A stretch of 64,000 nucleotides of DNA from a virus. The notes beneath the pieces were generated by a model, which was not told the DNA's origin, did not search any database, and saw only the letters and a program-made list of their open reading frames with translations. This document shows positions 1 to 64,000 of this stretch, in pieces. Within the stretch, counting starts at the first letter, position 1, and the number at the start of each line of letters is the position of its first letter. A program made the position numbers and the translations under genes. The stretch lies in IMG/VR virus record IMGVR_UViG_3300022074_000005; one strand, given 5' to 3'.

Positions 1-642
1 CTCGTAACTTTTTTGTCTCTCTTCATTCTTCAAGTGAATTTTCATACACCATTCTGCTGGTTGTAGTTTCACATTAAACCAAGGTGATTTATTTTTTATC
101 TGATCATAAACAAAATACTGTTCACCCTCTTGTGGCATCTCTACTATTTTATTCTCGTAATAATACTTTTTATGTTTCTTGTAGTCTTCCATATAGTTAT
201 CATATACAAACTTAAAATCATGTGAGTTAAACTTATATAAGTTACCGCTGATTGGCATATCATCACTTTTCCACCATCTATCCATAGAAACAAAATCACC
301 ATGTTCTACAGGGTATGTGAGGACTGGTGATGGGTCTTTCTTCCATTGCATATCAATATCCATGATAACAGTTGTATCACACTCTTTTGCTTTTATATAA
401 GACGGGTCAAAGAAAAATATCTTTGTCCAATGACCATGTTCTTTTATGTCTTGATTAGTTAATGGAATATAATTAATTTTTGGATTAAGTGTTATATTAT
501 ATATTGGTCTGTCAGTGGCAACCCATATTTCAAAATCTTCTTTTACATTATTAATTATGGGTTCAATCATATCATATAAAAGTTTATCTGCATCAAAACC
601 TTGAACTTTATCACCAAACTTCACAAAACATATATTAAGCAT
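1..642 (-). CDS. Glycosyltransferase (GT-A-like), runs off the window edge
   Basis: Manual translation from ATG at 642: MLNICFVKFGDK...WVATDRP...HWTKIFFFD...VIMDIDM (DxD)...GEQYFV; open to position 1; not in the ORF track. Confidence 0.7.
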   Translation of the reverse strand, partial: MLNICFVKFGDKVQGFDADKLLYDMIEPIINNVKEDFEIWVATDRPIYNITLNPKINYIPLTNQDIKEHGHWTKIFFFDPSYIKAKECDTTVIMDIDMQWKKDPSPVLTYPVEHGDFVSMDRWWKSDDMPISGNLYKFNSHDFKFVYDNYMEDYKKHKKYYYENKIVEMPQEGEQYFVYDQIKNKSPWFNVKLQPAEWCMKIHLKNEERQKSYE

Positions 643-793
643 AACTACTCCATACTAATTTAAATAGTGCCATAAAAAATAAAAATGTTGGTATTGACAT
701 TTTAGTTTTTAATGCAATTAGATTTCCTAATCTAAATGACCAAAATACAGTAGCGTATAATATAAGTAAATAAAATAATATATTGTTATTCAT
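635..793 (-). CDS. Small membrane protein (52 aa)
   Basis: Manual translation MNNNILFYLLILYATVFWSFRLGNLIALKTKMSIPTFLFFMALFKLVWSSYA; overlaps both neighbours. Confidence 0.5.
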   Translation of the reverse strand: MNNNILFYLLILYATVFWSFRLGNLIALKTKMSIPTFLFFMALFKLVWSSYA

Positions 794-986
794 CAATTGG
801 TTCTAAATTATCTTGTAGTTTTTCACTTTCTGTTTTTTGCGTAATTTTGTTTTCGTATATGACTATGATATCACTAAGTCTTTGTGCTGGCCAGTTTGCC
901 TGTACCATTTCATTTCTTAATTTTTTTAAATCTTTTAATAAATCATCCACCATATCTTTTACTTCTTTTATGTAAATATTCAGCAA
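786..986 (-). CDS. Hypothetical protein
   Basis: ORF in the co-directional gene train; true start probably MVDDLL. Confidence 0.5.
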   Translation of the reverse strand: MLNIYIKEVKDMVDDLLKDLKKLRNEMVQANWPAQRLSDIIVIYENKITQKTESEKLQDNLEPIDE

Positions 987-1194
987 CTTTATATATTCTA
1001 TGTAAATTAGTAACGCTATCTTTCCAATACTTGTCCATTAATGGTTGTGCAATTTTTCTGATTGCTTTACTTTCTTTAGATTGTTTAACACCTGTTTCAA
1101 ATACAGCACCACCTGATGTTTTCTCTTCTTTTTCGAAGTCATTCATCTTTCTTAAATTTTTATAGTAGTTTGGGTGTTTAAACACGTGGTTCAT
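943..1194 (-). CDS. Hypothetical protein
   Basis: 83 aa ORF with 4-nt overlap with the upstream gene. Confidence 0.55.
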   Translation of the reverse strand: MNHVFKHPNYYKNLRKMNDFEKEEKTSGGAVFETGVKQSKESKAIRKIAQPLMDKYWKDSVTNLHRIYKVAEYLHKRSKRYGG

Positions 1195-1541
1195 AAATCT
1201 TCAACACAATTTGGTTTATGGTTATCAATAAAATATTCTGCATCAACAACTACCAAAGGTTTAGATTTATTTCTTTTAATTACTACTAATGGTTCACCTT
1301 TCTTTGCATTACTTTTCGCTTGTTCATAAGATTCCCATACATTTACTTTTTCAACATTTTTACATTCGATACTATATGGAAATTTACGTCTGGCATCTTT
1401 TGCCATCATTAAGTCTTCACCTGAGGCACCCATAGACCTAGACTCTATGTCTTCCTCACTAATCATTAATTTATCTATGAGTTGATCTCTAACCCATTGT
1501 TGTAATCTACGCCCCTTGGCTTTGGCTGATTGTGTTTTCAT
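1191..1541 (-). CDS. Holliday-junction-resolvase-like PD-(D/E)xK endonuclease
   Basis: SAKAKGRRLQ...GEDL...SIECKN motif pattern of Hjc-like nucleases. Confidence 0.7.
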   Translation of the reverse strand: MKTQSAKAKGRRLQQWVRDQLIDKLMISEEDIESRSMGASGEDLMMAKDARRKFPYSIECKNVEKVNVWESYEQAKSNAKKGEPLVVIKRNKSKPLVVVDAEYFIDNHKPNCVEDL

Positions 1542-1689
1542 ATCTCGCTATCCTACATATTTCTATTTCATATTCTCTGCCATCATAATCTTGTACTATT
1601 TTTTTCAAAGGTAATGATACATAATTATCTGTATTATTTAAAACCTCTGCATGTACTTGACCACAGTTTAAACAATATTTATTCGACAT
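1507..1689 (-). CDS. Small Cys-containing hypothetical protein
   Basis: MSNKYCLNCG...EICR; likely start at 1689 within track ORF 1507..1734. Confidence 0.5.
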   Translation of the reverse strand: MSNKYCLNCGQVHAEVLNNTDNYVSLPLKKIVQDYDGREYEIEICRIARYENTISQSQGA

Positions 1690-2332
1690 CTTCTCTTTTC
1701 TTTTCTTTGTAAAAGTAATTGTCGTCATCACCAAAAGCCCACTTACGTTCTTGTTCGCAAGTAAAGTATCTAGTTGATACTTTGAAGTCTGGTCTTTTTA
1801 AATCTGATGGCGTACTAGATTGTTCGTACCATAACATTCTATTATTTGGTTGTGCAAAAAATTGACCGTTATCTAATTTACCAAAATTAAATTGTTTATG
1901 TTCTTCTGGTACCTCTGATAGATTTAGATTTGGTGTATTTAAATCACTATGACAACTATCTATAGAAAACAAATATTCACCTTTCATTCTACCACCACCT
2001 TTTAACATTATATCTACATCACAATTAGCGAGTAATACTTTTTTCCAAACTTGTACCTCATAACTAAATGCATCCCATAACTCTAATACATCTAAAGGTA
2101 GTTGTTCACTTTCTACAATATCTTTTTTCCATACAAAAGCTGACAATGGAAACTTATCAAAACAAGCACCATACTCTGGTAGATATGCCTCAAAGTATAA
2201 TGCTCGTCCTTGAATTGATTTAACAGCTATGATCGTTGCATCAACAAACTCACCATGACCGTCTTCTAAATCTCTTAGATATTCTTTTTTTACATAACAC
2301 TTAATATGTGGTAAGTTTGCTACAAAGTTCAT
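1679..2332 (-). CDS. Conserved marine phage hypothetical protein
   Basis: 217 aa; ANLP...KEYL.DL..GHGEF...EHKQFN..KLDNGQFFAQPNNR pattern recalled from marine phages. Confidence 0.7.
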   Translation of the reverse strand: MNFVANLPHIKCYVKKEYLRDLEDGHGEFVDATIIAVKSIQGRALYFEAYLPEYGACFDKFPLSAFVWKKDIVESEQLPLDVLELWDAFSYEVQVWKKVLLANCDVDIMLKGGGRMKGEYLFSIDSCHSDLNTPNLNLSEVPEEHKQFNFGKLDNGQFFAQPNNRMLWYEQSSTPSDLKRPDFKVSTRYFTCEQERKWAFGDDDNYFYKEKKREDVE

Positions 2333-2335
2333 ATA

Positions 2336-2494
2336 TTATTCCTCTATGTCTTCTACCTCGTCTATATTGTATTCATTCTCAGGTATCTCTTCGCCACAAA
2401 ATGGACAAAACTTATTCTTATATAGTTCGTCATCCATATCATAAGATATGGTATAACTTGCATCACAAGCGTTACATAAAATAGTTTTTCTCAT
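2336..2494 (-). CDS. Small zinc-ribbon protein (52 aa)
   Basis: Manual translation MRKTILCNACDASY...FCPFCGEEI...; two CxxC pairs, acidic tail; directly follows nrdB. Confidence 0.7.
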   Translation of the reverse strand: MRKTILCNACDASYTISYDMDDELYKNKFCPFCGEEIPENEYNIDEVEDIEE

Positions 2495-3816
2495 TAGTTA
2501 GTCATTTCTTTCGGTAAAGGCACTTCACATACGCCAGTTACAGGGTCGCACTCTTCACCTGGTTTTTCTTCGTATGCATCATCCCACCTACCTGTTAAAC
2601 CAGCAACTTCATATTCTGTTACTCTGTTTTCAAAAAAGTTAGTATGGTCTGCTGCATTTAAAATCCACTCCAACCATGGAATAGGATTGTCTTTAACTTT
2701 AAAATTAGTTTTTAATCCTAATTGTAAAAGTCTTCTATCTGTTATGTATCTAATATATTTTTTAACATCTTTTTTTGGAAGACCTTCTATGTCACCTTTT
2801 TTATATGCTAAATCAATAAACTTATCTTCTAGGTCTACAATCTTTGTTGACATTTCGTAAATTGCTTTTTTAAAATCATTATCAACAATTCTAGCATTTT
2901 CAGCACAATATGCTCTGAATAGATGTGCGATACCTTCAACGTGCATTGACTCGTCTCTTACTGACCACTCAACTATTTTACCACAACCTTTCATCTTTCC
3001 AAATCTTTGAAAGTTTAATAACATTATAAAAGATGCAAATAAAGATACGCCTTCATTAAATACGGATTTTGCTAGTGCTAAACCTAAACCTTTTTTAGTA
3101 GTTACATCTGAGCTCATCATGTAATCTACTTTATCTGACATTTCTTTGTATTCCATAAAAGCATGAAACTCTTCATCTGGTAGACCAAGTGTTTCGTTTA
3201 ATAATGCATATGCTCTTTGGTGTATACCTTCTCTACTTGCAAAAGAACCAAGCATATTTCTTATCTCGTTATTTTTAAATTTTGGAATAAATTGGTCATA
3301 GTAGTTTTGTCCTACTGCAACATCTGATTGAGTAAATAATCTTAAAACGTTAGTAATAAAATCTTTTTCAGATTCAGTTACACGTCCACCTTTCCAATCT
3401 GTTACATCATCTGCTAAATCTACCTCGTCTTCAATCCAATGAACTTTTTCGTGTTTCTGTACAAACTCGACCGCCCAGGGAAAATGAAATGGCTTATATG
3501 CTTCACTAAATTTTGTTAAACTACCACCTCTTTTTTTTAAAATCTTTTCAGAGCTTTGTAATAAGTTTGCGTATCCACCAATACGTTCACCATTTACAAA
3601 TATTTGTGGCACAGAGGCAACTTGTCTTACTTGTTCAACATCCTCTTTATTACTTAATAATTTTTCTTGAGTATTGTTTACTCTTTGATAAAATTCTAAT
3701 CTCTCTGCTTCCGTTGTCATTGTATGCTCAACGTATTCTATTCCATGTTCATTAAACCAATTCTTTGCTTGTAAGCAATAACCACAAGTTGGTGTTGTAT
3801 ATATTTGTACGTCCAT
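2494..3816 (-). CDS. nrdB: Glutaredoxin-ribonucleotide reductase beta subunit fusion
   Basis: N-terminal YTTPTCGYC...VPQIF..GERIGG glutaredoxin; R2 motifs FTQSD, REGIHQRAY, NEG, RDESMH, NFFE; likely start MDVQIY (3816). Confidence 0.95.
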   Translation of the reverse strand: MDVQIYTTPTCGYCLQAKNWFNEHGIEYVEHTMTTEAERLEFYQRVNNTQEKLLSNKEDVEQVRQVASVPQIFVNGERIGGYANLLQSSEKILKKRGGSLTKFSEAYKPFHFPWAVEFVQKHEKVHWIEDEVDLADDVTDWKGGRVTESEKDFITNVLRLFTQSDVAVGQNYYDQFIPKFKNNEIRNMLGSFASREGIHQRAYALLNETLGLPDEEFHAFMEYKEMSDKVDYMMSSDVTTKKGLGLALAKSVFNEGVSLFASFIMLLNFQRFGKMKGCGKIVEWSVRDESMHVEGIAHLFRAYCAENARIVDNDFKKAIYEMSTKIVDLEDKFIDLAYKKGDIEGLPKKDVKKYIRYITDRRLLQLGLKTNFKVKDNPIPWLEWILNAADHTNFFENRVTEYEVAGLTGRWDDAYEEKPGEECDPVTGVCEVPLPKEMTN

Positions 3817-3829
3817 TTCGTTACCTTTC

Positions 3830-5593
3830 CTATCCTTGACAAGAGACACACTCATCTTCATCTTTTTTAATATCAGATATGTCTCTTAATTTATCTAATT
3901 GAACTTTTGAAGCTATATTCTCTGCTCTCTTAGATGTTTCTGTTCTTAAATAATATAATCCTTTACACTCATTTTCCCATGCTTTAAAATGTACCTTTTG
4001 AAGATACTTTTTAGACGCACCTGCTGGAAAGAAAACATTTAAAGATTGACCTTGACATAAATGTTTCTGTCTTTGACCTGCGAGTCCTACTAATTTTATT
4101 TGGTCAATTTCAACTGCTGTTTTAAATACTTCTTTCTCTTCGTTAGATAAAAAAGTTAAGTGTTGTACTGACCCACCATTTGTTATAATGCTTGTCCATA
4201 CTTCAGTCTTGTTCATATCGTATTTGTCTAGTAAGCTGACCAGATATTTATTCTTTATTAAATGTGAACCAGCTCTTGTTCTATGTGTATATGCATTTGC
4301 TTTATTAGGTTCTATACTAGGTGAAGTTGCAACAATCATAGAACTATTAGCATTAGGTGCAATTGCTAGTAAGTGTGCATTACGCATACCAGTTCCTTTC
4401 ATATCAGGTGCCTCACCTTTTTCTTTTGCAAGTCTTTTAGATTCTTCTACTGCTTCATGTTTAATAAAATCAAATATCTCTTCATTTATATCATCTGATT
4501 TTTCAAAAGGTATATTATTTTTTTGTAAATATGAGTGATAACCCATAGCACCAAGTCCTAAACTTCTTTCTCTTGTTGCTGAATATTTTGCTTTGTGTAA
4601 GACATCTGGTGCGTGATCTATAAAAAATTGTAACACGTTATCTAAAAAATGTATTAAATCTTTTACAAGTGTTGTATCTTTCCACTCATCATACATTTCT
4701 AAATTTAAAGATGATAAACAACAAACAGCTGTTCTATCATCATTTGTTGCTAAATGTATTTCATTACATAGATTAGAACCATTTATCTTTAGTCCTAGTT
4801 TTTTTTGTGTTTTTGGTAAATGTTTATTTGCAGTATCTATAAAATTTACATAAGGTTCGCCAGTTCTAAATCTAACTTCTAAAACTTTTTCCCAAAGTTT
4901 TCTTGCTGACATTGTAGTTCTAATAGTGCCATCATTTGGGTCTTTTAAATGCCATTCTTTACCTTCTTTTACAGCATTCATAAATTCATCTGTTACATTT
5001 ACTGCATTGTGTATATTTAAACATTTACGACCTATGTCACCAGTTGGTAATCTTACTGTAAGAAACTCTTCTATGTCAGGGTGTGATATATCCATGTAAG
5101 CTGCATATGAGCCTTTACGTGTTTTACCTTGTCGATATGCTATCATATCTGCATCAACTGTATGTAAAAATGGTATTGGGCCTGGTGCAATATCTGATAC
5201 TGAACGAACTGCTGACCAATGTCCACCAACTCCACCACCCTTAACAGACAACCATCTTAATTCTGCTGTATGATCTATTAGACCATCTAGACTATCTGGT
5301 ACATATGATAAGAAACAAGATATCGGTAATGCTTTTATTTTTTTAGTGCTGATTGGTGCGTTTGATAATACTGGTGATGCAAACATAAACCAACCTTTAC
5401 TTGCACCATCATAAATTCTTTGTGCTAGTTTGTTGTCTCCATAGCAATATGCTTTGGCTGCTCTTGCGAATGCTTGTTGTGGTGATTTTTCTTCACTTAG
5501 ACAATAATAATCTTTTAATAATTTTTCTGCTTGTTTTGATAATAATTTATCTCTTGATAGGTCAATACTAACTCCCAAGTACTTTTCTGACAT
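3830..5593 (-). CDS. nrdA: Ribonucleotide reductase class I alpha subunit (no ATP cone)
   Basis: ISCF, GSNLCNEI, CCLSS, APNANSS, GLYYLR, C-terminal CVSCQG. Confidence 0.95.
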   Translation of the reverse strand: MSEKYLGVSIDLSRDKLLSKQAEKLLKDYYCLSEEKSPQQAFARAAKAYCYGDNKLAQRIYDGASKGWFMFASPVLSNAPISTKKIKALPISCFLSYVPDSLDGLIDHTAELRWLSVKGGGVGGHWSAVRSVSDIAPGPIPFLHTVDADMIAYRQGKTRKGSYAAYMDISHPDIEEFLTVRLPTGDIGRKCLNIHNAVNVTDEFMNAVKEGKEWHLKDPNDGTIRTTMSARKLWEKVLEVRFRTGEPYVNFIDTANKHLPKTQKKLGLKINGSNLCNEIHLATNDDRTAVCCLSSLNLEMYDEWKDTTLVKDLIHFLDNVLQFFIDHAPDVLHKAKYSATRERSLGLGAMGYHSYLQKNNIPFEKSDDINEEIFDFIKHEAVEESKRLAKEKGEAPDMKGTGMRNAHLLAIAPNANSSMIVATSPSIEPNKANAYTHRTRAGSHLIKNKYLVSLLDKYDMNKTEVWTSIITNGGSVQHLTFLSNEEKEVFKTAVEIDQIKLVGLAGQRQKHLCQGQSLNVFFPAGASKKYLQKVHFKAWENECKGLYYLRTETSKRAENIASKVQLDKLRDISDIKKDEDECVSCQG

Positions 5594-5595
5594 TT

Positions 5596-6615
5596 TTAAA
5601 TCCTTTTCCAAGCACTCAGCTTAGTTCTAGCTAGTAAACCATTGAAAGTATTACGAGCAATAATATCTTTAATATCTCTTTCTGTTTTACCAGATGAGAC
5701 CATTTCGTTAATATCTTTTTCTTTTATATCACTTGGCCAAATAACAACATCATAGTTTTCATCTATATATCTACTCACTTGTTTTATCACTTGTTCATTT
5801 CTTGGTTCATTATCAGGTATCAAAACTACTCTATCACCTTTTACTCTTAAATCAGATTGAGCAGTTGCAATACAATTATCTAAAAATAAACTATCAATTG
5901 GACCTTCAACAACATAAACTGTTTTAGACCAATCAACATCATCTAAACCATATATCTTTTCTTTCTCATCATTTACTTTAATAGTTATATATTTTGGATT
6001 TTCTAGACCAAGAGCTCTTCCTTGAAAAGCAAACATGCGACCATCTGCATCGTAGAATGGTAATATCAATCTAGGATGATCGTTTTGTAAACTAGAAAAC
6101 TTATTTTCAACCACCGTATTTACCCACTTATAAAACTGTGGAGCATAATAAATTTTATAATGTTTATTAAAAGGTATGTTTCTGTCTGTGACAAATCGTT
6201 TCGCTAAATGCTCAGGTTGTAATTGAGAAACTTTTTTTAAACTTCTTAATGGTGAGTTGGCTTCTTTTAATAATTGTTTAATAGGTGTGGATAACTTGTT
6301 ACTATCTATTCTACTGCCAGTTGCAATATCTTTTGGTGTTCTTTCTTCTCTATACTTTTCTGTTACAAATTGATTGTATAATTTTTCATCAACATATTTT
6401 ATTAGTTTAGATGCTGACGTTGATACACTACAATTATGACATTTATAGATATAAGAGTTTCCTTTAGGAAAAATATATCCTCTTGCCTTTGTTTTATGTT
6501 TTTGGGAGTCACCGCAATAGGGGCATCTAAAATTAAAAAGAGCGTTTGATTTCTTTTTAAATAGACTTAATTGTGGGGATAGTAATAGTATATACTTTTG
6601 TTCAAGATAATCCAT
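5596..6615 (-). CDS. gp61: DNA primase (T4 gp61-like)
   Basis: CPYCGDS...CHNC zinc finger; TOPRIM motifs VVEGPIDS, DNEPRN, KDIN. Confidence 0.95.
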   Translation of the reverse strand: MDYLEQKYILLLSPQLSLFKKKSNALFNFRCPYCGDSQKHKTKARGYIFPKGNSYIYKCHNCSVSTSASKLIKYVDEKLYNQFVTEKYREERTPKDIATGSRIDSNKLSTPIKQLLKEANSPLRSLKKVSQLQPEHLAKRFVTDRNIPFNKHYKIYYAPQFYKWVNTVVENKFSSLQNDHPRLILPFYDADGRMFAFQGRALGLENPKYITIKVNDEKEKIYGLDDVDWSKTVYVVEGPIDSLFLDNCIATAQSDLRVKGDRVVLIPDNEPRNEQVIKQVSRYIDENYDVVIWPSDIKEKDINEMVSSGKTERDIKDIIARNTFNGLLARTKLSAWKRI

Positions 6616-6621
6616 GCTGTC

Positions 6622-6650
6622 ATTATATTCAATTAGGTAGTAATTGTCAA
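6622..6650 (-). promoter_or_regulatory. Sigma70-type early promoter TTGACA-N17-TATAAT
   Basis: Perfect consensus: + strand attata at 6622-6627 and tgtcaa at 6645-6650. Confidence 0.85.
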
Positions 6651-6655
6651 TGGTT

Positions 6656-7102
6656 TTATGCTATTGTAATACTAAAATTCATCATTTTGTGAATGATAAA
6701 TCCAATAACAATACAACCTCCGATCAATAACCAACGCCATCTCTCTAATACACCAACTCTATCTTTTAAGTCTTTTTTTATTGAGTTGATAGCCGTGCTT
6801 TGTTCTTCGTGTTGTTTTGACATCATAGTAGAAAGTTCATCTTTAGTAGTTCTTATTCTTTCATGTATGATCTCTACGTCTTTATTAAATTCTTGTTTTC
6901 TTTCGACAGTATCTTTTTCTTGTCTTGAAATTGCGTCTTCTTGACTTGCTAGTTTTTCCTCATGCACAGCCAACATTCTATTAATAGAATTAGACACATC
7001 TGTAATTTTTGTGATTGCGTTATCTAATCTGCCATGAATTAACTTCATGTCAGCAACTTCTCTTTTCAGTATTTCTACGTCTGTAGCTAGTTTATCTGGC
7101 AT
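6656..7102 (-). CDS. Coiled-coil protein with C-terminal TM helix
   Basis: Heptad-rich, ends LERWRWLLIGGCIVIGFII. Confidence 0.7.
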   Translation of the reverse strand: MPDKLATDVEILKREVADMKLIHGRLDNAITKITDVSNSINRMLAVHEEKLASQEDAISRQEKDTVERKQEFNKDVEIIHERIRTTKDELSTMMSKQHEEQSTAINSIKKDLKDRVGVLERWRWLLIGGCIVIGFIIHKMMNFSITIA

Positions 7103-7124
7103 TCTCTTCCCTCTTTATACTAGC

Positions 7125-7132
7125 TATTTATT
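7125..7132 (-). promoter_or_regulatory. T4-type late promoter variant AATAAATA
   Basis: About 23 nt upstream of the 7102 start. Confidence 0.5.
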
Positions 7133-7298
7133 GTTTTTCGGAATCGCTTTTCACTTCTTTAACAGACTTTTCGCCACCTAATACTTTCCAAAAATTATCT
7201 AATGCTTTTAATTCGCCCATAGGCGTAGGTAGTATTTTTTTACCACTACAACCAGTTAGTAGTAATATAAACATCGATGTTAAAAATATTTGTCTCAT
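7128..7298 (-). CDS. Small lipoprotein (56 aa)
   Basis: Manual translation MRQIFLTSMFILLLTGCSGKK...; lipobox LTGC. Confidence 0.7.
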   Translation of the reverse strand: MRQIFLTSMFILLLTGCSGKKILPTPMGELKALDNFWKVLGGEKSVKEVKSDSEKQ

Positions 7299-7306
7299 TG
7301 TGTTAT

Positions 7307-7335
7307 ATAATACCAGATTATATGAGGATTGTCAA
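7307..7335 (-). promoter_or_regulatory. Sigma70-type promoter TTGACA-N17-TATTAT
   Basis: Intergenic, directly upstream of the small lipoprotein. Confidence 0.65.
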
Positions 7336-7337
7336 GG

Positions 7338-7592
7338 TTATTTTTTCTTGAGTTTTTTGATATCTTTTTCGATATCATTTATTCTTTTCATAAGATAAGG
7401 ATATTTTTTCATCGCTCTTTCTTCTTTAGTTGCGATTTCTATATCGTATCTTTTTGCAGCCCATGTATAGAACGCATCTACTTTTGCATAAAACCAAATA
7501 CCAACTTTAGTTTTTTTAAACCAAGCATTTGTAGATTGACCTAAAATTGCTGAGGCTGATGCCTTCAATAAAAAGAACCAGAAAGTAATCAT
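7338..7592 (-). CDS. Hypothetical membrane-associated protein
   Basis: 84 aa, hydrophobic N-terminus. Confidence 0.6.
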   Translation of the reverse strand: MITFWFFLLKASASAILGQSTNAWFKKTKVGIWFYAKVDAFYTWAAKRYDIEIATKEERAMKKYPYLMKRINDIEKDIKKLKKK

Positions 7593-8488
7593 TAAACTGT
7601 TGTAAAAGATTTATATTCGTCTATGATATTATTTGCATTTGTGCTAACGTTAACACCTAAAAATGTAGCAAGTTCAGACATTGTTGTAGCATCTTTATCT
7701 AAAAGTTTATCAATAGGTAATACATAAACTCTGTCATCAGCAGTTCCACTAGGATGAGTTGGATAACCCATAGTCCAAGTTTGCCAAGTTTTTGTAGCTG
7801 TGCCTGGTCCCTCATCTGAACTAAATGATTGAGTACCCATGTTATTTCTAACATCTGCTTTGTAATCAGCTTTATTTGTTTGCCAAGTTGAATCACCAGA
7901 CTTTGTTAAATTTAATTTATTCCACCATGTGTCAAAGTGAGTTGAAAACTTATCATAGAAATCTATGTAAATAAATTTTACATCTGTTGCTGTGTATAAT
8001 TTATCGTAAGCTGCAGTAGATGTTGTAGCATTTGAATAAGGTTCTTGATGAATTGATGGTGAATTTGTATTTACTATTTGGAAAGCTGTTCCTTTTAAAC
8101 CAGAATCAGCTGGGTCACCTTCTGTATCAAGTGAACCACCAGATGCAAGAGCAGTTGTAATATGAGACGCTGAACTACCTACTGCAACTCCAAATTTAAC
8201 ATTATTAAAATCTGTATCTAATTGAGTTTTAAGTTGATCGTCTGTAAAGCCAGTTATTGTACCAACTGCATATTCTTTTTTCCAAGATGGTATATATCTA
8301 TTATAACCCCAATTGTCTGAACCGCTTTGTGTTCCTACAGTTTTTGTGAAGTCATTAGCCATTTGACTGTAATATGCGTCATCAGCTTTTGCCACTGCTA
8401 CATCTTCTAATAATTGTTTCATTACATAATATTGTACTAGATCATCATAGCAGACTGCTGGTGAACTTATACAGAAATATTTAGCCAT
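7592..8488 (-). CDS. Hypothetical protein
   Basis: 298 aa, T/S/D/G-rich, GGAG RBS. Confidence 0.65.
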   Translation of the reverse strand: MAKYFCISSPAVCYDDLVQYYVMKQLLEDVAVAKADDAYYSQMANDFTKTVGTQSGSDNWGYNRYIPSWKKEYAVGTITGFTDDQLKTQLDTDFNNVKFGVAVGSSASHITTALASGGSLDTEGDPADSGLKGTAFQIVNTNSPSIHQEPYSNATTSTAAYDKLYTATDVKFIYIDFYDKFSTHFDTWWNKLNLTKSGDSTWQTNKADYKADVRNNMGTQSFSSDEGPGTATKTWQTWTMGYPTHPSGTADDRVYVLPIDKLLDKDATTMSELATFLGVNVSTNANNIIDEYKSFTTV

Positions 8489-8500
8489 TTTTTACTCCTA

Positions 8501-8995
8501 TTACCATTTTCTTGGCGCTGAACTTTTAATTGCAGACCATCCAAACATTCTAACTGCCCAATACGCCGCAAATTTTTTCCATGATCTTACTGGCGGCTCT
8601 GAAGCATTCATACCATTCATGAATACTGTATCAGCAATTGATCTCATTATTTTAAATTCTTTAGTATTTATATCTTTTTTTCTTGCATTTAATTTTTCGT
8701 ACATAATATCATGACAAACTGCCGCTCTTGCAACGTCAAATGGTGCAATAAATGCCCATGCTGCTCTCGGTACAGATGCCATATCTGTTATATATCCCTT
8801 TGGTACAGTCATAGTGTCTTTAACAGTTGTTTTTGAGTCAGATGACCATTTAATATCTACTTTATTCTTCTTAAATAGGTCGATTTCTTCTTTCCAAAGG
8901 TCAGTCTTAAAAGTTAATGATTTAGTTAGTTTCCATTTGTTAGGTCTTTTAAATTGACTTGATAATAGACCGTTAAATTTATTCTTTTTTGCCAT
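8501..8995 (-). CDS. DUF1353-family protein
   Basis: VPKGYITDMASVPR...AAVCHDIMY...AD.VF...YWAVRMFG. Confidence 0.8.
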   Translation of the reverse strand: MAKKNKFNGLLSSQFKRPNKWKLTKSLTFKTDLWKEEIDLFKKNKVDIKWSSDSKTTVKDTMTVPKGYITDMASVPRAAWAFIAPFDVARAAVCHDIMYEKLNARKKDINTKEFKIMRSIADTVFMNGMNASEPPVRSWKKFAAYWAVRMFGWSAIKSSAPRKW

Positions 8996-9383
8996 CTTCT
9001 TTTGTACTTTCTTCTAAATTTGGTTGCACAGCTTTTTCATAATATATAATTAATTTTTGATTTTGTTCTAGATATCTTTTAATATCTGCCATATTCAACG
9101 CCATCGCTTCATATCCTCTTACAGATATTGCATAGAATACCCACTCTTCACCATGTTCTTTCTTGTATTTAGTAATAAACTCGTTAAAATTTTGCTCTGT
9201 CACAACATACCATTCAACATTCTGCATATTAAGGGGTTTAGGGTGTGATTGTAAAGGTATATTTTTCTCAATATATTCAGTTTTTACTACTGTTTTTGTA
9301 GGTAATTTAAACGTACTACAATTAGTTAGTAGTAGCGTTACCAGTAAGAGACTCAAAACTTTCAAAAAGTTCTTTAGTTCCAT
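8979..9383 (-). CDS. Putative o-spanin (lipoprotein)
   Basis: Lipobox LLTNC; overlaps the 3' end of the i-spanin-like gene. Confidence 0.6.
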   Translation of the reverse strand: MELKNFLKVLSLLLVTLLLTNCSTFKLPTKTVVKTEYIEKNIPLQSHPKPLNMQNVEWYVVTEQNFNEFITKYKKEHGEEWVFYAISVRGYEAMALNMADIKRYLEQNQKLIIYYEKAVQPNLEESTKEDGKKE

Positions 9384-9711
9384 TGTTTATCCTTTTCTCA
9401 ATCAAACCAGGTTTCTTTAGTGACAATCTAGTAAGATCATGTTTTTGTAATTTTTCTATTAATTCGTCTTTATACTTAGTTGCCTCTGCTAAATCTGATT
9501 GCAACTCCTTAGATAACTCATTCATTTTTGCGTTATCTTCTTGTAGTCTATTGATTGTACTTTGATTAGTTTCAGCGACAAGTTCTAGTTTTGCGTTGCT
9601 GTCTTGCAAGACTGCAATTTTATTTTGAGTGGTATCGTAGTAGTATTTCGCACCAAAGCCAATTGCACCTACGATACCAATAATTAATATAATGCCATAA
9701 ATTTTAAACAT
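9322..9711 (-). CDS. Putative i-spanin
   Basis: N-terminal TM helix followed by a long coiled coil; KPGLIEKRIN. Confidence 0.6.
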   Translation of the reverse strand: MFKIYGIILIIGIVGAIGFGAKYYYDTTQNKIAVLQDSNAKLELVAETNQSTINRLQEDNAKMNELSKELQSDLAEATKYKDELIEKLQKHDLTRLSLKKPGLIEKRINNGTKELFESFESLTGNATTN

Positions 9712-9728
9712 AAATTCTATTTGAGTGA

Positions 9729-9890
9729 TTAGTCTTTTCTATATATTGACCATACGCCCCAAGCAACTGCCGCATATGCAGCTATCTTTACGAATGGGCC
9801 TCCAAGAATTACCAACATTCCAAATGCTATTAAACTAGCACCTGACCATGATGACATTTCTTTCACTCTTCCTTTTATCCAATTAAACAT
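9729..9890 (-). CDS. Small two-TM membrane protein, holin candidate (53 aa)
   Basis: Manual translation MFNWIKGRVKEMSSWSGASLIAFGMLVILGGPFVKIAAYAAVAWGVWSIYRKD. Confidence 0.6.
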   Translation of the reverse strand: MFNWIKGRVKEMSSWSGASLIAFGMLVILGGPFVKIAAYAAVAWGVWSIYRKD

Positions 9891-9892
9891 AT

Positions 9893-10546
9893 CTATTCTC
9901 CTTTGTTTAAAAAAGTATCAGCTATTTTTTGATGACCTTTTTGAGTTGGGTGACCTGAAGAATCAAAATATTCTTGATCTTCGTAATTATTTCTGTCAAT
10001 CCAATACTTGCCTCCAATATCCTTAAACATCGGCCAACCAATAAAGTTGGTTATATGATTGTATAAAGGATGTTTGATTATTTCTTTATACAAATCAGTT
10101 GTCTTATATTTATCGTTTTCAGGTCCATAAGGATATATTAAAGCCTGCATTTGAGTTAATTTAACCCTCATTTTTTCGCATATACATTGAGTTTTATATA
10201 CGGTATGCATAAACTTATCTATAAAATGATGTGGGCCTATTTGTATAGTATGATTTGGCATAATTAAATAGTTATAGTTTGATAGATTATAATGTGTGTA
10301 ACTATTATCTTTAATTTTGTAATGGTATCTTCCAAGACCTGACCATAATATATAAACTTCATCATATACAACTATGTCTTTGTTTAACTCTTCTATAAGT
10401 CTATCTGCAATAAATTCATTACCAACTCTTCTTAAACCTAGATTAGTTGCTTTTGTTTTCTTTTCTTTTGCTATGAGATGTGGCCAAGTGACCAATTTAG
10501 AATTATACTTATCGTCTGTAAAAGAACAACCCGATGCTAGTATCAT
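9893..10546 (-). CDS. SGNH/GDSL-like hydrolase/acyltransferase
   Basis: GCSFT N-terminal block, GN, C-terminal D..GHP..KGH. Confidence 0.65.
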   Translation of the reverse strand: MILASGCSFTDDKYNSKLVTWPHLIAKEKKTKATNLGLRRVGNEFIADRLIEELNKDIVVYDEVYILWSGLGRYHYKIKDNSYTHYNLSNYNYLIMPNHTIQIGPHHFIDKFMHTVYKTQCICEKMRVKLTQMQALIYPYGPENDKYKTTDLYKEIIKHPLYNHITNFIGWPMFKDIGGKYWIDRNNYEDQEYFDSSGHPTQKGHQKIADTFLNKGE

Positions 10547-10562
10547 AATAAAACCTCATTAT

Positions 10563-11147
10563 CTATCTTGCTAATTTAAATGCGGTATCAGCCATTTTCA
10601 TAAACTGTCTTTTGTCACCATTAACCATTCTATCAATTTTACCTTTATTAGCTGTATTGACTTTATCATAAACAGCTAGTATTGCAGAAGCTGTCATTAA
10701 GTCAACTTTCATTTGACCATTTGAAAATTTTAAAGGTTTATTTTGTTTTCTCTTTACAATTTGTTTTAATACCTCTAGATTGTTTTCAACTAAATCACTC
10801 TCTCTATCAAACTCGTTTATAGATGATAATACACTTTCTTTAAAATTAGATTTTTTTAGTTGCTCTAATCTTTTTGCTCTTCTATCTGATAATCTTTGTG
10901 CATGTAATTTATATACTTTAGTTCTTGCATCAATCATCATTTTTGTTTCTTTATCTTTTCTTTTAGGTTTTCTAACAACAACCACTGAACTATCATCACC
11001 TGTTCCAGCAACAGCTGCACCTGTAGCATTTGCTGGTGCATCTTCTATTTTAATTTGTTGACCTGTGTATGGGTTTACTTCTTGAAACAATGGCTCTTTT
11101 TCAGCTCTTATTTTCTTTTCAGTAAATGACTTTCTAGTTTTTGGCAT
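10563..11147 (-). CDS. Probable head-internal protein
   Basis: EDAPANATGAAVAGTGD motif; K/E-rich. Confidence 0.55.
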   Translation of the reverse strand: MPKTRKSFTEKKIRAEKEPLFQEVNPYTGQQIKIEDAPANATGAAVAGTGDDSSVVVVRKPKRKDKETKMMIDARTKVYKLHAQRLSDRRAKRLEQLKKSNFKESVLSSINEFDRESDLVENNLEVLKQIVKRKQNKPLKFSNGQMKVDLMTASAILAVYDKVNTANKGKIDRMVNGDKRQFMKMADTAFKLAR

Positions 11148-11760
11148 CTAAATCCTCTAGAGAAACATAAATTTTCTCTTTTGTTTTTTCATGTATAACT
11201 GCAAAGATATCAACTCCTAAAACTGTATCTACTGGTGGTTCGTCTTCAAATGCTATGACTGTATCACCTTTCTTAGCAGTTAACTCTTCCTCTTCTTTAT
11301 TTAGGATATCTTGTTTCAATACATATTCACCCTTAGGTAGTATCTCTCCAAATCCTATAACTTCCTCTGATATTTCACCATCTACTTCTATGTTATTTTC
11401 TTTTAAATACTTAACGAATTCAGTTTCAAACATATCTGGGTCTGATACACTTTCTTTAAATGTATCTTTTAGTAAGAACAATGCAGCTGCATATGTACCT
11501 ACTTTTGTTCTAAGACCAGGAACTTTTTGAAATATTTTTTTGATATTGAATACTAATTTGTGTAAAATAGTATATGCGTTTTTTTCTTGAGTTTTTTCTA
11601 AGGCTACTGCTGGTATCTTTCCTCTAGATACACTATCTTTCATTATACGATTACCATCTTTATCAATGATACCAAGTTTAAACGCATCCGTTTTTTCGAA
11701 TGACGTTGTAAGTAATTTAATAAATCTGTATGTAACAAATAAGTCTATCGCTCTACCCAT
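11134..11760 (-). CDS. Conserved T4-like phage hypothetical protein
   Basis: DLFVTYRFIKLLTT.FEKTDAFKLGIID..G motif. Confidence 0.7.
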   Translation of the reverse strand: MGRAIDLFVTYRFIKLLTTSFEKTDAFKLGIIDKDGNRIMKDSVSRGKIPAVALEKTQEKNAYTILHKLVFNIKKIFQKVPGLRTKVGTYAAALFLLKDTFKESVSDPDMFETEFVKYLKENNIEVDGEISEEVIGFGEILPKGEYVLKQDILNKEEEELTAKKGDTVIAFEDEPPVDTVLGVDIFAVIHEKTKEKIYVSLEDLDAKN

Positions 11761-12122
11761 TAGATTTTCCTTAATTCTTCGAGAACAAATGGGTCATGTT
11801 TTACTTCCCCTAACTCATCCTCTTTTATCATATTTAGATAAAGTAAGAATGATTTTAGAATATGCCAATGATCTTTTTCTACTTTATATAATAATAAAGT
11901 GACAGAAGCATCTGGTCCAAAAACATTTCTTAAAACTATGAAGTGATTTAATAGAAGACGTTCTTTGAGAACATTTGTATCAACGTATTTTTTGAAAAGA
12001 CGTTTGATATACTTGAATCGTTTTAGATCATCGTAAAACTCCAACTCTCCCTCGCATTGTGGATTGTTGTAGTTTCGAATTGCGAACATAATAACATTTT
12101 CCGAGGTAATCTTCTCGTACAT
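11760..12122 (-). CDS. Conserved T4-like phage hypothetical protein
   Basis: FAIRNYNNPQC...EFYDDLKRFKYIKRL...ERLLLNH. Confidence 0.75.
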   Translation of the reverse strand: MYEKITSENVIMFAIRNYNNPQCEGELEFYDDLKRFKYIKRLFKKYVDTNVLKERLLLNHFIVLRNVFGPDASVTLLLYKVEKDHWHILKSFLLYLNMIKEDELGEVKHDPFVLEELRKI

Positions 12123-12133
12123 AATGTTAATAT

Positions 12134-12568
12134 TTATGCAATTCTAGCAGTAATCTTACAAGTATTATCCTCTTGCATCTCATAATTAAAGTTAATCGAT
12201 AGACCACCTTCTACTTTATGAGATATACCATCATCATTGATAAACTCACCAAATGGTGTGTTTTCATCTTTTCCGAATCTTCCACCGAATAAAGATAATG
12301 GTAATGAGAAATTTCCTTTTTCACCTTCCATAACAGGTGTAGCACCGAACTGTAAACCAACTCTCATAAGTTTATGTCTTATGTGAGTGATTGCTTGTTC
12401 TGGTAATTCATGTGCCACTCTAGCAATAGCTCCAACGTATGCGTTTAAAGCTCTTACTACTGATGGGTTTTCTAAAGCAGCTGGATTAATATCTGTGCCG
12501 TCAATAGATGGTGATTGTTGAGTAGTGTTTACTCCGTCCTCAGCTATGTAATTCTTAAATGACTTCAT
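12134..12568 (-). CDS. Hypothetical protein with N-terminus resembling a capsid-targeting sequence
   Basis: Starts MKSFKNYIAED. Confidence 0.65.
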   Translation of the reverse strand: MKSFKNYIAEDGVNTTQQSPSIDGTDINPAALENPSVVRALNAYVGAIARVAHELPEQAITHIRHKLMRVGLQFGATPVMEGEKGNFSLPLSLFGGRFGKDENTPFGEFINDDGISHKVEGGLSINFNYEMQEDNTCKITARIA

Positions 12569-12585
12569 TTATCTTTCCTTAATAG

Positions 12586-12612
12586 TACCTGGGGCGATAA
12601 ACGCCCCAAGTA
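12586..12612. terminator. Intergenic GC hairpin (terminator or processing site)
   Basis: tggggcg-ataaa-cgcccca; no clear U-tract. Confidence 0.45.
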
Positions 12613-12623
12613 ATTATTAAATA

Positions 12624-13100
12624 TTAGTCGTCTGATACCTCAGCAACACCAGTATCGGCAGCTGCAGCGTGTGATGCAAGAACTACCCATGCGGCACCTG
12701 TCCACATACAAGTTAATGTATCTCCAGCAGTTACGAAGTCGGCGTTTACAAATCCTAATGGAGTCGCAGGTGTCATCTCAGTTGAACCACCGTCTGTGTC
12801 GTGAACGATGATTTTGATTTGACCAACTACTGTTCCGTTAGCAAGTGTAGTTGCGTTTGTACCAGCTGTTTGTAAAAGTGTCAAAGCAGTTGATACAGAT
12901 ATCGCAGTTTGCGTACCATCTGATATATCTTCTACTGAATTTGAAAATCCAATGAAAGATGGTAAGTTGTTAATAAAGTTAGTAACACTAACTTTTTTGT
13001 TAATCGGTGTTCCACTTGGGTCATCGATTACGTGTAATAAGTCAGCACCAGCTATACCTGTTGAAAGGTCAGTTAACGCCGTTATTTTTTTATCTGCCAT
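12624..13100 (-). CDS. Virion structural protein (fibre/decoration-like)
   Basis: [11 protein letters not shown]-terminus typical of marine phage structural proteins; T/A/G-rich. Confidence 0.6.
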
Positions 13101-13170
13101 TTTGGCTCTCCTTTATAAACCCCTCATGTATTTGGGGAATGTTACTTGTGGCATATACCACAATCAATAA

Positions 13171-13485
13171 TTAAGTGGTTGAAATACCAGCGTCTTTTTG
13201 CTTTTGTATTTCAAGTTCTTCTTTTGTTGGAGGTGGTCCGCCTAGACTTCCCATATCTCCTACACTTTCTGAACTTCCACTACCTTCATTATTAATTTCT
13301 TGTAGAAACATGTTACATTGTTGTTTAGCACCTTGTAGTGCGTTCAACAAAGCTAATGCTTCGATTTTTTTCTTTTCCAAATCATTGATTTGGGTCGTGA
13401 CATTTTTCACATCACTTTCTAACTTTTCAATTCTATTCTTTAGTGCATTAACACCAAGATTAGAATCTTTATTGTCTTCACTCAT
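13171..13485 (-). CDS. Coiled-coil hypothetical protein
   Basis: 104 aa with heptads; late promoter upstream. Confidence 0.6.
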   Translation of the reverse strand: MSEDNKDSNLGVNALKNRIEKLESDVKNVTTQINDLEKKKIEALALLNALQGAKQQCNMFLQEINNEGSGSSESVGDMGSLGGPPPTKEELEIQKQKDAGISTT

Positions 13486-13517
13486 TATATATCACTCCTA
13501 TATTATATAATATAATC

Positions 13518-13525
13518 TATTTATA
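13518..13525 (-). promoter_or_regulatory. T4 late promoter TATAAATA
   Basis: Exact consensus, intergenic. Confidence 0.8.
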
Positions 13526-13531
13526 TGCCTA

Positions 13532-14155
13532 TTACGAAGTTACTGTTTTACTTGCGCCAACTGTTCCAAATGCAAGCGAAGCTGCAGTTGAACCGTCTGC
13601 TGTATCAACGATTGTACCAGAGTTCAATACAATGTTTGAACCACCGATTGTTAATACGTCTGTATTACCAATACCAGCAGATGTTTTTCTAAATCTTAGT
13701 GAGTTAGCAGTTGATTCTGAAGCAAGGTAAGTTAATGTTAAGTTACCGTAACCTCCACCTGAAGCGTCATTGTTAGCAATTACAAGTGATGGTGTACCAC
13801 CTGAAGTATTAACTGTAACCTCTTCATCGTAAGTTACTTCTACATCTATTTGTGCGTTAGCATCATTAGCTGTAAAGTCAGTATTCGCTGTTGTACCAAC
13901 AATAAATCTAGTTGAAGATATTGTAGGTGCTTTTAAACCAGTAGTTGATGATGCACCTGATAAATCACCGATCGCAACCAAAACTTCTTCTTGAGCGTCT
14001 GCGTTATCGTTACCATTAGCTGCAGTACCTGCTCTTCGCACCCAACCTGATTTGTTTGCGAAAACATCTTTTTTTGCGTAATCGGAGTTAGTATCAGTTG
14101 TCAGATTTTTAGGTTTGTTATCAGTTGCGTCTGCGTCTGTTCCCCATAATCCCAT
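13532..14155 (-). CDS. Virion structural protein (Ig-like)
   Basis: MGLWG..D...GWV.R...EVLVAI N-terminus; VTYDEEVTV...GTPSL; late promoter. Confidence 0.6.
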   Translation of the reverse strand: MGLWGTDADATDNKPKNLTTDTNSDYAKKDVFANKSGWVRRAGTAANGNDNADAQEEVLVAIGDLSGASSTTGLKAPTISSTRFIVGTTANTDFTANDANAQIDVEVTYDEEVTVNTSGGTPSLVIANNDASGGGYGNLTLTYLASESTANSLRFRKTSAGIGNTDVLTIGGSNIVLNSGTIVDTADGSTAASLAFGTVGASKTVTS

Positions 14156-14197
14156 TTGATTTCTCCTTTTTTACTTATTAGTAATTTTACTTTCTAT

Positions 14198-14205
14198 TAT
14201 TTATA
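14198..14205 (-). promoter_or_regulatory. T4 late promoter TATAAATA
   Basis: Exact consensus, intergenic. Confidence 0.8.
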
Positions 14206-14206
14206 A

Positions 14207-14716
14207 CTATTTGAACCCTAATTTTTTCAGTTCTTGTATAGTTTTATTAGTGTTTGTGTGCAATATTCCTTGCCCACCAGCACTTTCCCACTCTTTTATG
14301 TTCTTTTCATAGTCATCAATCAATAGATTGTTACCCTTTGCAAAGTCCTTTTTTTGACTTCTAACAACTAAATGTATCTTCCCTCTAGGAACTTTAGTGT
14401 TTTTAGTCAACCACTTCATCTTACCCACTCTAGAGTTTTTGTCCTTACCTGCATATGCAGATAAAATATGTGGGTCATATCTAGATATAAATCTATATAA
14501 TTGTTTCCCACCAGGCATCCACTCTAGGTTTGACCAAAAGTTTTTAGTCTGATTGAGTTTTTTCCAACGCTCAGCAGAGTTCATGGTAACAAAGTTACCT
14601 CCTACCGCATCGTCAGCGCCTTTGAGAAAGTTACACAATACCTGGTCCATATCACAATAGATCGTAGGTAAATCTTCTTGCTCAGAGACAACCTGTAATT
14701 CAACCAGGTGTTTCAT
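14207..14716 (-). CDS. HAD-family 5'(3')-deoxyribonucleotidase-like protein
   Basis: IYCDMDQVL (DxD), ILS, K, LIDD...W..AGG.GI. Confidence 0.8.
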   Translation of the reverse strand: MKHLVELQVVSEQEDLPTIYCDMDQVLCNFLKGADDAVGGNFVTMNSAERWKKLNQTKNFWSNLEWMPGGKQLYRFISRYDPHILSAYAGKDKNSRVGKMKWLTKNTKVPRGKIHLVVRSQKKDFAKGNNLLIDDYEKNIKEWESAGGQGILHTNTNKTIQELKKLGFK

Positions 14717-14720
14717 TGAA

Positions 14721-15398
14721 TTATACCTTAGGGTTTATTTCAACTTTAGTAACTGGCTTACCTGTATCAGTTTTTGAAGCGTTTACTGGTTTCTTATTTG
14801 GGTTTGATCTGTTAGGACCAGAGGCATTACCCATTTTAGGTGCAGCTTGATCTCTTTTAACAGTTTGTACACCTTGATTAGATGTAGGTGTGTTTGCGCC
14901 AAAACCTTCAAATGGATTATTATTTTTAAGTTTATCATATCCATTATCCCAAACTTTAGTTAATGCTTCTCTCATTGACATATTTTTCTTAGCGATTGTT
15001 TCAACAACTTCTTTAGCTATGTCTTCTTGAGTTTCCTCTTTTTTAATAGCTTTAGATACTGCTTTTCTTCTTTTGTGTAGATATTTGTCTGAACTATCTA
15101 CATCGCCATCGTTGTCAATGTCTTTGTCTTTTCTATCAGCAAATTTTTTCTTGACAGCTTTAGGTTGAACTTTGTCCATACCTTCACCATCGTCTGATTT
15201 GTCGTTAGTGTTGTCTTCTTTATATGCTTCTGTTTCGTATTGTCTACCATTAACTGAAAAGAATTTTTTACCATTCTCTCTTGCAGCCATAAGTGCTTTT
15301 GTAAACTTGTTACCTTCTTTAGCAACAGTTTCGCCGAAAATCTTTTTAATCTTATCTTCGAGACTTTCGGGCATCGTATCAAAATATTTTTTTGTCAT
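14721..15398 (-). CDS. Probable head-internal protein
   Basis: K/D/E-rich; DIDNDGDVDSSDKYL loop. Confidence 0.55.
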   Translation of the reverse strand: MTKKYFDTMPESLEDKIKKIFGETVAKEGNKFTKALMAARENGKKFFSVNGRQYETEAYKEDNTNDKSDDGEGMDKVQPKAVKKKFADRKDKDIDNDGDVDSSDKYLHKRRKAVSKAIKKEETQEDIAKEVVETIAKKNMSMREALTKVWDNGYDKLKNNNPFEGFGANTPTSNQGVQTVKRDQAAPKMGNASGPNRSNPNKKPVNASKTDTGKPVTKVEINPKV

Positions 15399-15402
15399 TG
15401 TT

Positions 15403-16956
15403 TTACCTTCCTTTTAATGCGTTTAGTAAGTCTCTGTAAGATTTTTCTATCTTAGTCTGAAACGCTAGTTTTTCTGCAGGTCTTCTAAAACCTGCGTGTT
15501 TTAATACTGCCGCTCTTGCGATAGTATCTTTTACTTTCACTTTTTTACCATCATCGAATACTACATCAAATCGACCCTTTAAGTCAATTGATTTTCTTAA
15601 TTGCATAATAATATTTTTGTTTGCACCTTCTTCATCGTCTTGGTCCATATCGTATTTTGATCTTCTACCTTCACCCATTTTAACACCAGTTGGTGACTTT
15701 TTACTTTCATCTGTATGTTTACCAAGTTCTTTTTTCTTTTGTGCAACTAAACCTATTTTATTTAAAACAATATTCTTTTTAGAAAACTCTGGTTCGTCAA
15801 AACCTTTTGCCATTTCTTTTTTAACTTTTTCTTGTATTTCTTCTTTTTGTGCCATTTCTGTATCATCACTTGGCACACCTTTAATTCTTTGTCTTAAATC
15901 TGCTTTGAAATCTGTAGGTAATACTCTTTCAACTGATATTAAATCATCTGGTTTTCTCAACATTTTTCTTATCTTTTGTTTTACTTTACCAGCTGACTCT
16001 GCATCGATGTATATTGCACCTGGTATTCCCATTAATTTTACTGCAAACTTAGCTTCGTTTATGTTTTCTTCTTTTAATTTGTTGTAATTTTTGTTAAGAT
16101 AATCTTGAGCAACTTTCATGTTTGATGTTTTGAAAGCTGACTTTTCATTTTTATCTAATACATCATAGACCATTTTACCATTTTTTTTATCTCTGTACAT
16201 AGAGACATAAGGATTAATACCTTCGTCTAGTGCTTTCTGTAAATCTTTTGCTTGTCCAGCATGAGCACCACTTGCTTTTTTAAGTTTAGCAACTACTGCT
16301 TTTACTAAAGAAGTATCTTTGTCATCAAGTTTCTCACCCATTAACTTATCATGATTTGCTTTTGCGTATGCTATTGCATCTTCTTTTTTATCAAATAATT
16401 TTACTTCGTTACCATCTTTGTCAAACACACAAAACTTATCTGGGTTTCTTTTACTTTTTGCAACGTGTTTAGCAGGGTCCATATCCATATCTTTTGAATT
16501 TTTTAACATCTTGATATCCATTGGCATATCTTTTGGATTTACTATGTTACTTAAATTTTTATCAAACAAATAATCAACAACAGTTGTTAAATCTTTTACA
16601 TCACCTGACATAACATATCCATTTGATTTTTTAGTTGCTTTTACTTTACTACCAACTTTTTTCATGATATCTGTTATGTGTTTGTTTACTTGAGGTTTCT
16701 TAACATCAATTGTAATTACTGCTTTCTTTTCATCTAAAGTTGCTCTAGCAACTTCGATATCAAAGTTTTCATTTTTCTCTTTGTCATCTAGATAAGCTGC
16801 GATTGCCATCTTTTGTATCTTCTTATCTGACTTACCTTTAAACTGTGGAGCATCTGATTTTTTAAAGTCTTTTACATATGCACCTGCACCATCAGAAGCT
16901 TTTAACTTCTCTCGTATGTTTCTATAGGTTTCTGCCATGTTAGTTATATGTCTCAT
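15403..16956 (-). CDS. Probable head-internal protein (modular)
   Basis: 517 aa, K-rich; KSDAPQFKGKS..K..KMAIAA module; many (I/L)xE sites. Confidence 0.55.
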   Translation of the reverse strand: MRHITNMAETYRNIREKLKASDGAGAYVKDFKKSDAPQFKGKSDKKIQKMAIAAYLDDKEKNENFDIEVARATLDEKKAVITIDVKKPQVNKHITDIMKKVGSKVKATKKSNGYVMSGDVKDLTTVVDYLFDKNLSNIVNPKDMPMDIKMLKNSKDMDMDPAKHVAKSKRNPDKFCVFDKDGNEVKLFDKKEDAIAYAKANHDKLMGEKLDDKDTSLVKAVVAKLKKASGAHAGQAKDLQKALDEGINPYVSMYRDKKNGKMVYDVLDKNEKSAFKTSNMKVAQDYLNKNYNKLKEENINEAKFAVKLMGIPGAIYIDAESAGKVKQKIRKMLRKPDDLISVERVLPTDFKADLRQRIKGVPSDDTEMAQKEEIQEKVKKEMAKGFDEPEFSKKNIVLNKIGLVAQKKKELGKHTDESKKSPTGVKMGEGRRSKYDMDQDDEEGANKNIIMQLRKSIDLKGRFDVVFDDGKKVKVKDTIARAAVLKHAGFRRPAEKLAFQTKIEKSYRDLLNALKGR

Positions 16957-18278
16957 TATGCTCCTACGTGTGATTCACCTGAACTTAAATCTGTATTATT
17001 AGTTGTTGATGCACCTTTTGGCTCCATTAAATCATATAAGTGTCTTATGACTTGACCAAATGTACCGTTTGCAGTTTGAAAAGGTGTCTCTGAGGAACCA
17101 GTATTATTTGCTTTTGTTAAATCAAAATCTACTGAACCTGGTGTTGTTGTTATTGTTGACTCTACAAAACCTGAAGATGCAGCGTCACCAAAACTTAATG
17201 TACCTGAACCATCTGTTTTAATTACTTGACCATCACTACCATCTGCTGTTGGAATATTAAATGTTGTTCCACCAGATTTAATTATTAATTTAGAACCATC
17301 TGATTTGATTGACTCGTTAGTATCAACAAATCTTAATTCTTGACTTGATGCCATTGTTAGTGTTGATGCCAAATCTACTGCACCATCAATATCAACAACA
17401 TCTAAATTAGCTGTACCATCAACATCTATATCACCTGATACATCTAAAGATGTTGCATCAACTTCACCTGCAACTGTTACCACACCACTTGCAAGTGTTA
17501 TTAAATCTGTATCTGAAGTATGACCTATTGTAGTGCCATTAACAATTACGTTATCTACTGTTAAAGTTGTTAGTGTTCCTAAACTTGTAATATTTGTTTG
17601 AGCTGCAGTTTGTATTGTACCAGTAACATCACCTGTTAAGTTACCTTCGAATGTTGTTGCTACTACTGTTCCAGCAGTACCAGAAAATACCTCAGTATTG
17701 TTAGTCGCATCAGGTATAAATGTAAACTTACCTGTGCTGTCATCAAATCCAAAGAAACCAACTTTAGCAGCTGAACCTGTGTGATATCTAAATTCTATAC
17801 CTCTGTCTTTGTTGTCGTCTGAACCTGGTGCAGAGTCACCACCTAATGTAAAGATAGGGTCATCAACAGTTGTTGTTGTACTGTTGACTGTAGTTGTTGT
17901 TCCGTTGACTGTTAAGTTACCTGTGACTGTTAAGTTACCACCAATTGCATCAATAGAAGATTCCATTAATGTGACTAATTGATCTAAAGTTGCTCTACCC
18001 TCAGAACCACCATCTGATACTAAAAACTTATCACCAGTTGTTAGTGTAGCACTTTCTAAATTTGTTGCACCGTCAATGTTTATTACTGCCTCTACAGCAC
18101 CAAATTCTAAAGCAGAAGCACCTGAGTTTACTTTTAAAACCTGACCTGCTGAACCAATAGATAAAGAAGCCCCTAGACCTCCATGTGTCAAACCTATGAA
18201 TTCACCTGATTGGAATTCTGCTAGACCTGTTGCATTGCCTGATGTGAATACTGTTCTTATTGGTGTTTTTACGCTCAT
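16956..18278 (-). CDS. Tail fibre-like virion protein
   Basis: GNLTVTGNLTVNGTTTTVNS, DRGIEF, PTADGSDGQVIKTDGSGTLSF fibre motifs. Confidence 0.75.
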   Translation of the reverse strand: MSVKTPIRTVFTSGNATGLAEFQSGEFIGLTHGGLGASLSIGSAGQVLKVNSGASALEFGAVEAVINIDGATNLESATLTTGDKFLVSDGGSEGRATLDQLVTLMESSIDAIGGNLTVTGNLTVNGTTTTVNSTTTTVDDPIFTLGGDSAPGSDDNKDRGIEFRYHTGSAAKVGFFGFDDSTGKFTFIPDATNNTEVFSGTAGTVVATTFEGNLTGDVTGTIQTAAQTNITSLGTLTTLTVDNVIVNGTTIGHTSDTDLITLASGVVTVAGEVDATSLDVSGDIDVDGTANLDVVDIDGAVDLASTLTMASSQELRFVDTNESIKSDGSKLIIKSGGTTFNIPTADGSDGQVIKTDGSGTLSFGDAASSGFVESTITTTPGSVDFDLTKANNTGSSETPFQTANGTFGQVIRHLYDLMEPKGASTTNNTDLSSGESHVGA

Positions 18279-18302
18279 ATACTTATTTATCCTCTCTCTA
18301 AC

Positions 18303-18869
18303 CTAAAACTCAAATATAGTTGTTCCTATTACTGTTGATATTGCACTACCATCGGCCTTTGTAAAGTCAGAAAATGTTATTTGTCTCTCTTTACTTGCCC
18401 TAAAATTAAATGTTTTTGCGGCTGTTCCTAATCCACCAGACGCAGTAAATAACGGTACTCTTCTTATTGGATTACCTGTTACAGAATCAGCTGTTGCTAA
18501 TACGTTACCTGTTGCATCTTTTGAACCCTCTGGTAACGTCACACCTGTACTTGATATCGTTACAGTACCAGTACCATCTGAGGATATAGTTGAACCACCT
18601 AGATTTATTGTATCACCTGATAAGAATAAGTCTGCCCATCTTTTAGATGCACTTCCCAAACTTCTAGTATTGTTAGCATCAGGTATAATATCTTGAGCTA
18701 CAGCTGATAAGTCAACACCAGCAGAACCTAATTCCACAATTGTGCCAGAATTATTAACAAATACTTTTTGTTGTGTAGGATTAATACCTACTTCACCACT
18801 TTCTAAATCACTTGTAGTTGGATTACCTGAACTTGCTGTAAATTTTTTAAGTTTTATTTTTAATGACAT
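18303..18869 (-). CDS. Tail fibre-associated virion protein
   Basis: IKLKK...PTTSDLESGEVGIN; IIPDANNTRSLGSASKRWADLFL. Confidence 0.65.
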   Translation of the reverse strand: MSLKIKLKKFTASSGNPTTSDLESGEVGINPTQQKVFVNNSGTIVELGSAGVDLSAVAQDIIPDANNTRSLGSASKRWADLFLSGDTINLGGSTISSDGTGTVTISSTGVTLPEGSKDATGNVLATADSVTGNPIRRVPLFTASGGLGTAAKTFNFRASKERQITFSDFTKADGSAISTVIGTTIFEF

Positions 18870-20161
18870 TAGTTACCATCCACTTGATCTGTAAATTCTA
18901 GTTTTGCAGTTGATGAGTTATACACCAAAAATTTACCATTACCAAGTGACGATATATCGACATCATCTAAGTCAACTAACTTACCAGCACCACCGCCGCC
19001 AAGACTTGCAAGTTGACTTATCACGTTTTGTTTGAATGATCTAAACTCTTCTCTTAATGTTTCTAGAGCAGATTTTTCTTCTTGTTCATTTAATCCAGCT
19101 GCTCTTTGAGCATGAATATCTTTAGTCATCATACCAGCGATTTTAGATACAAAGTCTTCTTGCATTGCTGGTTGTTCAACTTCTTTGATAACAGGTTTTC
19201 TCCAAACCACTTTAGGTTTGTTATCTGCTGGGTTAAATTCTCTGTAAATAATTTTCTCTTGAACCTCTTTCATTACTTTAGGTTCAGTTGCTTCTGTTAA
19301 CGCATCTTCAAAACTGTCAAGTTTACTCATGAAACCTTTTAATACATCTAGTTTAGCATTTGTTGCTTCTAACTCTTCTTTGTATTTGTCTGATACTTTC
19401 TTAGTACCATCTGCTCTTGGTATCATTCCTTTTGCTTTTAAATGTGCTTTATCTGTAAATCCAGCTTTGCCTGCTTTAAATCTTTGCATTGCATCAGCAG
19501 TATTAGGAGCTTTCTCTTCAATATCTTCTTTCTTAGCTTTCTGCATTTCTTTAGTTTTTGCTTTCATCTTCTCGATGTATCTTCTATAGATTGCAGCTTC
19601 TGCTGTCTTACCAGCAACTTTTGCTCTTTGTTCCATAGCAATAGCAGCTTGTATTTTGTGTGCGTGTGTTTTACCAGAGTTTTCTATTTTCTTGACACTT
19701 GCATTTGCAGTTTCAGTATCTTTAAATCCTAAACCTTGTATAGTTCCTTTTGGATTTTCATCTGTATATAAATCTGAATGTGTTTTAGGGTCTTGACCTT
19801 CTCTTTTCTTAGGTATTCTTTTTTCTGCTTCTGTTAATATTCTATGCATATCATAAGTCAATACATATTTCTTAGTTTCTTCACCTGGGTCTTTAACAAT
19901 AACTTCTTCAATAGGTTGTTCTACTATAACCTCTTGAGTTTCTTTTACTTCACCAACTGTCCATTTAAATATTTTATGAGTAGGTTCTTTAATTACATTT
20001 TCTGCAATTGGTGTAGGTGTAAATAAATTAAAGAAAGAATTTAAAGAATTAGAAGATAATTTAGCTTCTTTATTTCTAAAGACTCTTTTTTCTTCTACTT
20101 CTTTTTTTTCTCTTAACTCTTTAGTATCTAAGTTAAAATATTTTTTTGATATACCTGACAT
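18869..20161 (-). CDS. Modular hypothetical virion protein
   Basis: HSDLYTDENPKGTI module; C-terminal GGGG..LVDLDDVD...LVYNS fibre-type motif. Confidence 0.6.
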   Translation of the reverse strand: MSGISKKYFNLDTKELREKKEVEEKRVFRNKEAKLSSNSLNSFFNLFTPTPIAENVIKEPTHKIFKWTVGEVKETQEVIVEQPIEEVIVKDPGEETKKYVLTYDMHRILTEAEKRIPKKREGQDPKTHSDLYTDENPKGTIQGLGFKDTETANASVKKIENSGKTHAHKIQAAIAMEQRAKVAGKTAEAAIYRRYIEKMKAKTKEMQKAKKEDIEEKAPNTADAMQRFKAGKAGFTDKAHLKAKGMIPRADGTKKVSDKYKEELEATNAKLDVLKGFMSKLDSFEDALTEATEPKVMKEVQEKIIYREFNPADNKPKVVWRKPVIKEVEQPAMQEDFVSKIAGMMTKDIHAQRAAGLNEQEEKSALETLREEFRSFKQNVISQLASLGGGGAGKLVDLDDVDISSLGNGKFLVYNSSTAKLEFTDQVDGN

Positions 20162-20164
20162 CTA

Positions 20165-22447
20165 TTAACCTTTCTTCAAAGACGTTACCGTTCTTCCTTT
20201 TTCCCAAAATTTACAAGACCAATACCTTGCCTTATATTTAGGACCAGGATTATCACAATTATGTCTTGCTCTAAAGCTCTTTCTTCTAGCAGGGTCGTCT
20301 CGCTTGATCTCCATATTAGGATCACCAAACTCTACTTTAACAACATTACCTTTATCATTCTTTACATATACTTTTGATTTTTTAACATCACCTTTTGTAG
20401 GTTTATTAAGTGTAACTTTTCTACCTTGATATTCAGCAGCTTCTTCTATTTCACCATAAAAATTTTGCTCTTTAAATGTTGCCCAAGGTGTCATTGATTG
20501 TTTGTCTTCTTTACAATCATCACAACAAGACGCACCAATTTTTTCTAACATAAGATCATGAGTTTCGTTTAGTTTCCACCACCAATCATCGTTATATTTT
20601 ACTTGATATGATGCTCTAGTTTCTGTAGATTCAAACCAAGATTGAATAGTTTCCTCACTAGCATTTTTTGCTCTTTGCAGTTGTGCTGGTGTAGGTGCTC
20701 CCTTTTCACCTTTCTTTCTCATCTTCTCACCAGAACCTTGTTTAATTCTTTGTCTTTTCTTATGAATGTTTGCCCATAGACTTTCATCTTTTACATCTTG
20801 ACCTGGTGTGTCTTTTTTATATCTTTGAGTAAGTCTATCGCTAGGATATTCTATTGCTTCTTTTTTAGAACCTCTTGCTTTTGCAGCTAAGTCTTTATCT
20901 GCACCACCCCATGTTCCTTTTGATTTTGTAACGAAAGAGTTAACTCTAGCAAATGCCCACTGTTGTGGTGTAGTACCTGGTCTATGACCTGTACGCCATG
21001 CAGCCATACCTCTGTTATAAACTTGTTTTAATATTGAATAAGGGATACCTGATTTATCTGCCTTCTTAACTAATCCCTCTATCTTTTCGTTAAGAACACT
21101 ATCGAAACTTATCGGCATATTTTCTCCAAACATTTTTTTGTATTTTTGAGTGTGTTTACTAGGTATTGTTTTTCCCTTTGCATCACCAGGTGCTGGTTTA
21201 TATGCAGCTGGATTATCATCATCCATTTTTGCACCTTTTCTAAAGTGCGCTGCCCTAGCATCTTTTGTTTTCTTTTTAACACCAGAGTAGTACTTTGCAG
21301 GTTGTGTGCCTGGGTCATCTTTAACATCTTTATCTTGTTTTACTCTGTCTAATTTATTTTCTTTTTTTAATTTATCAAGCATGTTGTAATATTTAATTAT
21401 TTCTTTGTTTCTAATATGTCTTAATGCTTTTTCAACACCAACTTTTCTAGAAACTAAATCTTTTACTATTCTTTTATCTTTTGACGATAGTTTTTTATAT
21501 CTTAAAGCTTGATCTTTACTTACGTTACCCAAATCTCTATCATTAACTGTAGGATTAAAAGCACTAACACCTGCTCTTAGATTTAAATCAGCTTGTGGTC
21601 TATATAATCCATATCCTTGAGCTCTCCCACCATGTGCATATTCATTAATATCATGTAACCATACTCTATGAATTTTATTATCTACTTCCATTGATACATA
21701 GTTTGTACCTCTTTGAACAATAGGACCTGTCATATCTTTTGCTTCGATTATATCACCTATGTTCCAAATCTTACCTGTTAGATATGCGTCTCTTTTTGCA
21801 TCGTAAGTATCTAATTCAGAAATATCTTTTTCTTCTCTTATACCCATGTTTTTTCTAACATCTCTATATAATTGTTTGCCATCTCTAAATCCTTTTGGCA
21901 CTCCGTCTAAGAAAGCGTTGACATTACCATCTGAAGCAGCTTGTCTCATTTTACTTGCTGACATACCTGATACACCTTCAGCATCTGGGTCTCTATCACC
22001 AGCAGATACAACTTTGATATTGTCAAACTTGTACATACCATGTCTTGCTTTTATACCATTATATTTTTTTAATAATGTTTCAAATTCTTTTACTCTATCT
22101 GAACCTACAACCATAGTTACATCTCTGTAACCAGCATTGTATAAAGATGTTGCAACATCTATAGCAGTTTTTGGATTTTTATCTACTGCAATACTTCTTT
22201 TATGTTTAGGAAACATCTTTCTCATGTATGCTAATTTTTTAGCATATGGAAGAGGGTCTTTCTTTTGATTTTGTGATTGTGATGGGTAGATACGATAATC
22301 GTCACTACCTGCAACTGATTTAACTTTATCAATTAATTTTTCGTGACCTGTAGTTGGTGGATTAAAACGACCGAAAGTAAATACAACTTTCTTTTCTGTA
22401 AGAGGGGCTGCTTCGTAAACTGAAAATTTTGTTATATTATTTTTCAC
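20165..22447 (-). CDS. Cytidylyltransferase/NMNAT-like nucleotidyltransferase fused to extra modules
   Basis: FTFGRFNPPTTGH (HIGH-like), VGSDR, MSASKMR; C-terminal modules resembling DUF5824 and DUF6321. Confidence 0.75.
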   Translation of the reverse strand: MKNNITKFSVYEAAPLTEKKVVFTFGRFNPPTTGHEKLIDKVKSVAGSDDYRIYPSQSQNQKKDPLPYAKKLAYMRKMFPKHKRSIAVDKNPKTAIDVATSLYNAGYRDVTMVVGSDRVKEFETLLKKYNGIKARHGMYKFDNIKVVSAGDRDPDAEGVSGMSASKMRQAASDGNVNAFLDGVPKGFRDGKQLYRDVRKNMGIREEKDISELDTYDAKRDAYLTGKIWNIGDIIEAKDMTGPIVQRGTNYVSMEVDNKIHRVWLHDINEYAHGGRAQGYGLYRPQADLNLRAGVSAFNPTVNDRDLGNVSKDQALRYKKLSSKDKRIVKDLVSRKVGVEKALRHIRNKEIIKYYNMLDKLKKENKLDRVKQDKDVKDDPGTQPAKYYSGVKKKTKDARAAHFRKGAKMDDDNPAAYKPAPGDAKGKTIPSKHTQKYKKMFGENMPISFDSVLNEKIEGLVKKADKSGIPYSILKQVYNRGMAAWRTGHRPGTTPQQWAFARVNSFVTKSKGTWGGADKDLAAKARGSKKEAIEYPSDRLTQRYKKDTPGQDVKDESLWANIHKKRQRIKQGSGEKMRKKGEKGAPTPAQLQRAKNASEETIQSWFESTETRASYQVKYNDDWWWKLNETHDLMLEKIGASCCDDCKEDKQSMTPWATFKEQNFYGEIEEAAEYQGRKVTLNKPTKGDVKKSKVYVKNDKGNVVKVEFGDPNMEIKRDDPARRKSFRARHNCDNPGPKYKARYWSCKFWEKGRTVTSLKKG

Positions 22448-22901
22448 TTTGTTTCGCCTGTCTTGCAGCTCTAGCTGCTTTTACTTTTTCTATCTCACCT
22501 TTTTTAACTTTAATCTTCATACGTTGAGCAATCTTATTGATAGCAGGACCATACTTGGCAGCTATTCTTTGATCAACTTTCATTTTCATTTGAGGGGATA
22601 ACTTATCATAATTTTTAAAGAACTTATTAATTATGATTCTTTTAGCAGCTTTTTTTGCTTTTACAGCTTGTTTTTCTGGCGAAGCAATCTTTAATTTTGA
22701 TCGTTCTTTTTTCTTTTGGAATGCTGAGGACTTAGCTAAACGTGCCATACGTCTACCGATTTTACGTCTTTGTGCTACGTTAATTACACGTAACTCTTCT
22801 ATATTCTTAGCTAATTGTTCGAAACTTAATTTTGACATATTATCATTTATCCCATGTTTTAATCGCTGTGAAGTTATTAAAAGAAAACTCCATACGATCA
22901 A
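22437..22901 (-). CDS. Basic hypothetical protein
   Basis: Very K/R-rich; true start probably MSKLSFEQL. Confidence 0.6.
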   Translation of the reverse strand: MIVWSFLLITSQRLKHGINDNMSKLSFEQLAKNIEELRVINVAQRRKIGRRMARLAKSSAFQKKKERSKLKIASPEKQAVKAKKAAKRIIINKFFKNYDKLSPQMKMKVDQRIAAKYGPAINKIAQRMKIKVKKGEIEKVKAARAARQAKQSEK

Positions 22902-24075
22902 CTAATTTAACAGCATTGCCTGATACTCTATCTATTGCTACATAACCCTCTGGGTTAACCACTTTATATCCATTATTAGTACGTATAAACGTATTAGTCA
23001 ATTGCTTAACACTATTTAGTTTTTTAACTATCTGCATTTTTGCATCTATAAGTAAATTTTGAAATGTAACGACTTGTTCTAAATTACGTACATGTTTCTT
23101 TATTTCTCTAGTATATTCCTTTTGAATATTCTCATATTTTGCCTTACCCTTAGGGGTTTTTAACTTATCTACTTGTTTTTGCAAGACTTTTTCAACAAAA
23201 TCCCCATATCCTTTTGCATATTTACTAGGATTTTTAACAGGTTCACCTACTCTTACTTTACTATTATAGTATGTTTTATATGATGCTCCAACTAATTGAC
23301 CTGTCATAGATGATTGTAAATCTAAGAACTTCTTTAACATAGGGGCATTAATTCTTTGAAATGTTTTACCTGTCTCTGATAATATCTTTGTAATTGCATC
23401 TGTTTCAGACTTATTAAACGTTGCATTACCAGATACATCTTTATATGTAGCATCATCCATCCAAACCGATGATGTATTTGTAAGTTTTTTTATGTCTGCA
23501 CCAAAAGATGCTTTCATACTAGGTAAGTCTTTTCCTTTATATGTTGTATGCCAAACTACTCCGATCTTTGCTTTGTTTATTGTCTTTGCAAAGTCAGAAT
23601 CAGTAGGAACAGCATAAACAATAGTGTTGGGTTGAAATGTGATATATGAAACACCATCGATTTTAGTTTTACCGATATCATTTGTAAACATGAGATCACC
23701 TTGAAGTACACCTTTAATGTTAAGTTTTGAAAACTCTTTAAGAGCAATTTTAAATTTTGAATTAAGCTGACCAGATAAGTCATTGTCAATCTCCTTGTTA
23801 GTTTTGTATAATTTTGGATTTACATTAAATACTGATTTCTTTGCAACAAAGAACTTACCATCGCTTGGGTCTACACCTGCAAAGATAGCTGGAGCACCAT
23901 CCCATTTAACAGTCATATTAACAGACGATCTACTTGCACCTGCTAACATATCTCTTAAACTTCTTAAAAAGTTTATAGCTGCTCTTCCACCTGGCACACC
24001 ATGATTGATAATCTCATCTTCAATATGTTCCATGTGAAGATTTTTACCAGCTTGTTCTTGTATAAAACTAAGCAT
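22843..24075 (-). CDS. DUF6267-like protein with ATP-dependent ligase motifs
   Basis: KNLHMEHIED, TVKWDGAP, QGDLMF, PEGYVA, VKLVDR. Confidence 0.7.
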   Translation of the reverse strand: MLSFIQEQAGKNLHMEHIEDEIINHGVPGGRAAINFLRSLRDMLAGASRSSVNMTVKWDGAPAIFAGVDPSDGKFFVAKKSVFNVNPKLYKTNKEIDNDLSGQLNSKFKIALKEFSKLNIKGVLQGDLMFTNDIGKTKIDGVSYITFQPNTIVYAVPTDSDFAKTINKAKIGVVWHTTYKGKDLPSMKASFGADIKKLTNTSSVWMDDATYKDVSGNATFNKSETDAITKILSETGKTFQRINAPMLKKFLDLQSSMTGQLVGASYKTYYNSKVRVGEPVKNPSKYAKGYGDFVEKVLQKQVDKLKTPKGKAKYENIQKEYTREIKKHVRNLEQVVTFQNLLIDAKMQIVKKLNSVKQLTNTFIRTNNGYKVVNPEGYVAIDRVSGNAVKLVDRMEFSFNNFTAIKTWDK

Positions 24076-24332
24076 TATTCACCACCTCCACCGTTTCCAC
24101 CATTGCCACCGCCATTTCCATTTCCACCATTTCCGTTTCCGTTTCCATTTCCATTGCCGTTACCATTTCCATTTGCAGGTGTTTCATCACCTCCATTTGT
24201 ATTTTTTGGAACACCAATAATATATCTTCCTTTATATCTTATTGTCTTTGGTACGCATTGTTTTAATTTTTTATCGTACTTCATGCCTGGTGGACATTTG
24301 TTATCGTTCATTAAATCTTTATATGTTTTCAT
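24075..24332 (-). CDS. Small protein with Gly-Asn repeat tail
   Basis: MKTYKDL...CPPGMKYDKKLKQCVP...(NG)n. Confidence 0.65.
   Translation of the reverse strand: MKTYKDLMNDNKCPPGMKYDKKLKQCVPKTIRYKGRYIIGVPKNTNGGDETPANGNGNGNGNGNGNGNGGNGNGGGNGGNGGGGE
24080..24175. repeat. Coding low-complexity repeat (ccattt/ccgttt)n encoding Gly-Asn
   Basis: Degenerate hexamer repeats visible in the sequence. Confidence 0.8.
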
Positions 24333-25684
24333 TATTTTGTTGCCAATGAGTTATATTTTACTGCAAGAGAATGTTGTCCTAATTTTTTTACACCTGCATG
24401 ACCTGATTTATTTGTTCTAATAGACATCTTCATAACCAAACTATCTGAACCAGACTTTAATTCTATTTCCCAATTTTGCTTTGAAGTTCTACTAGGGTAT
24501 GCTTTTACGAAATCTACTTGTGGTATAAATACCCCCAAAGCATCCTTTTCAGTTATTTCTGAATAACCTTTACCAGCTGCTTTAATAACCAATGTAGGAA
24601 CATCTGGTGCATCTCTTAAAACTTCTTTCTTAATATACTCTAAAGTATTTTTTCTATCTGCGTTAAAAAGTTTAATAATTTCTTGTCTCATTATCTCAAG
24701 ATATACATTGTAAAGTTCCTCGTATCTCTTGTTATTCTTTTTATCAAAGTCTCTTAAAACTTGCGATGTTTTTCTATCTTTCTGAAATCTATTTGCTGGT
24801 GGCATACCTGGAATCTTACCATGTGCGTCTTTATGTACTTTGGTATAAATTCTTCTTAACTTATTTCCTTGTCTAAATGCGTTGAATACAGTATTAACAT
24901 AAGTGTTTAGTTTAGGTTCAGTAGTTTTCTTACCACCTGCTTTTAAACTAACTCCTAATATTGATTTGTCAAAGTAAGTTAAAAATATGTCACCTGGGTG
25001 TCCACCTGGTACACCTGCAGGTTTAGATTTAGTTGTCGGTCCCCACCTAGTCTCGACTATTTTCTTATCTTTGTTTTGATCTAGAATAAATTTATTAATT
25101 GCAATAGCATTGTTCATCTTATCTTCAAACTTTGATGAAGTATCTGCTCTGTTGATTATCTCTTGAGCTTTTTCCACGTCACCTGGTATGACACATTTAA
25201 GTTTTTTAAGATCAACATCTATTAAATACTCATGAAAAGATTTAGCATCTTTTGGTTTGTATTTGTTCTCAAATGCTATACATGGAAACAGTTCAGTTAT
25301 AGAAGCATTTAAAGTTGTCTCACCCATTCCACCTGATTCTGGTTTAACAAATATTCTAAAATCTCTATCTTCAAACTTACCATCGATAGGGTCTACACTA
25401 GATTGTGAGTCTCCTAGTTTTGCATTTACACCAGCTTGTCTTAAATTTCTTAATATTTCGTCTCGATCTGTTTCTCTGTCTGGTGAACGTACAATTATGA
25501 CATCTCTTTTAGATGAAGAGAGTTTACTAGATTTTGAATAGGATAATCCTCTAAAAATGTCAATAGGAAGATTCATAGCATCCTCTTGAATGAGGTTTGA
25601 TATTCTTTCAAGATGATCTACTTTATATTCTGGTCTGTCTTTTACTTGTTTTATGTACTTGCTGATTGACATCAATCTCTCCAT
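24332..25684 (-). CDS. Hypothetical protein, possible PD-(D/E)xK nuclease
   Basis: TELFPC...HPGDIF...GVSLK. Confidence 0.55.
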   Translation of the reverse strand: MERLMSISKYIKQVKDRPEYKVDHLERISNLIQEDAMNLPIDIFRGLSYSKSSKLSSSKRDVIIVRSPDRETDRDEILRNLRQAGVNAKLGDSQSSVDPIDGKFEDRDFRIFVKPESGGMGETTLNASITELFPCIAFENKYKPKDAKSFHEYLIDVDLKKLKCVIPGDVEKAQEIINRADTSSKFEDKMNNAIAINKFILDQNKDKKIVETRWGPTTKSKPAGVPGGHPGDIFLTYFDKSILGVSLKAGGKKTTEPKLNTYVNTVFNAFRQGNKLRRIYTKVHKDAHGKIPGMPPANRFQKDRKTSQVLRDFDKKNNKRYEELYNVYLEIMRQEIIKLFNADRKNTLEYIKKEVLRDAPDVPTLVIKAAGKGYSEITEKDALGVFIPQVDFVKAYPSRTSKQNWEIELKSGSDSLVMKMSIRTNKSGHAGVKKLGQHSLAVKYNSLATK

Positions 25685-25699
25685 TTATACAATAACAAG

Positions 25700-25707
25700 T
25701 ATTTATT
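25700..25707 (-). promoter_or_regulatory. Late promoter variant AATAAATA
   Basis: Heads the virion/internal-protein block. Confidence 0.55.
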
Positions 25708-25951
25708 CGTCAAAAGGTCTTAGAAATTTAGGGAAATCAAACGTTCCAAACGTGCAATTTTTGTTTTGAAACTTACACCAACCCTCTGCGTCTTCTTTAA
25801 ATTCAAACCTATGCACAATTTGGTCATACTTAGTATCGTAACAAAGATAGGGTTTTTTGCCACCCATGTGACTAATATCTACTTTGAACCTACCTTTTTG
25901 TTCAATATTCCTATGTTTCTTTTTATACCTTGAGTTTTTGAAATTTTTCAT
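25703..25951 (-). CDS. Hypothetical protein
   Basis: 82 aa, follows gp41. Confidence 0.6.
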   Translation of the reverse strand: MKNFKNSRYKKKHRNIEQKGRFKVDISHMGGKKPYLCYDTKYDQIVHRFEFKEDAEGWCKFQNKNCTFGTFDFPKFLRPFDE

Positions 25952-27320
25952 ATCTTGACCCTATTGTTGATTTATCGAATAATGGTGTATCGTCTTCTAT
26001 TTGATTTTTATCTACTATATCATCTTGAGCTTTCATTTCTACATCATATAGTTTCATTTTTGCTCGGTCTACTCCAAGCACAAATCTTTTATTACTTGTT
26101 GGGTCATTGTATCTGTTTTTTAATTGTTTAACAGCTATCTGATTTAATTCCTCTAACTCATCCGTTGAGATAAGCGCAAACATAAAGTCTGCTGTTGCTG
26201 GTAGTCCAAATGATTCGGATGTATCTTCTAATCCTATATCAGTTGAAACAAAACCACTTCTCGTTGTTTGTGTTGCTGTGACTATTGGTAAATTGTTTTC
26301 TACTGCTAGTCCTCTTAATTCCTCTGCGATTGCTTTTATTATTGTGTAAGAATTGATATTACTTCCACCTCTAAATCTAGATGAAGCACATATATTAAGA
26401 TAATCTACAAATATTATATCTGGTTTAAATGATTTCTTAATTGCTAATTCTTGTATTAATTGTCTAAAATGATTTGTATGTGCTGATGCTGTTGGATATT
26501 CTTTTATAATTAAAGTACCATCTGCTCTTTTTTTAACTTTTTCAATCTTATCTTGATACATTGTTTTAGGTAGATCATGTAAATCATCTATACTAATGTT
26601 CATTAAGTTAGCATCTATTCTTTCTGCGATACGTTCCTCTGCCATTTCTAAAGTAATATAAAGTACATTCTTACCTTGACTTAAACAATTAGAAGCCATG
26701 TGGCACATAAACAAAGACTTACCTACACCTGTGCCAGCAAGTGCAACGTTTAAAGTCTTTTGTGGTAATCCACCTTTTGTAATTTTATTAAAAAACTCTA
26801 AATCAAAAGGTATTCTTTCCTCTACTTGATGATAGTAATCAAATCTAGTATCTGAGTCTTTTAAATAATCATGTCCTACTCTATTATCAAATGAAACTGC
26901 TAGTGCGTCTGTAAGTAAACTTGGTAATGCATCTGGTTTACGATTATTGTCTCTGCCTTCAATGATTGATATTCCGTCAACGATTGCATTATATATTGCT
27001 TTTTCTTTACACCAATTTTCTGTAGTATCAGATAACCAATCTACATTAACATCTTCTTTTTCAAATAATGATACTGTTTCTCTTATCTCTTTAAACTGAG
27101 CTTCGTTTAAATCTTTCCTATTATCTATCTCAATTTGAATTGAAGTAGTTGTAGGTGTCTTATTATATTTTTGTATAAACTTTAATATCTCATGGAAAAT
27201 TACTTTATCATTTTTATCTGTAAAGTAATCTTCTTTGATAAACGGTATTACTTTTCTAGAGTAATCCTCGTTCCAAATCAGATGAGAGAGTATCGTCTTT
27301 TCTATTGTTTTGTTCATCAA
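25923..27320 (-). CDS. gp41: Replicative DNA helicase (T4 gp41)
   Basis: AGTGVGKS, ITLEMAE, FVDYLN, ATQTTR, QLKNRY. Confidence 0.97.
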   Translation of the reverse strand: MMNKTIEKTILSHLIWNEDYSRKVIPFIKEDYFTDKNDKVIFHEILKFIQKYNKTPTTTSIQIEIDNRKDLNEAQFKEIRETVSLFEKEDVNVDWLSDTTENWCKEKAIYNAIVDGISIIEGRDNNRKPDALPSLLTDALAVSFDNRVGHDYLKDSDTRFDYYHQVEERIPFDLEFFNKITKGGLPQKTLNVALAGTGVGKSLFMCHMASNCLSQGKNVLYITLEMAEERIAERIDANLMNISIDDLHDLPKTMYQDKIEKVKKRADGTLIIKEYPTASAHTNHFRQLIQELAIKKSFKPDIIFVDYLNICASSRFRGGSNINSYTIIKAIAEELRGLAVENNLPIVTATQTTRSGFVSTDIGLEDTSESFGLPATADFMFALISTDELEELNQIAVKQLKNRYNDPTSNKRFVLGVDRAKMKLYDVEMKAQDDIVDKNQIEDDTPLFDKSTIGSRYEKFQKLKV

Positions 27321-27576
27321 TTAATTCCACTAATATATCACCAATATAATTAAAAAATTCATCACCGAAAACATCTCTAGGTAAACCATTGTTTTCTAGA
27401 ATATCAAACTCAAACTGCATTGTTAGTTTGCCATCTTTTTCTATTGGTGTTACTTTTCCATATTTGTATATTACACCAGCATACTTACCTTCGTTTATTC
27501 CTATACAAGTTTGATTAGGATACTTTGCTGATTGTATATAACTATACCGCTTCTTTGGTTTCTTCTTGTCCGCCAT
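27256..27576 (-). CDS. gp40: Head vertex assembly chaperone-like (gp40 position)
   Basis: Syntenic between uvsX and gp41; Y.GV.Y.YG.V...F.....GDIL. Confidence 0.55.
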
Positions 27577-28588
27577 ATGAAAATTCCTTTTTAGCTGCTA
27601 TTTCTAATTTATCCAGCACTTCTTTAGTAAAGTAAGTCTCTGGGTTATCGTTAATAGATTTACCAAATACTTTTTTGCCATCTGGTAGTTCATATTTTGT
27701 AGATACCTTTTTAAAGATATCATACTTTTCAGCGAGTGGTAATAGACCATAATACTTGTCGAGTCCTTTTGAGTACATAAGTCTAACGTCCACTATTGAA
27801 TTTTCTTTTGTTAATCGTGATTTGTGATTTTTACAATGAATAATATTACCAACAACATCTGTACCTACTTTTTCTTTTCTTTTTGATAAGAATACAATAG
27901 AAGAAGCTGCATATTTTAGTCCACTTCCACCACCCATTTCTTTAGTAGGAAACATACTACCCATTGAGTCATATGTATGATTGGTTACAACCATTGGAAC
28001 TTTTGCTTTACCAAGTTTCAATGTTAATACTCTGAATGCAGCTTTTAAAACTTGAGCTCTTGTCATGTCTCTAGTTTCTTTACCTTCAGCTGTATCTTCT
28101 ACTTCTTTTGTAGTTGATAGCATTCCAAGTGAATCAAGACATATAAACATTGGTCTTTTTACAGTAACATCTTGTTGCATATATCTATCTAATATTTTAA
28201 GTGATTGTGTTCTAAATTCTTGTACAGTTGTCACAGGTACAACAACCATTCTTTCTGCATCGATACCTCTATCAACAATCATTTTTTTAGTTATTGCTGA
28301 TTCTGATTCAAAGTAAACAACACCACCATCTGGGTTTGCATCTAAGAAATGTTTAACAATTCCCATAAGGAAAAATGTTTTACCTGTAGCAGATTCACCT
28401 GCTAGTGCGGTAATTTTGTTTTGAGGAAGTCCACCATAAAGTGAACCTGAAAGAAGAGCATTAAAAATATATGAACCTGTATCAATAAAATCTGTTACAT
28501 CACCACTTTCAATACCAGCATCAGCTAGTGTTGCATATTCATTACCTGTTGTCTTAATTATCTCTTTTAAAAAATCACTACCTGACAT
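27542..28588 (-). CDS. uvsX: RecA-like recombinase UvsX
   Basis: [29 protein letters not shown]. Confidence 0.95.
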
Positions 28589-28589
28589 A

Positions 28590-28814
28590 TTAACTCCTTA
28601 TATATTTAGTACACATTTTATCTAGTGCGTAAAACCATACACCATTTATTGTTGGTTCTACTAATGCAACAACACCTGCCTCAAATAAACTGGCACCTGT
28701 TACAATACTTACTACTGACATTGCTATTATTACATGACCACAAGTATAAATCAATGCCCTACCCATACTTGTACTACCTATTGTTTTAAATATGCCTTGA
28801 GTAAATTCTGTCAT
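28590..28814 (-). CDS. DUF2061-like membrane protein
   Basis: [10 protein letters not shown]...TG...AG..ALVEP..N.VWFY..D. Confidence 0.65.
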
Positions 28815-29068
28815 TATATATCCGTCCTTACGATATGTTTTCTCAAAGCTCTTACCAACTCTTCTATTTTATCTATTACAGATATCATATCTTTATCTGT
28901 AATATACTTTTGTTTTTCTCTTAACTTATCATATTCTTTTAATGATATCTGCACCATAGGACTAGGTGCTGGCGCTTCGTTTTCCATACTGGCGTCAAGA
29001 GCTCTTTGTTTTTCTTCACTATCTGTCATTTTATTGCTATCGCTCCTATAAACATAAAGTTTCGCCAA
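28814..29068 (-). CDS. Hypothetical protein
   Basis: True start probably MTDSEE; coiled coil. Confidence 0.55.
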   Translation of the reverse strand: MAKLYVYRSDSNKMTDSEEKQRALDASMENEAPAPSPMVQISLKEYDKLREKQKYITDKDMISVIDKIEELVRALRKHIVRTDI

Positions 29069-29733
29069 AATACTTGTACATCTTTAAATCCAGCATTGAA
29101 CATAAATTGTTTTAGTTCATCCCAAGTATTAGGTTTCAACATATGTCTTAATGTTTTTTCTTTTGTCATTATATCATCGCAAGTAAAACTTTCTTTTTTA
29201 TGATCGTAATACATGAAAGTCATCATATCTTGTATTTGTGGATTATCACAATATACTTTTTCTGCAAACACAAATGCTCCACCTGGTTGTAGTTGATCGT
29301 ACACTTTTTTAATTACATCTTCTCTATCTCTCTTTGGCATAAACTGCAAAGTAAAAATAGATGTTGCGTATGATAATTTTTTTCTATAATCAAATTCATG
29401 ATATCTAATATCTGCATGTAAAAACTTAGCATCAATATCATGATTGTTTTTAATTGTTTTTGTTCTTTCTCTTAAATCTTTTTGAAATCCCTCTGCATAT
29501 TCAACACCAACATAATGAGCAGATGGTGCTATATCTTTATTTGCTTTTATTATTCTATCAGTAAGTTTACCTGTTGAACATCCTATATCTAAAACATAAG
29601 TGCCGTCTTCTACAAAGTATCTAGAAAAAGATACAACGTCTCTTAACATATCTTGATAACCACGAATAGACTTATCTATGTGAAGATCAAAACCTTCGTC
29701 TCTATGTGCAAATGTAAAATCATTATTCATCAT
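29026..29733 (-). CDS. cmoA: CmoA-like carboxy-S-adenosylmethionine synthase
   Basis: F..HI.KSIRGY, LDIGCSTG, DIR, FTLQF, L.PGGAFVFAEK, AGF...FWRNF.F, collinear with E. coli CmoA as recalled. Confidence 0.85.
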   Translation of the reverse strand: MMNNDFTFAHRDEGFDLHIDKSIRGYQDMLRDVVSFSRYFVEDGTYVLDIGCSTGKLTDRIIKANKDIAPSAHYVGVEYAEGFQKDLRERTKTIKNNHDIDAKFLHADIRYHEFDYRKKLSYATSIFTLQFMPKRDREDVIKKVYDQLQPGGAFVFAEKVYCDNPQIQDMMTFMYYDHKKESFTCDDIMTKEKTLRHMLKPNTWDELKQFMFNAGFKDVQVFWRNFMFIGAIAIK

Positions 29734-30866
29734 ATATTCCTTATTACTTTTTCATACATTGAAGTTGCTAGTGCCTTCATCATAATACTAGGTACCATTC
29801 TACCACAACGTTCAGATTTTTGAGCCCACTTGCCAGTAAGTTTAAAATCATCTGGCAACGAAGTAACTCTTTTTAATTCACCAAGTGTAAACTTTCTATC
29901 GTCATTCCAATGACACACACCAGCAGTTTTTTCTGTAGCACCCATCGCTGTAATAGTAGGACTAGGGTGAAACTCCGAAGCAATCTTTAAATTAAAGTGC
30001 CATCCTTTTGGATGATAATCAGTACCAGTGATAACTTTCTTTGGGTTTCTTGGCATCAAAACACATGTTTGTTTATAGTATGCTGTTTCTTTCCATTTTG
30101 TAGTTAACATATCAACTTCTTCTTTGTCATACTCTAAACCATCAAAGGCACCTTGTAAAGTAGTAATAGTATTGTTTGGCTCAGGAAATAAAGATGATAA
30201 TGTCATAAAGTTTAAACCAACCTTATCCATTATATCATCACGTACTGCCATAAAAAAAACTCTACGTCTTCTTTGTGGAACACCAAACTTAGAACAATCA
30301 TGTACTTTTGCAACTACTTGATATCCAATGTCTTCAAATGTATTTTGAATTTTATTAAAATATTGTTTTGCTTCTCCTACTGTTAGACCTTCAACATTTT
30401 CTGCAATGATAGTCTTTGGTCTAATAACTTCAGCAACTCGTAAAAACTCAAAAAATAAATCTTCAATATTAGTAACTATCTTTCCGTCTGAATAAGATTT
30501 AGTTTTACCAAAGCCATCACTATGTACAGTTCCCTCTCTTGCAAGAGTACCACACATACTAAATGCTGAACAAGGTGGACTACCATCTAGTAGTTCTAAT
30601 TCACCTTCTTTTAATTTTGTTAAATCTAAAAAGTCTTTACCTGTAAGTTCTTTTATGTCACCATCCATGATTGGTGTAGTTGGATAATTATCTCTATAAG
30701 TATTTCTTGCCTCTTCAACAAATTCATTGATTGCAAGTATCTTACCACCTGCAAGTCTATAACCTGTAGATGAACCACCACCACCAGCAAAAGTAGATAT
30801 AACTCTAAACTTGTTTAGTGCCTCTCCAGCGTGTACATCTTTCATTAAGTAAGGTTGATATTTCAT
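29730..30866 (-). CDS. DNA cytosine-C5 methyltransferase-fold enzyme, predicted carboxymethyltransferase
   Basis: Motif I FAGGGG, IV GSPPC, VI ENV, VIII QRRRR; motif X reads GRMVP instead of GN(A/S)VP. Confidence 0.9.
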   Translation of the reverse strand: MKYQPYLMKDVHAGEALNKFRVISTFAGGGGSSTGYRLAGGKILAINEFVEEARNTYRDNYPTTPIMDGDIKELTGKDFLDLTKLKEGELELLDGSPPCSAFSMCGTLAREGTVHSDGFGKTKSYSDGKIVTNIEDLFFEFLRVAEVIRPKTIIAENVEGLTVGEAKQYFNKIQNTFEDIGYQVVAKVHDCSKFGVPQRRRRVFFMAVRDDIMDKVGLNFMTLSSLFPEPNNTITTLQGAFDGLEYDKEEVDMLTTKWKETAYYKQTCVLMPRNPKKVITGTDYHPKGWHFNLKIASEFHPSPTITAMGATEKTAGVCHWNDDRKFTLGELKRVTSLPDDFKLTGKWAQKSERCGRMVPSIMMKALATSMYEKVIRNI

Positions 30867-31675
30867 AACATAAACTGATTTAGTGTTGCACCTGTTGGAT
30901 TAGACTTTGGCCAATCTCTAACTAAATCCATAACTCTAGTTCTACCTTTGTAATTAATTTCATTATTATTTAGCAGTCTTTCAAATAAAACATTTATTTT
31001 TGAATCTAATTGTAAGTTTAAATGTTTCTTAACGTCTTTGTCAAGATTAAAAGCAGTTCTTACGTGATGTTTTTGATAAGGTTGATTTAACTGATACCAA
31101 TCCATACTATAAAAATATTCTTTCACATTCATTCTTAGATATGGTGTAATAAACTTTTTATTAAACATATCTGAAACTTTTTTATGCATAATATATCCAG
31201 CTGTGTTTTCTGGTAAGAAATAGTTATCTCTAAACTCATCAAACTTTTCTTTTGTATGTTTATAATGGATATTTGCTTTTTTACTTACTCCATAATAACC
31301 ATCTGCAGCCCAACCAGAAATTACATAAGTTTGTGTAATTTTAGGATACACATATAGAAAAGGATAAACACATTCATAATGGGTTTTCTTTTTACATCCT
31401 AAATTTACAAGTTTGTAAAAGTCCTCTTCTAACTTGCTAGTATCTATTACAGTTCCTATAAAACTCCAATTGTGATTCTTTGCAATCTCTTGAGCTTTAT
31501 TATAATCATATGAGGGTTCATTGTCAAGACAAAAAGAGTATGCAGTTATCTTTTTTCCTAATCTTTCAGCTGCTAATGCAACTGATATACTATCTACCCC
31601 ACCAGATAATAGCACTGCTACATTGTCATCTGGTACAGTTTGTTTTATGTTTTCAACTAATAGTTTATCTATCAT
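30863..31675 (-). CDS. Asparagine-synthetase-like ATP pyrophosphatase (amide ligase), no glutaminase domain
   Basis: PP-loop LLSGGVDS, ISGWAADGYYG, TPYL. Confidence 0.8.
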   Translation of the reverse strand: MIDKLLVENIKQTVPDDNVAVLLSGGVDSISVALAAERLGKKITAYSFCLDNEPSYDYNKAQEIAKNHNWSFIGTVIDTSKLEEDFYKLVNLGCKKKTHYECVYPFLYVYPKITQTYVISGWAADGYYGVSKKANIHYKHTKEKFDEFRDNYFLPENTAGYIMHKKVSDMFNKKFITPYLRMNVKEYFYSMDWYQLNQPYQKHHVRTAFNLDKDVKKHLNLQLDSKINVLFERLLNNNEINYKGRTRVMDLVRDWPKSNPTGATLNQFML

Positions 31676-34152
31676 GCAAAAAAACTCTCTAACGTTCCTT
31701 GAGTTCCATAACTACGATCTACATTCCATTTGATTTTTTCTATGATATAGTTTAATGGTTCTACAAAAGACTTTTCAAATTGTAAATCATAATCTACTGC
31801 AAAACTAATTTCTTTTGGTAATTTTGTTATAAAAGAAATACTAGATGATTGATATATATTTGGAAGTTTCATATGTAAAAATTTAATCTTATCACCCTCT
31901 TGTATCAATGGATACTTGTAACCAAGTTTATTTTTTTTAATAAGATGATTATAAAGTATTGCACCTTTAACATGTATTGGTGCTCCTTTTTTAAATAGAT
32001 TGTGTGATTCAGTCCATTTACTTAAACCATTTACTCCTCTAGGATACGCCACATCTTCAGGCGCTAGTGTTAGAAATTTTTTTCTAAAATTTTGAATAAA
32101 AGTATTCAATTCTTTTTCATCACCATCCATAATAATACGTAATGCTTGTTTTATATTTTCTCTACATGGTGCAGGTGTTGAAGACTTAACTGCTTCTATT
32201 CCCATAATTTTTAATTTAGGTTCTTTGTAACGAACACCTTCAACATCATGAGCATTTAAAATATATCTTTTCTTTGCTGTCCATATACCTTTGTCTGCGA
32301 TTACTTCTCTTTTCATTTGCATTTTTTGTTCAAATGCTTTTGTATAATCAGCAAGTTCTTTATATACTTTATTAATAAATGGTTCTACTTTTTCTTTTGC
32401 AATAGTATCAAGAAAGTCAACTGGGTTCTTTGGTTTAAACTTTTCAACCAGTTCATCAAATCTAATATAAACTGAATCTGTATCAGACGCAATAACATAA
32501 TCAACATCTTTTGTTTTTAGTAATTCATTCATATACTCATTTAATTTTTCTTCTATCCAACGAATAGATAACTGACCAGAAGTGGTAATCGCTTCTGCAA
32601 TAGGAAGATTATAATATCTAAACCAATTATTACCAATCGCACCATAAGCTGAGTTAAGTGAAATCTTTCTTGCCATTTGAATATTATCAAATTTAGATAT
32701 CATTTTTAGTAGTTTTGGATTTTTAGTTTTTTCATATTCTTGTTTTGCATCTAACATAGCTCTTTTGTATTTTACTCTGTCCTCATACATTGTCTGCATC
32801 ATTTCAGGTAAGAAACCTTTTTTGTCAGTTCTAAACAAAGCACCATTTGGTGTCATAGTAGTATCTTTTAAAATAGACGTATCAACTTTTTTAGATAGCA
32901 ACTTATCTACGTTCATGTTAGGTACTGTTTTATCACTCTTTAATGTTTCTGGTGATATATTATATTGCATAATTAAATGTGGATATAATGAGTTTAAGTC
33001 AAACGATACAACCCATTTGTGTTCACCTACCTGTGGGTCTTTAACATATGCACCTTCATACTTGTCAGATTTTTCTTTATTTGTTTTTTGTGGTATAACA
33101 ATTTTTTTATCCATTAAGTAATTGTGAATAAGAACATCCCAATAACGAACACTACCAAGAACATCTACATAATTAACTTTCGCTTCATATGCCATAGTTA
33201 AACATAGTTCAATTAGTTTCATCTTATCTTCTAGTTGGTCAACTATCTCAACATCTTTAATATTATAATCAATAAAAGATTGAAAGTCATTTGTGTACCA
33301 ATCTCTAAATGTATCATGTGGATTTTCATTTTTTTTAATTCCAAGTTCTACATTAGCAATATGATCTAGTTTGTAACTCTCTTGATTAGTATATGTAAAT
33401 TTTCTATACAAATCATAATAGTCAAGAGCAGCCACACCTTGAATATCATAAACTTGATATTGTCTACCCATTTGATAAATTGTTTTAGATAATACTGAAC
33501 GCCAAGGTGATAAATCTTTTAAAGTGTCCTCGTTCATTATTTTTTTAATACGATTACACAAATAAGGAATATCAAAAAATTCTGTATTCCAACCTGTAAT
33601 TACATCTGGTTGATTTAATTTCCAAAACTTTATAAACTCTGTAAGTAATTCGTATTCATTATCACACTCAATATAAACAACGTCTTTTCTTTCTGTTTTA
33701 AATTTACCTACACCCCATACAAATATCTGTTTGTTTTGTTGATTTTTAATTGTAATAGATAATAATTCTTCAGAAGCTTCTTGAGGATTTGGGAAACCAT
33801 TTTCACAAGCAACTTCTATATCAATTGTAATAATTAATACTTCATCCATATTCCATTCAAGATTAGGATATTGTTCATACAAATAACTAAATTGAAAGTT
33901 GGTATTACCATATACTAGATGAGGTTGATCTTCGTATTGTTGTACCCAGTTCTTTGCTTCTTTGATTGTTTCATGTTTAATAGGCATAACATATTTGCCT
34001 TGTAAAGTTTTATATTTTGTTTCTCTCATAACAGGACAAAACATAGTTGGCGAATATTTAACCCTACGATTAATACGTTCACCATTTACAATCTCTCTCA
34101 ATAAAAGATTGTTACCCCATTGTATAATATTTGTATAAAATCTACTCATCAA
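31672..34152 (-). CDS. gp43: DNA polymerase family B (T4 gp43)
   Basis: DIEV, GWN..FFD, YNIKD, SFDLNSLYP, KISLNSAYG, SDTDS, KKRY. Confidence 0.98.
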   Translation of the reverse strand: MMSRFYTNIIQWGNNLLLREIVNGERINRRVKYSPTMFCPVMRETKYKTLQGKYVMPIKHETIKEAKNWVQQYEDQPHLVYGNTNFQFSYLYEQYPNLEWNMDEVLIITIDIEVACENGFPNPQEASEELLSITIKNQQNKQIFVWGVGKFKTERKDVVYIECDNEYELLTEFIKFWKLNQPDVITGWNTEFFDIPYLCNRIKKIMNEDTLKDLSPWRSVLSKTIYQMGRQYQVYDIQGVAALDYYDLYRKFTYTNQESYKLDHIANVELGIKKNENPHDTFRDWYTNDFQSFIDYNIKDVEIVDQLEDKMKLIELCLTMAYEAKVNYVDVLGSVRYWDVLIHNYLMDKKIVIPQKTNKEKSDKYEGAYVKDPQVGEHKWVVSFDLNSLYPHLIMQYNISPETLKSDKTVPNMNVDKLLSKKVDTSILKDTTMTPNGALFRTDKKGFLPEMMQTMYEDRVKYKRAMLDAKQEYEKTKNPKLLKMISKFDNIQMARKISLNSAYGAIGNNWFRYYNLPIAEAITTSGQLSIRWIEEKLNEYMNELLKTKDVDYVIASDTDSVYIRFDELVEKFKPKNPVDFLDTIAKEKVEPFINKVYKELADYTKAFEQKMQMKREVIADKGIWTAKKRYILNAHDVEGVRYKEPKLKIMGIEAVKSSTPAPCRENIKQALRIIMDGDEKELNTFIQNFRKKFLTLAPEDVAYPRGVNGLSKWTESHNLFKKGAPIHVKGAILYNHLIKKNKLGYKYPLIQEGDKIKFLHMKLPNIYQSSSISFITKLPKEISFAVDYDLQFEKSFVEPLNYIIEKIKWNVDRSYGTQGTLESFFA

Positions 34153-34502
34153 ATTTTTAATTGTTGTGCTAGTACCATAAGACTAAGCCAAATCCACATA
34201 GTATTAAACCCTACAAGTGTTGGTAATAATTTTTTCTCTGATGCCCACACTAACATAGTGCTTGTCACTAAACTAAAAACATATAACCACCATATTTCTA
34301 TCTTAAATATTAATCCTGGTATTATAATTATAGCTTTAGTTACCCACGCTAATGCTTCTACTGTATTATAGTCCGTCCAATATTTACGTTGAAACCACAT
34401 ACTATAGCATTCTTTTATTTTAAGGTAAGTGATACGTTTATATAATATATGAACGATGATCAACCATATAATTGTTGAAACTGTTACTTGCAAGACTGTC
34501 AT
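34149..34502 (-). CDS. Membrane protein
   Basis: Several hydrophobic segments; 4-nt overlap with gp43. Confidence 0.65.
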   Translation of the reverse strand: MTVLQVTVSTIIWLIIVHILYKRITYLKIKECYSMWFQRKYWTDYNTVEALAWVTKAIIIIPGLIFKIEIWWLYVFSLVTSTMLVWASEKKLLPTLVGFNTMWIWLSLMVLAQQLKI

Positions 34503-34523
34503 AATATAATATTTGTATAAAAT

Positions 34524-35708
34524 TTATTCAAAATAATTTTCTAGTTTACCTGTTCTACTTAAATCTACTGAACAACAATGAGCACCACCAGACCATAAAA
34601 AGTTCCAACGATTAACCCAAGGTATCATTTCAATGTTATATTTTTTTAATTTATCAGCTAAGTTCTTATCATAACCAGAAGTGATAATAGTATTCTCATC
34701 TAAAGATAATACGTTACAATCAAATCTTGTCTCTTGAGCTATACCTAATAACTCTGGCATAGGATAGTTTTTTACACCTCTCTCTTCGCACAATGCTTTT
34801 ATAGTTTTACCATCATATTCTGCTGATGGGTCCATTATAATGATTTCCCAATTATTGTCAACCATTATTTTTGGTACGTATTCTTTTTTCCATGTTAATA
34901 CTAACCCTGGTCTTAATATTGCTATCTTACCATCTACATGTCCGTAAGCTTGCATCTGAACAAATTTGTGTTTAGGAAACTCCCTTTTGTACCATTCTAA
35001 CCCATTGTTAGTAATACATATTTGTGAATGTTCTTTTATACCTAATCTATCTTGAGGGTTTGCAAAAGTATGAAATATATGTTTTCCACATTTATAGAAA
35101 GCAGCTGTATCACCTATGATATTATTTTGATTATCATATGATTCTATCTGTTCATTGCAATATCTGTTTACTTCATCTATATCTGTTGTGACTTGTTGTG
35201 GTTTACTTTCATACATCATTGGTGGCATTGCAATGTATCTAGCACCATTCTTAAATTCATCTAACATTACTTTTTGATGATTTAAGTTTTCTAAACCTCT
35301 TTCTTTTTTAGCTGTGTAAACTTCGAATATGGTATTACCAATCTTTCCTATTGTATCTCTACATTGCATCGGGTGACTTAAACCATCTTCAATGTTAGGA
35401 ATAACATCTGGTCTTACAACTTCAGCACCATACTGTTGACACAACTTGGCAAGTAAATTTAAATCTTCATTTGTTTCATCATGTATTTTTTTTAAAGTAT
35501 CTTTGTATAATGGTAATTGTTCTTTGATATCTCTTTTATGATTAGTGTAATCTAGAGTATCATCAGCATATTCCACGCTTCTATTTCGTACTGTATTGTC
35601 GTACTCCATGAGAATCTTATTCTCAAATTCATCTTCTACTTTACTGACATCATAGGTTTTACCTATTAGGACTTTTTTAAGAGGTGTCCACTCATCATAA
35701 ACTGTCAT
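34524..35708 (-). CDS. Amidinotransferase (glycine/inosamine-phosphate amidinotransferase family)
   Basis: YDEWTPLKKV.IG, V.RP, CRD, HVDG, CNVLSLDE, GGAHC. Confidence 0.85.
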   Translation of the reverse strand: MTVYDEWTPLKKVLIGKTYDVSKVEDEFENKILMEYDNTVRNRSVEYADDTLDYTNHKRDIKEQLPLYKDTLKKIHDETNEDLNLLAKLCQQYGAEVVRPDVIPNIEDGLSHPMQCRDTIGKIGNTIFEVYTAKKERGLENLNHQKVMLDEFKNGARYIAMPPMMYESKPQQVTTDIDEVNRYCNEQIESYDNQNNIIGDTAAFYKCGKHIFHTFANPQDRLGIKEHSQICITNNGLEWYKREFPKHKFVQMQAYGHVDGKIAILRPGLVLTWKKEYVPKIMVDNNWEIIIMDPSAEYDGKTIKALCEERGVKNYPMPELLGIAQETRFDCNVLSLDENTIITSGYDKNLADKLKKYNIEMIPWVNRWNFLWSGGAHCCSVDLSRTGKLENYFE

Positions 35709-36445
35709 TTTATAAAAAACATATCACAACCAAAGTTATCTCTCTGTCGAGATAAACAAGCGTTGTATCCTTTCGATTTAAATTCATCTATAACTTCAAT
35801 CATATCAAACATTGCCTCATGAGGATTAGGACAATATAAATGAGCTCTAACATGAAAGCATTTAATTGGTATGTTGTTATCTAATATTTCTCGACAAGTA
35901 TCATACCATACTCCCCAAGTATCTGCTTTAATCAAATCAGGCATACCATGTTTTTTAATCATGGTACTTAAATTTTCTGTTTTAACCATAACATGTGATT
36001 GATTTTTATCTTCATAGATAGAGTCTATTGATTTAATAAAATGTGGTTTTAAATTATATTCTCTACCATACGGATTATCACCATATCCAAGTTCAGTTTC
36101 TAATAATGTTGGATTATAGTAAAATGGCATTTCACCATTTTCTTTTGCATAACAAACATTATGAAATTTCATTTGTGGTTTAAATGGCCAACTATCTTCT
36201 TTCCACCATTGTGCTGATTCAGGTGAACCATCAAAACAATGAAATTTTAAATTAGGATTATCTGTTGCCATAGCTATTTCCATGTCAACATCTTTTGATA
36301 CACCAATGCTATAGACTGTTGAATATTCTTTTATTTTATCAATAGGGAAACGATATCGACCATACTCTTCATATGGTGTATAGTCTAAATGTATTTCCTC
36401 TATTTTTCTTAATTGTGATTTAAGTTCCGATAGGTTTTGCATCAT
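35705..36445 (-). CDS. FkbM-like SAM methyltransferase
   Basis: VYSIGVSKDVDME...HCFDG.P...PDLIKAD. Confidence 0.6.
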   Translation of the reverse strand: MMQNLSELKSQLRKIEEIHLDYTPYEEYGRYRFPIDKIKEYSTVYSIGVSKDVDMEIAMATDNPNLKFHCFDGSPESAQWWKEDSWPFKPQMKFHNVCYAKENGEMPFYYNPTLLETELGYGDNPYGREYNLKPHFIKSIDSIYEDKNQSHVMVKTENLSTMIKKHGMPDLIKADTWGVWYDTCREILDNNIPIKCFHVRAHLYCPNPHEAMFDMIEVIDEFKSKGYNACLSRQRDNFGCDMFFIK

Positions 36446-36860
36446 TTTTCACTTCTTTAGTCTTTCCAATATTATATTTTGTTTCTAAATTCCACTCTGA
36501 TTTTTCTTTAAATGAAATAATTTTAATCTGACTTAATGGTGCGATAGGTTCTGTTGTACCTATAATTGATACTAAACCCCAATCGCTTAATAATGATGCT
36601 ATACGATTTCTACGACCTATATCATTTTCTGATAAGTTTGTTTCCTTACCATCTAATGCAAACAGCTCTTTGAAATGTACTATGTAATACTTACCTTGCT
36701 TGTGAAGTATATGACATGATTGATATAATTTTTTTTCTTTTCTTGATGCTACGCCGATACGTGAAAGTGTCTCTCTGACCTTAAGGAAATCGTCAGGTTG
36801 TTTTAGAGTCACTTCCAACATTTGCTCTCTTGACCATTTAACGTTTTCCATGTTTACCAC
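36420..36860 (-). CDS. regA: Translational repressor RegA
   Basis: PDDFLKVRETLSRIGVAS...LYQSCHILHKQGKYYIVHFKELFALDG. Confidence 0.97.
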   Translation of the reverse strand: MVNMENVKWSREQMLEVTLKQPDDFLKVRETLSRIGVASRKEKKLYQSCHILHKQGKYYIVHFKELFALDGKETNLSENDIGRRNRIASLLSDWGLVSIIGTTEPIAPLSQIKIISFKEKSEWNLETKYNIGKTKEVKNDAKPIGT

Positions 36861-37233
36861 CTTTATTCAACTTTTCTTTTATTTGTTTTATTTGTTCATC
36901 GTTTAATATGTTAAGAGCAGATTTTCCTTTTTCATTATTATAACCATAATACTCTTTTACATACTCTAAATTTTTGGACTTGCTTGACCTCATCCAAGGT
37001 GCAAACCTTCTACGTGTCCTTAAACTATTTAGTAAAAAATCATACTGAAGTTTCTTGTCTAGATGATGATTACGATTCATTTCATTTACTAACATGACCG
37101 TATCATTAAAAGGTGCTAGGCATTTATTAACAACATATGCTGGATACTTTTTTTCCCATGTGACATCACCACTATCCATAAGATTATTTTTTTCATAGTT
37201 TATACTATTAAGATATTCTTTCAATTCATACAT
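36838..37233 (-). CDS. gp62: Clamp loader small subunit (gp62)
   Basis: YLNSIN..K, NEMN, QYDFLLNS, YYGYN..K; upstream of regA. Confidence 0.92.
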   Translation of the reverse strand: MYELKEYLNSINYEKNNLMDSGDVTWEKKYPAYVVNKCLAPFNDTVMLVNEMNRNHHLDKKLQYDFLLNSLRTRRRFAPWMRSSKSKNLEYVKEYYGYNNEKGKSALNILNDEQIKQIKEKLNKGGKHGKR

Positions 37234-37243
37234 AATTTAATCC

Positions 37244-38341
37244 TTAGTTATATACTATCTTACTATTGATAATATTTTTTATATATTCGCCACCATCTAA
37301 ATTAATATCTGGTATGTCTTGTTCTTTTATTTTATTTGTTTGTCTGATACCTTCAACAAGCATGTCGGCATCTAAATCATTATTTGTTAACCAATGGCAA
37401 CCACCAGCTTTAGAATATGCATCTGCTCTAAAAGGTTCCTCAGTTGCAATGATATTATTATTAACATCATACATTTCAGACGAAGTAGCTTCATTTGGTG
37501 TAACTAATGCTGGTGTTTTAGTTATATTTAAATCTGTAAAAGTCATATATCCTAACATTGTAAAAGCCATTTTATGTATTGATAGATAATCTCTAAATTC
37601 ATTTACACTAGGTCTTTCAATTAAATGTATGCCTCTATTCTCTGCCATAATTCTAATATCTTTTGGTGTCTTTGGTCCAACTATAAATGACATCTTTTGC
37701 CACATCATCTTTTCTTTAACTTGTAAAAACAATCTTTGATAATGATGAGTTAGTTCATACCAATCACCACCTGATACTAATATGCCATCTCTTTTATCTA
37801 TACTAGGTTTTTTATATGGAAGTGTAACATAACCTGTATTATGTATTTCACAATCTATCATTGGTGTTTCATGTAATTGTAAAGTTGCATCTATAAAATT
37901 ATCGTCACCTGCAAAAAATATGCCATCGTAAAATTCATTAAGTCTTTCAGTATAGAAATACATATCCTCTGGTTTAATCCAAGGTATGTCTCTATCTAAA
38001 GAATATATTCTTTTACCTGCTTCTTTTGCATGTTCTAATATATCAAGTATACCGCCATGTTCCCATAGTTCACCTCTTTGCTCTGTCCAAAAGGGGTCCC
38101 AACCATATCGACCAAAAGGATAACCCTCTGTAATAACTACATCTGGGTCATACTCTCTATAGTCTTGATATAGATCGTTATACTCTTTATCTTTACCAAA
38201 GAAGTCTATTGATTTTGATTTACCTGTAAAAGGTCGAGTTATGATAACTCTATCATTTAAATATTCGCCTAATGCGTTTGCTCTACTGATATGTCCATGA
38301 CCAGTATTACTTTGTACTAATATCAAACTCTTCATAACCAA
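37244..38341 (-). CDS. Glycosyltransferase (GT-B, GT28 C-terminal-like)
   Basis: GHGHISRA, EGYPFGR, ILVSGG, LGYMT, E..RA, LDGG. Confidence 0.75.
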   Translation of the reverse strand: MVMKSLILVQSNTGHGHISRANALGEYLNDRVIITRPFTGKSKSIDFFGKDKEYNDLYQDYREYDPDVVITEGYPFGRYGWDPFWTEQRGELWEHGGILDILEHAKEAGKRIYSLDRDIPWIKPEDMYFYTERLNEFYDGIFFAGDDNFIDATLQLHETPMIDCEIHNTGYVTLPYKKPSIDKRDGILVSGGDWYELTHHYQRLFLQVKEKMMWQKMSFIVGPKTPKDIRIMAENRGIHLIERPSVNEFRDYLSIHKMAFTMLGYMTFTDLNITKTPALVTPNEATSSEMYDVNNNIIATEEPFRADAYSKAGGCHWLTNNDLDADMLVEGIRQTNKIKEQDIPDINLDGGEYIKNIINSKIVYN

Positions 38342-38963
38342 ACTTTTTATAGACAGGCAACTTATGAATATCTGGGTAGTAATCCCAATCTTTTTTCATA
38401 GGTTTTACGTCTTTCACTTTCTCAAAATTTTTTAATCCTATTTTTGCTTTGTGTGGTGTCATATAATAATGATAACCAAACACATCTATATGTTGTTCAT
38501 TCCATGGCACACTTGATCTTGTTCTACCATCGTAACACATTAACCTTAATAAATCAGCATCTTCTTTATTATCTAAAAGTATCATGCCACCTCTGTCTGT
38601 ACTTAAATGTTTTCTATAAAAAAAACTTAAACACATTCTGGTGCCAGGTTCGTAACCATTCTTTTTCCAATACACAGCTGCATCAATAGTTTCTTTTGTT
38701 AGATAATAATACTCATGCCAATGCACATCACCCCATTGAAACTTCCAACCATTTTTAATTAGCATGTTTGGAACTGAAACGTATGTGTGAAATGGAACTT
38801 TGATAGCACGAACTTCTTTACCTTGCTTTTGTTTTTCTAATCTTAAGCAAAGCTCTAAAGCATTTGTGCAACAATCTGTGGCAACCGCATATGGAGCACC
38901 AAAGAATTCTGCGACTTTGTTTTCAAACTCTGTGACGACATGCCACTCGTTTTTTTGCATCAT
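38307..38963 (-). CDS. DegT/DnrJ/EryC1/StrS-family PLP aminotransferase (short form)
   Basis: FE..VA.FFG..YAVAT..CTNAL, TYVSV, IDAA, SFFYRKHL..DRGGM. Confidence 0.85.
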   Translation of the reverse strand: MMQKNEWHVVTEFENKVAEFFGAPYAVATDCCTNALELCLRLEKQKQGKEVRAIKVPFHTYVSVPNMLIKNGWKFQWGDVHWHEYYYLTKETIDAAVYWKKNGYEPGTRMCLSFFYRKHLSTDRGGMILLDNKEDADLLRLMCYDGRTRSSVPWNEQHIDVFGYHYYMTPHKAKIGLKNFEKVKDVKPMKKDWDYYPDIHKLPVYKKFGYEEFDISTK

Positions 38964-38971
38964 AGACTCAT

Positions 38972-38979
38972 TATTTATC
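38972..38979 (-). promoter_or_regulatory. Late promoter variant GATAAATA
   Basis: In the 16-nt gap between gp44 and the aminotransferase. Confidence 0.4.
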
Positions 38980-39915
38980 TTATTTAAACTTTACTTGAGA
39001 CATTAATTCAGTCATACAAGCCAACATGTTTATTTCTTGATCTGCTACAAATGCAGATTTGTATTGATAATCTGCAATAATAACAACTGCATGTGGTATT
39101 GTGCTATGGTCTAAATTGTCATATAAAGAATTATAAATTGTTCTAAAAATTCTTGATGGGTCATTATCTAAATTATTAACAATCCATTTACGAACATTGG
39201 TAAACTCTTTTGCTTTTAAAAAACCTGTAAGCTCTTTTATGTTTTCGCTTGAAAGATTTACAAGTATACCTGCATCTATTTGACCAGAAGAAGAATATCT
39301 TTGTAATTCATTTAAACATCTTCGCCAATCGGGAAAATACTTATTAATTAATTCAGCAATAGCTTTAGGTTCAAACTTAATTTGTTCTTTGTTAAGAATA
39401 TCTTGTACTCTTTCAAAGAATAATTTAGCAAGTTTTATTCTTTCACCGTTTCTTATTGTAAAATCAATATTAGAACATCTAGATTGTAAAGGTTCAATTA
39501 ATCTATTCTTATAATTACATGTTAATATAAAACCACAGTTCTTATGAAACTCTTCCATAAATCCACGTAAGGCAGGCTGAGTTGATTGAGGATTAAGATA
39601 ATCTGCCTCGTCTAGTATAATATACTTTCTACCACCTTCTAGCGATACAGTTGATGCAAAGTTTTTAATTTTAGTTCTTAGTACATCAATACCAGATTCC
39701 TCTGAACCATTAATTAACATCCACGTAGAACCAATCTCTTCTACCATTGCTTTTGCAATAGTAGTTTTGCCAGTTCCAGCAGACCCAGATAATATAAGAT
39801 TAGGTATATGTTGATCTTTTACAAACTCTGTAAAAGTTTTCTTTAGTTCAGTAGGTAATATACATTCATCTACTGTCTTTGGTCGATACTTCTCGACCCA
39901 TAGAAATGTTTCCAT
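38980..39915 (-). CDS. gp44: Clamp loader large subunit (gp44)
   Basis: WVEKYRP, GSAGTGKT, LDEAD, SRC. Confidence 0.97.
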   Translation of the reverse strand: METFLWVEKYRPKTVDECILPTELKKTFTEFVKDQHIPNLILSGSAGTGKTTIAKAMVEEIGSTWMLINGSEESGIDVLRTKIKNFASTVSLEGGRKYIILDEADYLNPQSTQPALRGFMEEFHKNCGFILTCNYKNRLIEPLQSRCSNIDFTIRNGERIKLAKLFFERVQDILNKEQIKFEPKAIAELINKYFPDWRRCLNELQRYSSSGQIDAGILVNLSSENIKELTGFLKAKEFTNVRKWIVNNLDNDPSRIFRTIYNSLYDNLDHSTIPHAVVIIADYQYKSAFVADQEINMLACMTELMSQVKFK

Positions 39916-39917
39916 AA

Positions 39918-40592
39918 TTACGCCTCATATGTTGATTCAGGTTCTAATGCAATCCAATATTCAATATTCTTAGCAGAGTTTTTAAAATTACTGATATTTT
40001 TTGACGATATTGTAATGTCATATGTACCAGGTAATAATTTCATATTCTCTACTTTAAAAAAGAACTTAAATGATTTTGCGTTAGAAGAACAATCTACATC
40101 TATTGCATAATTATTAGCAGTATTATTTTTTTTATCACATACAGTTAAAGCACATCCATTGTCAGTTTTTTCAAGAACCATATCGGGTGCTTGAACGACA
40201 CTAGCTGCTCTTTTTAGTTTTTCTATATCTTCACTTGACAAAGTAAGTTTAACATCCTCACTTGGCATTGTAATCATCTTACTAGGACTTGTTACAACAC
40301 TAGGGTCAGAATACCAATATTTAAGAGTTGCTTTTGAACCCTCATCTTTCATTGTCATGTATTGATCTTGAAAATCAAGAACTGGTTGAGTAAATAGTGA
40401 TAGTGATGATAAGAATTCATTCAAATCATATATCGCTACTTCTTTAGGAAATGTCTCAACAACATCTGCTTTTGCCACAATGTTTTTCATCGCTGACATT
40501 GTAGTAAGGGTATTGCCTTCTTTGATAACTAAATTTTGATTTATACTACCAAAGTTTTTAAGAACCCCAATGGTCTCGTTGCTCAATTTCAT
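39918..40592 (-). CDS. gp45: Sliding clamp (gp45)
   Basis: MKLSNETI.VLKNF.SIN, IYDLNEFL, YWIALE. Confidence 0.95.
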   Translation of the reverse strand: MKLSNETIGVLKNFGSINQNLVIKEGNTLTTMSAMKNIVAKADVVETFPKEVAIYDLNEFLSSLSLFTQPVLDFQDQYMTMKDEGSKATLKYWYSDPSVVTSPSKMITMPSEDVKLTLSSEDIEKLKRAASVVQAPDMVLEKTDNGCALTVCDKKNNTANNYAIDVDCSSNAKSFKFFFKVENMKLLPGTYDITISSKNISNFKNSAKNIEYWIALEPESTYEA

Positions 40593-40878
40593 TATTCACT
40601 TCTCCATTATCTAAATTATGTAATGCCATTATACCATAATGTATTACTTTAAGCAAGTCTTTTCTATTCTTGCCATCTTTTTTGCCAAAACGCTGAGCGT
40701 ATTTCATAATGTTGCCAATACAAAATCCCTCACCGTGTCCACTATCCATAATAAACTCTGTTGCTTGAAATTTATTTTTAGAATAATGCTGTTTATAGGT
40801 ACTGTCGATATATTCTTTTAATTCTTTTAAAATTTTATCTTCACTATACCTGTAAATACTATCACTCATAATCAACAC
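40558..40878 (-). CDS. DUF3310 (SaV / T7 gp1.7-like) protein
   Basis: HY...GFCIGNIMKY..R.GKK...DLLK..HY. Confidence 0.75.
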   Translation of the reverse strand: MLIMSDSIYRYSEDKILKELKEYIDSTYKQHYSKNKFQATEFIMDSGHGEGFCIGNIMKYAQRFGKKDGKNRKDLLKVIHYGIMALHNLDNGEVNNEIEQRDHWGS

Positions 40879-41455
40879 CTATTTCTATAACAGGTGATTT
40901 TTCTAGATAATCATCTGTAGGTGTTTTATTAAATGTTACATAACTAGGATATATTATTAATACACCTGGTTCTGTAGTTACGTCTTCATTATTAGAAGGT
41001 CTTAATGGATGATCTTTTATATCATCTGCCCATTTTAAATTAAATAAACCACCACCATCTGTAAAAAATAATGCTTTTAATTTATGATCATAGATATTAT
41101 TAGGATTATTTTGATATAACCTAAAATCTATTTTCAATTGTTTTTCTAATGTGTAAGTTTTTTTCAAAAATGTTTTAGCAATTTGTTTAAAAATGTTTTC
41201 TAAATTATTTCTAAATTCATCTGTAGGATTATCAATACCATCTATTACTTCTTCTAATATTTCACTAGGAAATTCTACACGCATCATAGGTGCAGATATT
41301 TTATTTCTTAATTCTATACCAAGACCTTTATTAGTCTCTTCATGTTTCTTTTTTAATTCTTGTTCTTTATCAAACTTGGCAGACTCTTCTTTATTAAGTT
41401 TAGCTTGTCCACCATCTTTTAAACCACCTGGTTCTAAATCAAATACTTTTACCAT
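40862..41455 (-). CDS. Hypothetical protein (possibly degenerate 2OG-oxygenase fold)
   Basis: PG.LIIYPSY...P motif; metal ligands not evident. Confidence 0.5.
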   Translation of the reverse strand: MVKVFDLEPGGLKDGGQAKLNKEESAKFDKEQELKKKHEETNKGLGIELRNKISAPMMRVEFPSEILEEVIDGIDNPTDEFRNNLENIFKQIAKTFLKKTYTLEKQLKIDFRLYQNNPNNIYDHKLKALFFTDGGGLFNLKWADDIKDHPLRPSNNEDVTTEPGVLIIYPSYVTFNKTPTDDYLEKSPVIEIGVDYE

Positions 41456-41625
41456 AATTTAAATCTCTCTAATTTTTCTAATAGTTTTTTTATAGGTTTA
41501 TATACTGTCCATATCTCATCAATATGTCTATCAAGTTTTTTATCTAACTTGTCTAACTTTTTTTCTATAGATGTAAGTTGTTTTCTAGTTTCTGAATCAA
41601 CTTCTTGACGACCATGTATTTTCAT
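41449..41625 (-). CDS. Small coiled-coil protein (58 aa)
   Basis: Manual translation MKIHGRQEVDSETRKQLTSIEKKLDKLDKKLDRHIDEIWTVYKPIKKLLEKLERFKLW. Confidence 0.55.
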   Translation of the reverse strand: MKIHGRQEVDSETRKQLTSIEKKLDKLDKKLDRHIDEIWTVYKPIKKLLEKLERFKLW

Positions 41626-41649
41626 AATATATTAAGCTCAAGATACAAC

Positions 41650-41679
41650 AAAAGAGGGGTCGTTGTCAACCCCTCTTTT
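41650..41679 (-). terminator. Intrinsic terminator after hsp20
   Basis: AAAAGAGGGGT-cgttgtca-ACCCCTCTTTT. Confidence 0.8.
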
Positions 41680-41696
41680 ATCTTTTTTAGGTTATA

Positions 41697-42125
41697 TTAC
41701 TTAACAGTAATTTGTTTTAATTTCATTGCCTCTGGTATAATTTTTTCCATAGACACTTTTAAAAGACCGTCTTTTAATTCAGCCCCATTTACTTTTACAT
41801 CTTTTGCAATTGTAAATTGTTTTTTAAAGTATCTTTTAGATATACCTTTATACAATGCACCATCATTATCTTCAACTTCTTTTTCGTCTTTTGTTTTGAT
41901 AGACTCGATGGTTAATATACCATTCTCTACTTCAACTGATATATCTTTTTTGTTGAAACCAGCTAGTGCGATTTCTACATTGTAACTATTCTTATCAGTT
42001 TTTACTATATTGTATGGTGGATAGTTATTTGGTGCCATACTTACCATTGAATCGAAATGATCGAACATGTCGTCAAATCCTATTGAGAATGGTCTTAATT
42101 GATTGAATATGCTTAGATTGGTCAT
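41697..42125 (-). CDS. hsp20: Small heat-shock protein Hsp20
   Basis: IGFD, NYPPYNI, IALAGF, YKGISKR.F, AELKDGLL. Confidence 0.95.
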   Translation of the reverse strand: MTNLSIFNQLRPFSIGFDDMFDHFDSMVSMAPNNYPPYNIVKTDKNSYNVEIALAGFNKKDISVEVENGILTIESIKTKDEKEVEDNDGALYKGISKRYFKKQFTIAKDVKVNGAELKDGLLKVSMEKIIPEAMKLKQITVK

Positions 42126-42188
42126 GATTGATACCTCCTTATATTAAGCAAAGTTTAATTTTGACACCTCTTATGAGCATGTCATTAT

Positions 42189-42196
42189 TATTTATA
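42189..42196 (-). promoter_or_regulatory. T4 late promoter TATAAATA upstream of hsp20
   Basis: Exact consensus, intergenic. Confidence 0.75.
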
Positions 42197-42237
42197 TAGG
42201 GATTGACCTTCAAAAGTCAACCCCTAAAATAAATTTT

Positions 42238-43437
42238 TTAGATAGTAGCGACAGCGTCCTCATCCTCTGGCTCTTTCTCATCTTCCTCAACTTGAGTTTG
42301 AGAATCAGAGTTTAGAGAATCAACTGTAACTCCAGCATCAATCTTAGTATAAAGATTTAAGAATGACTCTTTAGTGTCATCATCAAATCTAGCAACACAT
42401 AACTCGATTGCTTTCATTTTATCACCAAAGATAGAAAATGCTTTAACAATGTGGTCAAGTCTTCTAGTAGATATAATCTCATCTACACCACCATCGTAAA
42501 AAGTTTTTCTGATAACCTCTGCCCAAGTACATAAGTTGGCAGCGAACTTCTTATCAGACTTACCATACTTATCCATAGACCCAAGTATAATCTTCTCTTC
42601 GGTCTTTTTAGCAGCATAAGGTTGTTCAATTGTGATAGCAAATCTTTCTAAAAATGCTTCGTTCAAAACATTCGTACCGATAAATCTACCATCCTCAGAA
42701 CCTTTACCTTTGGTATTTGCTGTTGCAAGAATATTAAATCCAGCTTTTGGCGTAATCCATTTGTTTACTTTTTTAAGATAAACACCTTTACCTTCTAATA
42801 CTGGTTGCAAACACATTAACTTGTTAGAACCTAAGTCACACTCGTCAAGCAACAAAGTACAACCCTTTTCCATTGCTTCGACCACTGGGCCAGGAACAAA
42901 TTTAGTTTCACCATTTACAAGTCTGAAACCACCTAACAAATCATCTTCATCAGTTTCAATTGTAATATTGACTCTGATTAAATCTTTTTTGTTAGCAGCA
43001 TGAACTTGTTCTACCATAAGAGTTTTACCATTACCAGATAGACCAGTAACAAAAACTGGGTAAAACATGCCAGACTTAACAATCTGATTGATTGTAGAGT
43101 AATGACCCCAAGGTACAAATCCTTTAAACATTGAAGGTACTAAACTTTCAGAACCAGAATTTGTAGCGATTAAGTTAACTGACATTGCATTATCAGTATT
43201 ATTAGAAACAGTTGAACTGATTTGTTTAATTTCAACATCATCTTGTTCAGCTGTGTCACTTGTCGGTAATTGATATTTACCGTGACCTACTTTGTAAGCA
43301 GGTTTCTTAAACCAACTAGGATTAGAAAATCCTATTGATTTAGCGAACTCATTGATCTCGTTCCTAGAAACGATAGCACCAACACCGAAGTGTTTTGACG
43401 CTTTATCAACAAACGCTTGTTTATTGGGTGTTAACAT
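42238..43437 (-). CDS. cobS: CobS/MoxR-like AAA+ ATPase
   Basis: GLSGNGKT, ETDEDDLLGG, LLLDE, ATANTKG, AFLERF, ISTRRL. Confidence 0.9.
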   Translation of the reverse strand: MLTPNKQAFVDKASKHFGVGAIVSRNEINEFAKSIGFSNPSWFKKPAYKVGHGKYQLPTSDTAEQDDVEIKQISSTVSNNTDNAMSVNLIATNSGSESLVPSMFKGFVPWGHYSTINQIVKSGMFYPVFVTGLSGNGKTLMVEQVHAANKKDLIRVNITIETDEDDLLGGFRLVNGETKFVPGPVVEAMEKGCTLLLDECDLGSNKLMCLQPVLEGKGVYLKKVNKWITPKAGFNILATANTKGKGSEDGRFIGTNVLNEAFLERFAITIEQPYAAKKTEEKIILGSMDKYGKSDKKFAANLCTWAEVIRKTFYDGGVDEIISTRRLDHIVKAFSIFGDKMKAIELCVARFDDDTKESFLNLYTKIDAGVTVDSLNSDSQTQVEEDEKEPEDEDAVATI

Positions 43438-43480
43438 AATATAACCTCTCTTGTTGTTGTTTTTATCACCTTATACATTA

Positions 43481-43510
43481 ATTCTATCATAATATAGTGT
43501 TTATTGTCAA
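43481..43510 (-). promoter_or_regulatory. Sigma70-type early promoter TTGACA-N18-TAGAAT (extended TG)
   Basis: Intergenic upstream of cobS. Confidence 0.7.
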
Positions 43511-43549
43511 CCATATAACCATATCAATAAAGCTAGTAATATCAATCAT

Positions 43550-45784
43550 TTACGCCACCATATCTATGAATTTGTTAAGTAATTGTCTATTTAAAGTCTT
43601 AGAACCACTTGCTTTTTTGAATGCTTTTAGTATTTGATTCGATTTTGCATTTGGCACTATATCTAGTATTTCATCTTCACCTTGATCTATAGGACCTCTT
43701 GGTAAGATATAATACTCATCATAACCTTGAGACTTACATACTAATACTTTTTCTTTTCTTAATTGTTTTTGTGCATCTAAAATCTTTTGTTCATCTGAAC
43801 CTCTAGACCAACCCATTTTTCTGCAAATAGTATCAACGTTAACTCTACCATGTCTACCTCTACCCTCAATAAAGAAACCTGTAATATTAAGACCAGGAAC
43901 TTGTTTTTTAAGCATACTCAATAAAGCTGTAGTTTGTTGATTTCTGTAATAACTTTCATGATTTTGAAGTAATTTGATACCTCTTGTTTTATCTGAATAA
44001 ACAATGTGATTATCATAAGGAACATCAACTTGACCAAATACTTCGTTATCATTCCAATCTTTTTTGTAATCAAAATAATATCTAGCAGCATGACTATCAC
44101 CATCAGTTAAAAATATTAAGTTTGTTTTTTGAACTCTAGTTTGCATTTGAAAGTTTTCAATAACTTGAGCTGCACAAGCGATAGCATGATTAAGTGGTGT
44201 ACCACCTAAATTATATTTGTCATGAACATAAGAGACATAAGATAAATCCATACGATTATCATGTCTGTAATTCCATTGACAAGACATTCTAATACAGTTT
44301 TTAATTTGCTCTTCTTGTTCTGCTTTAGTCATATTAGAACTAAACAATTCTATTAGTTTAACATTCTCTAAATCCATATCACCAACTTTTTGTTGTTGAC
44401 TCTGATTAACTGATTCACCTTCATATACATTACATCTATGTTCTCTATCAGAAAAAGCAAGAACTTGAAAAGGTATCTTTGTTCTATTACAAAACCAAAT
44501 AAGATTGTATAATTGTTTTAGTGTAAAATCCATGTTGTCACTCATTGAACCAGACCAGTCAACATACATAATCATACCATGATTAGTTGCACCAGGTATA
44601 GTAGTCATTTTTGCAAACAAGTCATCATTGTATTTGTAAGTATGTAACTTACTCATATTAAGAACACCAGTTTTTGCAATAGTTGCTCTTTTATATAAAT
44701 CTGCTTGTTTTTTCATTTCAAATTCTTTGACCATGTATGAAACTACTTTTTTATTATCATTAAGTATCTTAGTATATTCACTATGAATAAAATCGTTAGC
44801 ACCTGAACTGTCATTTTTATAATGTTCTTTTAAATCTGACAATACAGTTTTGTATGATATAATTAAATTTTTAAGATTAACTTTTGGTATGTTAACATAA
44901 CTTCTATCTCTTGCTTCGTGATCGTTATGATCATCCATTGCTGATTGATAAGCTGCATCTGTATGAGCAACTAAGTCACTTTTAATTCCTAGACCTGCAC
45001 CGTCACCACCAACTTGACTTTGCGTATCAGAGTCTTTTTCTTCGTTATCATTTTTATCTTTAGATTTATCATCTGAACCTGAATCATTATTATCAGTATC
45101 TTGATTGTTCTCAGCATCCGTATGAGAATCAGAAGATGAAGACTCATTATTATCAGAGTCTTCGTCCTCTTGTTTAGGAGCATTATTAGGAACAATAATA
45201 GTTAATTCATCTTTTTTATCTTCCTTTGATTTCTTTTTGTGATAACCAGAAATCTCAATTGCAAGTTTAATTACATCATCTGGTGTTTTACATTTTGCAA
45301 CTTTGTCAGCAAGTAATTTTTCTTTAGTGTTAAATCCTACATCAAGACCAGTCTTGAAGTAAATATTAATTTTGTCGATAACATTAAGTTTAGATAAATC
45401 TTTGTTTTTAACACCAAAGAAATCTCTATCTAATAATTCTTTGTAACCTTGAGTAAAGTTTTTTTGAGAACCAGGATATCTTTTTTGTATCATCGCTTCT
45501 ATTCTAGCGTCTTCGATAACGTTAACTACAGAATGATCGATACCTTCTTTATGAATTTTTTTTAACATATCTAAAGGAGTCCAAAGTGAATGGCCAACTT
45601 CATGACATACAAACATGTCATACACATCGTTAGATATTTGATCTTTGAATATTGGTAAAACTAACTCTCTCTTTTTAACATCAAAAGAAGCAGTTCTAGT
45701 TTTTTTGTGAACTATTGAAATATCCTCTTCGGCAAGTAATTTTGCAATAGTTGATTTTTTATTTTGCATATTAACCTCTCTCAT
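43550..45784 (-). CDS. CobT-like metallopeptidase/VWA protein
   Basis: HEVGH, NVIEDARIE, acidic linker, MIDAS DWSGSM, GGTPL, LTDGD. Confidence 0.85.
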   Translation of the reverse strand: MREVNMQNKKSTIAKLLAEEDISIVHKKTRTASFDVKKRELVLPIFKDQISNDVYDMFVCHEVGHSLWTPLDMLKKIHKEGIDHSVVNVIEDARIEAMIQKRYPGSQKNFTQGYKELLDRDFFGVKNKDLSKLNVIDKINIYFKTGLDVGFNTKEKLLADKVAKCKTPDDVIKLAIEISGYHKKKSKEDKKDELTIIVPNNAPKQEDEDSDNNESSSSDSHTDAENNQDTDNNDSGSDDKSKDKNDNEEKDSDTQSQVGGDGAGLGIKSDLVAHTDAAYQSAMDDHNDHEARDRSYVNIPKVNLKNLIISYKTVLSDLKEHYKNDSSGANDFIHSEYTKILNDNKKVVSYMVKEFEMKKQADLYKRATIAKTGVLNMSKLHTYKYNDDLFAKMTTIPGATNHGMIMYVDWSGSMSDNMDFTLKQLYNLIWFCNRTKIPFQVLAFSDREHRCNVYEGESVNQSQQQKVGDMDLENVKLIELFSSNMTKAEQEEQIKNCIRMSCQWNYRHDNRMDLSYVSYVHDKYNLGGTPLNHAIACAAQVIENFQMQTRVQKTNLIFLTDGDSHAARYYFDYKKDWNDNEVFGQVDVPYDNHIVYSDKTRGIKLLQNHESYYRNQQTTALLSMLKKQVPGLNITGFFIEGRGRHGRVNVDTICRKMGWSRGSDEQKILDAQKQLRKEKVLVCKSQGYDEYYILPRGPIDQGEDEILDIVPNAKSNQILKAFKKASGSKTLNRQLLNKFIDMVA

Positions 45785-45792
45785 ACTCTTAT

Positions 45793-45821
45793 AATGTATC
45801 AGGTAGGGGGTATATTGTCAA
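45793..45821 (-). promoter_or_regulatory. Sigma70-type early promoter TTGACA-N17-TACATT (extended TG)
   Basis: Intergenic upstream of the CobT-like gene. Confidence 0.65.
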
Positions 45822-45945
45822 GGCGATAAAAAGCAAGTAAAATCAACGATTTTAGGGGGTAGTAGGGGCAGGGGTACCCCTTGAAATACCCGCTCAGCAC
45901 GTTCTCAGCGCCTCTTTTTTTAAGGATTCGATGTTGATTCGGGGG

Positions 45946-46656
45946 TTATATCGTAAATGCAAGTAAATTGGATGCTATATAAGTATGTGCTTTTTCACTT
46001 GGGTGACCATCATCTTCCGATATCCACCATCCTTTTTTACCATACTCTTTATTCAATATATCTTGAATATTAAACCCTCCTATTTCAGATATACATGGCC
46101 ACCCATAAAAATCTTTAATCTTATCCGTTAACATATGATTAATAATTTCTTTTGATAGCACAACTTTTGATTGTGTTTTAAAATCATTCGAAAAGTGTTT
46201 TATATGATTACCTGTAAGCAAAGGCATTGCTTGACAAAATGTGTAGTTAATAAAGTTATCTCTACATATAGATTGCATAGCATATATGTAATTTAAATTA
46301 TTATTAATTATTTGTTTTAAATTAGGAAAGTCTTGACTTAAAAATTCATTGTAAAGTTTATTTGCTTTTTCATAGGTGTAATCGTAATCGTTAGTTGTAA
46401 CACTTATTGTTTTCCAATCGGGTTGTGTAAGAAAGTCTTGTCTATCAAATGCAGTCCACATTATATAAACATGTTCTACTTTATTAAGATTGTTTTGTAT
46501 TGCTTGTAAAGTATTATGAAATATTGCTCGATTACCATAACCTGCTTTCGCTGTATTAATGACTTCACATTTTTTTATCTCACCAAGTATTGTTGGCCAT
46601 ACTTTGAAATCATAATAACTTTTATCTGTATAACTACATCCACCTACTATAATCAT
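45946..46656 (-). CDS. SGNH-like hydrolase/acyltransferase
   Basis: GGCSYTD, GYGN, MWT..DRQD, DGHPSEKAH. Confidence 0.7.
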   Translation of the reverse strand: MIIVGGCSYTDKSYYDFKVWPTILGEIKKCEVINTAKAGYGNRAIFHNTLQAIQNNLNKVEHVYIMWTAFDRQDFLTQPDWKTISVTTNDYDYTYEKANKLYNEFLSQDFPNLKQIINNNLNYIYAMQSICRDNFINYTFCQAMPLLTGNHIKHFSNDFKTQSKVVLSKEIINHMLTDKIKDFYGWPCISEIGGFNIQDILNKEYGKKGWWISEDDGHPSEKAHTYIASNLLAFTI

Positions 46657-47747
46657 GAATTAAACCATTTCTCTATGTCTTTTTTTAAATCTTTTAATTT
46701 TGATTTTCTGTTAATAAAATTATTGTAATTATATTCTAATATATCTAAATTATCTAACACCAACTTTTTTAAATTTTTTGTTCTTAGTTCTTTTACTAAT
46801 TCTACAACAGCATTTATTCTATCGTCAAAATTGTAAATATTATCATATGACTCATCCCATAAATTATTAAATGTTTTATATCCTTGCTGTTTTAAAACTT
46901 TTAATGAGTATTGTGTTCCTACTAAAATAAATGGCATTTTTAACATTATTGCTTTATAAGTTTTTTCAGTTATATTAATACCATTATTAGTATTATCAAT
47001 ACTATGACAAACACTCTCTGTTACAATATTAATACAGTTTTCTCTTGACCAATATGATAAGTCATTGTCTTTAGATGCAAACCCATTATCAATTCTTTGT
47101 TTAAATTTTACATCATAGACTAAATCATAAACTCCATTATTAATACTAGCATTAAAATCCTCTATCATTGGCATCACCTTATACATAAACATACTTTTAG
47201 ATTTTGCAATAGTATTTGAATGTGATCTATTAAGACATAAAAATTTTTTAGGATTATCATCTAATACTTTTACTATTTCTGGTTGATTATGATTTTGTAC
47301 ATACTTTTCAAATATATCCCAATGGTAAGTTTTAATAACATTACTTTTGTATGGTTCACATAAAATATTGTACTTTGAGATAAGTATTTTACATTTATTA
47401 GGTTTTATCCCAGCTTCATTTAATAAAAGAGGATATGTATCAATCCAATTACCACCTGACAAATCAATTTCAGAATCATTAATTATATAAAAACATTTAT
47501 CATTATTAATATCATCTTTTACTTTATCTGGTAATAACTTAAATTCATTGTTTTGTATAATATCATGACTATACTTTCTTACATTATCATAGTAAATATA
47601 TTTTCCTTTAACTTTATCTAAAGTTGTTACAGGATAACCTAATTCTTTATGTAAAGGAATCCAATGATCGCTTACATCACTAAAAAGTCTGTTTTCTTTT
47701 TTTGAGTAAAAATTACGTAAAGATTTATTTTTGAATGCTATAATCAT
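46653..47747 (-). CDS. Putative glycosyltransferase (GT10-like C-terminal motif)
   Basis: KKFLCLNR, NIVTES, ITEKTYK...PFILVG...GYKTF..WDESYD. Confidence 0.55.
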   Translation of the reverse strand: MIIAFKNKSLRNFYSKKENRLFSDVSDHWIPLHKELGYPVTTLDKVKGKYIYYDNVRKYSHDIIQNNEFKLLPDKVKDDINNDKCFYIINDSEIDLSGGNWIDTYPLLLNEAGIKPNKCKILISKYNILCEPYKSNVIKTYHWDIFEKYVQNHNQPEIVKVLDDNPKKFLCLNRSHSNTIAKSKSMFMYKVMPMIEDFNASINNGVYDLVYDVKFKQRIDNGFASKDNDLSYWSRENCINIVTESVCHSIDNTNNGINITEKTYKAIMLKMPFILVGTQYSLKVLKQQGYKTFNNLWDESYDNIYNFDDRINAVVELVKELRTKNLKKLVLDNLDILEYNYNNFINRKSKLKDLKKDIEKWFNS

Positions 47748-48576
47748 AAAGTTCTTTTGCTATCAACCTGTGTGCTTTTTCGTTAGGGTGTGTATCTTTG
47801 AATGATACTTTATAACCTGTTTCACCCATTGCTCTTTTTAAGAAACTTAAAACATTAAATCCACCAATCTCTGGTACTATCGGCCATCCCCAAAAATTAT
47901 TCTCTTTAATTAAATCACTGGTCTTATGTTCTATTAATTTTATTGCGATTGCATTATCTCTTTTATGATTGTCATTTGTAAAATGAAATGCTGGTATTGG
48001 TTTGATTGCTTGTGCAAACGTATATGGTATGTTTAGATTTTCACATATGGATTGCATTGAATATATGTAATTTAAATTAGTATCTATAAGATTATCTAAG
48101 TTTGGGTATGCATGTTTAATAGTGCCAGAAAAATTAAAAGACTTTCTATACCACAATTGTGTTTTATCATATTCATCATTCTCAGCTCTAGGTATCATAG
48201 TGTCAAATCTTTTTGTTATCTTTGTTCTACTACCATCTGCTTGAGTTATGTGATATGAATAATCATTAAGTAAAAAATCTTGTCTTGCCCATTCTGACCA
48301 CATTACATATACATGTTTTATATTATCTTTATTTTTTATTATTGCATCTAAAGTTTCATGATAGATTGCCATATTACCAAATCCACATCTAGCAGTATTA
48401 ATAACTTCACAATCATATAGTTCACCTATAACTTCTGGCCACATTTTAAAATGTAAAGGTTTTGGTTTTGCTCTACTAGGATAGTTCTTATCTGTAAAAC
48501 TACAACCACCAACTATTATTTTATCGGAATACTTTGACATTATATTTCTTTTCAAAACTTTCTGCATGAGTAACAT
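47725..48576 (-). CDS. SGNH-like hydrolase/acyltransferase
   Basis: GGCSFTD, GFGN, MWSEWARQD, DTHPNEKAH; paralog of 45946..46656. Confidence 0.7.
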   Translation of the reverse strand: MLLMQKVLKRNIMSKYSDKIIVGGCSFTDKNYPSRAKPKPLHFKMWPEVIGELYDCEVINTARCGFGNMAIYHETLDAIIKNKDNIKHVYVMWSEWARQDFLLNDYSYHITQADGSRTKITKRFDTMIPRAENDEYDKTQLWYRKSFNFSGTIKHAYPNLDNLIDTNLNYIYSMQSICENLNIPYTFAQAIKPIPAFHFTNDNHKRDNAIAIKLIEHKTSDLIKENNFWGWPIVPEIGGFNVLSFLKRAMGETGYKVSFKDTHPNEKAHRLIAKELYDYSIQK

Positions 48577-49852
48577 TATTAACTATAGGTTTACCTCTTA
48601 TGTTTAAGGATGTATTTAATAACATAGGACAACCTGTTTGACTATACCACTCTTCTAGTATAGGTCTTAATATACTTATATTATCTTTCTCAACACATTG
48701 AACTCTAGCGGTACCGTCAACGTGTGTGACTGATTTATAATCGTGTCTTGCTTTAGATACAAACTGCATATACCTATTCTTTCTACCAACAAAGTAATCA
48801 TCAAAGTATTCTTCCAATATTGCTGGTGCGAAAGGTCTAAACTTTTGTCTTTGTTTAACTTCATTTACTGTATCTTTAATATCTAGTCTAGGGTCTGCTA
48901 ATAAACTTCTATTACCTAATGCTCTTGGTCCAAACTCTGCTCTTCCGTTTGCAACTCCACAAAGTTTATGTTCTAGTAAATGTTTTACGATTTCTTTAGG
49001 GTTTAATTCTTTTATTATATTGTGACCTAAGTATGGGTGTCGCCATCTTATTTTTTTCTTTTCTATCAAAGCAGCTGCACCTAGACTTGAACCTGCATCA
49101 CCAGGTGATGGCATAATCCAAACATTAAAACGATCTGGTATCTTACTATTTGCAACACAATTTAAAGCACAACCACCCATGATTACTATGTTATTATAGT
49201 CACAATATTTTAATAGTTCTAAAAACTTTGTTTCATATAAATTTTGTACACTAGCTGCTAAATCATTAGGGTGTGCTCGTGGAAATATTTTACCAACACC
49301 TCTATGATTATTTTTATGTAATAGATATTCTAAATCATACTTTGGTTCTCCAAATGCAGCCATACCCATTGTGATATATTCATCTTCATTTGGTTTTAAT
49401 CCTATTCTTCTTGTAATCGCTGAATACAATAATCCTAGTGAATATGGATAGTTCCATGTTTTTAATTTTGTTAACTTATCATCTTTACCTTCCCATATTG
49501 ATATTGTATTCCATTCACCTATTGCGTCTATGACCAAAACATTACATTCGTTAAATGGTGAAGTATAATAACCTGCAGCTGCATGGGTTTCATGATGACC
49601 AAAGTAATAGTCATATTTTCTATCAGGCCATTTCATTCTTTGACCTGCAAACAATCTTCTTGTATTTTTTAAAAATGGTTTTTCATAAAACGCAGTATTA
49701 TCATAATGTAAAGGTAAAAGGTTAGGATTAAAGTTAGGGTCTCCTTTTATCTTTGAGTATCTTTCACAATGATTAGCATAAATTATTTCTCTTCCATTAA
49801 TTACTGTAATAGCTGCATCATGAAATCCTGCTGATATTCCTACATTAATCAT
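48521..49852 (-). CDS. O-carbamoyltransferase (NodU/CmcH/TobZ family)
   Basis: HDAA, HHETHAA, DAIGE, GGCALNC, GDAG, EFGPRALGNRS, FRPFAP, HVDGTAR, LNTSLN. Confidence 0.93.
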   Translation of the reverse strand: MINVGISAGFHDAAITVINGREIIYANHCERYSKIKGDPNFNPNLLPLHYDNTAFYEKPFLKNTRRLFAGQRMKWPDRKYDYYFGHHETHAAAGYYTSPFNECNVLVIDAIGEWNTISIWEGKDDKLTKLKTWNYPYSLGLLYSAITRRIGLKPNEDEYITMGMAAFGEPKYDLEYLLHKNNHRGVGKIFPRAHPNDLAASVQNLYETKFLELLKYCDYNNIVIMGGCALNCVANSKIPDRFNVWIMPSPGDAGSSLGAAALIEKKKIRWRHPYLGHNIIKELNPKEIVKHLLEHKLCGVANGRAEFGPRALGNRSLLADPRLDIKDTVNEVKQRQKFRPFAPAILEEYFDDYFVGRKNRYMQFVSKARHDYKSVTHVDGTARVQCVEKDNISILRPILEEWYSQTGCPMLLNTSLNIRGKPIVNNVTHAESFEKKYNVKVFR

Positions 49853-50127
49853 TTGTTTACCTTACAATTAAACTGACATATATCTATTGGGTCTTCAAAA
49901 CTTTTTGGTAAATCTTTTTGAAACCAATCTTTGTGTGTAATATTTTTTATACTATCATTTTCTAAATTATATCTATCTTTGTTATCATGATACTTTGTCA
50001 ATAGTTGATGTTTTGCTTTATTTGGTTTACCATATTGATCACTAGCAAGATAACAACAAGGCCAAACTTGACCATCTGGGTTTATCATAGTTTTAGTTGT
50101 GCCTTCCAAAAATTTACACTTTATCAT
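49849..50127 (-). CDS. Stand-alone SPASM/Twitch Fe-S domain
   Basis: C...INPDGQVWPCC...C..NC. Confidence 0.75.
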   Translation of the reverse strand: MIKCKFLEGTTKTMINPDGQVWPCCYLASDQYGKPNKAKHQLLTKYHDNKDRYNLENDSIKNITHKDWFQKDLPKSFEDPIDICQFNCKVNK

Positions 50128-50860
50128 CTGCAGCCTCTAGATATTCCTCTTCACCCTTTTCATTAATAAAATAAAATCTATTAGATTTATTATGATTAAA
50201 TATATGAGTAGGATTTGAATTAGGGATAGAATTTTCAAATCTATCACTAGGATAAAACTCATGATTTGCTGAACCATATTTTTTTACTAAATCTAATATA
50301 TCTTTTTTATATTCTTGATTGTGTTTAAATAATATTGTTTGAGATAATGCTTTTCCTTGAGTTTGTGAAAACATATACATATGATCTAAAGATTTTTTTA
50401 ATGATGTGCCTCTTCTATACTTTTGATGCATTTCCTCTGTGGTGCCATCTATATCAAATATAATAGTAAGTCTCTCCCCACAATAAACACCTAAGTTCCA
50501 ATAAAACTCTTCATTACGTAAACTACCATTTGTTGTTATTAGTACATTTGCTTTTGAATTATCAATAATATAGTGACATATTTTTTCTATGTCTTTTGCC
50601 ATCATTGAGTCTCCCCAAGTGCTAGTAAACCCATACTCTTCTATATCATCTAAAGTTTCTTTTGGAAAATATTTTATAAATTTTTCTACTGGCCAAGATA
50701 TAATTGGTAACCAATCAACAGCACCTAAACCATTTGGATTAGTTCTATCACATTGAGGACACCTAGCATTACAACGATTAGTTATCGCAATGTCAATTCT
50801 TTTTGATAAACTTTGACCTAAGTCTATCATCTCTTGAGGATGTTGTAAAAAGTTTGGCAT
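50114..50860 (-). CDS. Radical SAM protein
   Basis: CNARCPQC, TTNGS, DIDG...YRRG. Confidence 0.85.
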   Translation of the reverse strand: MPNFLQHPQEMIDLGQSLSKRIDIAITNRCNARCPQCDRTNPNGLGAVDWLPIISWPVEKFIKYFPKETLDDIEEYGFTSTWGDSMMAKDIEKICHYIIDNSKANVLITTNGSLRNEEFYWNLGVYCGERLTIIFDIDGTTEEMHQKYRRGTSLKKSLDHMYMFSQTQGKALSQTILFKHNQEYKKDILDLVKKYGSANHEFYPSDRFENSIPNSNPTHIFNHNKSNRFYFINEKGEEEYLEAADDKV

Positions 50861-51000
50861 TATTCATCTTTAAAGTCATTATCAAAATCATCATTTTCAT
50901 AAATGAAAACATCTTGATCTTTCTCTTTCTTTTTAAAATAAGATAAAAATGTTGACCAATATAGTCTAAGATATAACTTCCATTGTTTTATTGTTCTCAT
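50860..51000 (-). CDS. Small protein (46 aa) with D.FIY motif
   Basis: Manual translation MRTIKQWKLYLRLYWSTFLSYFKKKEKDQDVFIYENDDFDNDFKDE; 1-nt overlaps on both sides. Confidence 0.6.
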   Translation of the reverse strand: MRTIKQWKLYLRLYWSTFLSYFKKKEKDQDVFIYENDDFDNDFKDE

Positions 51001-52721
51001 TATGCTATCCTTGAAAAGTTTTGTTGTTTTTCAAATTTAATACTGTTTCTAAACTTATCTACTAACTGATCTCCTTTGTGAGATATTACAAAAGTATTTT
51101 CATCGCCAAGAGTATTTAATATTCTTAAAAACTCATCTGTACCTTGACCATCTAAACTACTATCAAATATTTCATCTAGTATTAATAAGTTTGTGTTAAC
51201 ACTATTTTTCATTTTTGCTATTGCTCTCCATGTAAAGAGTAGCGCTAAATCGATACGCATTTTTTCACCTTCACTAAAAGAGGCATAATTAAACGTATCT
51301 CTAAATCTAGATTTAATTGTTTCATTAAAGTTTTCATCTAGATTAAAGTTTACGTAAAAATCCATTGACATAAGATATTTGTTAATTAATTGATTCATGA
51401 TAGGTAAATATTGTTTTATAATTTTAGTTTTAATACCTGTATCATTCAACATATCTCTAGCTGCAAGTATGTAAGTTTTTTGATCTTTTAAATTACTTCT
51501 TTGATACTCAACTTTTTTGCAATCTGTTTTCATCTGATTTAATTTATCTATATCTTTTTCAGATACAGAACCACTTTCAAAATTTTCTATATCTTCTTTT
51601 AGTTTTCTATTATATTTTTGTAACTCTGCAACAGAACTATAAATCTCTGCTTGTCTTACTTCATTCTCACGTATGGTTTTTGTTATACCAGTTATTTCCT
51701 CTAAACGTTTATTGACAGTTAATAATTCTTCTTTTAATTTTATTGCACCATCAAGTATTTCTCTTGTTTTGATTTCTCTGTCTGCAATCATTTTTTCTTT
51801 GTGTGATTGTTGTATGTCTTGTTCACATGTAGGACACGAATCATTGTTCTTAAAAAACTCCATATCTTTTGCTAGTTGTTTATGTTTTTCTGTTAACGTA
51901 GCACGTATATTATTAAGTTTAGATAATTTGCTCTCTGTATGTGTCTTATCATTGATTTCACCTGTCAGATCATCGCTAGCAGTCTCTAAAAGGGCCTTTT
52001 CTTTCTCTCTATCTGTTAGTATAGTTTGATTAGATTGAAATAAGTCTTGTTTCTCTTTTATGATTTTATCTTTGTTCTTTTTCATATCATCAATATAATT
52101 TGTTTGCATAGCAATTTTTTCTACTGCCATCTCAAACTGATAATCCATATCTTTGATATCGTCTTGTATGTCTTTCAATTGATTTTTCAATACCATATTC
52201 ATCAATGAAAATATTTTTATATCAAGTATCTCTTCAACTACTTCTCTTCTATGAACTGCCTTTAGTTGCATGAAAGGTATAAAGGTTGATGAACCTAATA
52301 TTACAACTTGAGTAAAAGACCTAAAGTTTAATCTTAGTACAGTTTGTTCTAAATACTTTTGATAATCTCTAGCATTTGCCTCTTGATTTACCATAATACC
52401 ATCACACCAAATTTCAAACTTGTTTGGTTTAATACCTCTAACTATTTTCCATTCTTTAGTTCCAATATTAAACTCTACTTCAACAACTGTTTCTCTATCA
52501 TTAATAGTATTAACTAATTGTGATTTACTAATTACTCTAAATGGTTTTCCAAATAAACTAAAACACAATGCATCAAGTATTGTTGATTTACCTGAACCAT
52601 TTTCACCTATGATTAGTGTTGTTGTTTGTCTATCTAATTGTACCTCTGTAAAATTATTACCAGTAGATAAAAAGTTTTTCCAACGTACTTTTGTAAAGTG
52701 TATCATGCTAACCAATTCCAA
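51000..52721 (-). CDS. gp46: Recombination exonuclease ATPase subunit (gp46, Rad50-like)
   Basis: GENGSGKS, CPTC hook, FSEGEK, LDEIFD, ISH. Confidence 0.97.
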   Translation of the reverse strand: MELVSMIHFTKVRWKNFLSTGNNFTEVQLDRQTTTLIIGENGSGKSTILDALCFSLFGKPFRVISKSQLVNTINDRETVVEVEFNIGTKEWKIVRGIKPNKFEIWCDGIMVNQEANARDYQKYLEQTVLRLNFRSFTQVVILGSSTFIPFMQLKAVHRREVVEEILDIKIFSLMNMVLKNQLKDIQDDIKDMDYQFEMAVEKIAMQTNYIDDMKKNKDKIIKEKQDLFQSNQTILTDREKEKALLETASDDLTGEINDKTHTESKLSKLNNIRATLTEKHKQLAKDMEFFKNNDSCPTCEQDIQQSHKEKMIADREIKTREILDGAIKLKEELLTVNKRLEEITGITKTIRENEVRQAEIYSSVAELQKYNRKLKEDIENFESGSVSEKDIDKLNQMKTDCKKVEYQRSNLKDQKTYILAARDMLNDTGIKTKIIKQYLPIMNQLINKYLMSMDFYVNFNLDENFNETIKSRFRDTFNYASFSEGEKMRIDLALLFTWRAIAKMKNSVNTNLLILDEIFDSSLDGQGTDEFLRILNTLGDENTFVISHKGDQLVDKFRNSIKFEKQQNFSRIA

Positions 52722-52948
52722 ACTGCTCTTAATGACAAGAGCAAATACATACCTTCCATTAATGCTCTAGGTATGTCTTTATCTTTTATTGCAAATCTAA
52801 TCCACATGCCACAAGATACACATGCTATCGCCCAACCCATCCATTGTGTATCAACATCTGCATTACTTAAAACAAAACAACCAGTCATTGCGATTAAAAA
52901 TCCTAACCAACGTCCAGCATTCAAATCTTTATAATATCTTATTTTCAT
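52703..52948 (-). CDS. Small membrane protein
   Basis: Three hydrophobic segments. Confidence 0.6.
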   Translation of the reverse strand: MKIRYYKDLNAGRWLGFLIAMTGCFVLSNADVDTQWMGWAIACVSCGMWIRFAIKDKDIPRALMEGMYLLLSLRAVWNWLA

Positions 52949-53484
52949 AATTCATTGCCCCAACTATCCCAACCTTTTCGTTCTCTTCTTGCAAATAACT
53001 CAACATAAGGACCATCTAATAATTGTTCTATCCTATCATATACTTCATCTGGCTTTCTACTATGTTCTTGTCTTTGGCTTATAATTAATTGTCTAACTGC
53101 TTTAGATAATCTTTTAGGTTTTCCTTTTGTTGCAAGTAAACACATCTCTGGGTTTGATCTAGTCCAATAACCTAAACCTGTAAACATACCTAAATCATTT
53201 TTGTTTTGCTTTGCCCAGGTAAATCCTACTGTTTTATATTTGAAACCCCACGCTTTAATAACTTCCAAAGCTTCTGGTAACATAGGGTCAACGCACCACA
53301 TGAGTAAGACGCAATCATCTGCAGCCAAATCAGAAACACGTAAATTACAAATGTCAGAAATAGACATGCAAGAATAATGTTGGTTAGCATTACGGCCGTC
53401 ACCTTTTGGACTATATGATTTAAAGTGCCAAGGGGGGTCTGCATATATTACCTTATAGTTAGATTTCCAAGTCTTGAGCTTCAT
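52945..53484 (-). CDS. MT-A70-family adenine methyltransferase
   Basis: YADPPW, AWGFKYK, WAK, E.CLLATKG, HSRKPD, ELFAR, GWDSWGNE. Confidence 0.9.
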   Translation of the reverse strand: MKLKTWKSNYKVIYADPPWHFKSYSPKGDGRNANQHYSCMSISDICNLRVSDLAADDCVLLMWCVDPMLPEALEVIKAWGFKYKTVGFTWAKQNKNDLGMFTGLGYWTRSNPEMCLLATKGKPKRLSKAVRQLIISQRQEHSRKPDEVYDRIEQLLDGPYVELFARRERKGWDSWGNEL

Positions 53485-54520
53485 TATATAATCCTCGCAT
53501 AATACCTTTTAATCTATCTTTATCTAATTCTATATCTAGCTCATCGATATATTTGTTTAGTAAAGTTGTTGTATCTTCAGCATATTGTACTATATCATCT
53601 GATACACTATCAGCTTGCATATCAGAAAAGTCTTCTATTATTTTTACTTCATAAGCATTTGCTTTCATTAATCTATCAACAAATCTATCATATTGATATA
53701 AATCTTTTTTATTGACAACAATTAACTTAACAAATTTTTTAGCATATTTTGATACATCTTCATTTGCATAACTTTTGTCTGCATCATCATAATAAATTTT
53801 TTCATATATCCTTAGAGGATTTACTATTCTTTCTAGTTCTAAAGTTTCTGTATCAAATATGTGAAATCCTTTTGTATCATTAAAGTCATTCCAATATATC
53901 TCATACGGTGCTCCTAGATAGTATATTTGACCATCATCGTTCTTTGTATGAAAGTGACCAGAGAATACTGTATCAAACTTTCTAAATATTTCTTTTTCAT
54001 AACCATTTTCATTTACTTGACCTTTGTGCATTTGAAAACCTTTTATTTCTAAATGCCCCATAGCAATCCTTGCTTTTGTTTCATCAATCATTCCCATAGA
54101 GTAAATATAATTTTGTGGATTAATCCATGGCAAAAATAAAATATCTAATCCACCAATATTAACGTCAGTTGCATCTTCATATAAATGAAACTTATTACTT
54201 TTGTCACCAATTAATTCTTTTAATGAGTTTACATCATTTGTATTCTTGTAATAGATATCATGATTACCAACTAAACAATGAAAGTCAATTTTTAAATGTT
54301 GTAAAGGAAATACAAATCTTTCTCTAAATTCTTTTGCAGTTTTAAAAGAAACATACTTACGTCTATCCATTAAGTCACCTAAATGAAAAACTGTTTTAAT
54401 ATTATGTTGTTCTAGATAAGGAAAAAAAATGCCTTCATAAAACTCATAAAAATAATCACTAAAGAATTGACTATCGTTTCTTGCACCGAAGTGCGTATCA
54501 TTTATTATTGCTACTTTCAT
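53459..54520 (-). CDS. gp47: Recombination exonuclease nuclease subunit (gp47, Mre11-like)
   Basis: DTHFG, GDLMD, GNHD, GHFH. Confidence 0.96.
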   Translation of the reverse strand: MKVAIINDTHFGARNDSQFFSDYFYEFYEGIFFPYLEQHNIKTVFHLGDLMDRRKYVSFKTAKEFRERFVFPLQHLKIDFHCLVGNHDIYYKNTNDVNSLKELIGDKSNKFHLYEDATDVNIGGLDILFLPWINPQNYIYSMGMIDETKARIAMGHLEIKGFQMHKGQVNENGYEKEIFRKFDTVFSGHFHTKNDDGQIYYLGAPYEIYWNDFNDTKGFHIFDTETLELERIVNPLRIYEKIYYDDADKSYANEDVSKYAKKFVKLIVVNKKDLYQYDRFVDRLMKANAYEVKIIEDFSDMQADSVSDDIVQYAEDTTTLLNKYIDELDIELDKDRLKGIMRGLYNEAQDLEI

Positions 54521-55182
54521 TAGGTAATGATATCTGTATTTGGTTTAATTAAACCCGTTTTCTTTTCTTCTATATCTCGTTTAATTTTCTTAGCAAGTTG
54601 AACTGTTTTAGGTGCTTTTAATTTTTCTTGTTTGTATATCTTTTGCACTTTCTTTTTTGCCATATCTAATTTTAGTTTAGATACAAGTTTTGTAAAGTCT
54701 GTACCATTCATGTGATCAAACTCATGTTGAAAAACTCTTGATGGCATATGATCAAATTCTTCTACGTGTTCTATACCTTCATTGTCTTCGTACTTAACTT
54801 TACATCCTCTAGGTCTTTTTATTTTTAAAAATAGTAAGGGATATGTTAAACAACCTTCCATTAGTTCTATATCTTCATCGCTAGTTTCTAATATCTCTGG
54901 GTTCCAACATGCCCACGCTTTACCCTCTGCCATATCTTTATGACCACCCATAATAAAAACTCTATATGGTAATCCTACTTGATTTGCTGATAATCCAATA
55001 CCACCAAACTGTTTCATTGCAACAAATAAATCTTCAGCTACTTTAGTTCTAGTAAATCCCTCTGGTAACATTTTATCTTCGAATAGAGGTAAAGGTTTGT
55101 TTAATATTTCTGCTTCTGGTGATATGAGTTTAAAATCTGCTTTCAAGTTATTAGTCATTGTCATCTTCCATAAATTTTTCAA
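54520..55182 (-). CDS. def: Peptide deformylase
   Basis: GIGLSANQ, EGCL, QHEFDH. Confidence 0.93.
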   Translation of the reverse strand: MKNLWKMTMTNNLKADFKLISPEAEILNKPLPLFEDKMLPEGFTRTKVAEDLFVAMKQFGGIGLSANQVGLPYRVFIMGGHKDMAEGKAWACWNPEILETSDEDIELMEGCLTYPLLFLKIKRPRGCKVKYEDNEGIEHVEEFDHMPSRVFQHEFDHMNGTDFTKLVSKLKLDMAKKKVQKIYKQEKLKAPKTVQLAKKIKRDIEEKKTGLIKPNTDIIT

Positions 55183-55690
55183 GTCCTTTAGTATTTCTTT
55201 TTTTCTCTTTTGTTTTATACACAGGTTGATCTGGTACCATAACTAGAGGATTGAATTGACCATTAAACGTATATGTGTTTGGGTCGTTTGGCAATTGATT
55301 ATGTGTTTTATATTCGCCACCGTCAATCATTTTATGTTTAATGTGTTGTTGTTTTTTTTCTTTTTGTATTCTACGTATGAACGCATAATATATTATTTGT
55401 GTAAAATAAGCAAATGGATTTTTTGATTTAGCTGGATTAAAGTTGTAGATGTATTGTAAACAGTTTTCTATACCATCAGATATCATTTCATCTTTGTAAG
55501 TATAGTTAATAAAGTTTGGTCTATTAGATAAACCATTTGCAATCTTTAAAATACATTCACCAACATATTCTGGTACTTTAGGTTTGTCTTCACCTGACTC
55601 TTCAGCTTCTTTACAATTGTCTCTAAATTCTATCATTGCAGCTAGCAATTCTTTATTACTAACATAATGAGCAGGTTTTTTCTTTGGCAT
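55151..55690 (-). CDS. gp55: Late sigma factor gp55
   Basis: HYVSNKE, PNFINYTYKDEMISDGIENC, NPFAYFTQI. Confidence 0.96.
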   Translation of the reverse strand: MPKKKPAHYVSNKELLAAMIEFRDNCKEAEESGEDKPKVPEYVGECILKIANGLSNRPNFINYTYKDEMISDGIENCLQYIYNFNPAKSKNPFAYFTQIIYYAFIRRIQKEKKQQHIKHKMIDGGEYKTHNQLPNDPNTYTFNGQFNPLVMVPDQPVYKTKEKKRNTKGLEKFMEDDND

Positions 55691-55704
55691 GTTATATCTT
55701 TCAA

Positions 55705-55730
55705 AGTATAGGGGATTGCTCCCCTACACT
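55705..55730 (-). terminator. GNRA-loop hairpin upstream of gp55
   Basis: Minus strand taggggA-GCAA-Tccccta, weak U-tract. Confidence 0.5.
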
Positions 55731-55747
55731 ATTAAATTAAAAAATTA

Positions 55748-55996
55748 TTAATCTTCGTCTTCATCTTCTTTATCTTCGTCCTCGTCTTCATCTTCTTCTG
55801 GTTCTATTTCAAGTACGTCTTCGATAGCGATAAGTCTTTCGTCAATTGCTTCTATTTTCTTTTCAAATTCTTCATGATCTGATTCATGGTCGTCATCGCC
55901 TTCTGGCATTTTTTCTTCAAGTTTTTCAATTCTTTCTTCAAGGTCTTCAATCTTATTTTTTTTAACATCATTATCTTCGTCTTTATTACCGAACAT
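55748..55996 (-). CDS. Highly acidic small protein
   Basis: About half of residues are D/E; GGAG RBS. Confidence 0.7.
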   Translation of the reverse strand: MFGNKDEDNDVKKNKIEDLEERIEKLEEKMPEGDDDHESDHEEFEKKIEAIDERLIAIEDVLEIEPEEDEDEDEDKEDEDED

Positions 55997-56068
55997 AAGA
56001 GTCTCCTATATTTTTAAATGGTTATAGCGAAATTGTCAAGAAAAAAGTGAGCTTTCTTGAATCAAAAC

Positions 56069-56485
56069 TTAGTGTATCGTTTTATCGCCATGATCTTCAT
56101 CGTCAATATAGTCTTCCAAGTTTTCTTTTACATCATCGTATTTGGATTGATGATAACTATCTACGAGTTTTTGATGTGACTCGCCTGTCATAAATCCACC
56201 ACGTTCTTCAGCAATATGTAATTGCTTTTCATAAAACGTACTTAAACCTGTTGATGTTTTTGCACAATAGAGTATGTGATTATTTTTTACCTCTACAGTA
56301 TCCTCGTCTGTATATGGTCTAACCCATCTTATTAATGCTAAAGATTCTACAATACCTGATTCAACAAATCTTGGTATAGTATGAACCTTTAAAGGATTCT
56401 TTACCGAAGTGTGAGTATCGGTTTCTTTTGTGACTTGACAAACAATCTCCTCGCCAGTCGTTAATTTTAGTATGTGATATCTCAT
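56069..56485 (-). CDS. Conserved hypothetical protein downstream of uvsW (Sm-like)
   Basis: ILKLTTGEEIV...NPL...W; syntenic position. Confidence 0.65.
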   Translation of the reverse strand: MRYHILKLTTGEEIVCQVTKETDTHTSVKNPLKVHTIPRFVESGIVESLALIRWVRPYTDEDTVEVKNNHILYCAKTSTGLSTFYEKQLHIAEERGGFMTGESHQKLVDSYHQSKYDDVKENLEDYIDDEDHGDKTIH

Positions 56486-57915
56486 AAGTTTAGTGTATCT
56501 ACCTTGTAGTTAAACTCCTCTTCATTGTATATATTTATCCGTTCTTGAAAATGCAATAGTGTGAAGTTTTTTTTATTTTTATGAGTTAAGTCGTCTGATA
56601 TGTCGTATAATTTAACTGCGTCTTTTTGTTCAGACTTTCTTAAACCACGACCAATAGATTGTAATACTTTTATCCTAGACTTATAGGGGCTTGCAAATAC
56701 AACATTATGTAAGTTGCGAATATTAATACCAGTGGAAAAGACTCCGTAACTAGCGAGTATAAGTATATTATTTTTTGTTTCAGCCAGTGACCTAATTTGT
56801 TCTCTTTCATCTGTTCCTATTCCACCATGTACAAAGTAAATTTCTTTGTCAAGGTCTTGCATCATTCCATTTAAAACTTGCCCATGTTTTTCTACAAGTT
56901 GATAGAGAACAAGTGTATTCCCTTTTAAAGTTTTACAAAGGTTGTAAATAAATTGATTACGTTTATTGTTTTGCACTAAGAAATTAATTTCATCAATATA
57001 ATTAAAATCTTTACATTGTTTACTTATGTCAGCTGAATGTTTTAACACAATACAATCAATTGACAATTTGGCAATTGTTTCAGCATCCATTAAAGCTTTA
57101 GTTGTTGTAACTTGTTCTACTTCACCAAACAATCCCTCTAATACTAATCTATGTGTTTGTGTTCCGTCTAGTGTGCCTGTAAATCCAAAACGATAAGGAC
57201 AGTCCTCTAGTTTAGTCATAATACCTGTTAAAGATTTTGCTTTAAATAAATGTGCCTCATCACCTATTACACATTGATACTTGTCAAAAAACTTTTTACG
57301 TTCTTTGTATATTGATTGCCAAGTAGAAATAGTTATTGGTTTGGTGCTGGTCTTATCGTGGCCAGAGTAAATTTTGTGAATATGCGAATCATCCCAACCA
57401 TAAGATATAAAATCAGAAGCCATTTGTTCTACCAAAGAAGTTGTTGGTACAAGTATTAAAACGTTTATGCTTGATAGTTGTAAGTATCTAACAATCGCAT
57501 AAATGATTGCTGATTTACCAGACGCAGTAGGTGAAACAAATAATTTTCTTTTGTTTTCTAATGCTTTGATAAAAGAGTTGTACTGATAATCATATAATTC
57601 AAATGGCATTTTTAAACTATCAACAAATCCTCTAGCATTTTCATCATTAATTAAATTAATAACCTCACCATCTGATATTGTATATTCTATGTCATTTTTT
57701 TGACAAAACTGTTTAATATATGGCAACAACCCAACATATATTTGACCAGTTTGTTTTGAGAATAATCTTATCTTACCATCCCACATTCTGTTTCTAACAG
57801 TTGGCATAAACTTAGCACCTGGTACTTCAAAAGTAAAGTAATCAGATAACTCTTGAGCTATTGCTTGAGTAGTGTCTATATGTAAATAGACATCATTTTT
57901 TTTATTAATTAACAT
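56482..57915 (-). CDS. uvsW: DNA helicase UvsW
   Basis: WDGKIRLF, SPTASGKS, DEAH, TGT, QSIGR. Confidence 0.96.
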   Translation of the reverse strand: MLINKKNDVYLHIDTTQAIAQELSDYFTFEVPGAKFMPTVRNRMWDGKIRLFSKQTGQIYVGLLPYIKQFCQKNDIEYTISDGEVINLINDENARGFVDSLKMPFELYDYQYNSFIKALENKRKLFVSPTASGKSAIIYAIVRYLQLSSINVLILVPTTSLVEQMASDFISYGWDDSHIHKIYSGHDKTSTKPITISTWQSIYKERKKFFDKYQCVIGDEAHLFKAKSLTGIMTKLEDCPYRFGFTGTLDGTQTHRLVLEGLFGEVEQVTTTKALMDAETIAKLSIDCIVLKHSADISKQCKDFNYIDEINFLVQNNKRNQFIYNLCKTLKGNTLVLYQLVEKHGQVLNGMMQDLDKEIYFVHGGIGTDEREQIRSLAETKNNILILASYGVFSTGINIRNLHNVVFASPYKSRIKVLQSIGRGLRKSEQKDAVKLYDISDDLTHKNKKNFTLLHFQERINIYNEEEFNYKVDTLNL

Positions 57916-58430
57916 TTTTGTAATATAACGAGATTGTTAACAGTTAATATCTTTCTAGCTTGTTTGTATGAGTTAACCCAATCATCTACAAACTTTGTGA
58001 CATCCTCTGATAATTTGTAATCATGAAATATTGCATAACCATTTTCTTCTAAATTATCCCAATAGTTCATAGTATCTTTTCTGACACTTGTAAAACTATG
58101 TTCACCATCAATAAGTAGTGTGCCAAACATTTTTTTTGTTGTCCATTTATGAGAGTCCTCTTGAACATGCATAAATCTTTCTATGTAAGACATTGGTAAA
58201 TATTTCATAACATTTTTTAATTTAAATTTTATATCGATTGATACAACTTTTCTATCCGTATCTTTTGTTGCATCCAATAATATAACCGTAGAACCACCTT
58301 GACCTATTTCAAGGATATCGCCATAAGTTTTTGTTAGTATGAAGTTGTCGAGGAAAGTATATTCCTCGTCACACATTTGTTTAATTGGATTAAACCATTC
58401 CAGCTTCGAATTTTCGCCATTCAATCGCAT
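57909..58430 (-). CDS. Class I SAM methyltransferase (Methyltransf_24-like)
   Basis: ILEIG, SID, DS, IDGEH, FHDY. Confidence 0.75.
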   Translation of the reverse strand: MRLNGENSKLEWFNPIKQMCDEEYTFLDNFILTKTYGDILEIGQGGSTVILLDATKDTDRKVVSIDIKFKLKNVMKYLPMSYIERFMHVQEDSHKWTTKKMFGTLLIDGEHSFTSVRKDTMNYWDNLEENGYAIFHDYKLSEDVTKFVDDWVNSYKQARKILTVNNLVILQKC

Positions 58431-58818
58431 TTTTTATATCCCACCCTCTAGATTGAATTGACCTTTGGACACCTTCTAAAAATTTAACAGTTGTTTCTAG
58501 ATACACTATTTTATTTTTTGCGTCAATAACTTCTTGGTCAGATTCAATATAAATGTTTAAATCTGTTTTTAAAACTTTTAAGTCAAATGGTTTTGATGCA
58601 TAAACTTTAGCATCTGATTTACCACCATAATATTCCCATTTGTCTCGGTACATTTTCGTATATTCACCTTTTGCTTTCGCAAGTAAGAATTCAAAGTTAG
58701 TTTTGTAATCAAGATACTTTGCATACAGGTCTTGATTACGTAAACTTTCTGTATCTAAATGTTCTTTATCTACAGGTAAGTCTTTATATGTTTGTTTTTT
58801 TAAATCATCTAACGTCAT
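58390..58818 (-). CDS. uvsY: Recombination mediator UvsY
   Basis: LDTESL, WEYY.GK, PFDLKV, RGWDIKNAIEW.KF.AG. Confidence 0.93.
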   Translation of the reverse strand: MTLDDLKKQTYKDLPVDKEHLDTESLRNQDLYAKYLDYKTNFEFLLAKAKGEYTKMYRDKWEYYGGKSDAKVYASKPFDLKVLKTDLNIYIESDQEVIDAKNKIVYLETTVKFLEGVQRSIQSRGWDIKNAIEWRKFEAGMV

Positions 58819-59887
58819 TTGTTTGTTCCCATTTGTATGCTTCTATTACGTGATTTAAAGCATCTAAAAAATGTTCATCACCTGGTTTTGGTTCTATTTC
58901 TTTTTGTTTTCTTAACTCTTGTTCTACTGAACTACCTATTACATTTCCTAAGATATGTCTATCTGAATGTGGTCTATCAATAAAAGCAGCTTCAAAGTAT
59001 GAATAGATATCTCCTCTAGGGTCAATTGCTATTTTTACTTGTGGTGATTGTTTTCTTGTTAATTGTTTGTAATTAACAGATAATAATTTATTCATTCTAC
59101 CTTCAAGTAATGCTACTAAAGCATAACCATAATCAATATTTAATAATCTTTTTTTTGCTTCCTCATCAAACTCTAAAAGTTTTTCTCTTAATTTATTTCT
59201 GTCGTCAATAGGATATTGAAAAGAAAAATCCTCTCGTAATGATAAAGTGTGAACGCCACCAATATCATCTATGTAATTAAATATCTTATGCAAGTTTTCA
59301 AACTCTGTAGGTAATAAAACATGATTAATATGTAATGGTGGTTTAGTTACATTTAATTTATTATAATCTTTAAGATTTTTTTTAACAACACGAAACGCTT
59401 TATTGTTTTTAGTTGTTGACGTAGTTTGATTTTCATCATAACCATATAATGATATACGAAAATGATCTACTGTTAATAGATTAGGATTTTTTTCTATAAA
59501 TCTTGGTGTTAACATAAAACCATTTGTAATAAATCTAACTTTATAACCTCTAACATGTAAGTCTTTACAAAGTCTGTCTATTTCATTATACGTAAGTGGT
59601 TCTAGTCCACCACCTATATTATATCTGTATGGATTATCACCTGGGTCTTGATCTAAAAGTGTATCGTAAAAATAATTGTAGTTTGGTTCTCTGGCGTCAT
59701 AGTTTCGCCCACAAAACGTACATTCGAACATGCAGCTAGTGCCAGGGAAAAGATTAATATTTTTAGGAAATTTGTAAACACCATCTATTGCAGCTTGTAT
59801 ATGCCCCGTATCTATTAAGGGTTGGATTGTTCTATAATATGATTTATCCATTGGAATCACTTGATATTTTTTGTATAACAGGTACAA
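58805..59887 (-). CDS. DesII-like radical SAM enzyme (NDP-4-amino-4,6-dideoxyhexose ammonia-lyase family)
   Basis: FPGTSCMFECTFCGR, GGLEPLT, RISLYG, REDFS, IDYGYAL, PQV...D..GD.Y.Y.EA.F, GDEHFLDA, all collinear with DesII as recalled. Confidence 0.85.
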   Translation of the reverse strand: MYLLYKKYQVIPMDKSYYRTIQPLIDTGHIQAAIDGVYKFPKNINLFPGTSCMFECTFCGRNYDAREPNYNYFYDTLLDQDPGDNPYRYNIGGGLEPLTYNEIDRLCKDLHVRGYKVRFITNGFMLTPRFIEKNPNLLTVDHFRISLYGYDENQTTSTTKNNKAFRVVKKNLKDYNKLNVTKPPLHINHVLLPTEFENLHKIFNYIDDIGGVHTLSLREDFSFQYPIDDRNKLREKLLEFDEEAKKRLLNIDYGYALVALLEGRMNKLLSVNYKQLTRKQSPQVKIAIDPRGDIYSYFEAAFIDRPHSDRHILGNVIGSSVEQELRKQKEIEPKPGDEHFLDALNHVIEAYKWEQTNDVR

Positions 59888-60479
59888 CTCTATTATTCAC
59901 TTTCATTGTTTTTCTATTAATAGGAAAAACTTCATTTATGGGTTCTACAAAATCAAAACTGTAAATACAACTATGTCTAGTTGCAAATTGCATTGGCATA
60001 ACTTTATCAAATTCCATACACCAATTCCAAAGTTCGATATGTCTATAATGATTGATTATATAGATTTTTGGTGGATTTGTCAAGGAATAATCTAGGTTAT
60101 ACTCTGGCCCAACGTTGTCCATAATAATATCGTAAGGTTTATCAAATACAGGTGTCTCTATAGCATCTTGTAATTTAAATTCATACTTACCATCGTAAGA
60201 AAATAAATCTTTATACTTGTCTTGTAATGCTATTGAATTATGATGTCTATAATAAAAACTTTTGTCTATGTTTAAACACTCTTTAACGTTGTTACCGTAT
60301 TGTGCTATAAAAAAATCTAAATTAGGACCACCACCGATACACTTAACAGTTTCTACATTTTTAAATAGATTGTTAAGTATTTCGTATTGTTCTAATTCAA
60401 AATCCCAAAAGTTATTTTTATTGTCTTTGTATAGATTATATATTTCTGTCCACTTGACATTCACAATTGTTACACTCAC
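59844..60479 (-). CDS. Hypothetical protein (possible methyltransferase fold)
   Basis: IGGGPNLD...NID...YDIIMD. Confidence 0.5.
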   Translation of the reverse strand: MSVTIVNVKWTEIYNLYKDNKNNFWDFELEQYEILNNLFKNVETVKCIGGGPNLDFFIAQYGNNVKECLNIDKSFYYRHHNSIALQDKYKDLFSYDGKYEFKLQDAIETPVFDKPYDIIMDNVGPEYNLDYSLTNPPKIYIINHYRHIELWNWCMEFDKVMPMQFATRHSCIYSFDFVEPINEVFPINRKTMKVNNRVVPVIQKISSDSNG

Positions 60480-60505
60480 ATACTTTTATATTAAATAATT
60501 TGACT

Positions 60506-60535
60506 ATTATACTCTTTAACCAGTTCATTTGTCAA
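60506..60535 (-). promoter_or_regulatory. Sigma70-type early promoter TTGACA-N18-TATAAT
   Basis: Intergenic; heads the uvsY/uvsW unit. Confidence 0.75.
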
Positions 60536-60538
60536 CTC

Positions 60539-61114
60539 CTATAATTTGACTATTGTATATAATTTGTAAGAAAAGTCTGCTGTTGTTTTGATATATTGTG
60601 TATCAGCAGCTTCTTGATCAAAACTTAATGCCCCTATTGTTGTAGGGTATATATCTTCAAATCTTATCTCTGCCACTGGGTTATTTTTATTAGAAAGTAT
60701 TGTTAATGTTGCATCTGAAAACATTGGATTAGCAGGTGTTGCTTGTTGAACATCACCTATATCTTTAGAGTTCCCTTGAGTTGCACCAGTAGTGACAGAC
60801 GTTTGACTTCTAAAAGATTTAAATTGATCTCTTGATTGTGGAAATCCAATAGCTATTAACCAGTCATGTAATTCTTTATAGTTTTCTAAATTTTCATCTA
60901 CTAGAAAAGATATGTTTAAAGGTTCGAAAGTTACCTCATCACCTTGTACAGGTATTGGTTTTAGTGGTGTAGGAAATATTGCATCTCCTAAATTTAGACC
61001 TGGCAGATTACATGCAGTCACAAAAAACTCAACTTTAGGTAACTGATTAATTACTAATCTAAATTGAGTAGGCGACAAGTAATCTAGTGTTGTAGGTTGT
61101 CTTCTAATTGCCAT
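60539..61114 (-). CDS. gp3: Tail tube terminator / tail completion protein (gp3-like)
   Basis: YLSPTQF, FLVDENLENY.E..DW, SDATL.IL, F....P; follows gp23 as in marine T4-like phages. Confidence 0.8.
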   Translation of the reverse strand: MAIRRQPTTLDYLSPTQFRLVINQLPKVEFFVTACNLPGLNLGDAIFPTPLKPIPVQGDEVTFEPLNISFLVDENLENYKELHDWLIAIGFPQSRDQFKSFRSQTSVTTGATQGNSKDIGDVQQATPANPMFSDATLTILSNKNNPVAEIRFEDIYPTTIGALSFDQEAADTQYIKTTADFSYKLYTIVKL

Positions 61115-61130
61115 GGATATCCTTTATATG

Positions 61131-61138
61131 TATTTATA
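61131..61138 (-). promoter_or_regulatory. T4 late promoter TATAAATA
   Basis: Exact consensus upstream of the gp3-like gene. Confidence 0.85.
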
Positions 61139-61149
61139 CTGCTCAAAAT

Positions 61150-61176
61150 AAAAAGGGGGCCGAAGCCCCCTTTTTT
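61150..61176 (-). terminator. Intrinsic terminator after gp23 (cUUCGg loop)
   Basis: Minus strand GGGGGC-TTCG-GCCCCC-TTTTT. Confidence 0.92.
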
Positions 61177-61198
61177 GAATTTGGTGTTTTAACCAAGA

Positions 61199-62518
61199 TT
61201 ACATTAAGTTCGTAACTTGAACTCTTCTGTAGTATTTGTTAGTGTTCGCAGAAAGTGTAATTGCACCTTCAGCAGAAGCAGCAACAGTACCAGTATGGAA
61301 TGGATTTGCAGCCATACCGTATCTTGTTTTGAAACCAATTTTTGGTTGGAATGAGTTCTCACCTACCGCTCTAACCATTTGTAGAGGTACATAAGGACAA
61401 TAGAATACACCAGCATCGTACGGTGAAGTTCCTTTGTATCCTACTACGTAGTATTGTTTAGCAGCTATATTTGCAGCGAATGGGTCGATGTAAACTCTGT
61501 ATCTTCCATTTAATACACCAGCAAAAGTAGTTGTTGTGTCATCTACGTTTAGGTTAGTTGATAACGCAGGTGTGTAGTCTAGAACACCAGCCATTTGAAG
61601 AGCAGACGCAACGTCAGCACTTGTTATGATGATGTTACCTTTTCCTCTTCTTGTTTCTTGACCGATAGCATTTGCATCTCTTTCGATTGCAAATAATAGA
61701 CCTTTAAACTTCTCTACAGACCATCTTCCGTTTGAGTCTGTATCTAAGTCAAAGATACCTGCAGTTGTTGTGTTAACTTGAGCACCTTTAACAGCTGTGT
61801 TGTAAATTGTTCTTACAACTTCTCTGTTAATTTCCATTAAGATTTCACTTGATAAGATGTTAGCAAGTTCTGTTTCAGCATCTAAACCATGGATTGCTTT
61901 TAAGTCTTGAGCTAATTCCATAGTGTATTCTGCTTTAAGAGCTCTTGTTACCGCAGTAACGGTATGTTTCTCAATTGAGAACGCCATTTCTGCGAATTCA
62001 TCTGTACCATCACCTAGTGTTTCACCTTGTGCTGTTGTTTGACCAGTTACGAATGAGTATGTACCCGCACTTGGTGAGTCGTTAAGAACAGCTGGGTTAG
62101 TACCAGATTGATCGCCACCACCAGTATTACCAGCAGCGTCTTGGTTTGATAGATCAGGGATTAATGGGTCAGCCAAAGCTTCTTTACCAGTTTGATTAGT
62201 TGCTCTTGCTCTCATTGCAAATATAAGACCTGTTGGTCCTGACATAGGCTGAACGCCACAAATGTCATATGCAATAAGGTTAGGCATACTTCTTCTAACT
62301 AGAGAAATAAGAATTGGGTCCCAATTGTCAACAGCTGAACCAGTTGCGTTAGTCGGTGCAGCCTCTCCCAAGAATGCTCTATCTTCTTTCATAGATTTCT
62401 CTTGGTTTTCCAAGATTAAAGTAGTAACAGCTCGTCTGTACGCATCGCCGATTTTTGGTAACTCGGGATGCTCTAGGACTGGCTGCCACTTTTCTTGTAG
62501 ATGTTGTGTTTGAAACAT
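61199..62518 (-). CDS. gp23: Major capsid protein (gp23)
   Basis: LQEKW.PVL, LVRRSMP, GVQPMSGPTGLIFAMR, RALKAEYTMELAQDLKAIHGLDAE, YCPYVPL, GFKTRYG. Confidence 0.98.
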   Translation of the reverse strand: MFQTQHLQEKWQPVLEHPELPKIGDAYRRAVTTLILENQEKSMKEDRAFLGEAAPTNATGSAVDNWDPILISLVRRSMPNLIAYDICGVQPMSGPTGLIFAMRARATNQTGKEALADPLIPDLSNQDAAGNTGGGDQSGTNPAVLNDSPSAGTYSFVTGQTTAQGETLGDGTDEFAEMAFSIEKHTVTAVTRALKAEYTMELAQDLKAIHGLDAETELANILSSEILMEINREVVRTIYNTAVKGAQVNTTTAGIFDLDTDSNGRWSVEKFKGLLFAIERDANAIGQETRRGKGNIIITSADVASALQMAGVLDYTPALSTNLNVDDTTTTFAGVLNGRYRVYIDPFAANIAAKQYYVVGYKGTSPYDAGVFYCPYVPLQMVRAVGENSFQPKIGFKTRYGMAANPFHTGTVAASAEGAITLSANTNKYYRRVQVTNLM

Positions 62519-62542
62519 TAGTTTCTCCTTTTTATTTTCTAC

Positions 62543-62550
62543 TATTTATT
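62543..62550 (-). promoter_or_regulatory. Late promoter variant AATAAATA upstream of gp23
   Basis: Overlaps the gp22 stop codon; typical position. Confidence 0.65.
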
Positions 62551-63952
62551 AGTTTGCACTCTTTACAGATTTTCCGATAGCGGATAGATATTTTGCCATC
62601 GGTCCGTCAGCAACGTCCTGTACAGCGGTGCCAGTTTCTACTTCATCATGATTAGTTTCAGTCAATGGCTTTTGTCTAGGGAAATAATTTTCCTTGATTG
62701 TAGTAAGTTTTTCAGCGTAAGTATCCTTATCTGTAAACTCAACTTCTTTTGCCAATGATTCAAACTTTTCAACTTCTGTTTCAGTTAAGTCTGAAGTAAC
62801 TTCAGATTTTACTGATTCCTTAATTAGAGTACCTTCTTGTCTTCTTGACTCAACAACTTGTTGAGTAGTTTCTTCAAGTTTTTTCTCTAATTTAGAAATT
62901 TTATCAGCTTGCGCTTCTAATACGTCATACTTTTCAGCAGGTACATCGATGTAGTGATCTTCGAATAACTGCTTAAGACCAGATATGAAGTCTTCAGCGA
63001 TTTCGCCTTTTAAGCCTCTTTCGATTGCTAGTTCATTTTCTTTCATCCACTCAGTAACAACATAGTCTAAGTAACCATCAACTTTTTCAGATAATGATTT
63101 TTTAGTTTCTGCGATTTCTGATCTTACTTCATCTTGATACTCTTCTTCAAGTCTCTTGATTTCAGCTCGGATTTTAGATTTAACAGCTGTTTCGAAAATT
63201 GTAGCAGCTTTAGTTTTGAACTCATCTGATAAAGAGTCGTCAGCATTCATAAGAGCTTGAACATCTTCTTGTACGTTGATGTCTTTCATTCTTGCTTCTA
63301 CTGCTTCATCTTTAGCGACTTCTTCTTTTTTCATACCATGAGCCATGTCTGACATGTATGCAGCATGAAGTTTTTCCATTTTGTCTTTCTTCATTTTGCT
63401 CATACCATTCATCATTTCTTGGTACATTTCGTCTTTAGTTTTGTCAGCAGCCGCAGAGTGATAAGAATTGTACATCTTCATCATGTCTTCTTTTTTCATA
63501 TGCTTCATTGCTTTAAGCATTTTTTCTTTCATATCATCTTGAGACATTTCTTTTTGCTCTTCGTCTTCGTCAGAATGTGCGTCTTCAGATTTTTCGTCTT
63601 CTTTATCTTTTTTATCTTTAGACTCGTCTTCTTTATCTTCTTCGTCTTCTTCTTTAATTTTTTTGATTGCGTCTGGTTTGCCTTCACCCTTTTGTTGAGC
63701 GTCACCAGAAACTTCTTTTGCTTTTTTAGAAGCCTCTTTACCTGGGTCAGTAGCATCTTTAGGGTCTGTTACTGCTTTTCCCATGTCTTCTGGTTTGTCT
63801 TCTCCACCGAGTGCTGGCTTGATTTTTCCCATAGGTTCTGCTTTTGTAGCAGACTTTGTAGGAGCATTAGGAGCAGTTCCATTGGCTTCTTCTAATTCAG
63901 CCAAAACTTCCGCTTCTAATTCCTCTATGGTTTTGTCTATTTCTGTAGCCAT
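62549..63952 (-). CDS. gp22: Prohead core scaffold protein (gp22)
   Basis: LSDEFKTKAATIFETAV, VDGYLDYVVTEW..EN.LAIE.G, F..HYIDVP, IKENYF; precedes gp23. Confidence 0.93.
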   Translation of the reverse strand: MATEIDKTIEELEAEVLAELEEANGTAPNAPTKSATKAEPMGKIKPALGGEDKPEDMGKAVTDPKDATDPGKEASKKAKEVSGDAQQKGEGKPDAIKKIKEEDEEDKEDESKDKKDKEDEKSEDAHSDEDEEQKEMSQDDMKEKMLKAMKHMKKEDMMKMYNSYHSAAADKTKDEMYQEMMNGMSKMKKDKMEKLHAAYMSDMAHGMKKEEVAKDEAVEARMKDINVQEDVQALMNADDSLSDEFKTKAATIFETAVKSKIRAEIKRLEEEYQDEVRSEIAETKKSLSEKVDGYLDYVVTEWMKENELAIERGLKGEIAEDFISGLKQLFEDHYIDVPAEKYDVLEAQADKISKLEKKLEETTQQVVESRRQEGTLIKESVKSEVTSDLTETEVEKFESLAKEVEFTDKDTYAEKLTTIKENYFPRQKPLTETNHDEVETGTAVQDVADGPMAKYLSAIGKSVKSAN

Positions 63953-63988
63953 TGGAATGTTCTCCCTTTTCTTTTTATTTAGTACTAT

Positions 63989-63996
63989 TATTTATA
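63989..63996 (-). promoter_or_regulatory. T4 late promoter TATAAATA
   Basis: Exact consensus upstream of gp22. Confidence 0.85.
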
Positions 63997-64000
63997 AAAC

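Follow-up and report, generated by a model that had tools for sequence, protein, structure and literature searches.

What does a cmoA homolog do between the DNA polymerase and recombinase genes of a marine phage, in the company of a cytosine C5-methyltransferase-like gene and an asparagine-synthetase-like gene? The window analyzed here, a stretch of 64,000 nt, comes from an uncultured marine T4-like phage of 30% GC that is Melnitz/pelagimyophage-like. A sequence-only reading of it had deduced that CmoA supplies a carboxylated cofactor, that the transferase uses this to make 5-carboxymethylcytosine (5cxmC) in phage DNA, and that the ligase then amidates the product; it had also pointed to a similar pathway from a Synechococcus phage. 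That precedent is real: CmoA, CmoX, and CmoY of Synechococcus phage S-B43 have been proven to make 5cxmC and 5-glycylcarboxymethylcytosine (Yang et al., Nat Commun 2025, December 2025; PMC12783734), and the deduced pathway is the same as the proven one. We consider it very likely that the window locus is a CmoY-CmoX-CmoA DNA hypermodification cassette of the S-B43 kind. Our evidence consists of gene identities, family markers, fold, synteny, and conservation; the chemistry was shown for the S-B43 homologs, and we infer the same activities, amine, and motif for the window phage. The novelty that the earlier reading had implied does not stand: both the type of system and its wide distribution among phages have been published, as has the joint occurrence of the three genes (PMC12783734). 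We regard the cassette as one more instance of a system already in the literature rather than as a discovery.

The features of the locus are given in Table 1. The frames, junctions, and identities of the chained genes are as first described: Minus-strand ATGA stop/start overlaps at 31672-31675, 30863-30866, and 29730-29733 link gp43 to cmoY, cmoY to cmoX, and cmoX to cmoA. Both DNA_pol_B and exonuclease domains are detected in gp43 (PF00136/PF03104), whose frame in the ORF list opens with TTG. The gene order is Y-X-A in a slot between gp43 and uvsX, inside the replication module, and its occurrence in this slot of Melnitz/pelagimyophage-like marine phages is a new observation. A fourth ATGA overlap (29026-29029) couples cmoA to a 71-aa ORF, which has no Pfam or PHROG match and, among the related loci, is confined to the closest relatives (L003-L010, 61-100% identity). 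The 74-aa DUF2061 ORF that follows is found, among these loci, only in L003-L005 and L069. We rejected both downstream ORFs as parts of the system, since they are missing from most related loci; the 74-aa ORF is variable filler in the interval between cassette and uvsX. A tblastn search of the 64-kb window with Escherichia coli CmoB found no cmoB (the best hit, E = 0.62, lies within cmoA itself), and none of the CmoB-sized ORFs of the window matches a CmoB family, in agreement with the earlier statement that no cmoB is visible.

Table 1. Features of the gp43-uvsX interval, with positions in the 64,000-nt window
Feature	Positions	Strand	Evidence or remark
gp43, family-B DNA polymerase, 826 aa	31672-34152	-	ORF list; PF00136 8e-31, PF03104 8e-28, phrog_262 1079 bits
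Perfect sigma-70 promoter TTGACA-17-TATAAT, inside cmoY	31499-31527	-	148 nt past the cmoY ATG
cmoY, putative ATP-dependent amide ligase, 270 aa	30863-31675	-	PF00733 2.1e-12
cmoX, putative DNA cytosine C5-carboxymethyltransferase, 378 aa	29730-30866	-	PF00145 1e-49
cmoA, predicted carboxy-SAM synthase, 235 aa	29026-29733	-	TIGR00740 1.1e-30, phrog_4752 1e-60
71-aa ORF	28814-29029	-	sequence; fourth ATGA, with cmoA
74-aa ORF, DUF2061 small membrane protein	28590-28814	-	PF09834 4e-05
uvsX recombinase, downstream border of the insertion slot	27542-28588	-	phrog_97 5e-92, PF00154

The window CmoA shares 56% identity over 235 aa (E = 7e-92) with SpCmoA of S-B43, whose activity is biochemically proven. 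Its scores lie under the equivalog cut-offs (TIGR00740, 107.1 bits against 193.3; NF011995, 70.6 against 285), but CmoA is still the top-scoring family for this protein by a wide margin, and the structural matches are PDB entries 1IM8 and 4GEK (1e-18 to 1e-20). Six SAM-binding residues of E. coli CmoA (Y39, D62, G64, S66, D117, and F137) correspond to Y26, D49, G51, S53, D108, and F131. In the E. coli enzyme, Arg199 forms a salt bridge with the carboxymethyl carboxylate of carboxy-SAM (Cx-SAM) (PMC3663124). HMMER and MAFFT alignments both place an invariant Glu192 of the phage proteins in this column, and four residues (one helical turn) further on there is an invariant Arg196, present in 42 out of 42 phage CmoA sequences. 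As the column holds Glu, we do not count the Arg199 feature as present and report the shifted arginine instead; SpCmoA, which is active, shares the KEKxLR arrangement of the window protein.

For CmoX, the best PDB match by far is 8YF3, the structure of SpCmoX (E = 8.6e-142, compared with 1e-15 for ordinary C5-methyltransferases), and the two proteins are 59% identical over their full length (E = 2e-163). The catalytic SPPC motif is S96-C99 (GSPPC, 95-99), aligned to S95-C98 of SpCmoX, and F26, E48, F49, and D70 occupy the same columns as the SpCmoX Cx-SAM contacts F25, E47, F48, and D69. Arg356 in motif X (ERCGRMVP) aligns to SpCmoX R350, the arginine that replaces the motif-X Asn (N304 in HhaI) and binds the Cx-SAM carboxylate; wild-type SpCmoX accepts only Cx-SAM, and its R350N mutant is dead (PMC12783734). 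The motif-X arginine (G-R-M-V-P) is found in all 73 CmoX sequences from related loci and SPPC in 72, the sole exception being a truncated fragment, so that every complete sequence has it.

These markers bear on whether the transferase is instead an ordinary 5mC methyltransferase, with CmoA put to another use, such as tRNA cmo5U synthesis together with a host CmoB or SAM depletion against host defenses. The window CmoX does contain all canonical C5-methyltransferase motifs (PF00145, 1e-49), its CmoA partner falls under the NCBIfam equivalog cut-off, and SAM depletion has been raised as an open side question (PMC12783734). We nevertheless regard this explanation as very improbable: the motif-X Asn is exchanged for Arg356, a substitution shared with SpCmoX, an enzyme unable to use SAM; the 64-kb window has no cmoB; and the three genes are translationally coupled and are co-inherited in ~50 contigs. 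In addition, 5mC offers an amide ligase no substrate.

The ancestral role of CmoA is in tRNA modification, and the PHROGs label of the window protein is "tRNA methyltransferase"; both would fit a cassette that acts on phage or host tRNA or rRNA. Against an RNA target, the enzyme with which CmoX shares 59% identity has been shown to modify duplex DNA, both in vitro and in E. coli as well as in virions (PMC12783734), and CmoX lies within the replication module, between gp43 and uvsX. We give an RNA target almost no credence.

CmoX appears to be under strong purifying selection, since its amino acid identity between relatives is 89-96% where that of gp43 is just 76-81%, at similar synonymous divergence. 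We considered recent horizontal spread as the cause of the high identity and rejected it: At third codon positions, identity exceeds that of gp43 by only a modest margin (65-74% versus 57-62%), so purifying selection explains most of it. The variable region, the expected target reader, is just 45% identical to that of SpCmoX, and there is a six-residue insertion relative to SpCmoX at about residues 310-315. By the precedent of SpCmoX the target is probably GpC, but given this low identity in the variable region we call it a guess. If it is the target, modification would reach ~16% of cytosines, or one site per 39 bp. Base composition gives no clue, as GpC is not depleted in the window (rho = 1.03; CpG, 0.51).

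CmoY consists of the C-terminal (PP-loop) domain of asparagine synthetase alone. As described from the sequence, it lacks the Ntn glutaminase domain: PF00733 covers residues 2-154 only. Its PP-loop (S24-G25-G26-V27-D28-S29) is invariant or nearly so among 14 aligned ligases from seven of 12 allele clusters. An AF2 model (pLDDT 85, pTM 0.82) matches the synthetase domains of beta-lactam synthetase and AsnB at TMq 0.64-0.74; the Foldseek hits 1MC1, 1CT9, and 6GQ3 (E ~ 1e-08) align over the C-terminal halves of ~500-aa enzymes. Pairwise BLASTP gives 48% identity to SpCmoY over 265 aa (E = 4e-91). This E-value would place CmoY within the SpCmoY sequence cluster (network threshold 1e-56), whose members retain the residues for binding of the glycine carboxylate (PMC12783734).

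Which amine would CmoY then attach? An amino acid, with glycine as the default, is our guess, and it is a guess because Trp123 replaces the Ile of SpCmoY (V, L, or I in other alleles). This residue comes directly after SG in the conserved motif SG-x-(A/G)AD, at the position of Tyr348 in beta-lactam synthetase and Glu348 in AsnB. The pathway could also be unchanged except that CmoY attaches a different amine (another amino acid, ammonia, or a polyamine), which would yield an undescribed 5cxmC amide, the ligase slot then varying the decoration between otherwise similar phages. Besides Trp123, the variation among related loci points this way, and other amines are expected for other ligase clusters (PMC12783734).

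The gp43-cmoY-cmoX-cmoA-uvsX arrangement is repeated in dozens of marine viral contigs. The nearest record, the 22-kb fragment G001, has a cassette of identical type at 99-100%. In another relative (L010), DNA identity to the window is ~89-93% in gp43 and ~91-97% in cmoX, cmoA, and uvsX, but only ~55% exactly over cmoY (45% for the protein). Across 53 loci, we find 12 ligase clusters at 75% identity, most of which share 40-55% identity with one another and with SpCmoY, together with a 474-aa form with an MCG start (glutaminase-type) and a distant form of 262 aa. It is a new observation that cmoY is a swappable module, exchanged as a block. Such divergence could also come from drift or from escape from an anti-ligase factor, and the expected membership of the window ligase in the SpCmoY cluster with its glycine-binding residues speaks against a non-glycine amine, which we regard as possible but doubtful. 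Similarly tentative is the more general proposal that the ligase position is a hot-swap locus whose alleles attach different amines, the window allele giving an undescribed cytosine amide: The locus would then amount to a natural collection of ligases that decorate DNA, with an arms race against modification-dependent host nucleases driving it.

The description "polymerase-coupled" accounts for only part of the expression of the cassette. The ATGA overlap with gp43 is present, but cmoY itself contains a perfect sigma-70 promoter. The 64 kb has only five perfect matches, against 0.19 expected, and every one of them is on the coding strand. The cmoY-internal promoter is kept in 10 out of 10 loci with the window-type cmoY allele family, and other cmoY alleles instead have a perfect promoter ~100 nt before cmoX. 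The embedded predicted promoter probably drives an extra transcript over cmoX and cmoA; these two genes seem to be served by an early promoter of their own within the ligase gene. A separate scan for terminators gave one weak terminator-like hairpin in cmoX, below the chance number, and was disregarded.

In the pathway that we propose, CmoA would convert SAM and host prephenate to Cx-SAM. CmoX would flip cytosines out of duplex phage DNA, probably at GpC as for SpCmoX, with Cys99 attacking C6 and Arg356 gripping the cofactor carboxylate while the carboxymethyl group is transferred to C5 to give 5cxmC. With its PP-loop and ATP, CmoY would adenylate the carboxylate of 5cxmC and then couple an amine to form the amide. 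Expression would combine read-through from gp43 with the strong sigma-70 promoter embedded in cmoY.

As the chemistry is already published, the cassette is of interest mainly for annotation. From it we predict that a widespread group of uncultured marine T4-like phages, kin of the OM43 phage Melnitz and of SAR11 myophages, carries DNA with amide-decorated carboxymethylcytosine, which would have consequences for restriction digests, nanopore base-calling, and the preparation of marine virome libraries. What the locus adds is the modular exchange of ligases beside a conserved transferase, the embedded promoter, and the alternative contents of the slot; the ligase alleles form a compact natural panel for testing which amines go onto DNA.

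Compared with S-B43, the window has the same three enzyme families at near-equal lengths (235, 378, and 270 aa for CmoA, CmoX, and CmoY, against 231, 372, and 271 aa) and at 56%, 59%, and 48% identity, retaining SPPC, the Cx-SAM arginine, and the adenine/ribose contacts. Both cassettes have a ligase without a glutaminase domain, genes linked by 4-nt overlaps, and no cmoB. They differ in gene order (A-Y-X in S-B43, Y-X-A here) and in location: the S-B43 cassette is downstream of a primase-helicase gene, and that of the window lies between gp43 and uvsX. The host lineage also differs, the window phage being a 30% GC Melnitz/pelagimyophage-like marine phage and not a Synechococcus phage, and the CmoX insertion, the ligase Trp for Ile, and the promoter inside cmoY are unlike S-B43. 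Synechococcus phage S-CRM01 has a cmoA-cmoX pair, also in a T4-like replication module, whose products are 58% (CmoX) and 54% (CmoA) identical to those of the window. In nine marine contigs, cmoX adjoins gp43 directly (gp43-cmoX-cmoA). Unlike the window, S-CRM01 and these contigs have no ligase, and their DNA presumably contains bare 5cxmC.

Megablast against cultured phages matched nothing beyond 1 kb of the polymerase gene in Prochlorococcus phage P-TIM68, and relationships to cultured phages had to be sought at the protein level. By polymerase, the nearest cultured relative is the Methylophilales (OM43) phage Melnitz (62% amino acid identity in gp43). In the same slot (gp43|recA), Melnitz has a C5 transferase right after gp43 that is 39% identical to the window CmoX (E = 9e-76), but its motif X (IGLMVAP) lacks the arginine; we found no CmoA homolog in Melnitz. 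Its partner gene is a TET/JBP oxygenase (PF12851, 3.6e-11), which implies a 5mC-to-5hmC hypermodification route and not a carboxymethyl route. Judged by gene content, the slot past gp43 in related phages holds either a Cmo cassette or a predicted MTase + TET cassette, a new observation. The E. coli CmoA/CmoB pathway to tRNA cmo5U shares the cofactor chemistry, with Cx-SAM made from SAM and prephenate, whereas the window CmoA is only ~26% identical to E. coli CmoA, has no CmoB beside it, and is predicted to serve a DNA substrate. Finally, the engineered carboxymethyltransferase M.MpeI N374K gains the use of Cx-SAM through a basic residue at the motif-X Asn (PMC12783734), the same position at which the window CmoX has its basic residue.

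All four minus-strand frames named by the sequence-only reading are present in the ORF list with the same boundaries, and family searches agree with its gene names for all four proteins (see table). Its three overlaps are likewise confirmed by reading the sequence: each of the gp43/cmoY, cmoY/cmoX, and cmoX/cmoA junctions is an ATGA on the minus strand. A fourth ATGA joins a 71-aa ORF to cmoA, followed by a 74-aa ORF for a DUF2061 membrane protein and then uvsX. These two small ORFs are seen only in the closest relatives, so the slot between gp43 and uvsX also gathers variable small genes. The surroundings form a T4-like replication module (gp45, gp44, gp62, regA, inserted genes, gp43, the cassette, uvsX, and a DnaB-like helicase). 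Between replication genes we also observe genes of types common in the tailoring of sugars or small molecules, which have no connection with the Cmo cassette: a carbamoyltransferase, two radical SAM proteins, and, between gp44 and gp62, a piece of a DegT-type aminotransferase. As had been noted from the sequence, the window shows no cmoB: a tblastn search with the E. coli CmoB protein reached a best E of 0.62, at a position within cmoA.

Coordinates of the cassette, promoters, and compared features (window positions unless a contig or accession is named)
Feature	Location	Strand	Evidence
gp43, family-B DNA polymerase of T4 gp43 type, 826 aa	31672-34152	-	phrog_262, 1079 bits
cmoY, asparagine synthase (synthetase half only) with PP-loop, 270 aa	30863-31675	-	PF00733, residues 2-154
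cmoX, C5-cytosine methylase, 378 aa	29730-30866	-	PF00145, 1e-49
cmoA, closest family CmoA, 235 aa	29026-29733	-	TIGR00740, 1.1e-30; PDB 1IM8, 4IWN, 4GEK, ~1e-19
Fourth ATGA	29026-29029		
Two small ORFs, 71 aa and 74 aa	28590-29029	-	
Tailoring-type genes	38307-38963, 48521-49852, 50114-50860, 58805-59887	-	
Perfect promoters	31499-31527, 6622-6650	-	TTGACA-N16-18-TATAAT
Perfect promoters	34834-34861, 60055-60083, 60507-60535		TTGACA-N16-18-TATAAT
cmoY block in contig L010, compared with window 30863-31675	L010:1644-2462		
474-aa ligase upstream of cmoX	L075:1324-2748; also L076		
Slot in phage Melnitz	L082:4010-6194		
CmoA and CmoY homologues, Erwinia jumbo phage	MZ443772.1:12318-13019 and 16273-17115		

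The pathway proposed for these genes, from carboxy-SAM (Cx-SAM) through 5-carboxymethylcytosine to an amide, gains support because it is proven for the homologues of Synechococcus phage S-B43 (Yang et al., Nat Commun 2025; PMC12783734). There, CmoA produces Cx-SAM, and CmoX, a homologue of C5-MTases, places 5-carboxymethylcytosine in GC motifs; CmoY, which is homologous to asparagine synthetase, joins glycine to this base in an ATP-dependent reaction, and the glycine amide is present in virion DNA (PMC12783734). The CmoX family is defined by an SPPC motif and by Arg350 in place of HhaI Asn304, the structure of SpCmoX with Cx-SAM is PDB 8YF3, and 5,615 CmoX, 4,257 CmoA, and 2,251 ligases were counted in phage sequence sets (PMC12783734). 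A literature search on the natural system found no further paper.

The window proteins are related to those of S-B43 over their full length (identity 56% for CmoA, 48% for CmoY, and 59% for CmoX). CmoX matches 8YF3 with E 8.6e-142, compared with ~1e-15 for ordinary C5-MTases; by alignment it has the SPPC motif (S96-P97-P98-C99) and R356 at the position of SpCmoX R350, and F26, E48, F49, and D70 align with the published cofactor contacts. CmoA scores 107 bits, below the NCBIfam equivalog cut-off of 193, and keeps the SAM contacts (E. coli Y39, D62, G64, S66, D117, and F137). The column of E. coli Arg199, which salt-bridges the carboxylate (PMC3663124), is an invariant Glu192 in the phage proteins, with an invariant Arg196 four residues later; SpCmoA, which is active biochemically, is arranged likewise. 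The CmoY model is confident (pLDDT 85, pTM 0.82) and lacks a glutaminase domain. Its best structural matches are synthetase domains, those of beta-lactam synthetase, carbapenam synthetase, and the human and E. coli asparagine synthetases (TMq 0.64-0.74). The cassette is confirmed as observed, and the proposed interpretation has support.

We favor the published pathway as the explanation: by analogy, the enzymes would synthesize Cx-SAM, carboxymethylate cytosine at C5 in duplex DNA, and amidate the product in an ATP-dependent step. The target is probably GpC, a call qualified by the CmoX variable region, which is just 45% identical to that of SpCmoX. There are 1,627 GpC sites in the window (one per 39 bp; 16% of cytosines). 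Across the window, CpG is markedly underrepresented (odds ratio 0.51) and GpC occurs about as often as expected (1.03).

The cassette is a mosaic. Across about 40 loci, identity to the window is 89-96% for CmoX, 76-81% for gp43, 55-64% for CmoA, and 41-47% for CmoY. In codon-level comparison the synonymous divergence of cmoX is just slightly below that of gp43, so the constancy of CmoX reflects mostly purifying selection, while third positions of cmoY and cmoA are saturated, which indicates old alleles that were exchanged. The clearest case is the related contig L010, in which cmoY alone is replaced as a block: in a 150-nt sliding comparison, identity is ~81-97% (mostly 89-96%) in gp43, cmoX, cmoA, and uvsX and falls to ~55% exactly over 31668-30931, which is cmoY.

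The ligases of 53 loci fall into 12 groups at 75% identity clustering, most of them 40-55% identical to each other and to SpCmoY, with outlying 474-aa and distant 262-aa forms. The 474-aa form starts with MCG, typical of the glutaminase-type N-terminus of glutamine-hydrolysing asparagine synthetases. It is probably the ammonia-using ligase that Yang et al. could not purify, and would yield a primary amide. Among 14 aligned ligases (seven of the 12 groups), little or no variation is seen in the PP-loop, in an SG-x-(A/G)AD-G motif, and at many basic residues, but the residue after SG varies: the window ligase has Trp, SpCmoY has Ile, and the others have V/L/I. In a profile search this motif aligns with TGYGAD of beta-lactam synthetase. 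The Tyr of TGYGAD (Tyr348) and the matching E. coli AsnB Glu348 are catalytic-site residues. This is a lead, not proof, that substrate pockets may differ between alleles. The window ligase probably couples glycine or another amino acid, since it matches SpCmoY at E 4e-91 and would fall in the SpCmoY cluster (threshold 1e-56). Given the diversity of alleles, a different amine is a less likely alternative.

Five perfect TTGACA-N16-18-TATAAT sites occur in the 64 kb, all on the coding strand, where shuffles predict 0.19. One lies inside cmoY, 148 nt past the ATG, formed by codons L50-D51-N52 and Y58-N59, and is kept in 10 of 10 loci with the window's allele family. In the cmoY clusters of L010, L011, and L012 type, a perfect promoter is found at +715 instead, ~100 nt before cmoX, and one close to the 3′ end is also present in the L060 allele and in the 474-aa form. 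Because diverged alleles have placed such a promoter independently, cmoX and cmoA probably have an early promoter of their own, besides read-through from gp43. The earlier description of the cassette as polymerase-coupled therefore holds for translation, through the ATGA overlaps, but not as the whole story.

The window has a GC content of ~30%, and its closest cultured-phage polymerase is that of the Methylophilales (OM43) phage Melnitz (62% aa identity; cyanophages ~54%). A 22-kb IMG/VR fragment contains this same cassette at 99-100%. The expected co-occurrence of the three genes in other phages is seen when window proteins are mapped onto the 78 loci, all uncultured, that a CmoX search of viral contigs recovered: most have the order gp43-cmoY-cmoX-cmoA-uvsX. 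In nine contigs (L052-L054, L071-L074, L078, and L080) cmoX directly adjoins gp43 and there is no ligase, and their DNA presumably bears bare 5-carboxymethylcytosine; S-CRM01 likewise lacks the ligase. Many jumbo phages (Erwinia, Dickeya, and PaBG-like) carry CmoA (31%) and CmoY (36%) homologues ~3 kb apart, with no CmoX match at E<1e-40.

In Melnitz, gp43 is directly followed by a C5-MTase 39% identical to the window CmoX, whose motif X (IGLMVAP) lacks the Arg found in the window as R356. Next come a TET/JBP dioxygenase (PF12851, 3.6e-11) and more genes before recA; Melnitz gave no match among the CmoA homologues recovered. The slot in this lineage thus appears to hold alternative cytosine-hypermodification cassettes built on related transferases. 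Modest novelties here are the exchangeable ligase, the promoter within cmoY, and the sharing of the slot with a TET cassette. S-B43 has its genes in A-Y-X order at another site, following a primase-helicase gene, whereas the window has Y-X-A after gp43. Systems of this type have been known since December 2025; the window copy is a further member in a different phage lineage.

Follow-up and report, generated by a model that had tools for sequence, protein, structure and literature searches.

Which cofactor is used by a C5-cytosine methyltransferase-like enzyme that has arginine at the asparagine place of motif X? This question is raised by a gene in the window, the whole 64,000-nucleotide stretch of viral DNA analyzed here (IMG/VR virus record IMGVR_UViG_3300022074_000005). 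An earlier note on this DNA had proposed that the arginine (R356) is a natural binder of the carboxylate of Cx-SAM and that it could serve as a one-residue marker for mining similar enzymes. The interpretation appears correct, yet it was already published in December 2025, and the window supplies a further member of the family described there.

The gene occupies 29730..30866 on the minus strand and encodes a protein of 378 aa. Residues 20-371 are covered by the C5-cytosine methyltransferase domain (Pfam accession PF00145; E 1e-49), and the match to TIGR00675 (E 5.4e-40) exceeds the cut-off of that family. The catalytic motifs outside motif X, which the earlier note had described as intact, are all found on the minus strand: the cofactor-binding motif I FAGGGG (30774..30791), motif IV SPPC with the catalytic Cys99 (30570-30581) and, by translation, motif VI ENV (30393..30401) and motif VIII QRRRR, which follows the QxRxR pattern (30261..30275). 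Translation also bears out the reading of motif X as ERCGRMVP (residues 352-359, minus strand), with Arg356, the predicted Cx-SAM carboxylate binder, encoded by an AGA codon at 29799..29801. The motif begins at 29790 as previously given and ends at 29813, one base beyond the end of 29812 assigned to it before. Motif IV extends to SPPC-S (30567..30581, minus strand), in which Cys99 is followed by Ser100 (30567-30569) at the place where M.HhaI has Gln82. The methyl-pocket residues of canonical SAM-dependent enzymes, Gly-Asn in motif X and Pro-Cys-Gln in motif IV, are Gly-Arg and Pro-Cys-Ser in the window.

A PDB sequence search with this protein returned one outstanding match, 8YF3 (E 8.6e-142), followed by the HaeIII and HhaI methyltransferases at about 1e-14. 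The 8YF3 structure is that of SpCmoX from Synechococcus phage S-B43, which moves a carboxymethyl group from Cx-SAM to cytosine C5 at GpC sites in double-stranded DNA, giving 5-carboxymethylcytosine (Yang et al., Nat Commun, December 2025; PMC12783734). Cx-SAM is the sole cofactor accepted by wild-type SpCmoX, and in the crystal R350 is in direct contact with the carboxymethyl group of Cx-SAM (PMC12783734). BLASTP gives 59% identity over 375 aa between the window protein and SpCmoX (GenBank MN018232), and both BLASTP and phmmer place R356 opposite R350, the SpCmoX motif X reading ERVGRMVP. Motif IV residues S96-P97-P98-C99 lie opposite SpCmoX S95-C98. Every cofactor contact named in the SpCmoX paper (PMC12783734) is conserved: F25, E47, F48, D69 and C98 of SpCmoX correspond to the identical residues F26, E48, F49, D70 and C99, and the Phe26 of motif I is thus the counterpart of the Phe25 that stacks on adenine in SpCmoX (PMC12783734).

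We consider it very probable (roughly 90%) that the window enzyme is a CmoX ortholog, that is, a Cx-SAM-dependent DNA cytosine C5-carboxymethyltransferase. The basis provided by our analysis is homology, residue equivalence, conservation among relatives and gene context. The earlier proposal that R356 naturally binds the Cx-SAM carboxylate gains support from its alignment with R350, whose contact is seen in 8YF3. By analogy with its 59%-identical counterpart, window CmoX would be expected to behave like SpCmoX in its cofactor, in its GpC target and in the glycine ligation that follows. The variable region (residues 213-322), which is expected to read the DNA sequence, is only 44.5% identical to that of SpCmoX, so GpC specificity is not assured.

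Comparison with M.HhaI, which the earlier note had pointed to, places the arginine as anticipated. In a phmmer alignment spanning window CmoX residues 17-363, R356 falls opposite Asn304 (CGRMV against FGNSV, within KQFGNSVV of M.HhaI). The phmmer alignment of full-length window CmoX with M.MpeI (4DKJ) covers only residues 145-235, which stops short of R356, and a 77-aa C-terminal query of the PDB did not retrieve 4DKJ at E values up to 10. Published work equates Q82 and N304 of HhaI with Q136 and N374 of M.MpeI, as conserved positions of motifs IV and X respectively (PMC10666283, PMC6009647), and HhaI Gln82 and Asn304 are the two pocket positions mutated to admit larger cofactors (PMC10666283). 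By way of HhaI N304 and the literature, and not by direct alignment, R356 would correspond to M.MpeI N374. The SpCmoX variant R350N has no activity with either SAM or Cx-SAM (PMC12783734), which indicates that the arginine is needed but is no simple switch. By analogy with this published variant, an Arg-to-Asn reversion of the window enzyme would not be expected to restore methyl transfer.

The genes on either side of CmoX encode putative partners. Directly downstream, at 29026..29733 on the minus strand, lies a CmoA ortholog of 235 aa, a predicted Cx-SAM synthase with 56% identity to SpCmoA. The best NCBIfam family of this protein is TIGR00740 CmoA (E 1.1e-30), with a score of 107 bits that stays below the curated equivalog cut-off of 193, and its best PDB matches are YecO (1IM8) and E. 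coli CmoA (4GEK/4IWN), at E values of about 1e-18 to 1e-20. Upstream, at 30863..31675 on the same strand, is a CmoY ortholog of 270 aa, a predicted ATP-dependent amide ligase (Pfam accession PF00733, E 2.1e-12; 48% identity to SpCmoY). It is asparagine-synthetase-like, with an Asn_synthase domain and without a glutaminase domain, and its translation contains the PP-loop SGGVDS at residues 24-29 (31589-31606, minus strand); a PDB sequence search with window CmoY gave no matches. The CmoA of S-B43 produces Cx-SAM, the asparagine-synthetase-like CmoY of that phage couples glycine to the carboxyl so introduced, and the glycine amide is present in S-B43 virion DNA (PMC12783734).

The CmoY-CmoX-CmoA cassette is set between the gp43 family-B DNA polymerase (31672..34152, minus strand; Pfam accessions PF00136 and PF03104) and UvsX/gp41. 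CmoX stops and CmoA starts within a shared ATGA (29730-29733), and further ATGA overlaps occur between CmoY and CmoX (30863-30866) and between gp43 and CmoY (31672-31675), where the polymerase stop overlaps the CmoY start. This apparent translational coupling to the DNA polymerase suggests that modification should accompany replication.

We next consider how far the arginine and CmoA travel together. Among 78 IMG/VR loci encoding relatives with 62-99% identity to window CmoX, 76 cover the motif X position, and Arg is present in 76/76 of these. CmoA lies directly downstream in the IMG/VR relatives wherever the flank suffices, with one exception. That exception is a contig of 5382 bases (L068), which encodes an Arg-type CmoX of 64% identity and continues downstream of it for about 1.4 kb; neither CmoA nor CmoY has a match on this contig, the sole such case among loci with flank. 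On a broader scale, 146 of the best 150 cluster representatives from a library of 1.8 billion proteins cover the position in phmmer alignments, and the residue is R in 107, N in 30, L in 5, K in 1 and something else in 3. Retention of the arginine across relatives indicates that it is not a chance variant. The earlier note had suggested asking whether GRxVP methyltransferases co-occur with cmoA, and nearly all of the 76 Arg-type IMG/VR relatives do so. Its idea of a mining marker had likewise been realized in print: a search for SPPC plus R350 collected 5,615 sequences, with 4,257 CmoA sequences on their contigs (PMC12783734), and the marker is reproduced here.

The association reaches more distant phages. 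An Arg-type enzyme of 45% identity (P0017/L088) has as its neighbors a CmoA homolog and an asparagine synthase fused to glutaminase, and in Pseudomonas phage PaBG an Arg-type methyltransferase occurs together with ParB, CmoA and asparagine synthase. Within the phage collection, 48 records of Erwinia jumbo phages have a CmoA homolog, and the Erwinia records that match CmoX also number 48. The one Erwinia enzyme that we read, gp43 of phage Yoloswag (L082, 1663-3771), is Arg-type and shares its genome with CmoA. This 702-aa protein has motif IV PCF, motif X GRVCVP and an insertion of about 350 residues after motif IV; the CmoA homolog lies about 14 kb from it and is not adjacent. Met occupies the motif X position in the enzymes of Flavobacterium phage Fpv6 and Parabacteroides phage PD491P1, two phages in which a search of the phage collection detected no CmoA. 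The occurrence of Leu and Met variants in relatives without CmoA implies that loss of the asparagine is not diagnostic by itself and that only Arg is a marker.

A separate arrangement is seen in a Staphylococcus SPbeta-like phage (L091, 7947-9646), where the gene directly after cmoA encodes a C5-methyltransferase of 332 aa in which Pro-Cys-Gln is retained. This protein has no alignable Gly-Arg motif X; its C-terminus contains VVGGVIN, and the profile did not align motif X there. Possibly the enzyme uses Cx-SAM while lacking the arginine, or CmoA may serve another purpose in this phage. The arrangement thus suggests that the Arg marker may miss some Cx-SAM users.

Motif IV offers a possible second determinant of cofactor choice. 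The residue after the catalytic Cys, at the HhaI Gln82 position, is Ala or Ser in 87 Arg-type representatives and Gln in 1, and it is Gln in 21/30 Asn-type representatives, a strong association in the raw counts. A phylogenetically independent pairs test of motifs IV and X gave about 3 agreeing, 0 disagreeing and about 5 uninformative pairs (median p 0.25); since this result is non-significant, we do not claim co-evolution and treat the motif IV link as a lead. The Gln82-equivalent position is not discussed in the CmoX paper (PMC12783734). Cofactor choice may need two changes in the pocket, gain of the motif X arginine and loss of the motif IV glutamine, and a pocket of this kind would explain why SpCmoX R350N is inactive and not a methyltransferase.

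The partner genes were also compared among close relatives. In IMG/VR loci L009-L046, CmoX is 89-96% identical to that of the window, and CmoY falls into at least four clusters. The CmoY proteins of these loci have only 42-47% identity to window CmoY and 46-49% to SpCmoY, and their CmoA proteins have either 91-99% or only 55-64% identity to that of the window. The cassette is a mosaic, built by recombination around a conserved CmoX. More distant relatives have longer CmoY versions, one of them with glutaminase domains. Divergent CmoY proteins could attach different amines, giving a modification "serotype" that is shuffled by recombination. With window CmoY at 48% identity to SpCmoY and such divergent alleles in close relatives, the amine in the window phage may not be glycine. 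We put forward only tentatively, as a pair of proposals that is somewhat unlikely to hold jointly, that the amide cap varies among near-identical marine phages and that the cofactor pocket depends on two changes.

The following sequence of reactions would account for the cassette. CmoA, encoded downstream, would make Cx-SAM from SAM and prephenate. Cys99 of CmoX would attack C6 of a flipped-out cytosine, as in ordinary C5-methyltransferases, and Arg356, at the place of the motif X Asn, would pair with the cofactor carboxylate. The C5 carbanion would then attack Cx-SAM, and beta-elimination would free the enzyme, leaving 5-carboxymethylcytosine in the double-stranded phage DNA. CmoY, encoded upstream, would adenylate the new carboxyl and join an amine to it; with glycine, the amine of the studied ortholog, the product would be 5-glycylcarboxymethylcytosine. 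The modification probably serves to shield phage DNA from host nucleases.

The phage that carries this cassette has a window GC content of 31% overall and 28-36% throughout. Its DNA polymerase is closest to that of Methylophilales phage Melnitz (62%), with cyanophages at about 54%, and this affinity places the carrier, an uncultured marine T4-like phage, apart from the cyanophages, the group from which the studied CmoX comes. In Melnitz-3 (L081, 2866-5050), by DNA polymerase the nearest relative in culture, the slot after gp43 contains a Leu-type C5-methyltransferase and a Tet_JBP dioxygenase, and no CmoY-CmoX-CmoA. The same genomic slot thus seems to host alternative cytosine hypermodification cassettes. 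The Melnitz pairing corresponds to the published route of TET-associated phage GpC methyltransferases, which requires 5mC (Burke et al., PNAS 2021; PMC8256090). Across the window (1-64000), GpC has an observed/expected ratio of 1.06 and is not depleted, which speaks neither for nor against a GpC target; CpG is strongly depleted, with a ratio of 0.53. Elsewhere in the window, two ORFs of 394 and 246 aa (34524-36445) have no Pfam match at E up to 0.001, and a 218-aa ORF (38307-38963) matches DegT aminotransferases (E 1e-22).

Could the window gene instead encode an ordinary SAM-dependent 5mC methyltransferase, in which Arg356 is tolerated and leaves cofactor choice unaffected? The intact C5-methyltransferase catalytic motifs would fit such an enzyme, as would the Leu or Met found at this position in CmoA-less relatives, the Melnitz representative of which adjoins a TET dioxygenase that needs 5mC. 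We reject this possibility as very improbable, however, because SpCmoX, 59% identical and with the same arginine, accepts only Cx-SAM, because Arg shows no variation among the 76 close relatives covering this position, with CmoA as the neighboring gene, and because the motif IV Gln has been lost too. Even less credible is the proposal that the arginine binds an anionic group of some other SAM derivative made by the neighboring CmoA homolog. The sub-threshold NCBIfam equivalog score of that homolog would be in keeping with such a scheme, but SpCmoA, 56% identical to it, produces Cx-SAM (kcat 2.33 per second; PMC12783734), and the solved structures closest to the window homolog are those of genuine CmoA proteins.

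A weightier alternative, to which we give an appreciable chance well short of even, retains Cx-SAM as the cofactor and supposes that the target sequence, the final product or both differ from those of the S-B43 system. The 44.5% identity of the variable region to SpCmoX is consistent with a different site, although related TET-linked phage methyltransferases also prefer GpC (PMC8256090), a specificity that may be ancestral. A different product is suggested by the 48% identity of CmoY to SpCmoY and by the relatives described above, in which CmoX is at least 89% identical and CmoY forms at least four clusters with 42-47% identity to window CmoY. The authors of the SpCmoX study themselves call the specificities of their mined homologs unknown (PMC12783734). 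Against a different product, a CmoY with 48% identity would be grouped with SpCmoY at the threshold of about 30% that defines the similarity clusters, and members of that cluster reportedly retain the residues that bind the glycine carboxylate (PMC12783734). Identification of the window enzyme as a Cx-SAM-dependent CmoX is common to this alternative and to an S-B43-like system.

The principle of the engineered M.MpeI N374K enzyme thus already exists in nature, as the earlier note had worked out from the letters and as crystal structure and biochemistry have established (PMC12783734), and the window adds a probable further instance of CmoX, in a marine T4-like phage of low GC that lies outside the cyanophages. 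Methylation sequencing and chromatin footprinting call for natural enzymes that use only Cx-SAM and have short target sites. The diverse CmoY proteins encoded beside CmoX constitute a ready panel for new DNA amide modifications.

A comparison with known systems places the window enzyme closest to SpCmoX, with which it has in common the SPPC-S motif IV, a GRMVP motif X with Arg and the partner genes CmoA and CmoY. Unlike SpCmoX, it has a six-residue insertion ahead of motif IX. The gene order is CmoY-CmoX-CmoA in the window and CmoA-CmoY-CmoX in S-B43, and S-CRM01 has only CmoA and CmoX of the three genes. S-B43 is a cyanophage, whereas the carrier of the window cassette is a marine T4-like phage of 31% GC.

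The fold and catalytic motifs of M.HhaI, the canonical C5-methyltransferase (PDB 1MHT and others), are common to window CmoX, in which HhaI Asn304 is replaced by Arg356 and Gln82 by Ser100. M.MpeI N374K and M.MedI N377K are engineered carboxymethyltransferases (Wang and Kohli, 2021; PMC12015181, PMC13288465). These mutants resemble CmoX in having a cationic motif X side chain, proposed to form a salt bridge to the carboxylate, and in using Cx-SAM; they are laboratory variants that have Lys, act at CpG and remain able to methylate with SAM. The enzyme found in nature, in contrast, has Arg and probably acts at GpC, and SpCmoX refuses SAM.

Another instructive comparison is provided by the Melnitz methyltransferase, which is 37.5% identical to window CmoX and is encoded in the same place, right after gp43. 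Both enzymes would carry out the first step of a post-replicative C5-cytosine hypermodification. The Melnitz enzyme, however, has Leu in motif X and PCP in motif IV, and its partner is a Tet_JBP dioxygenase and not CmoA. The handle on the base is a hydroxymethyl group in TET-associated systems and a carboxymethyl group in CmoX systems.
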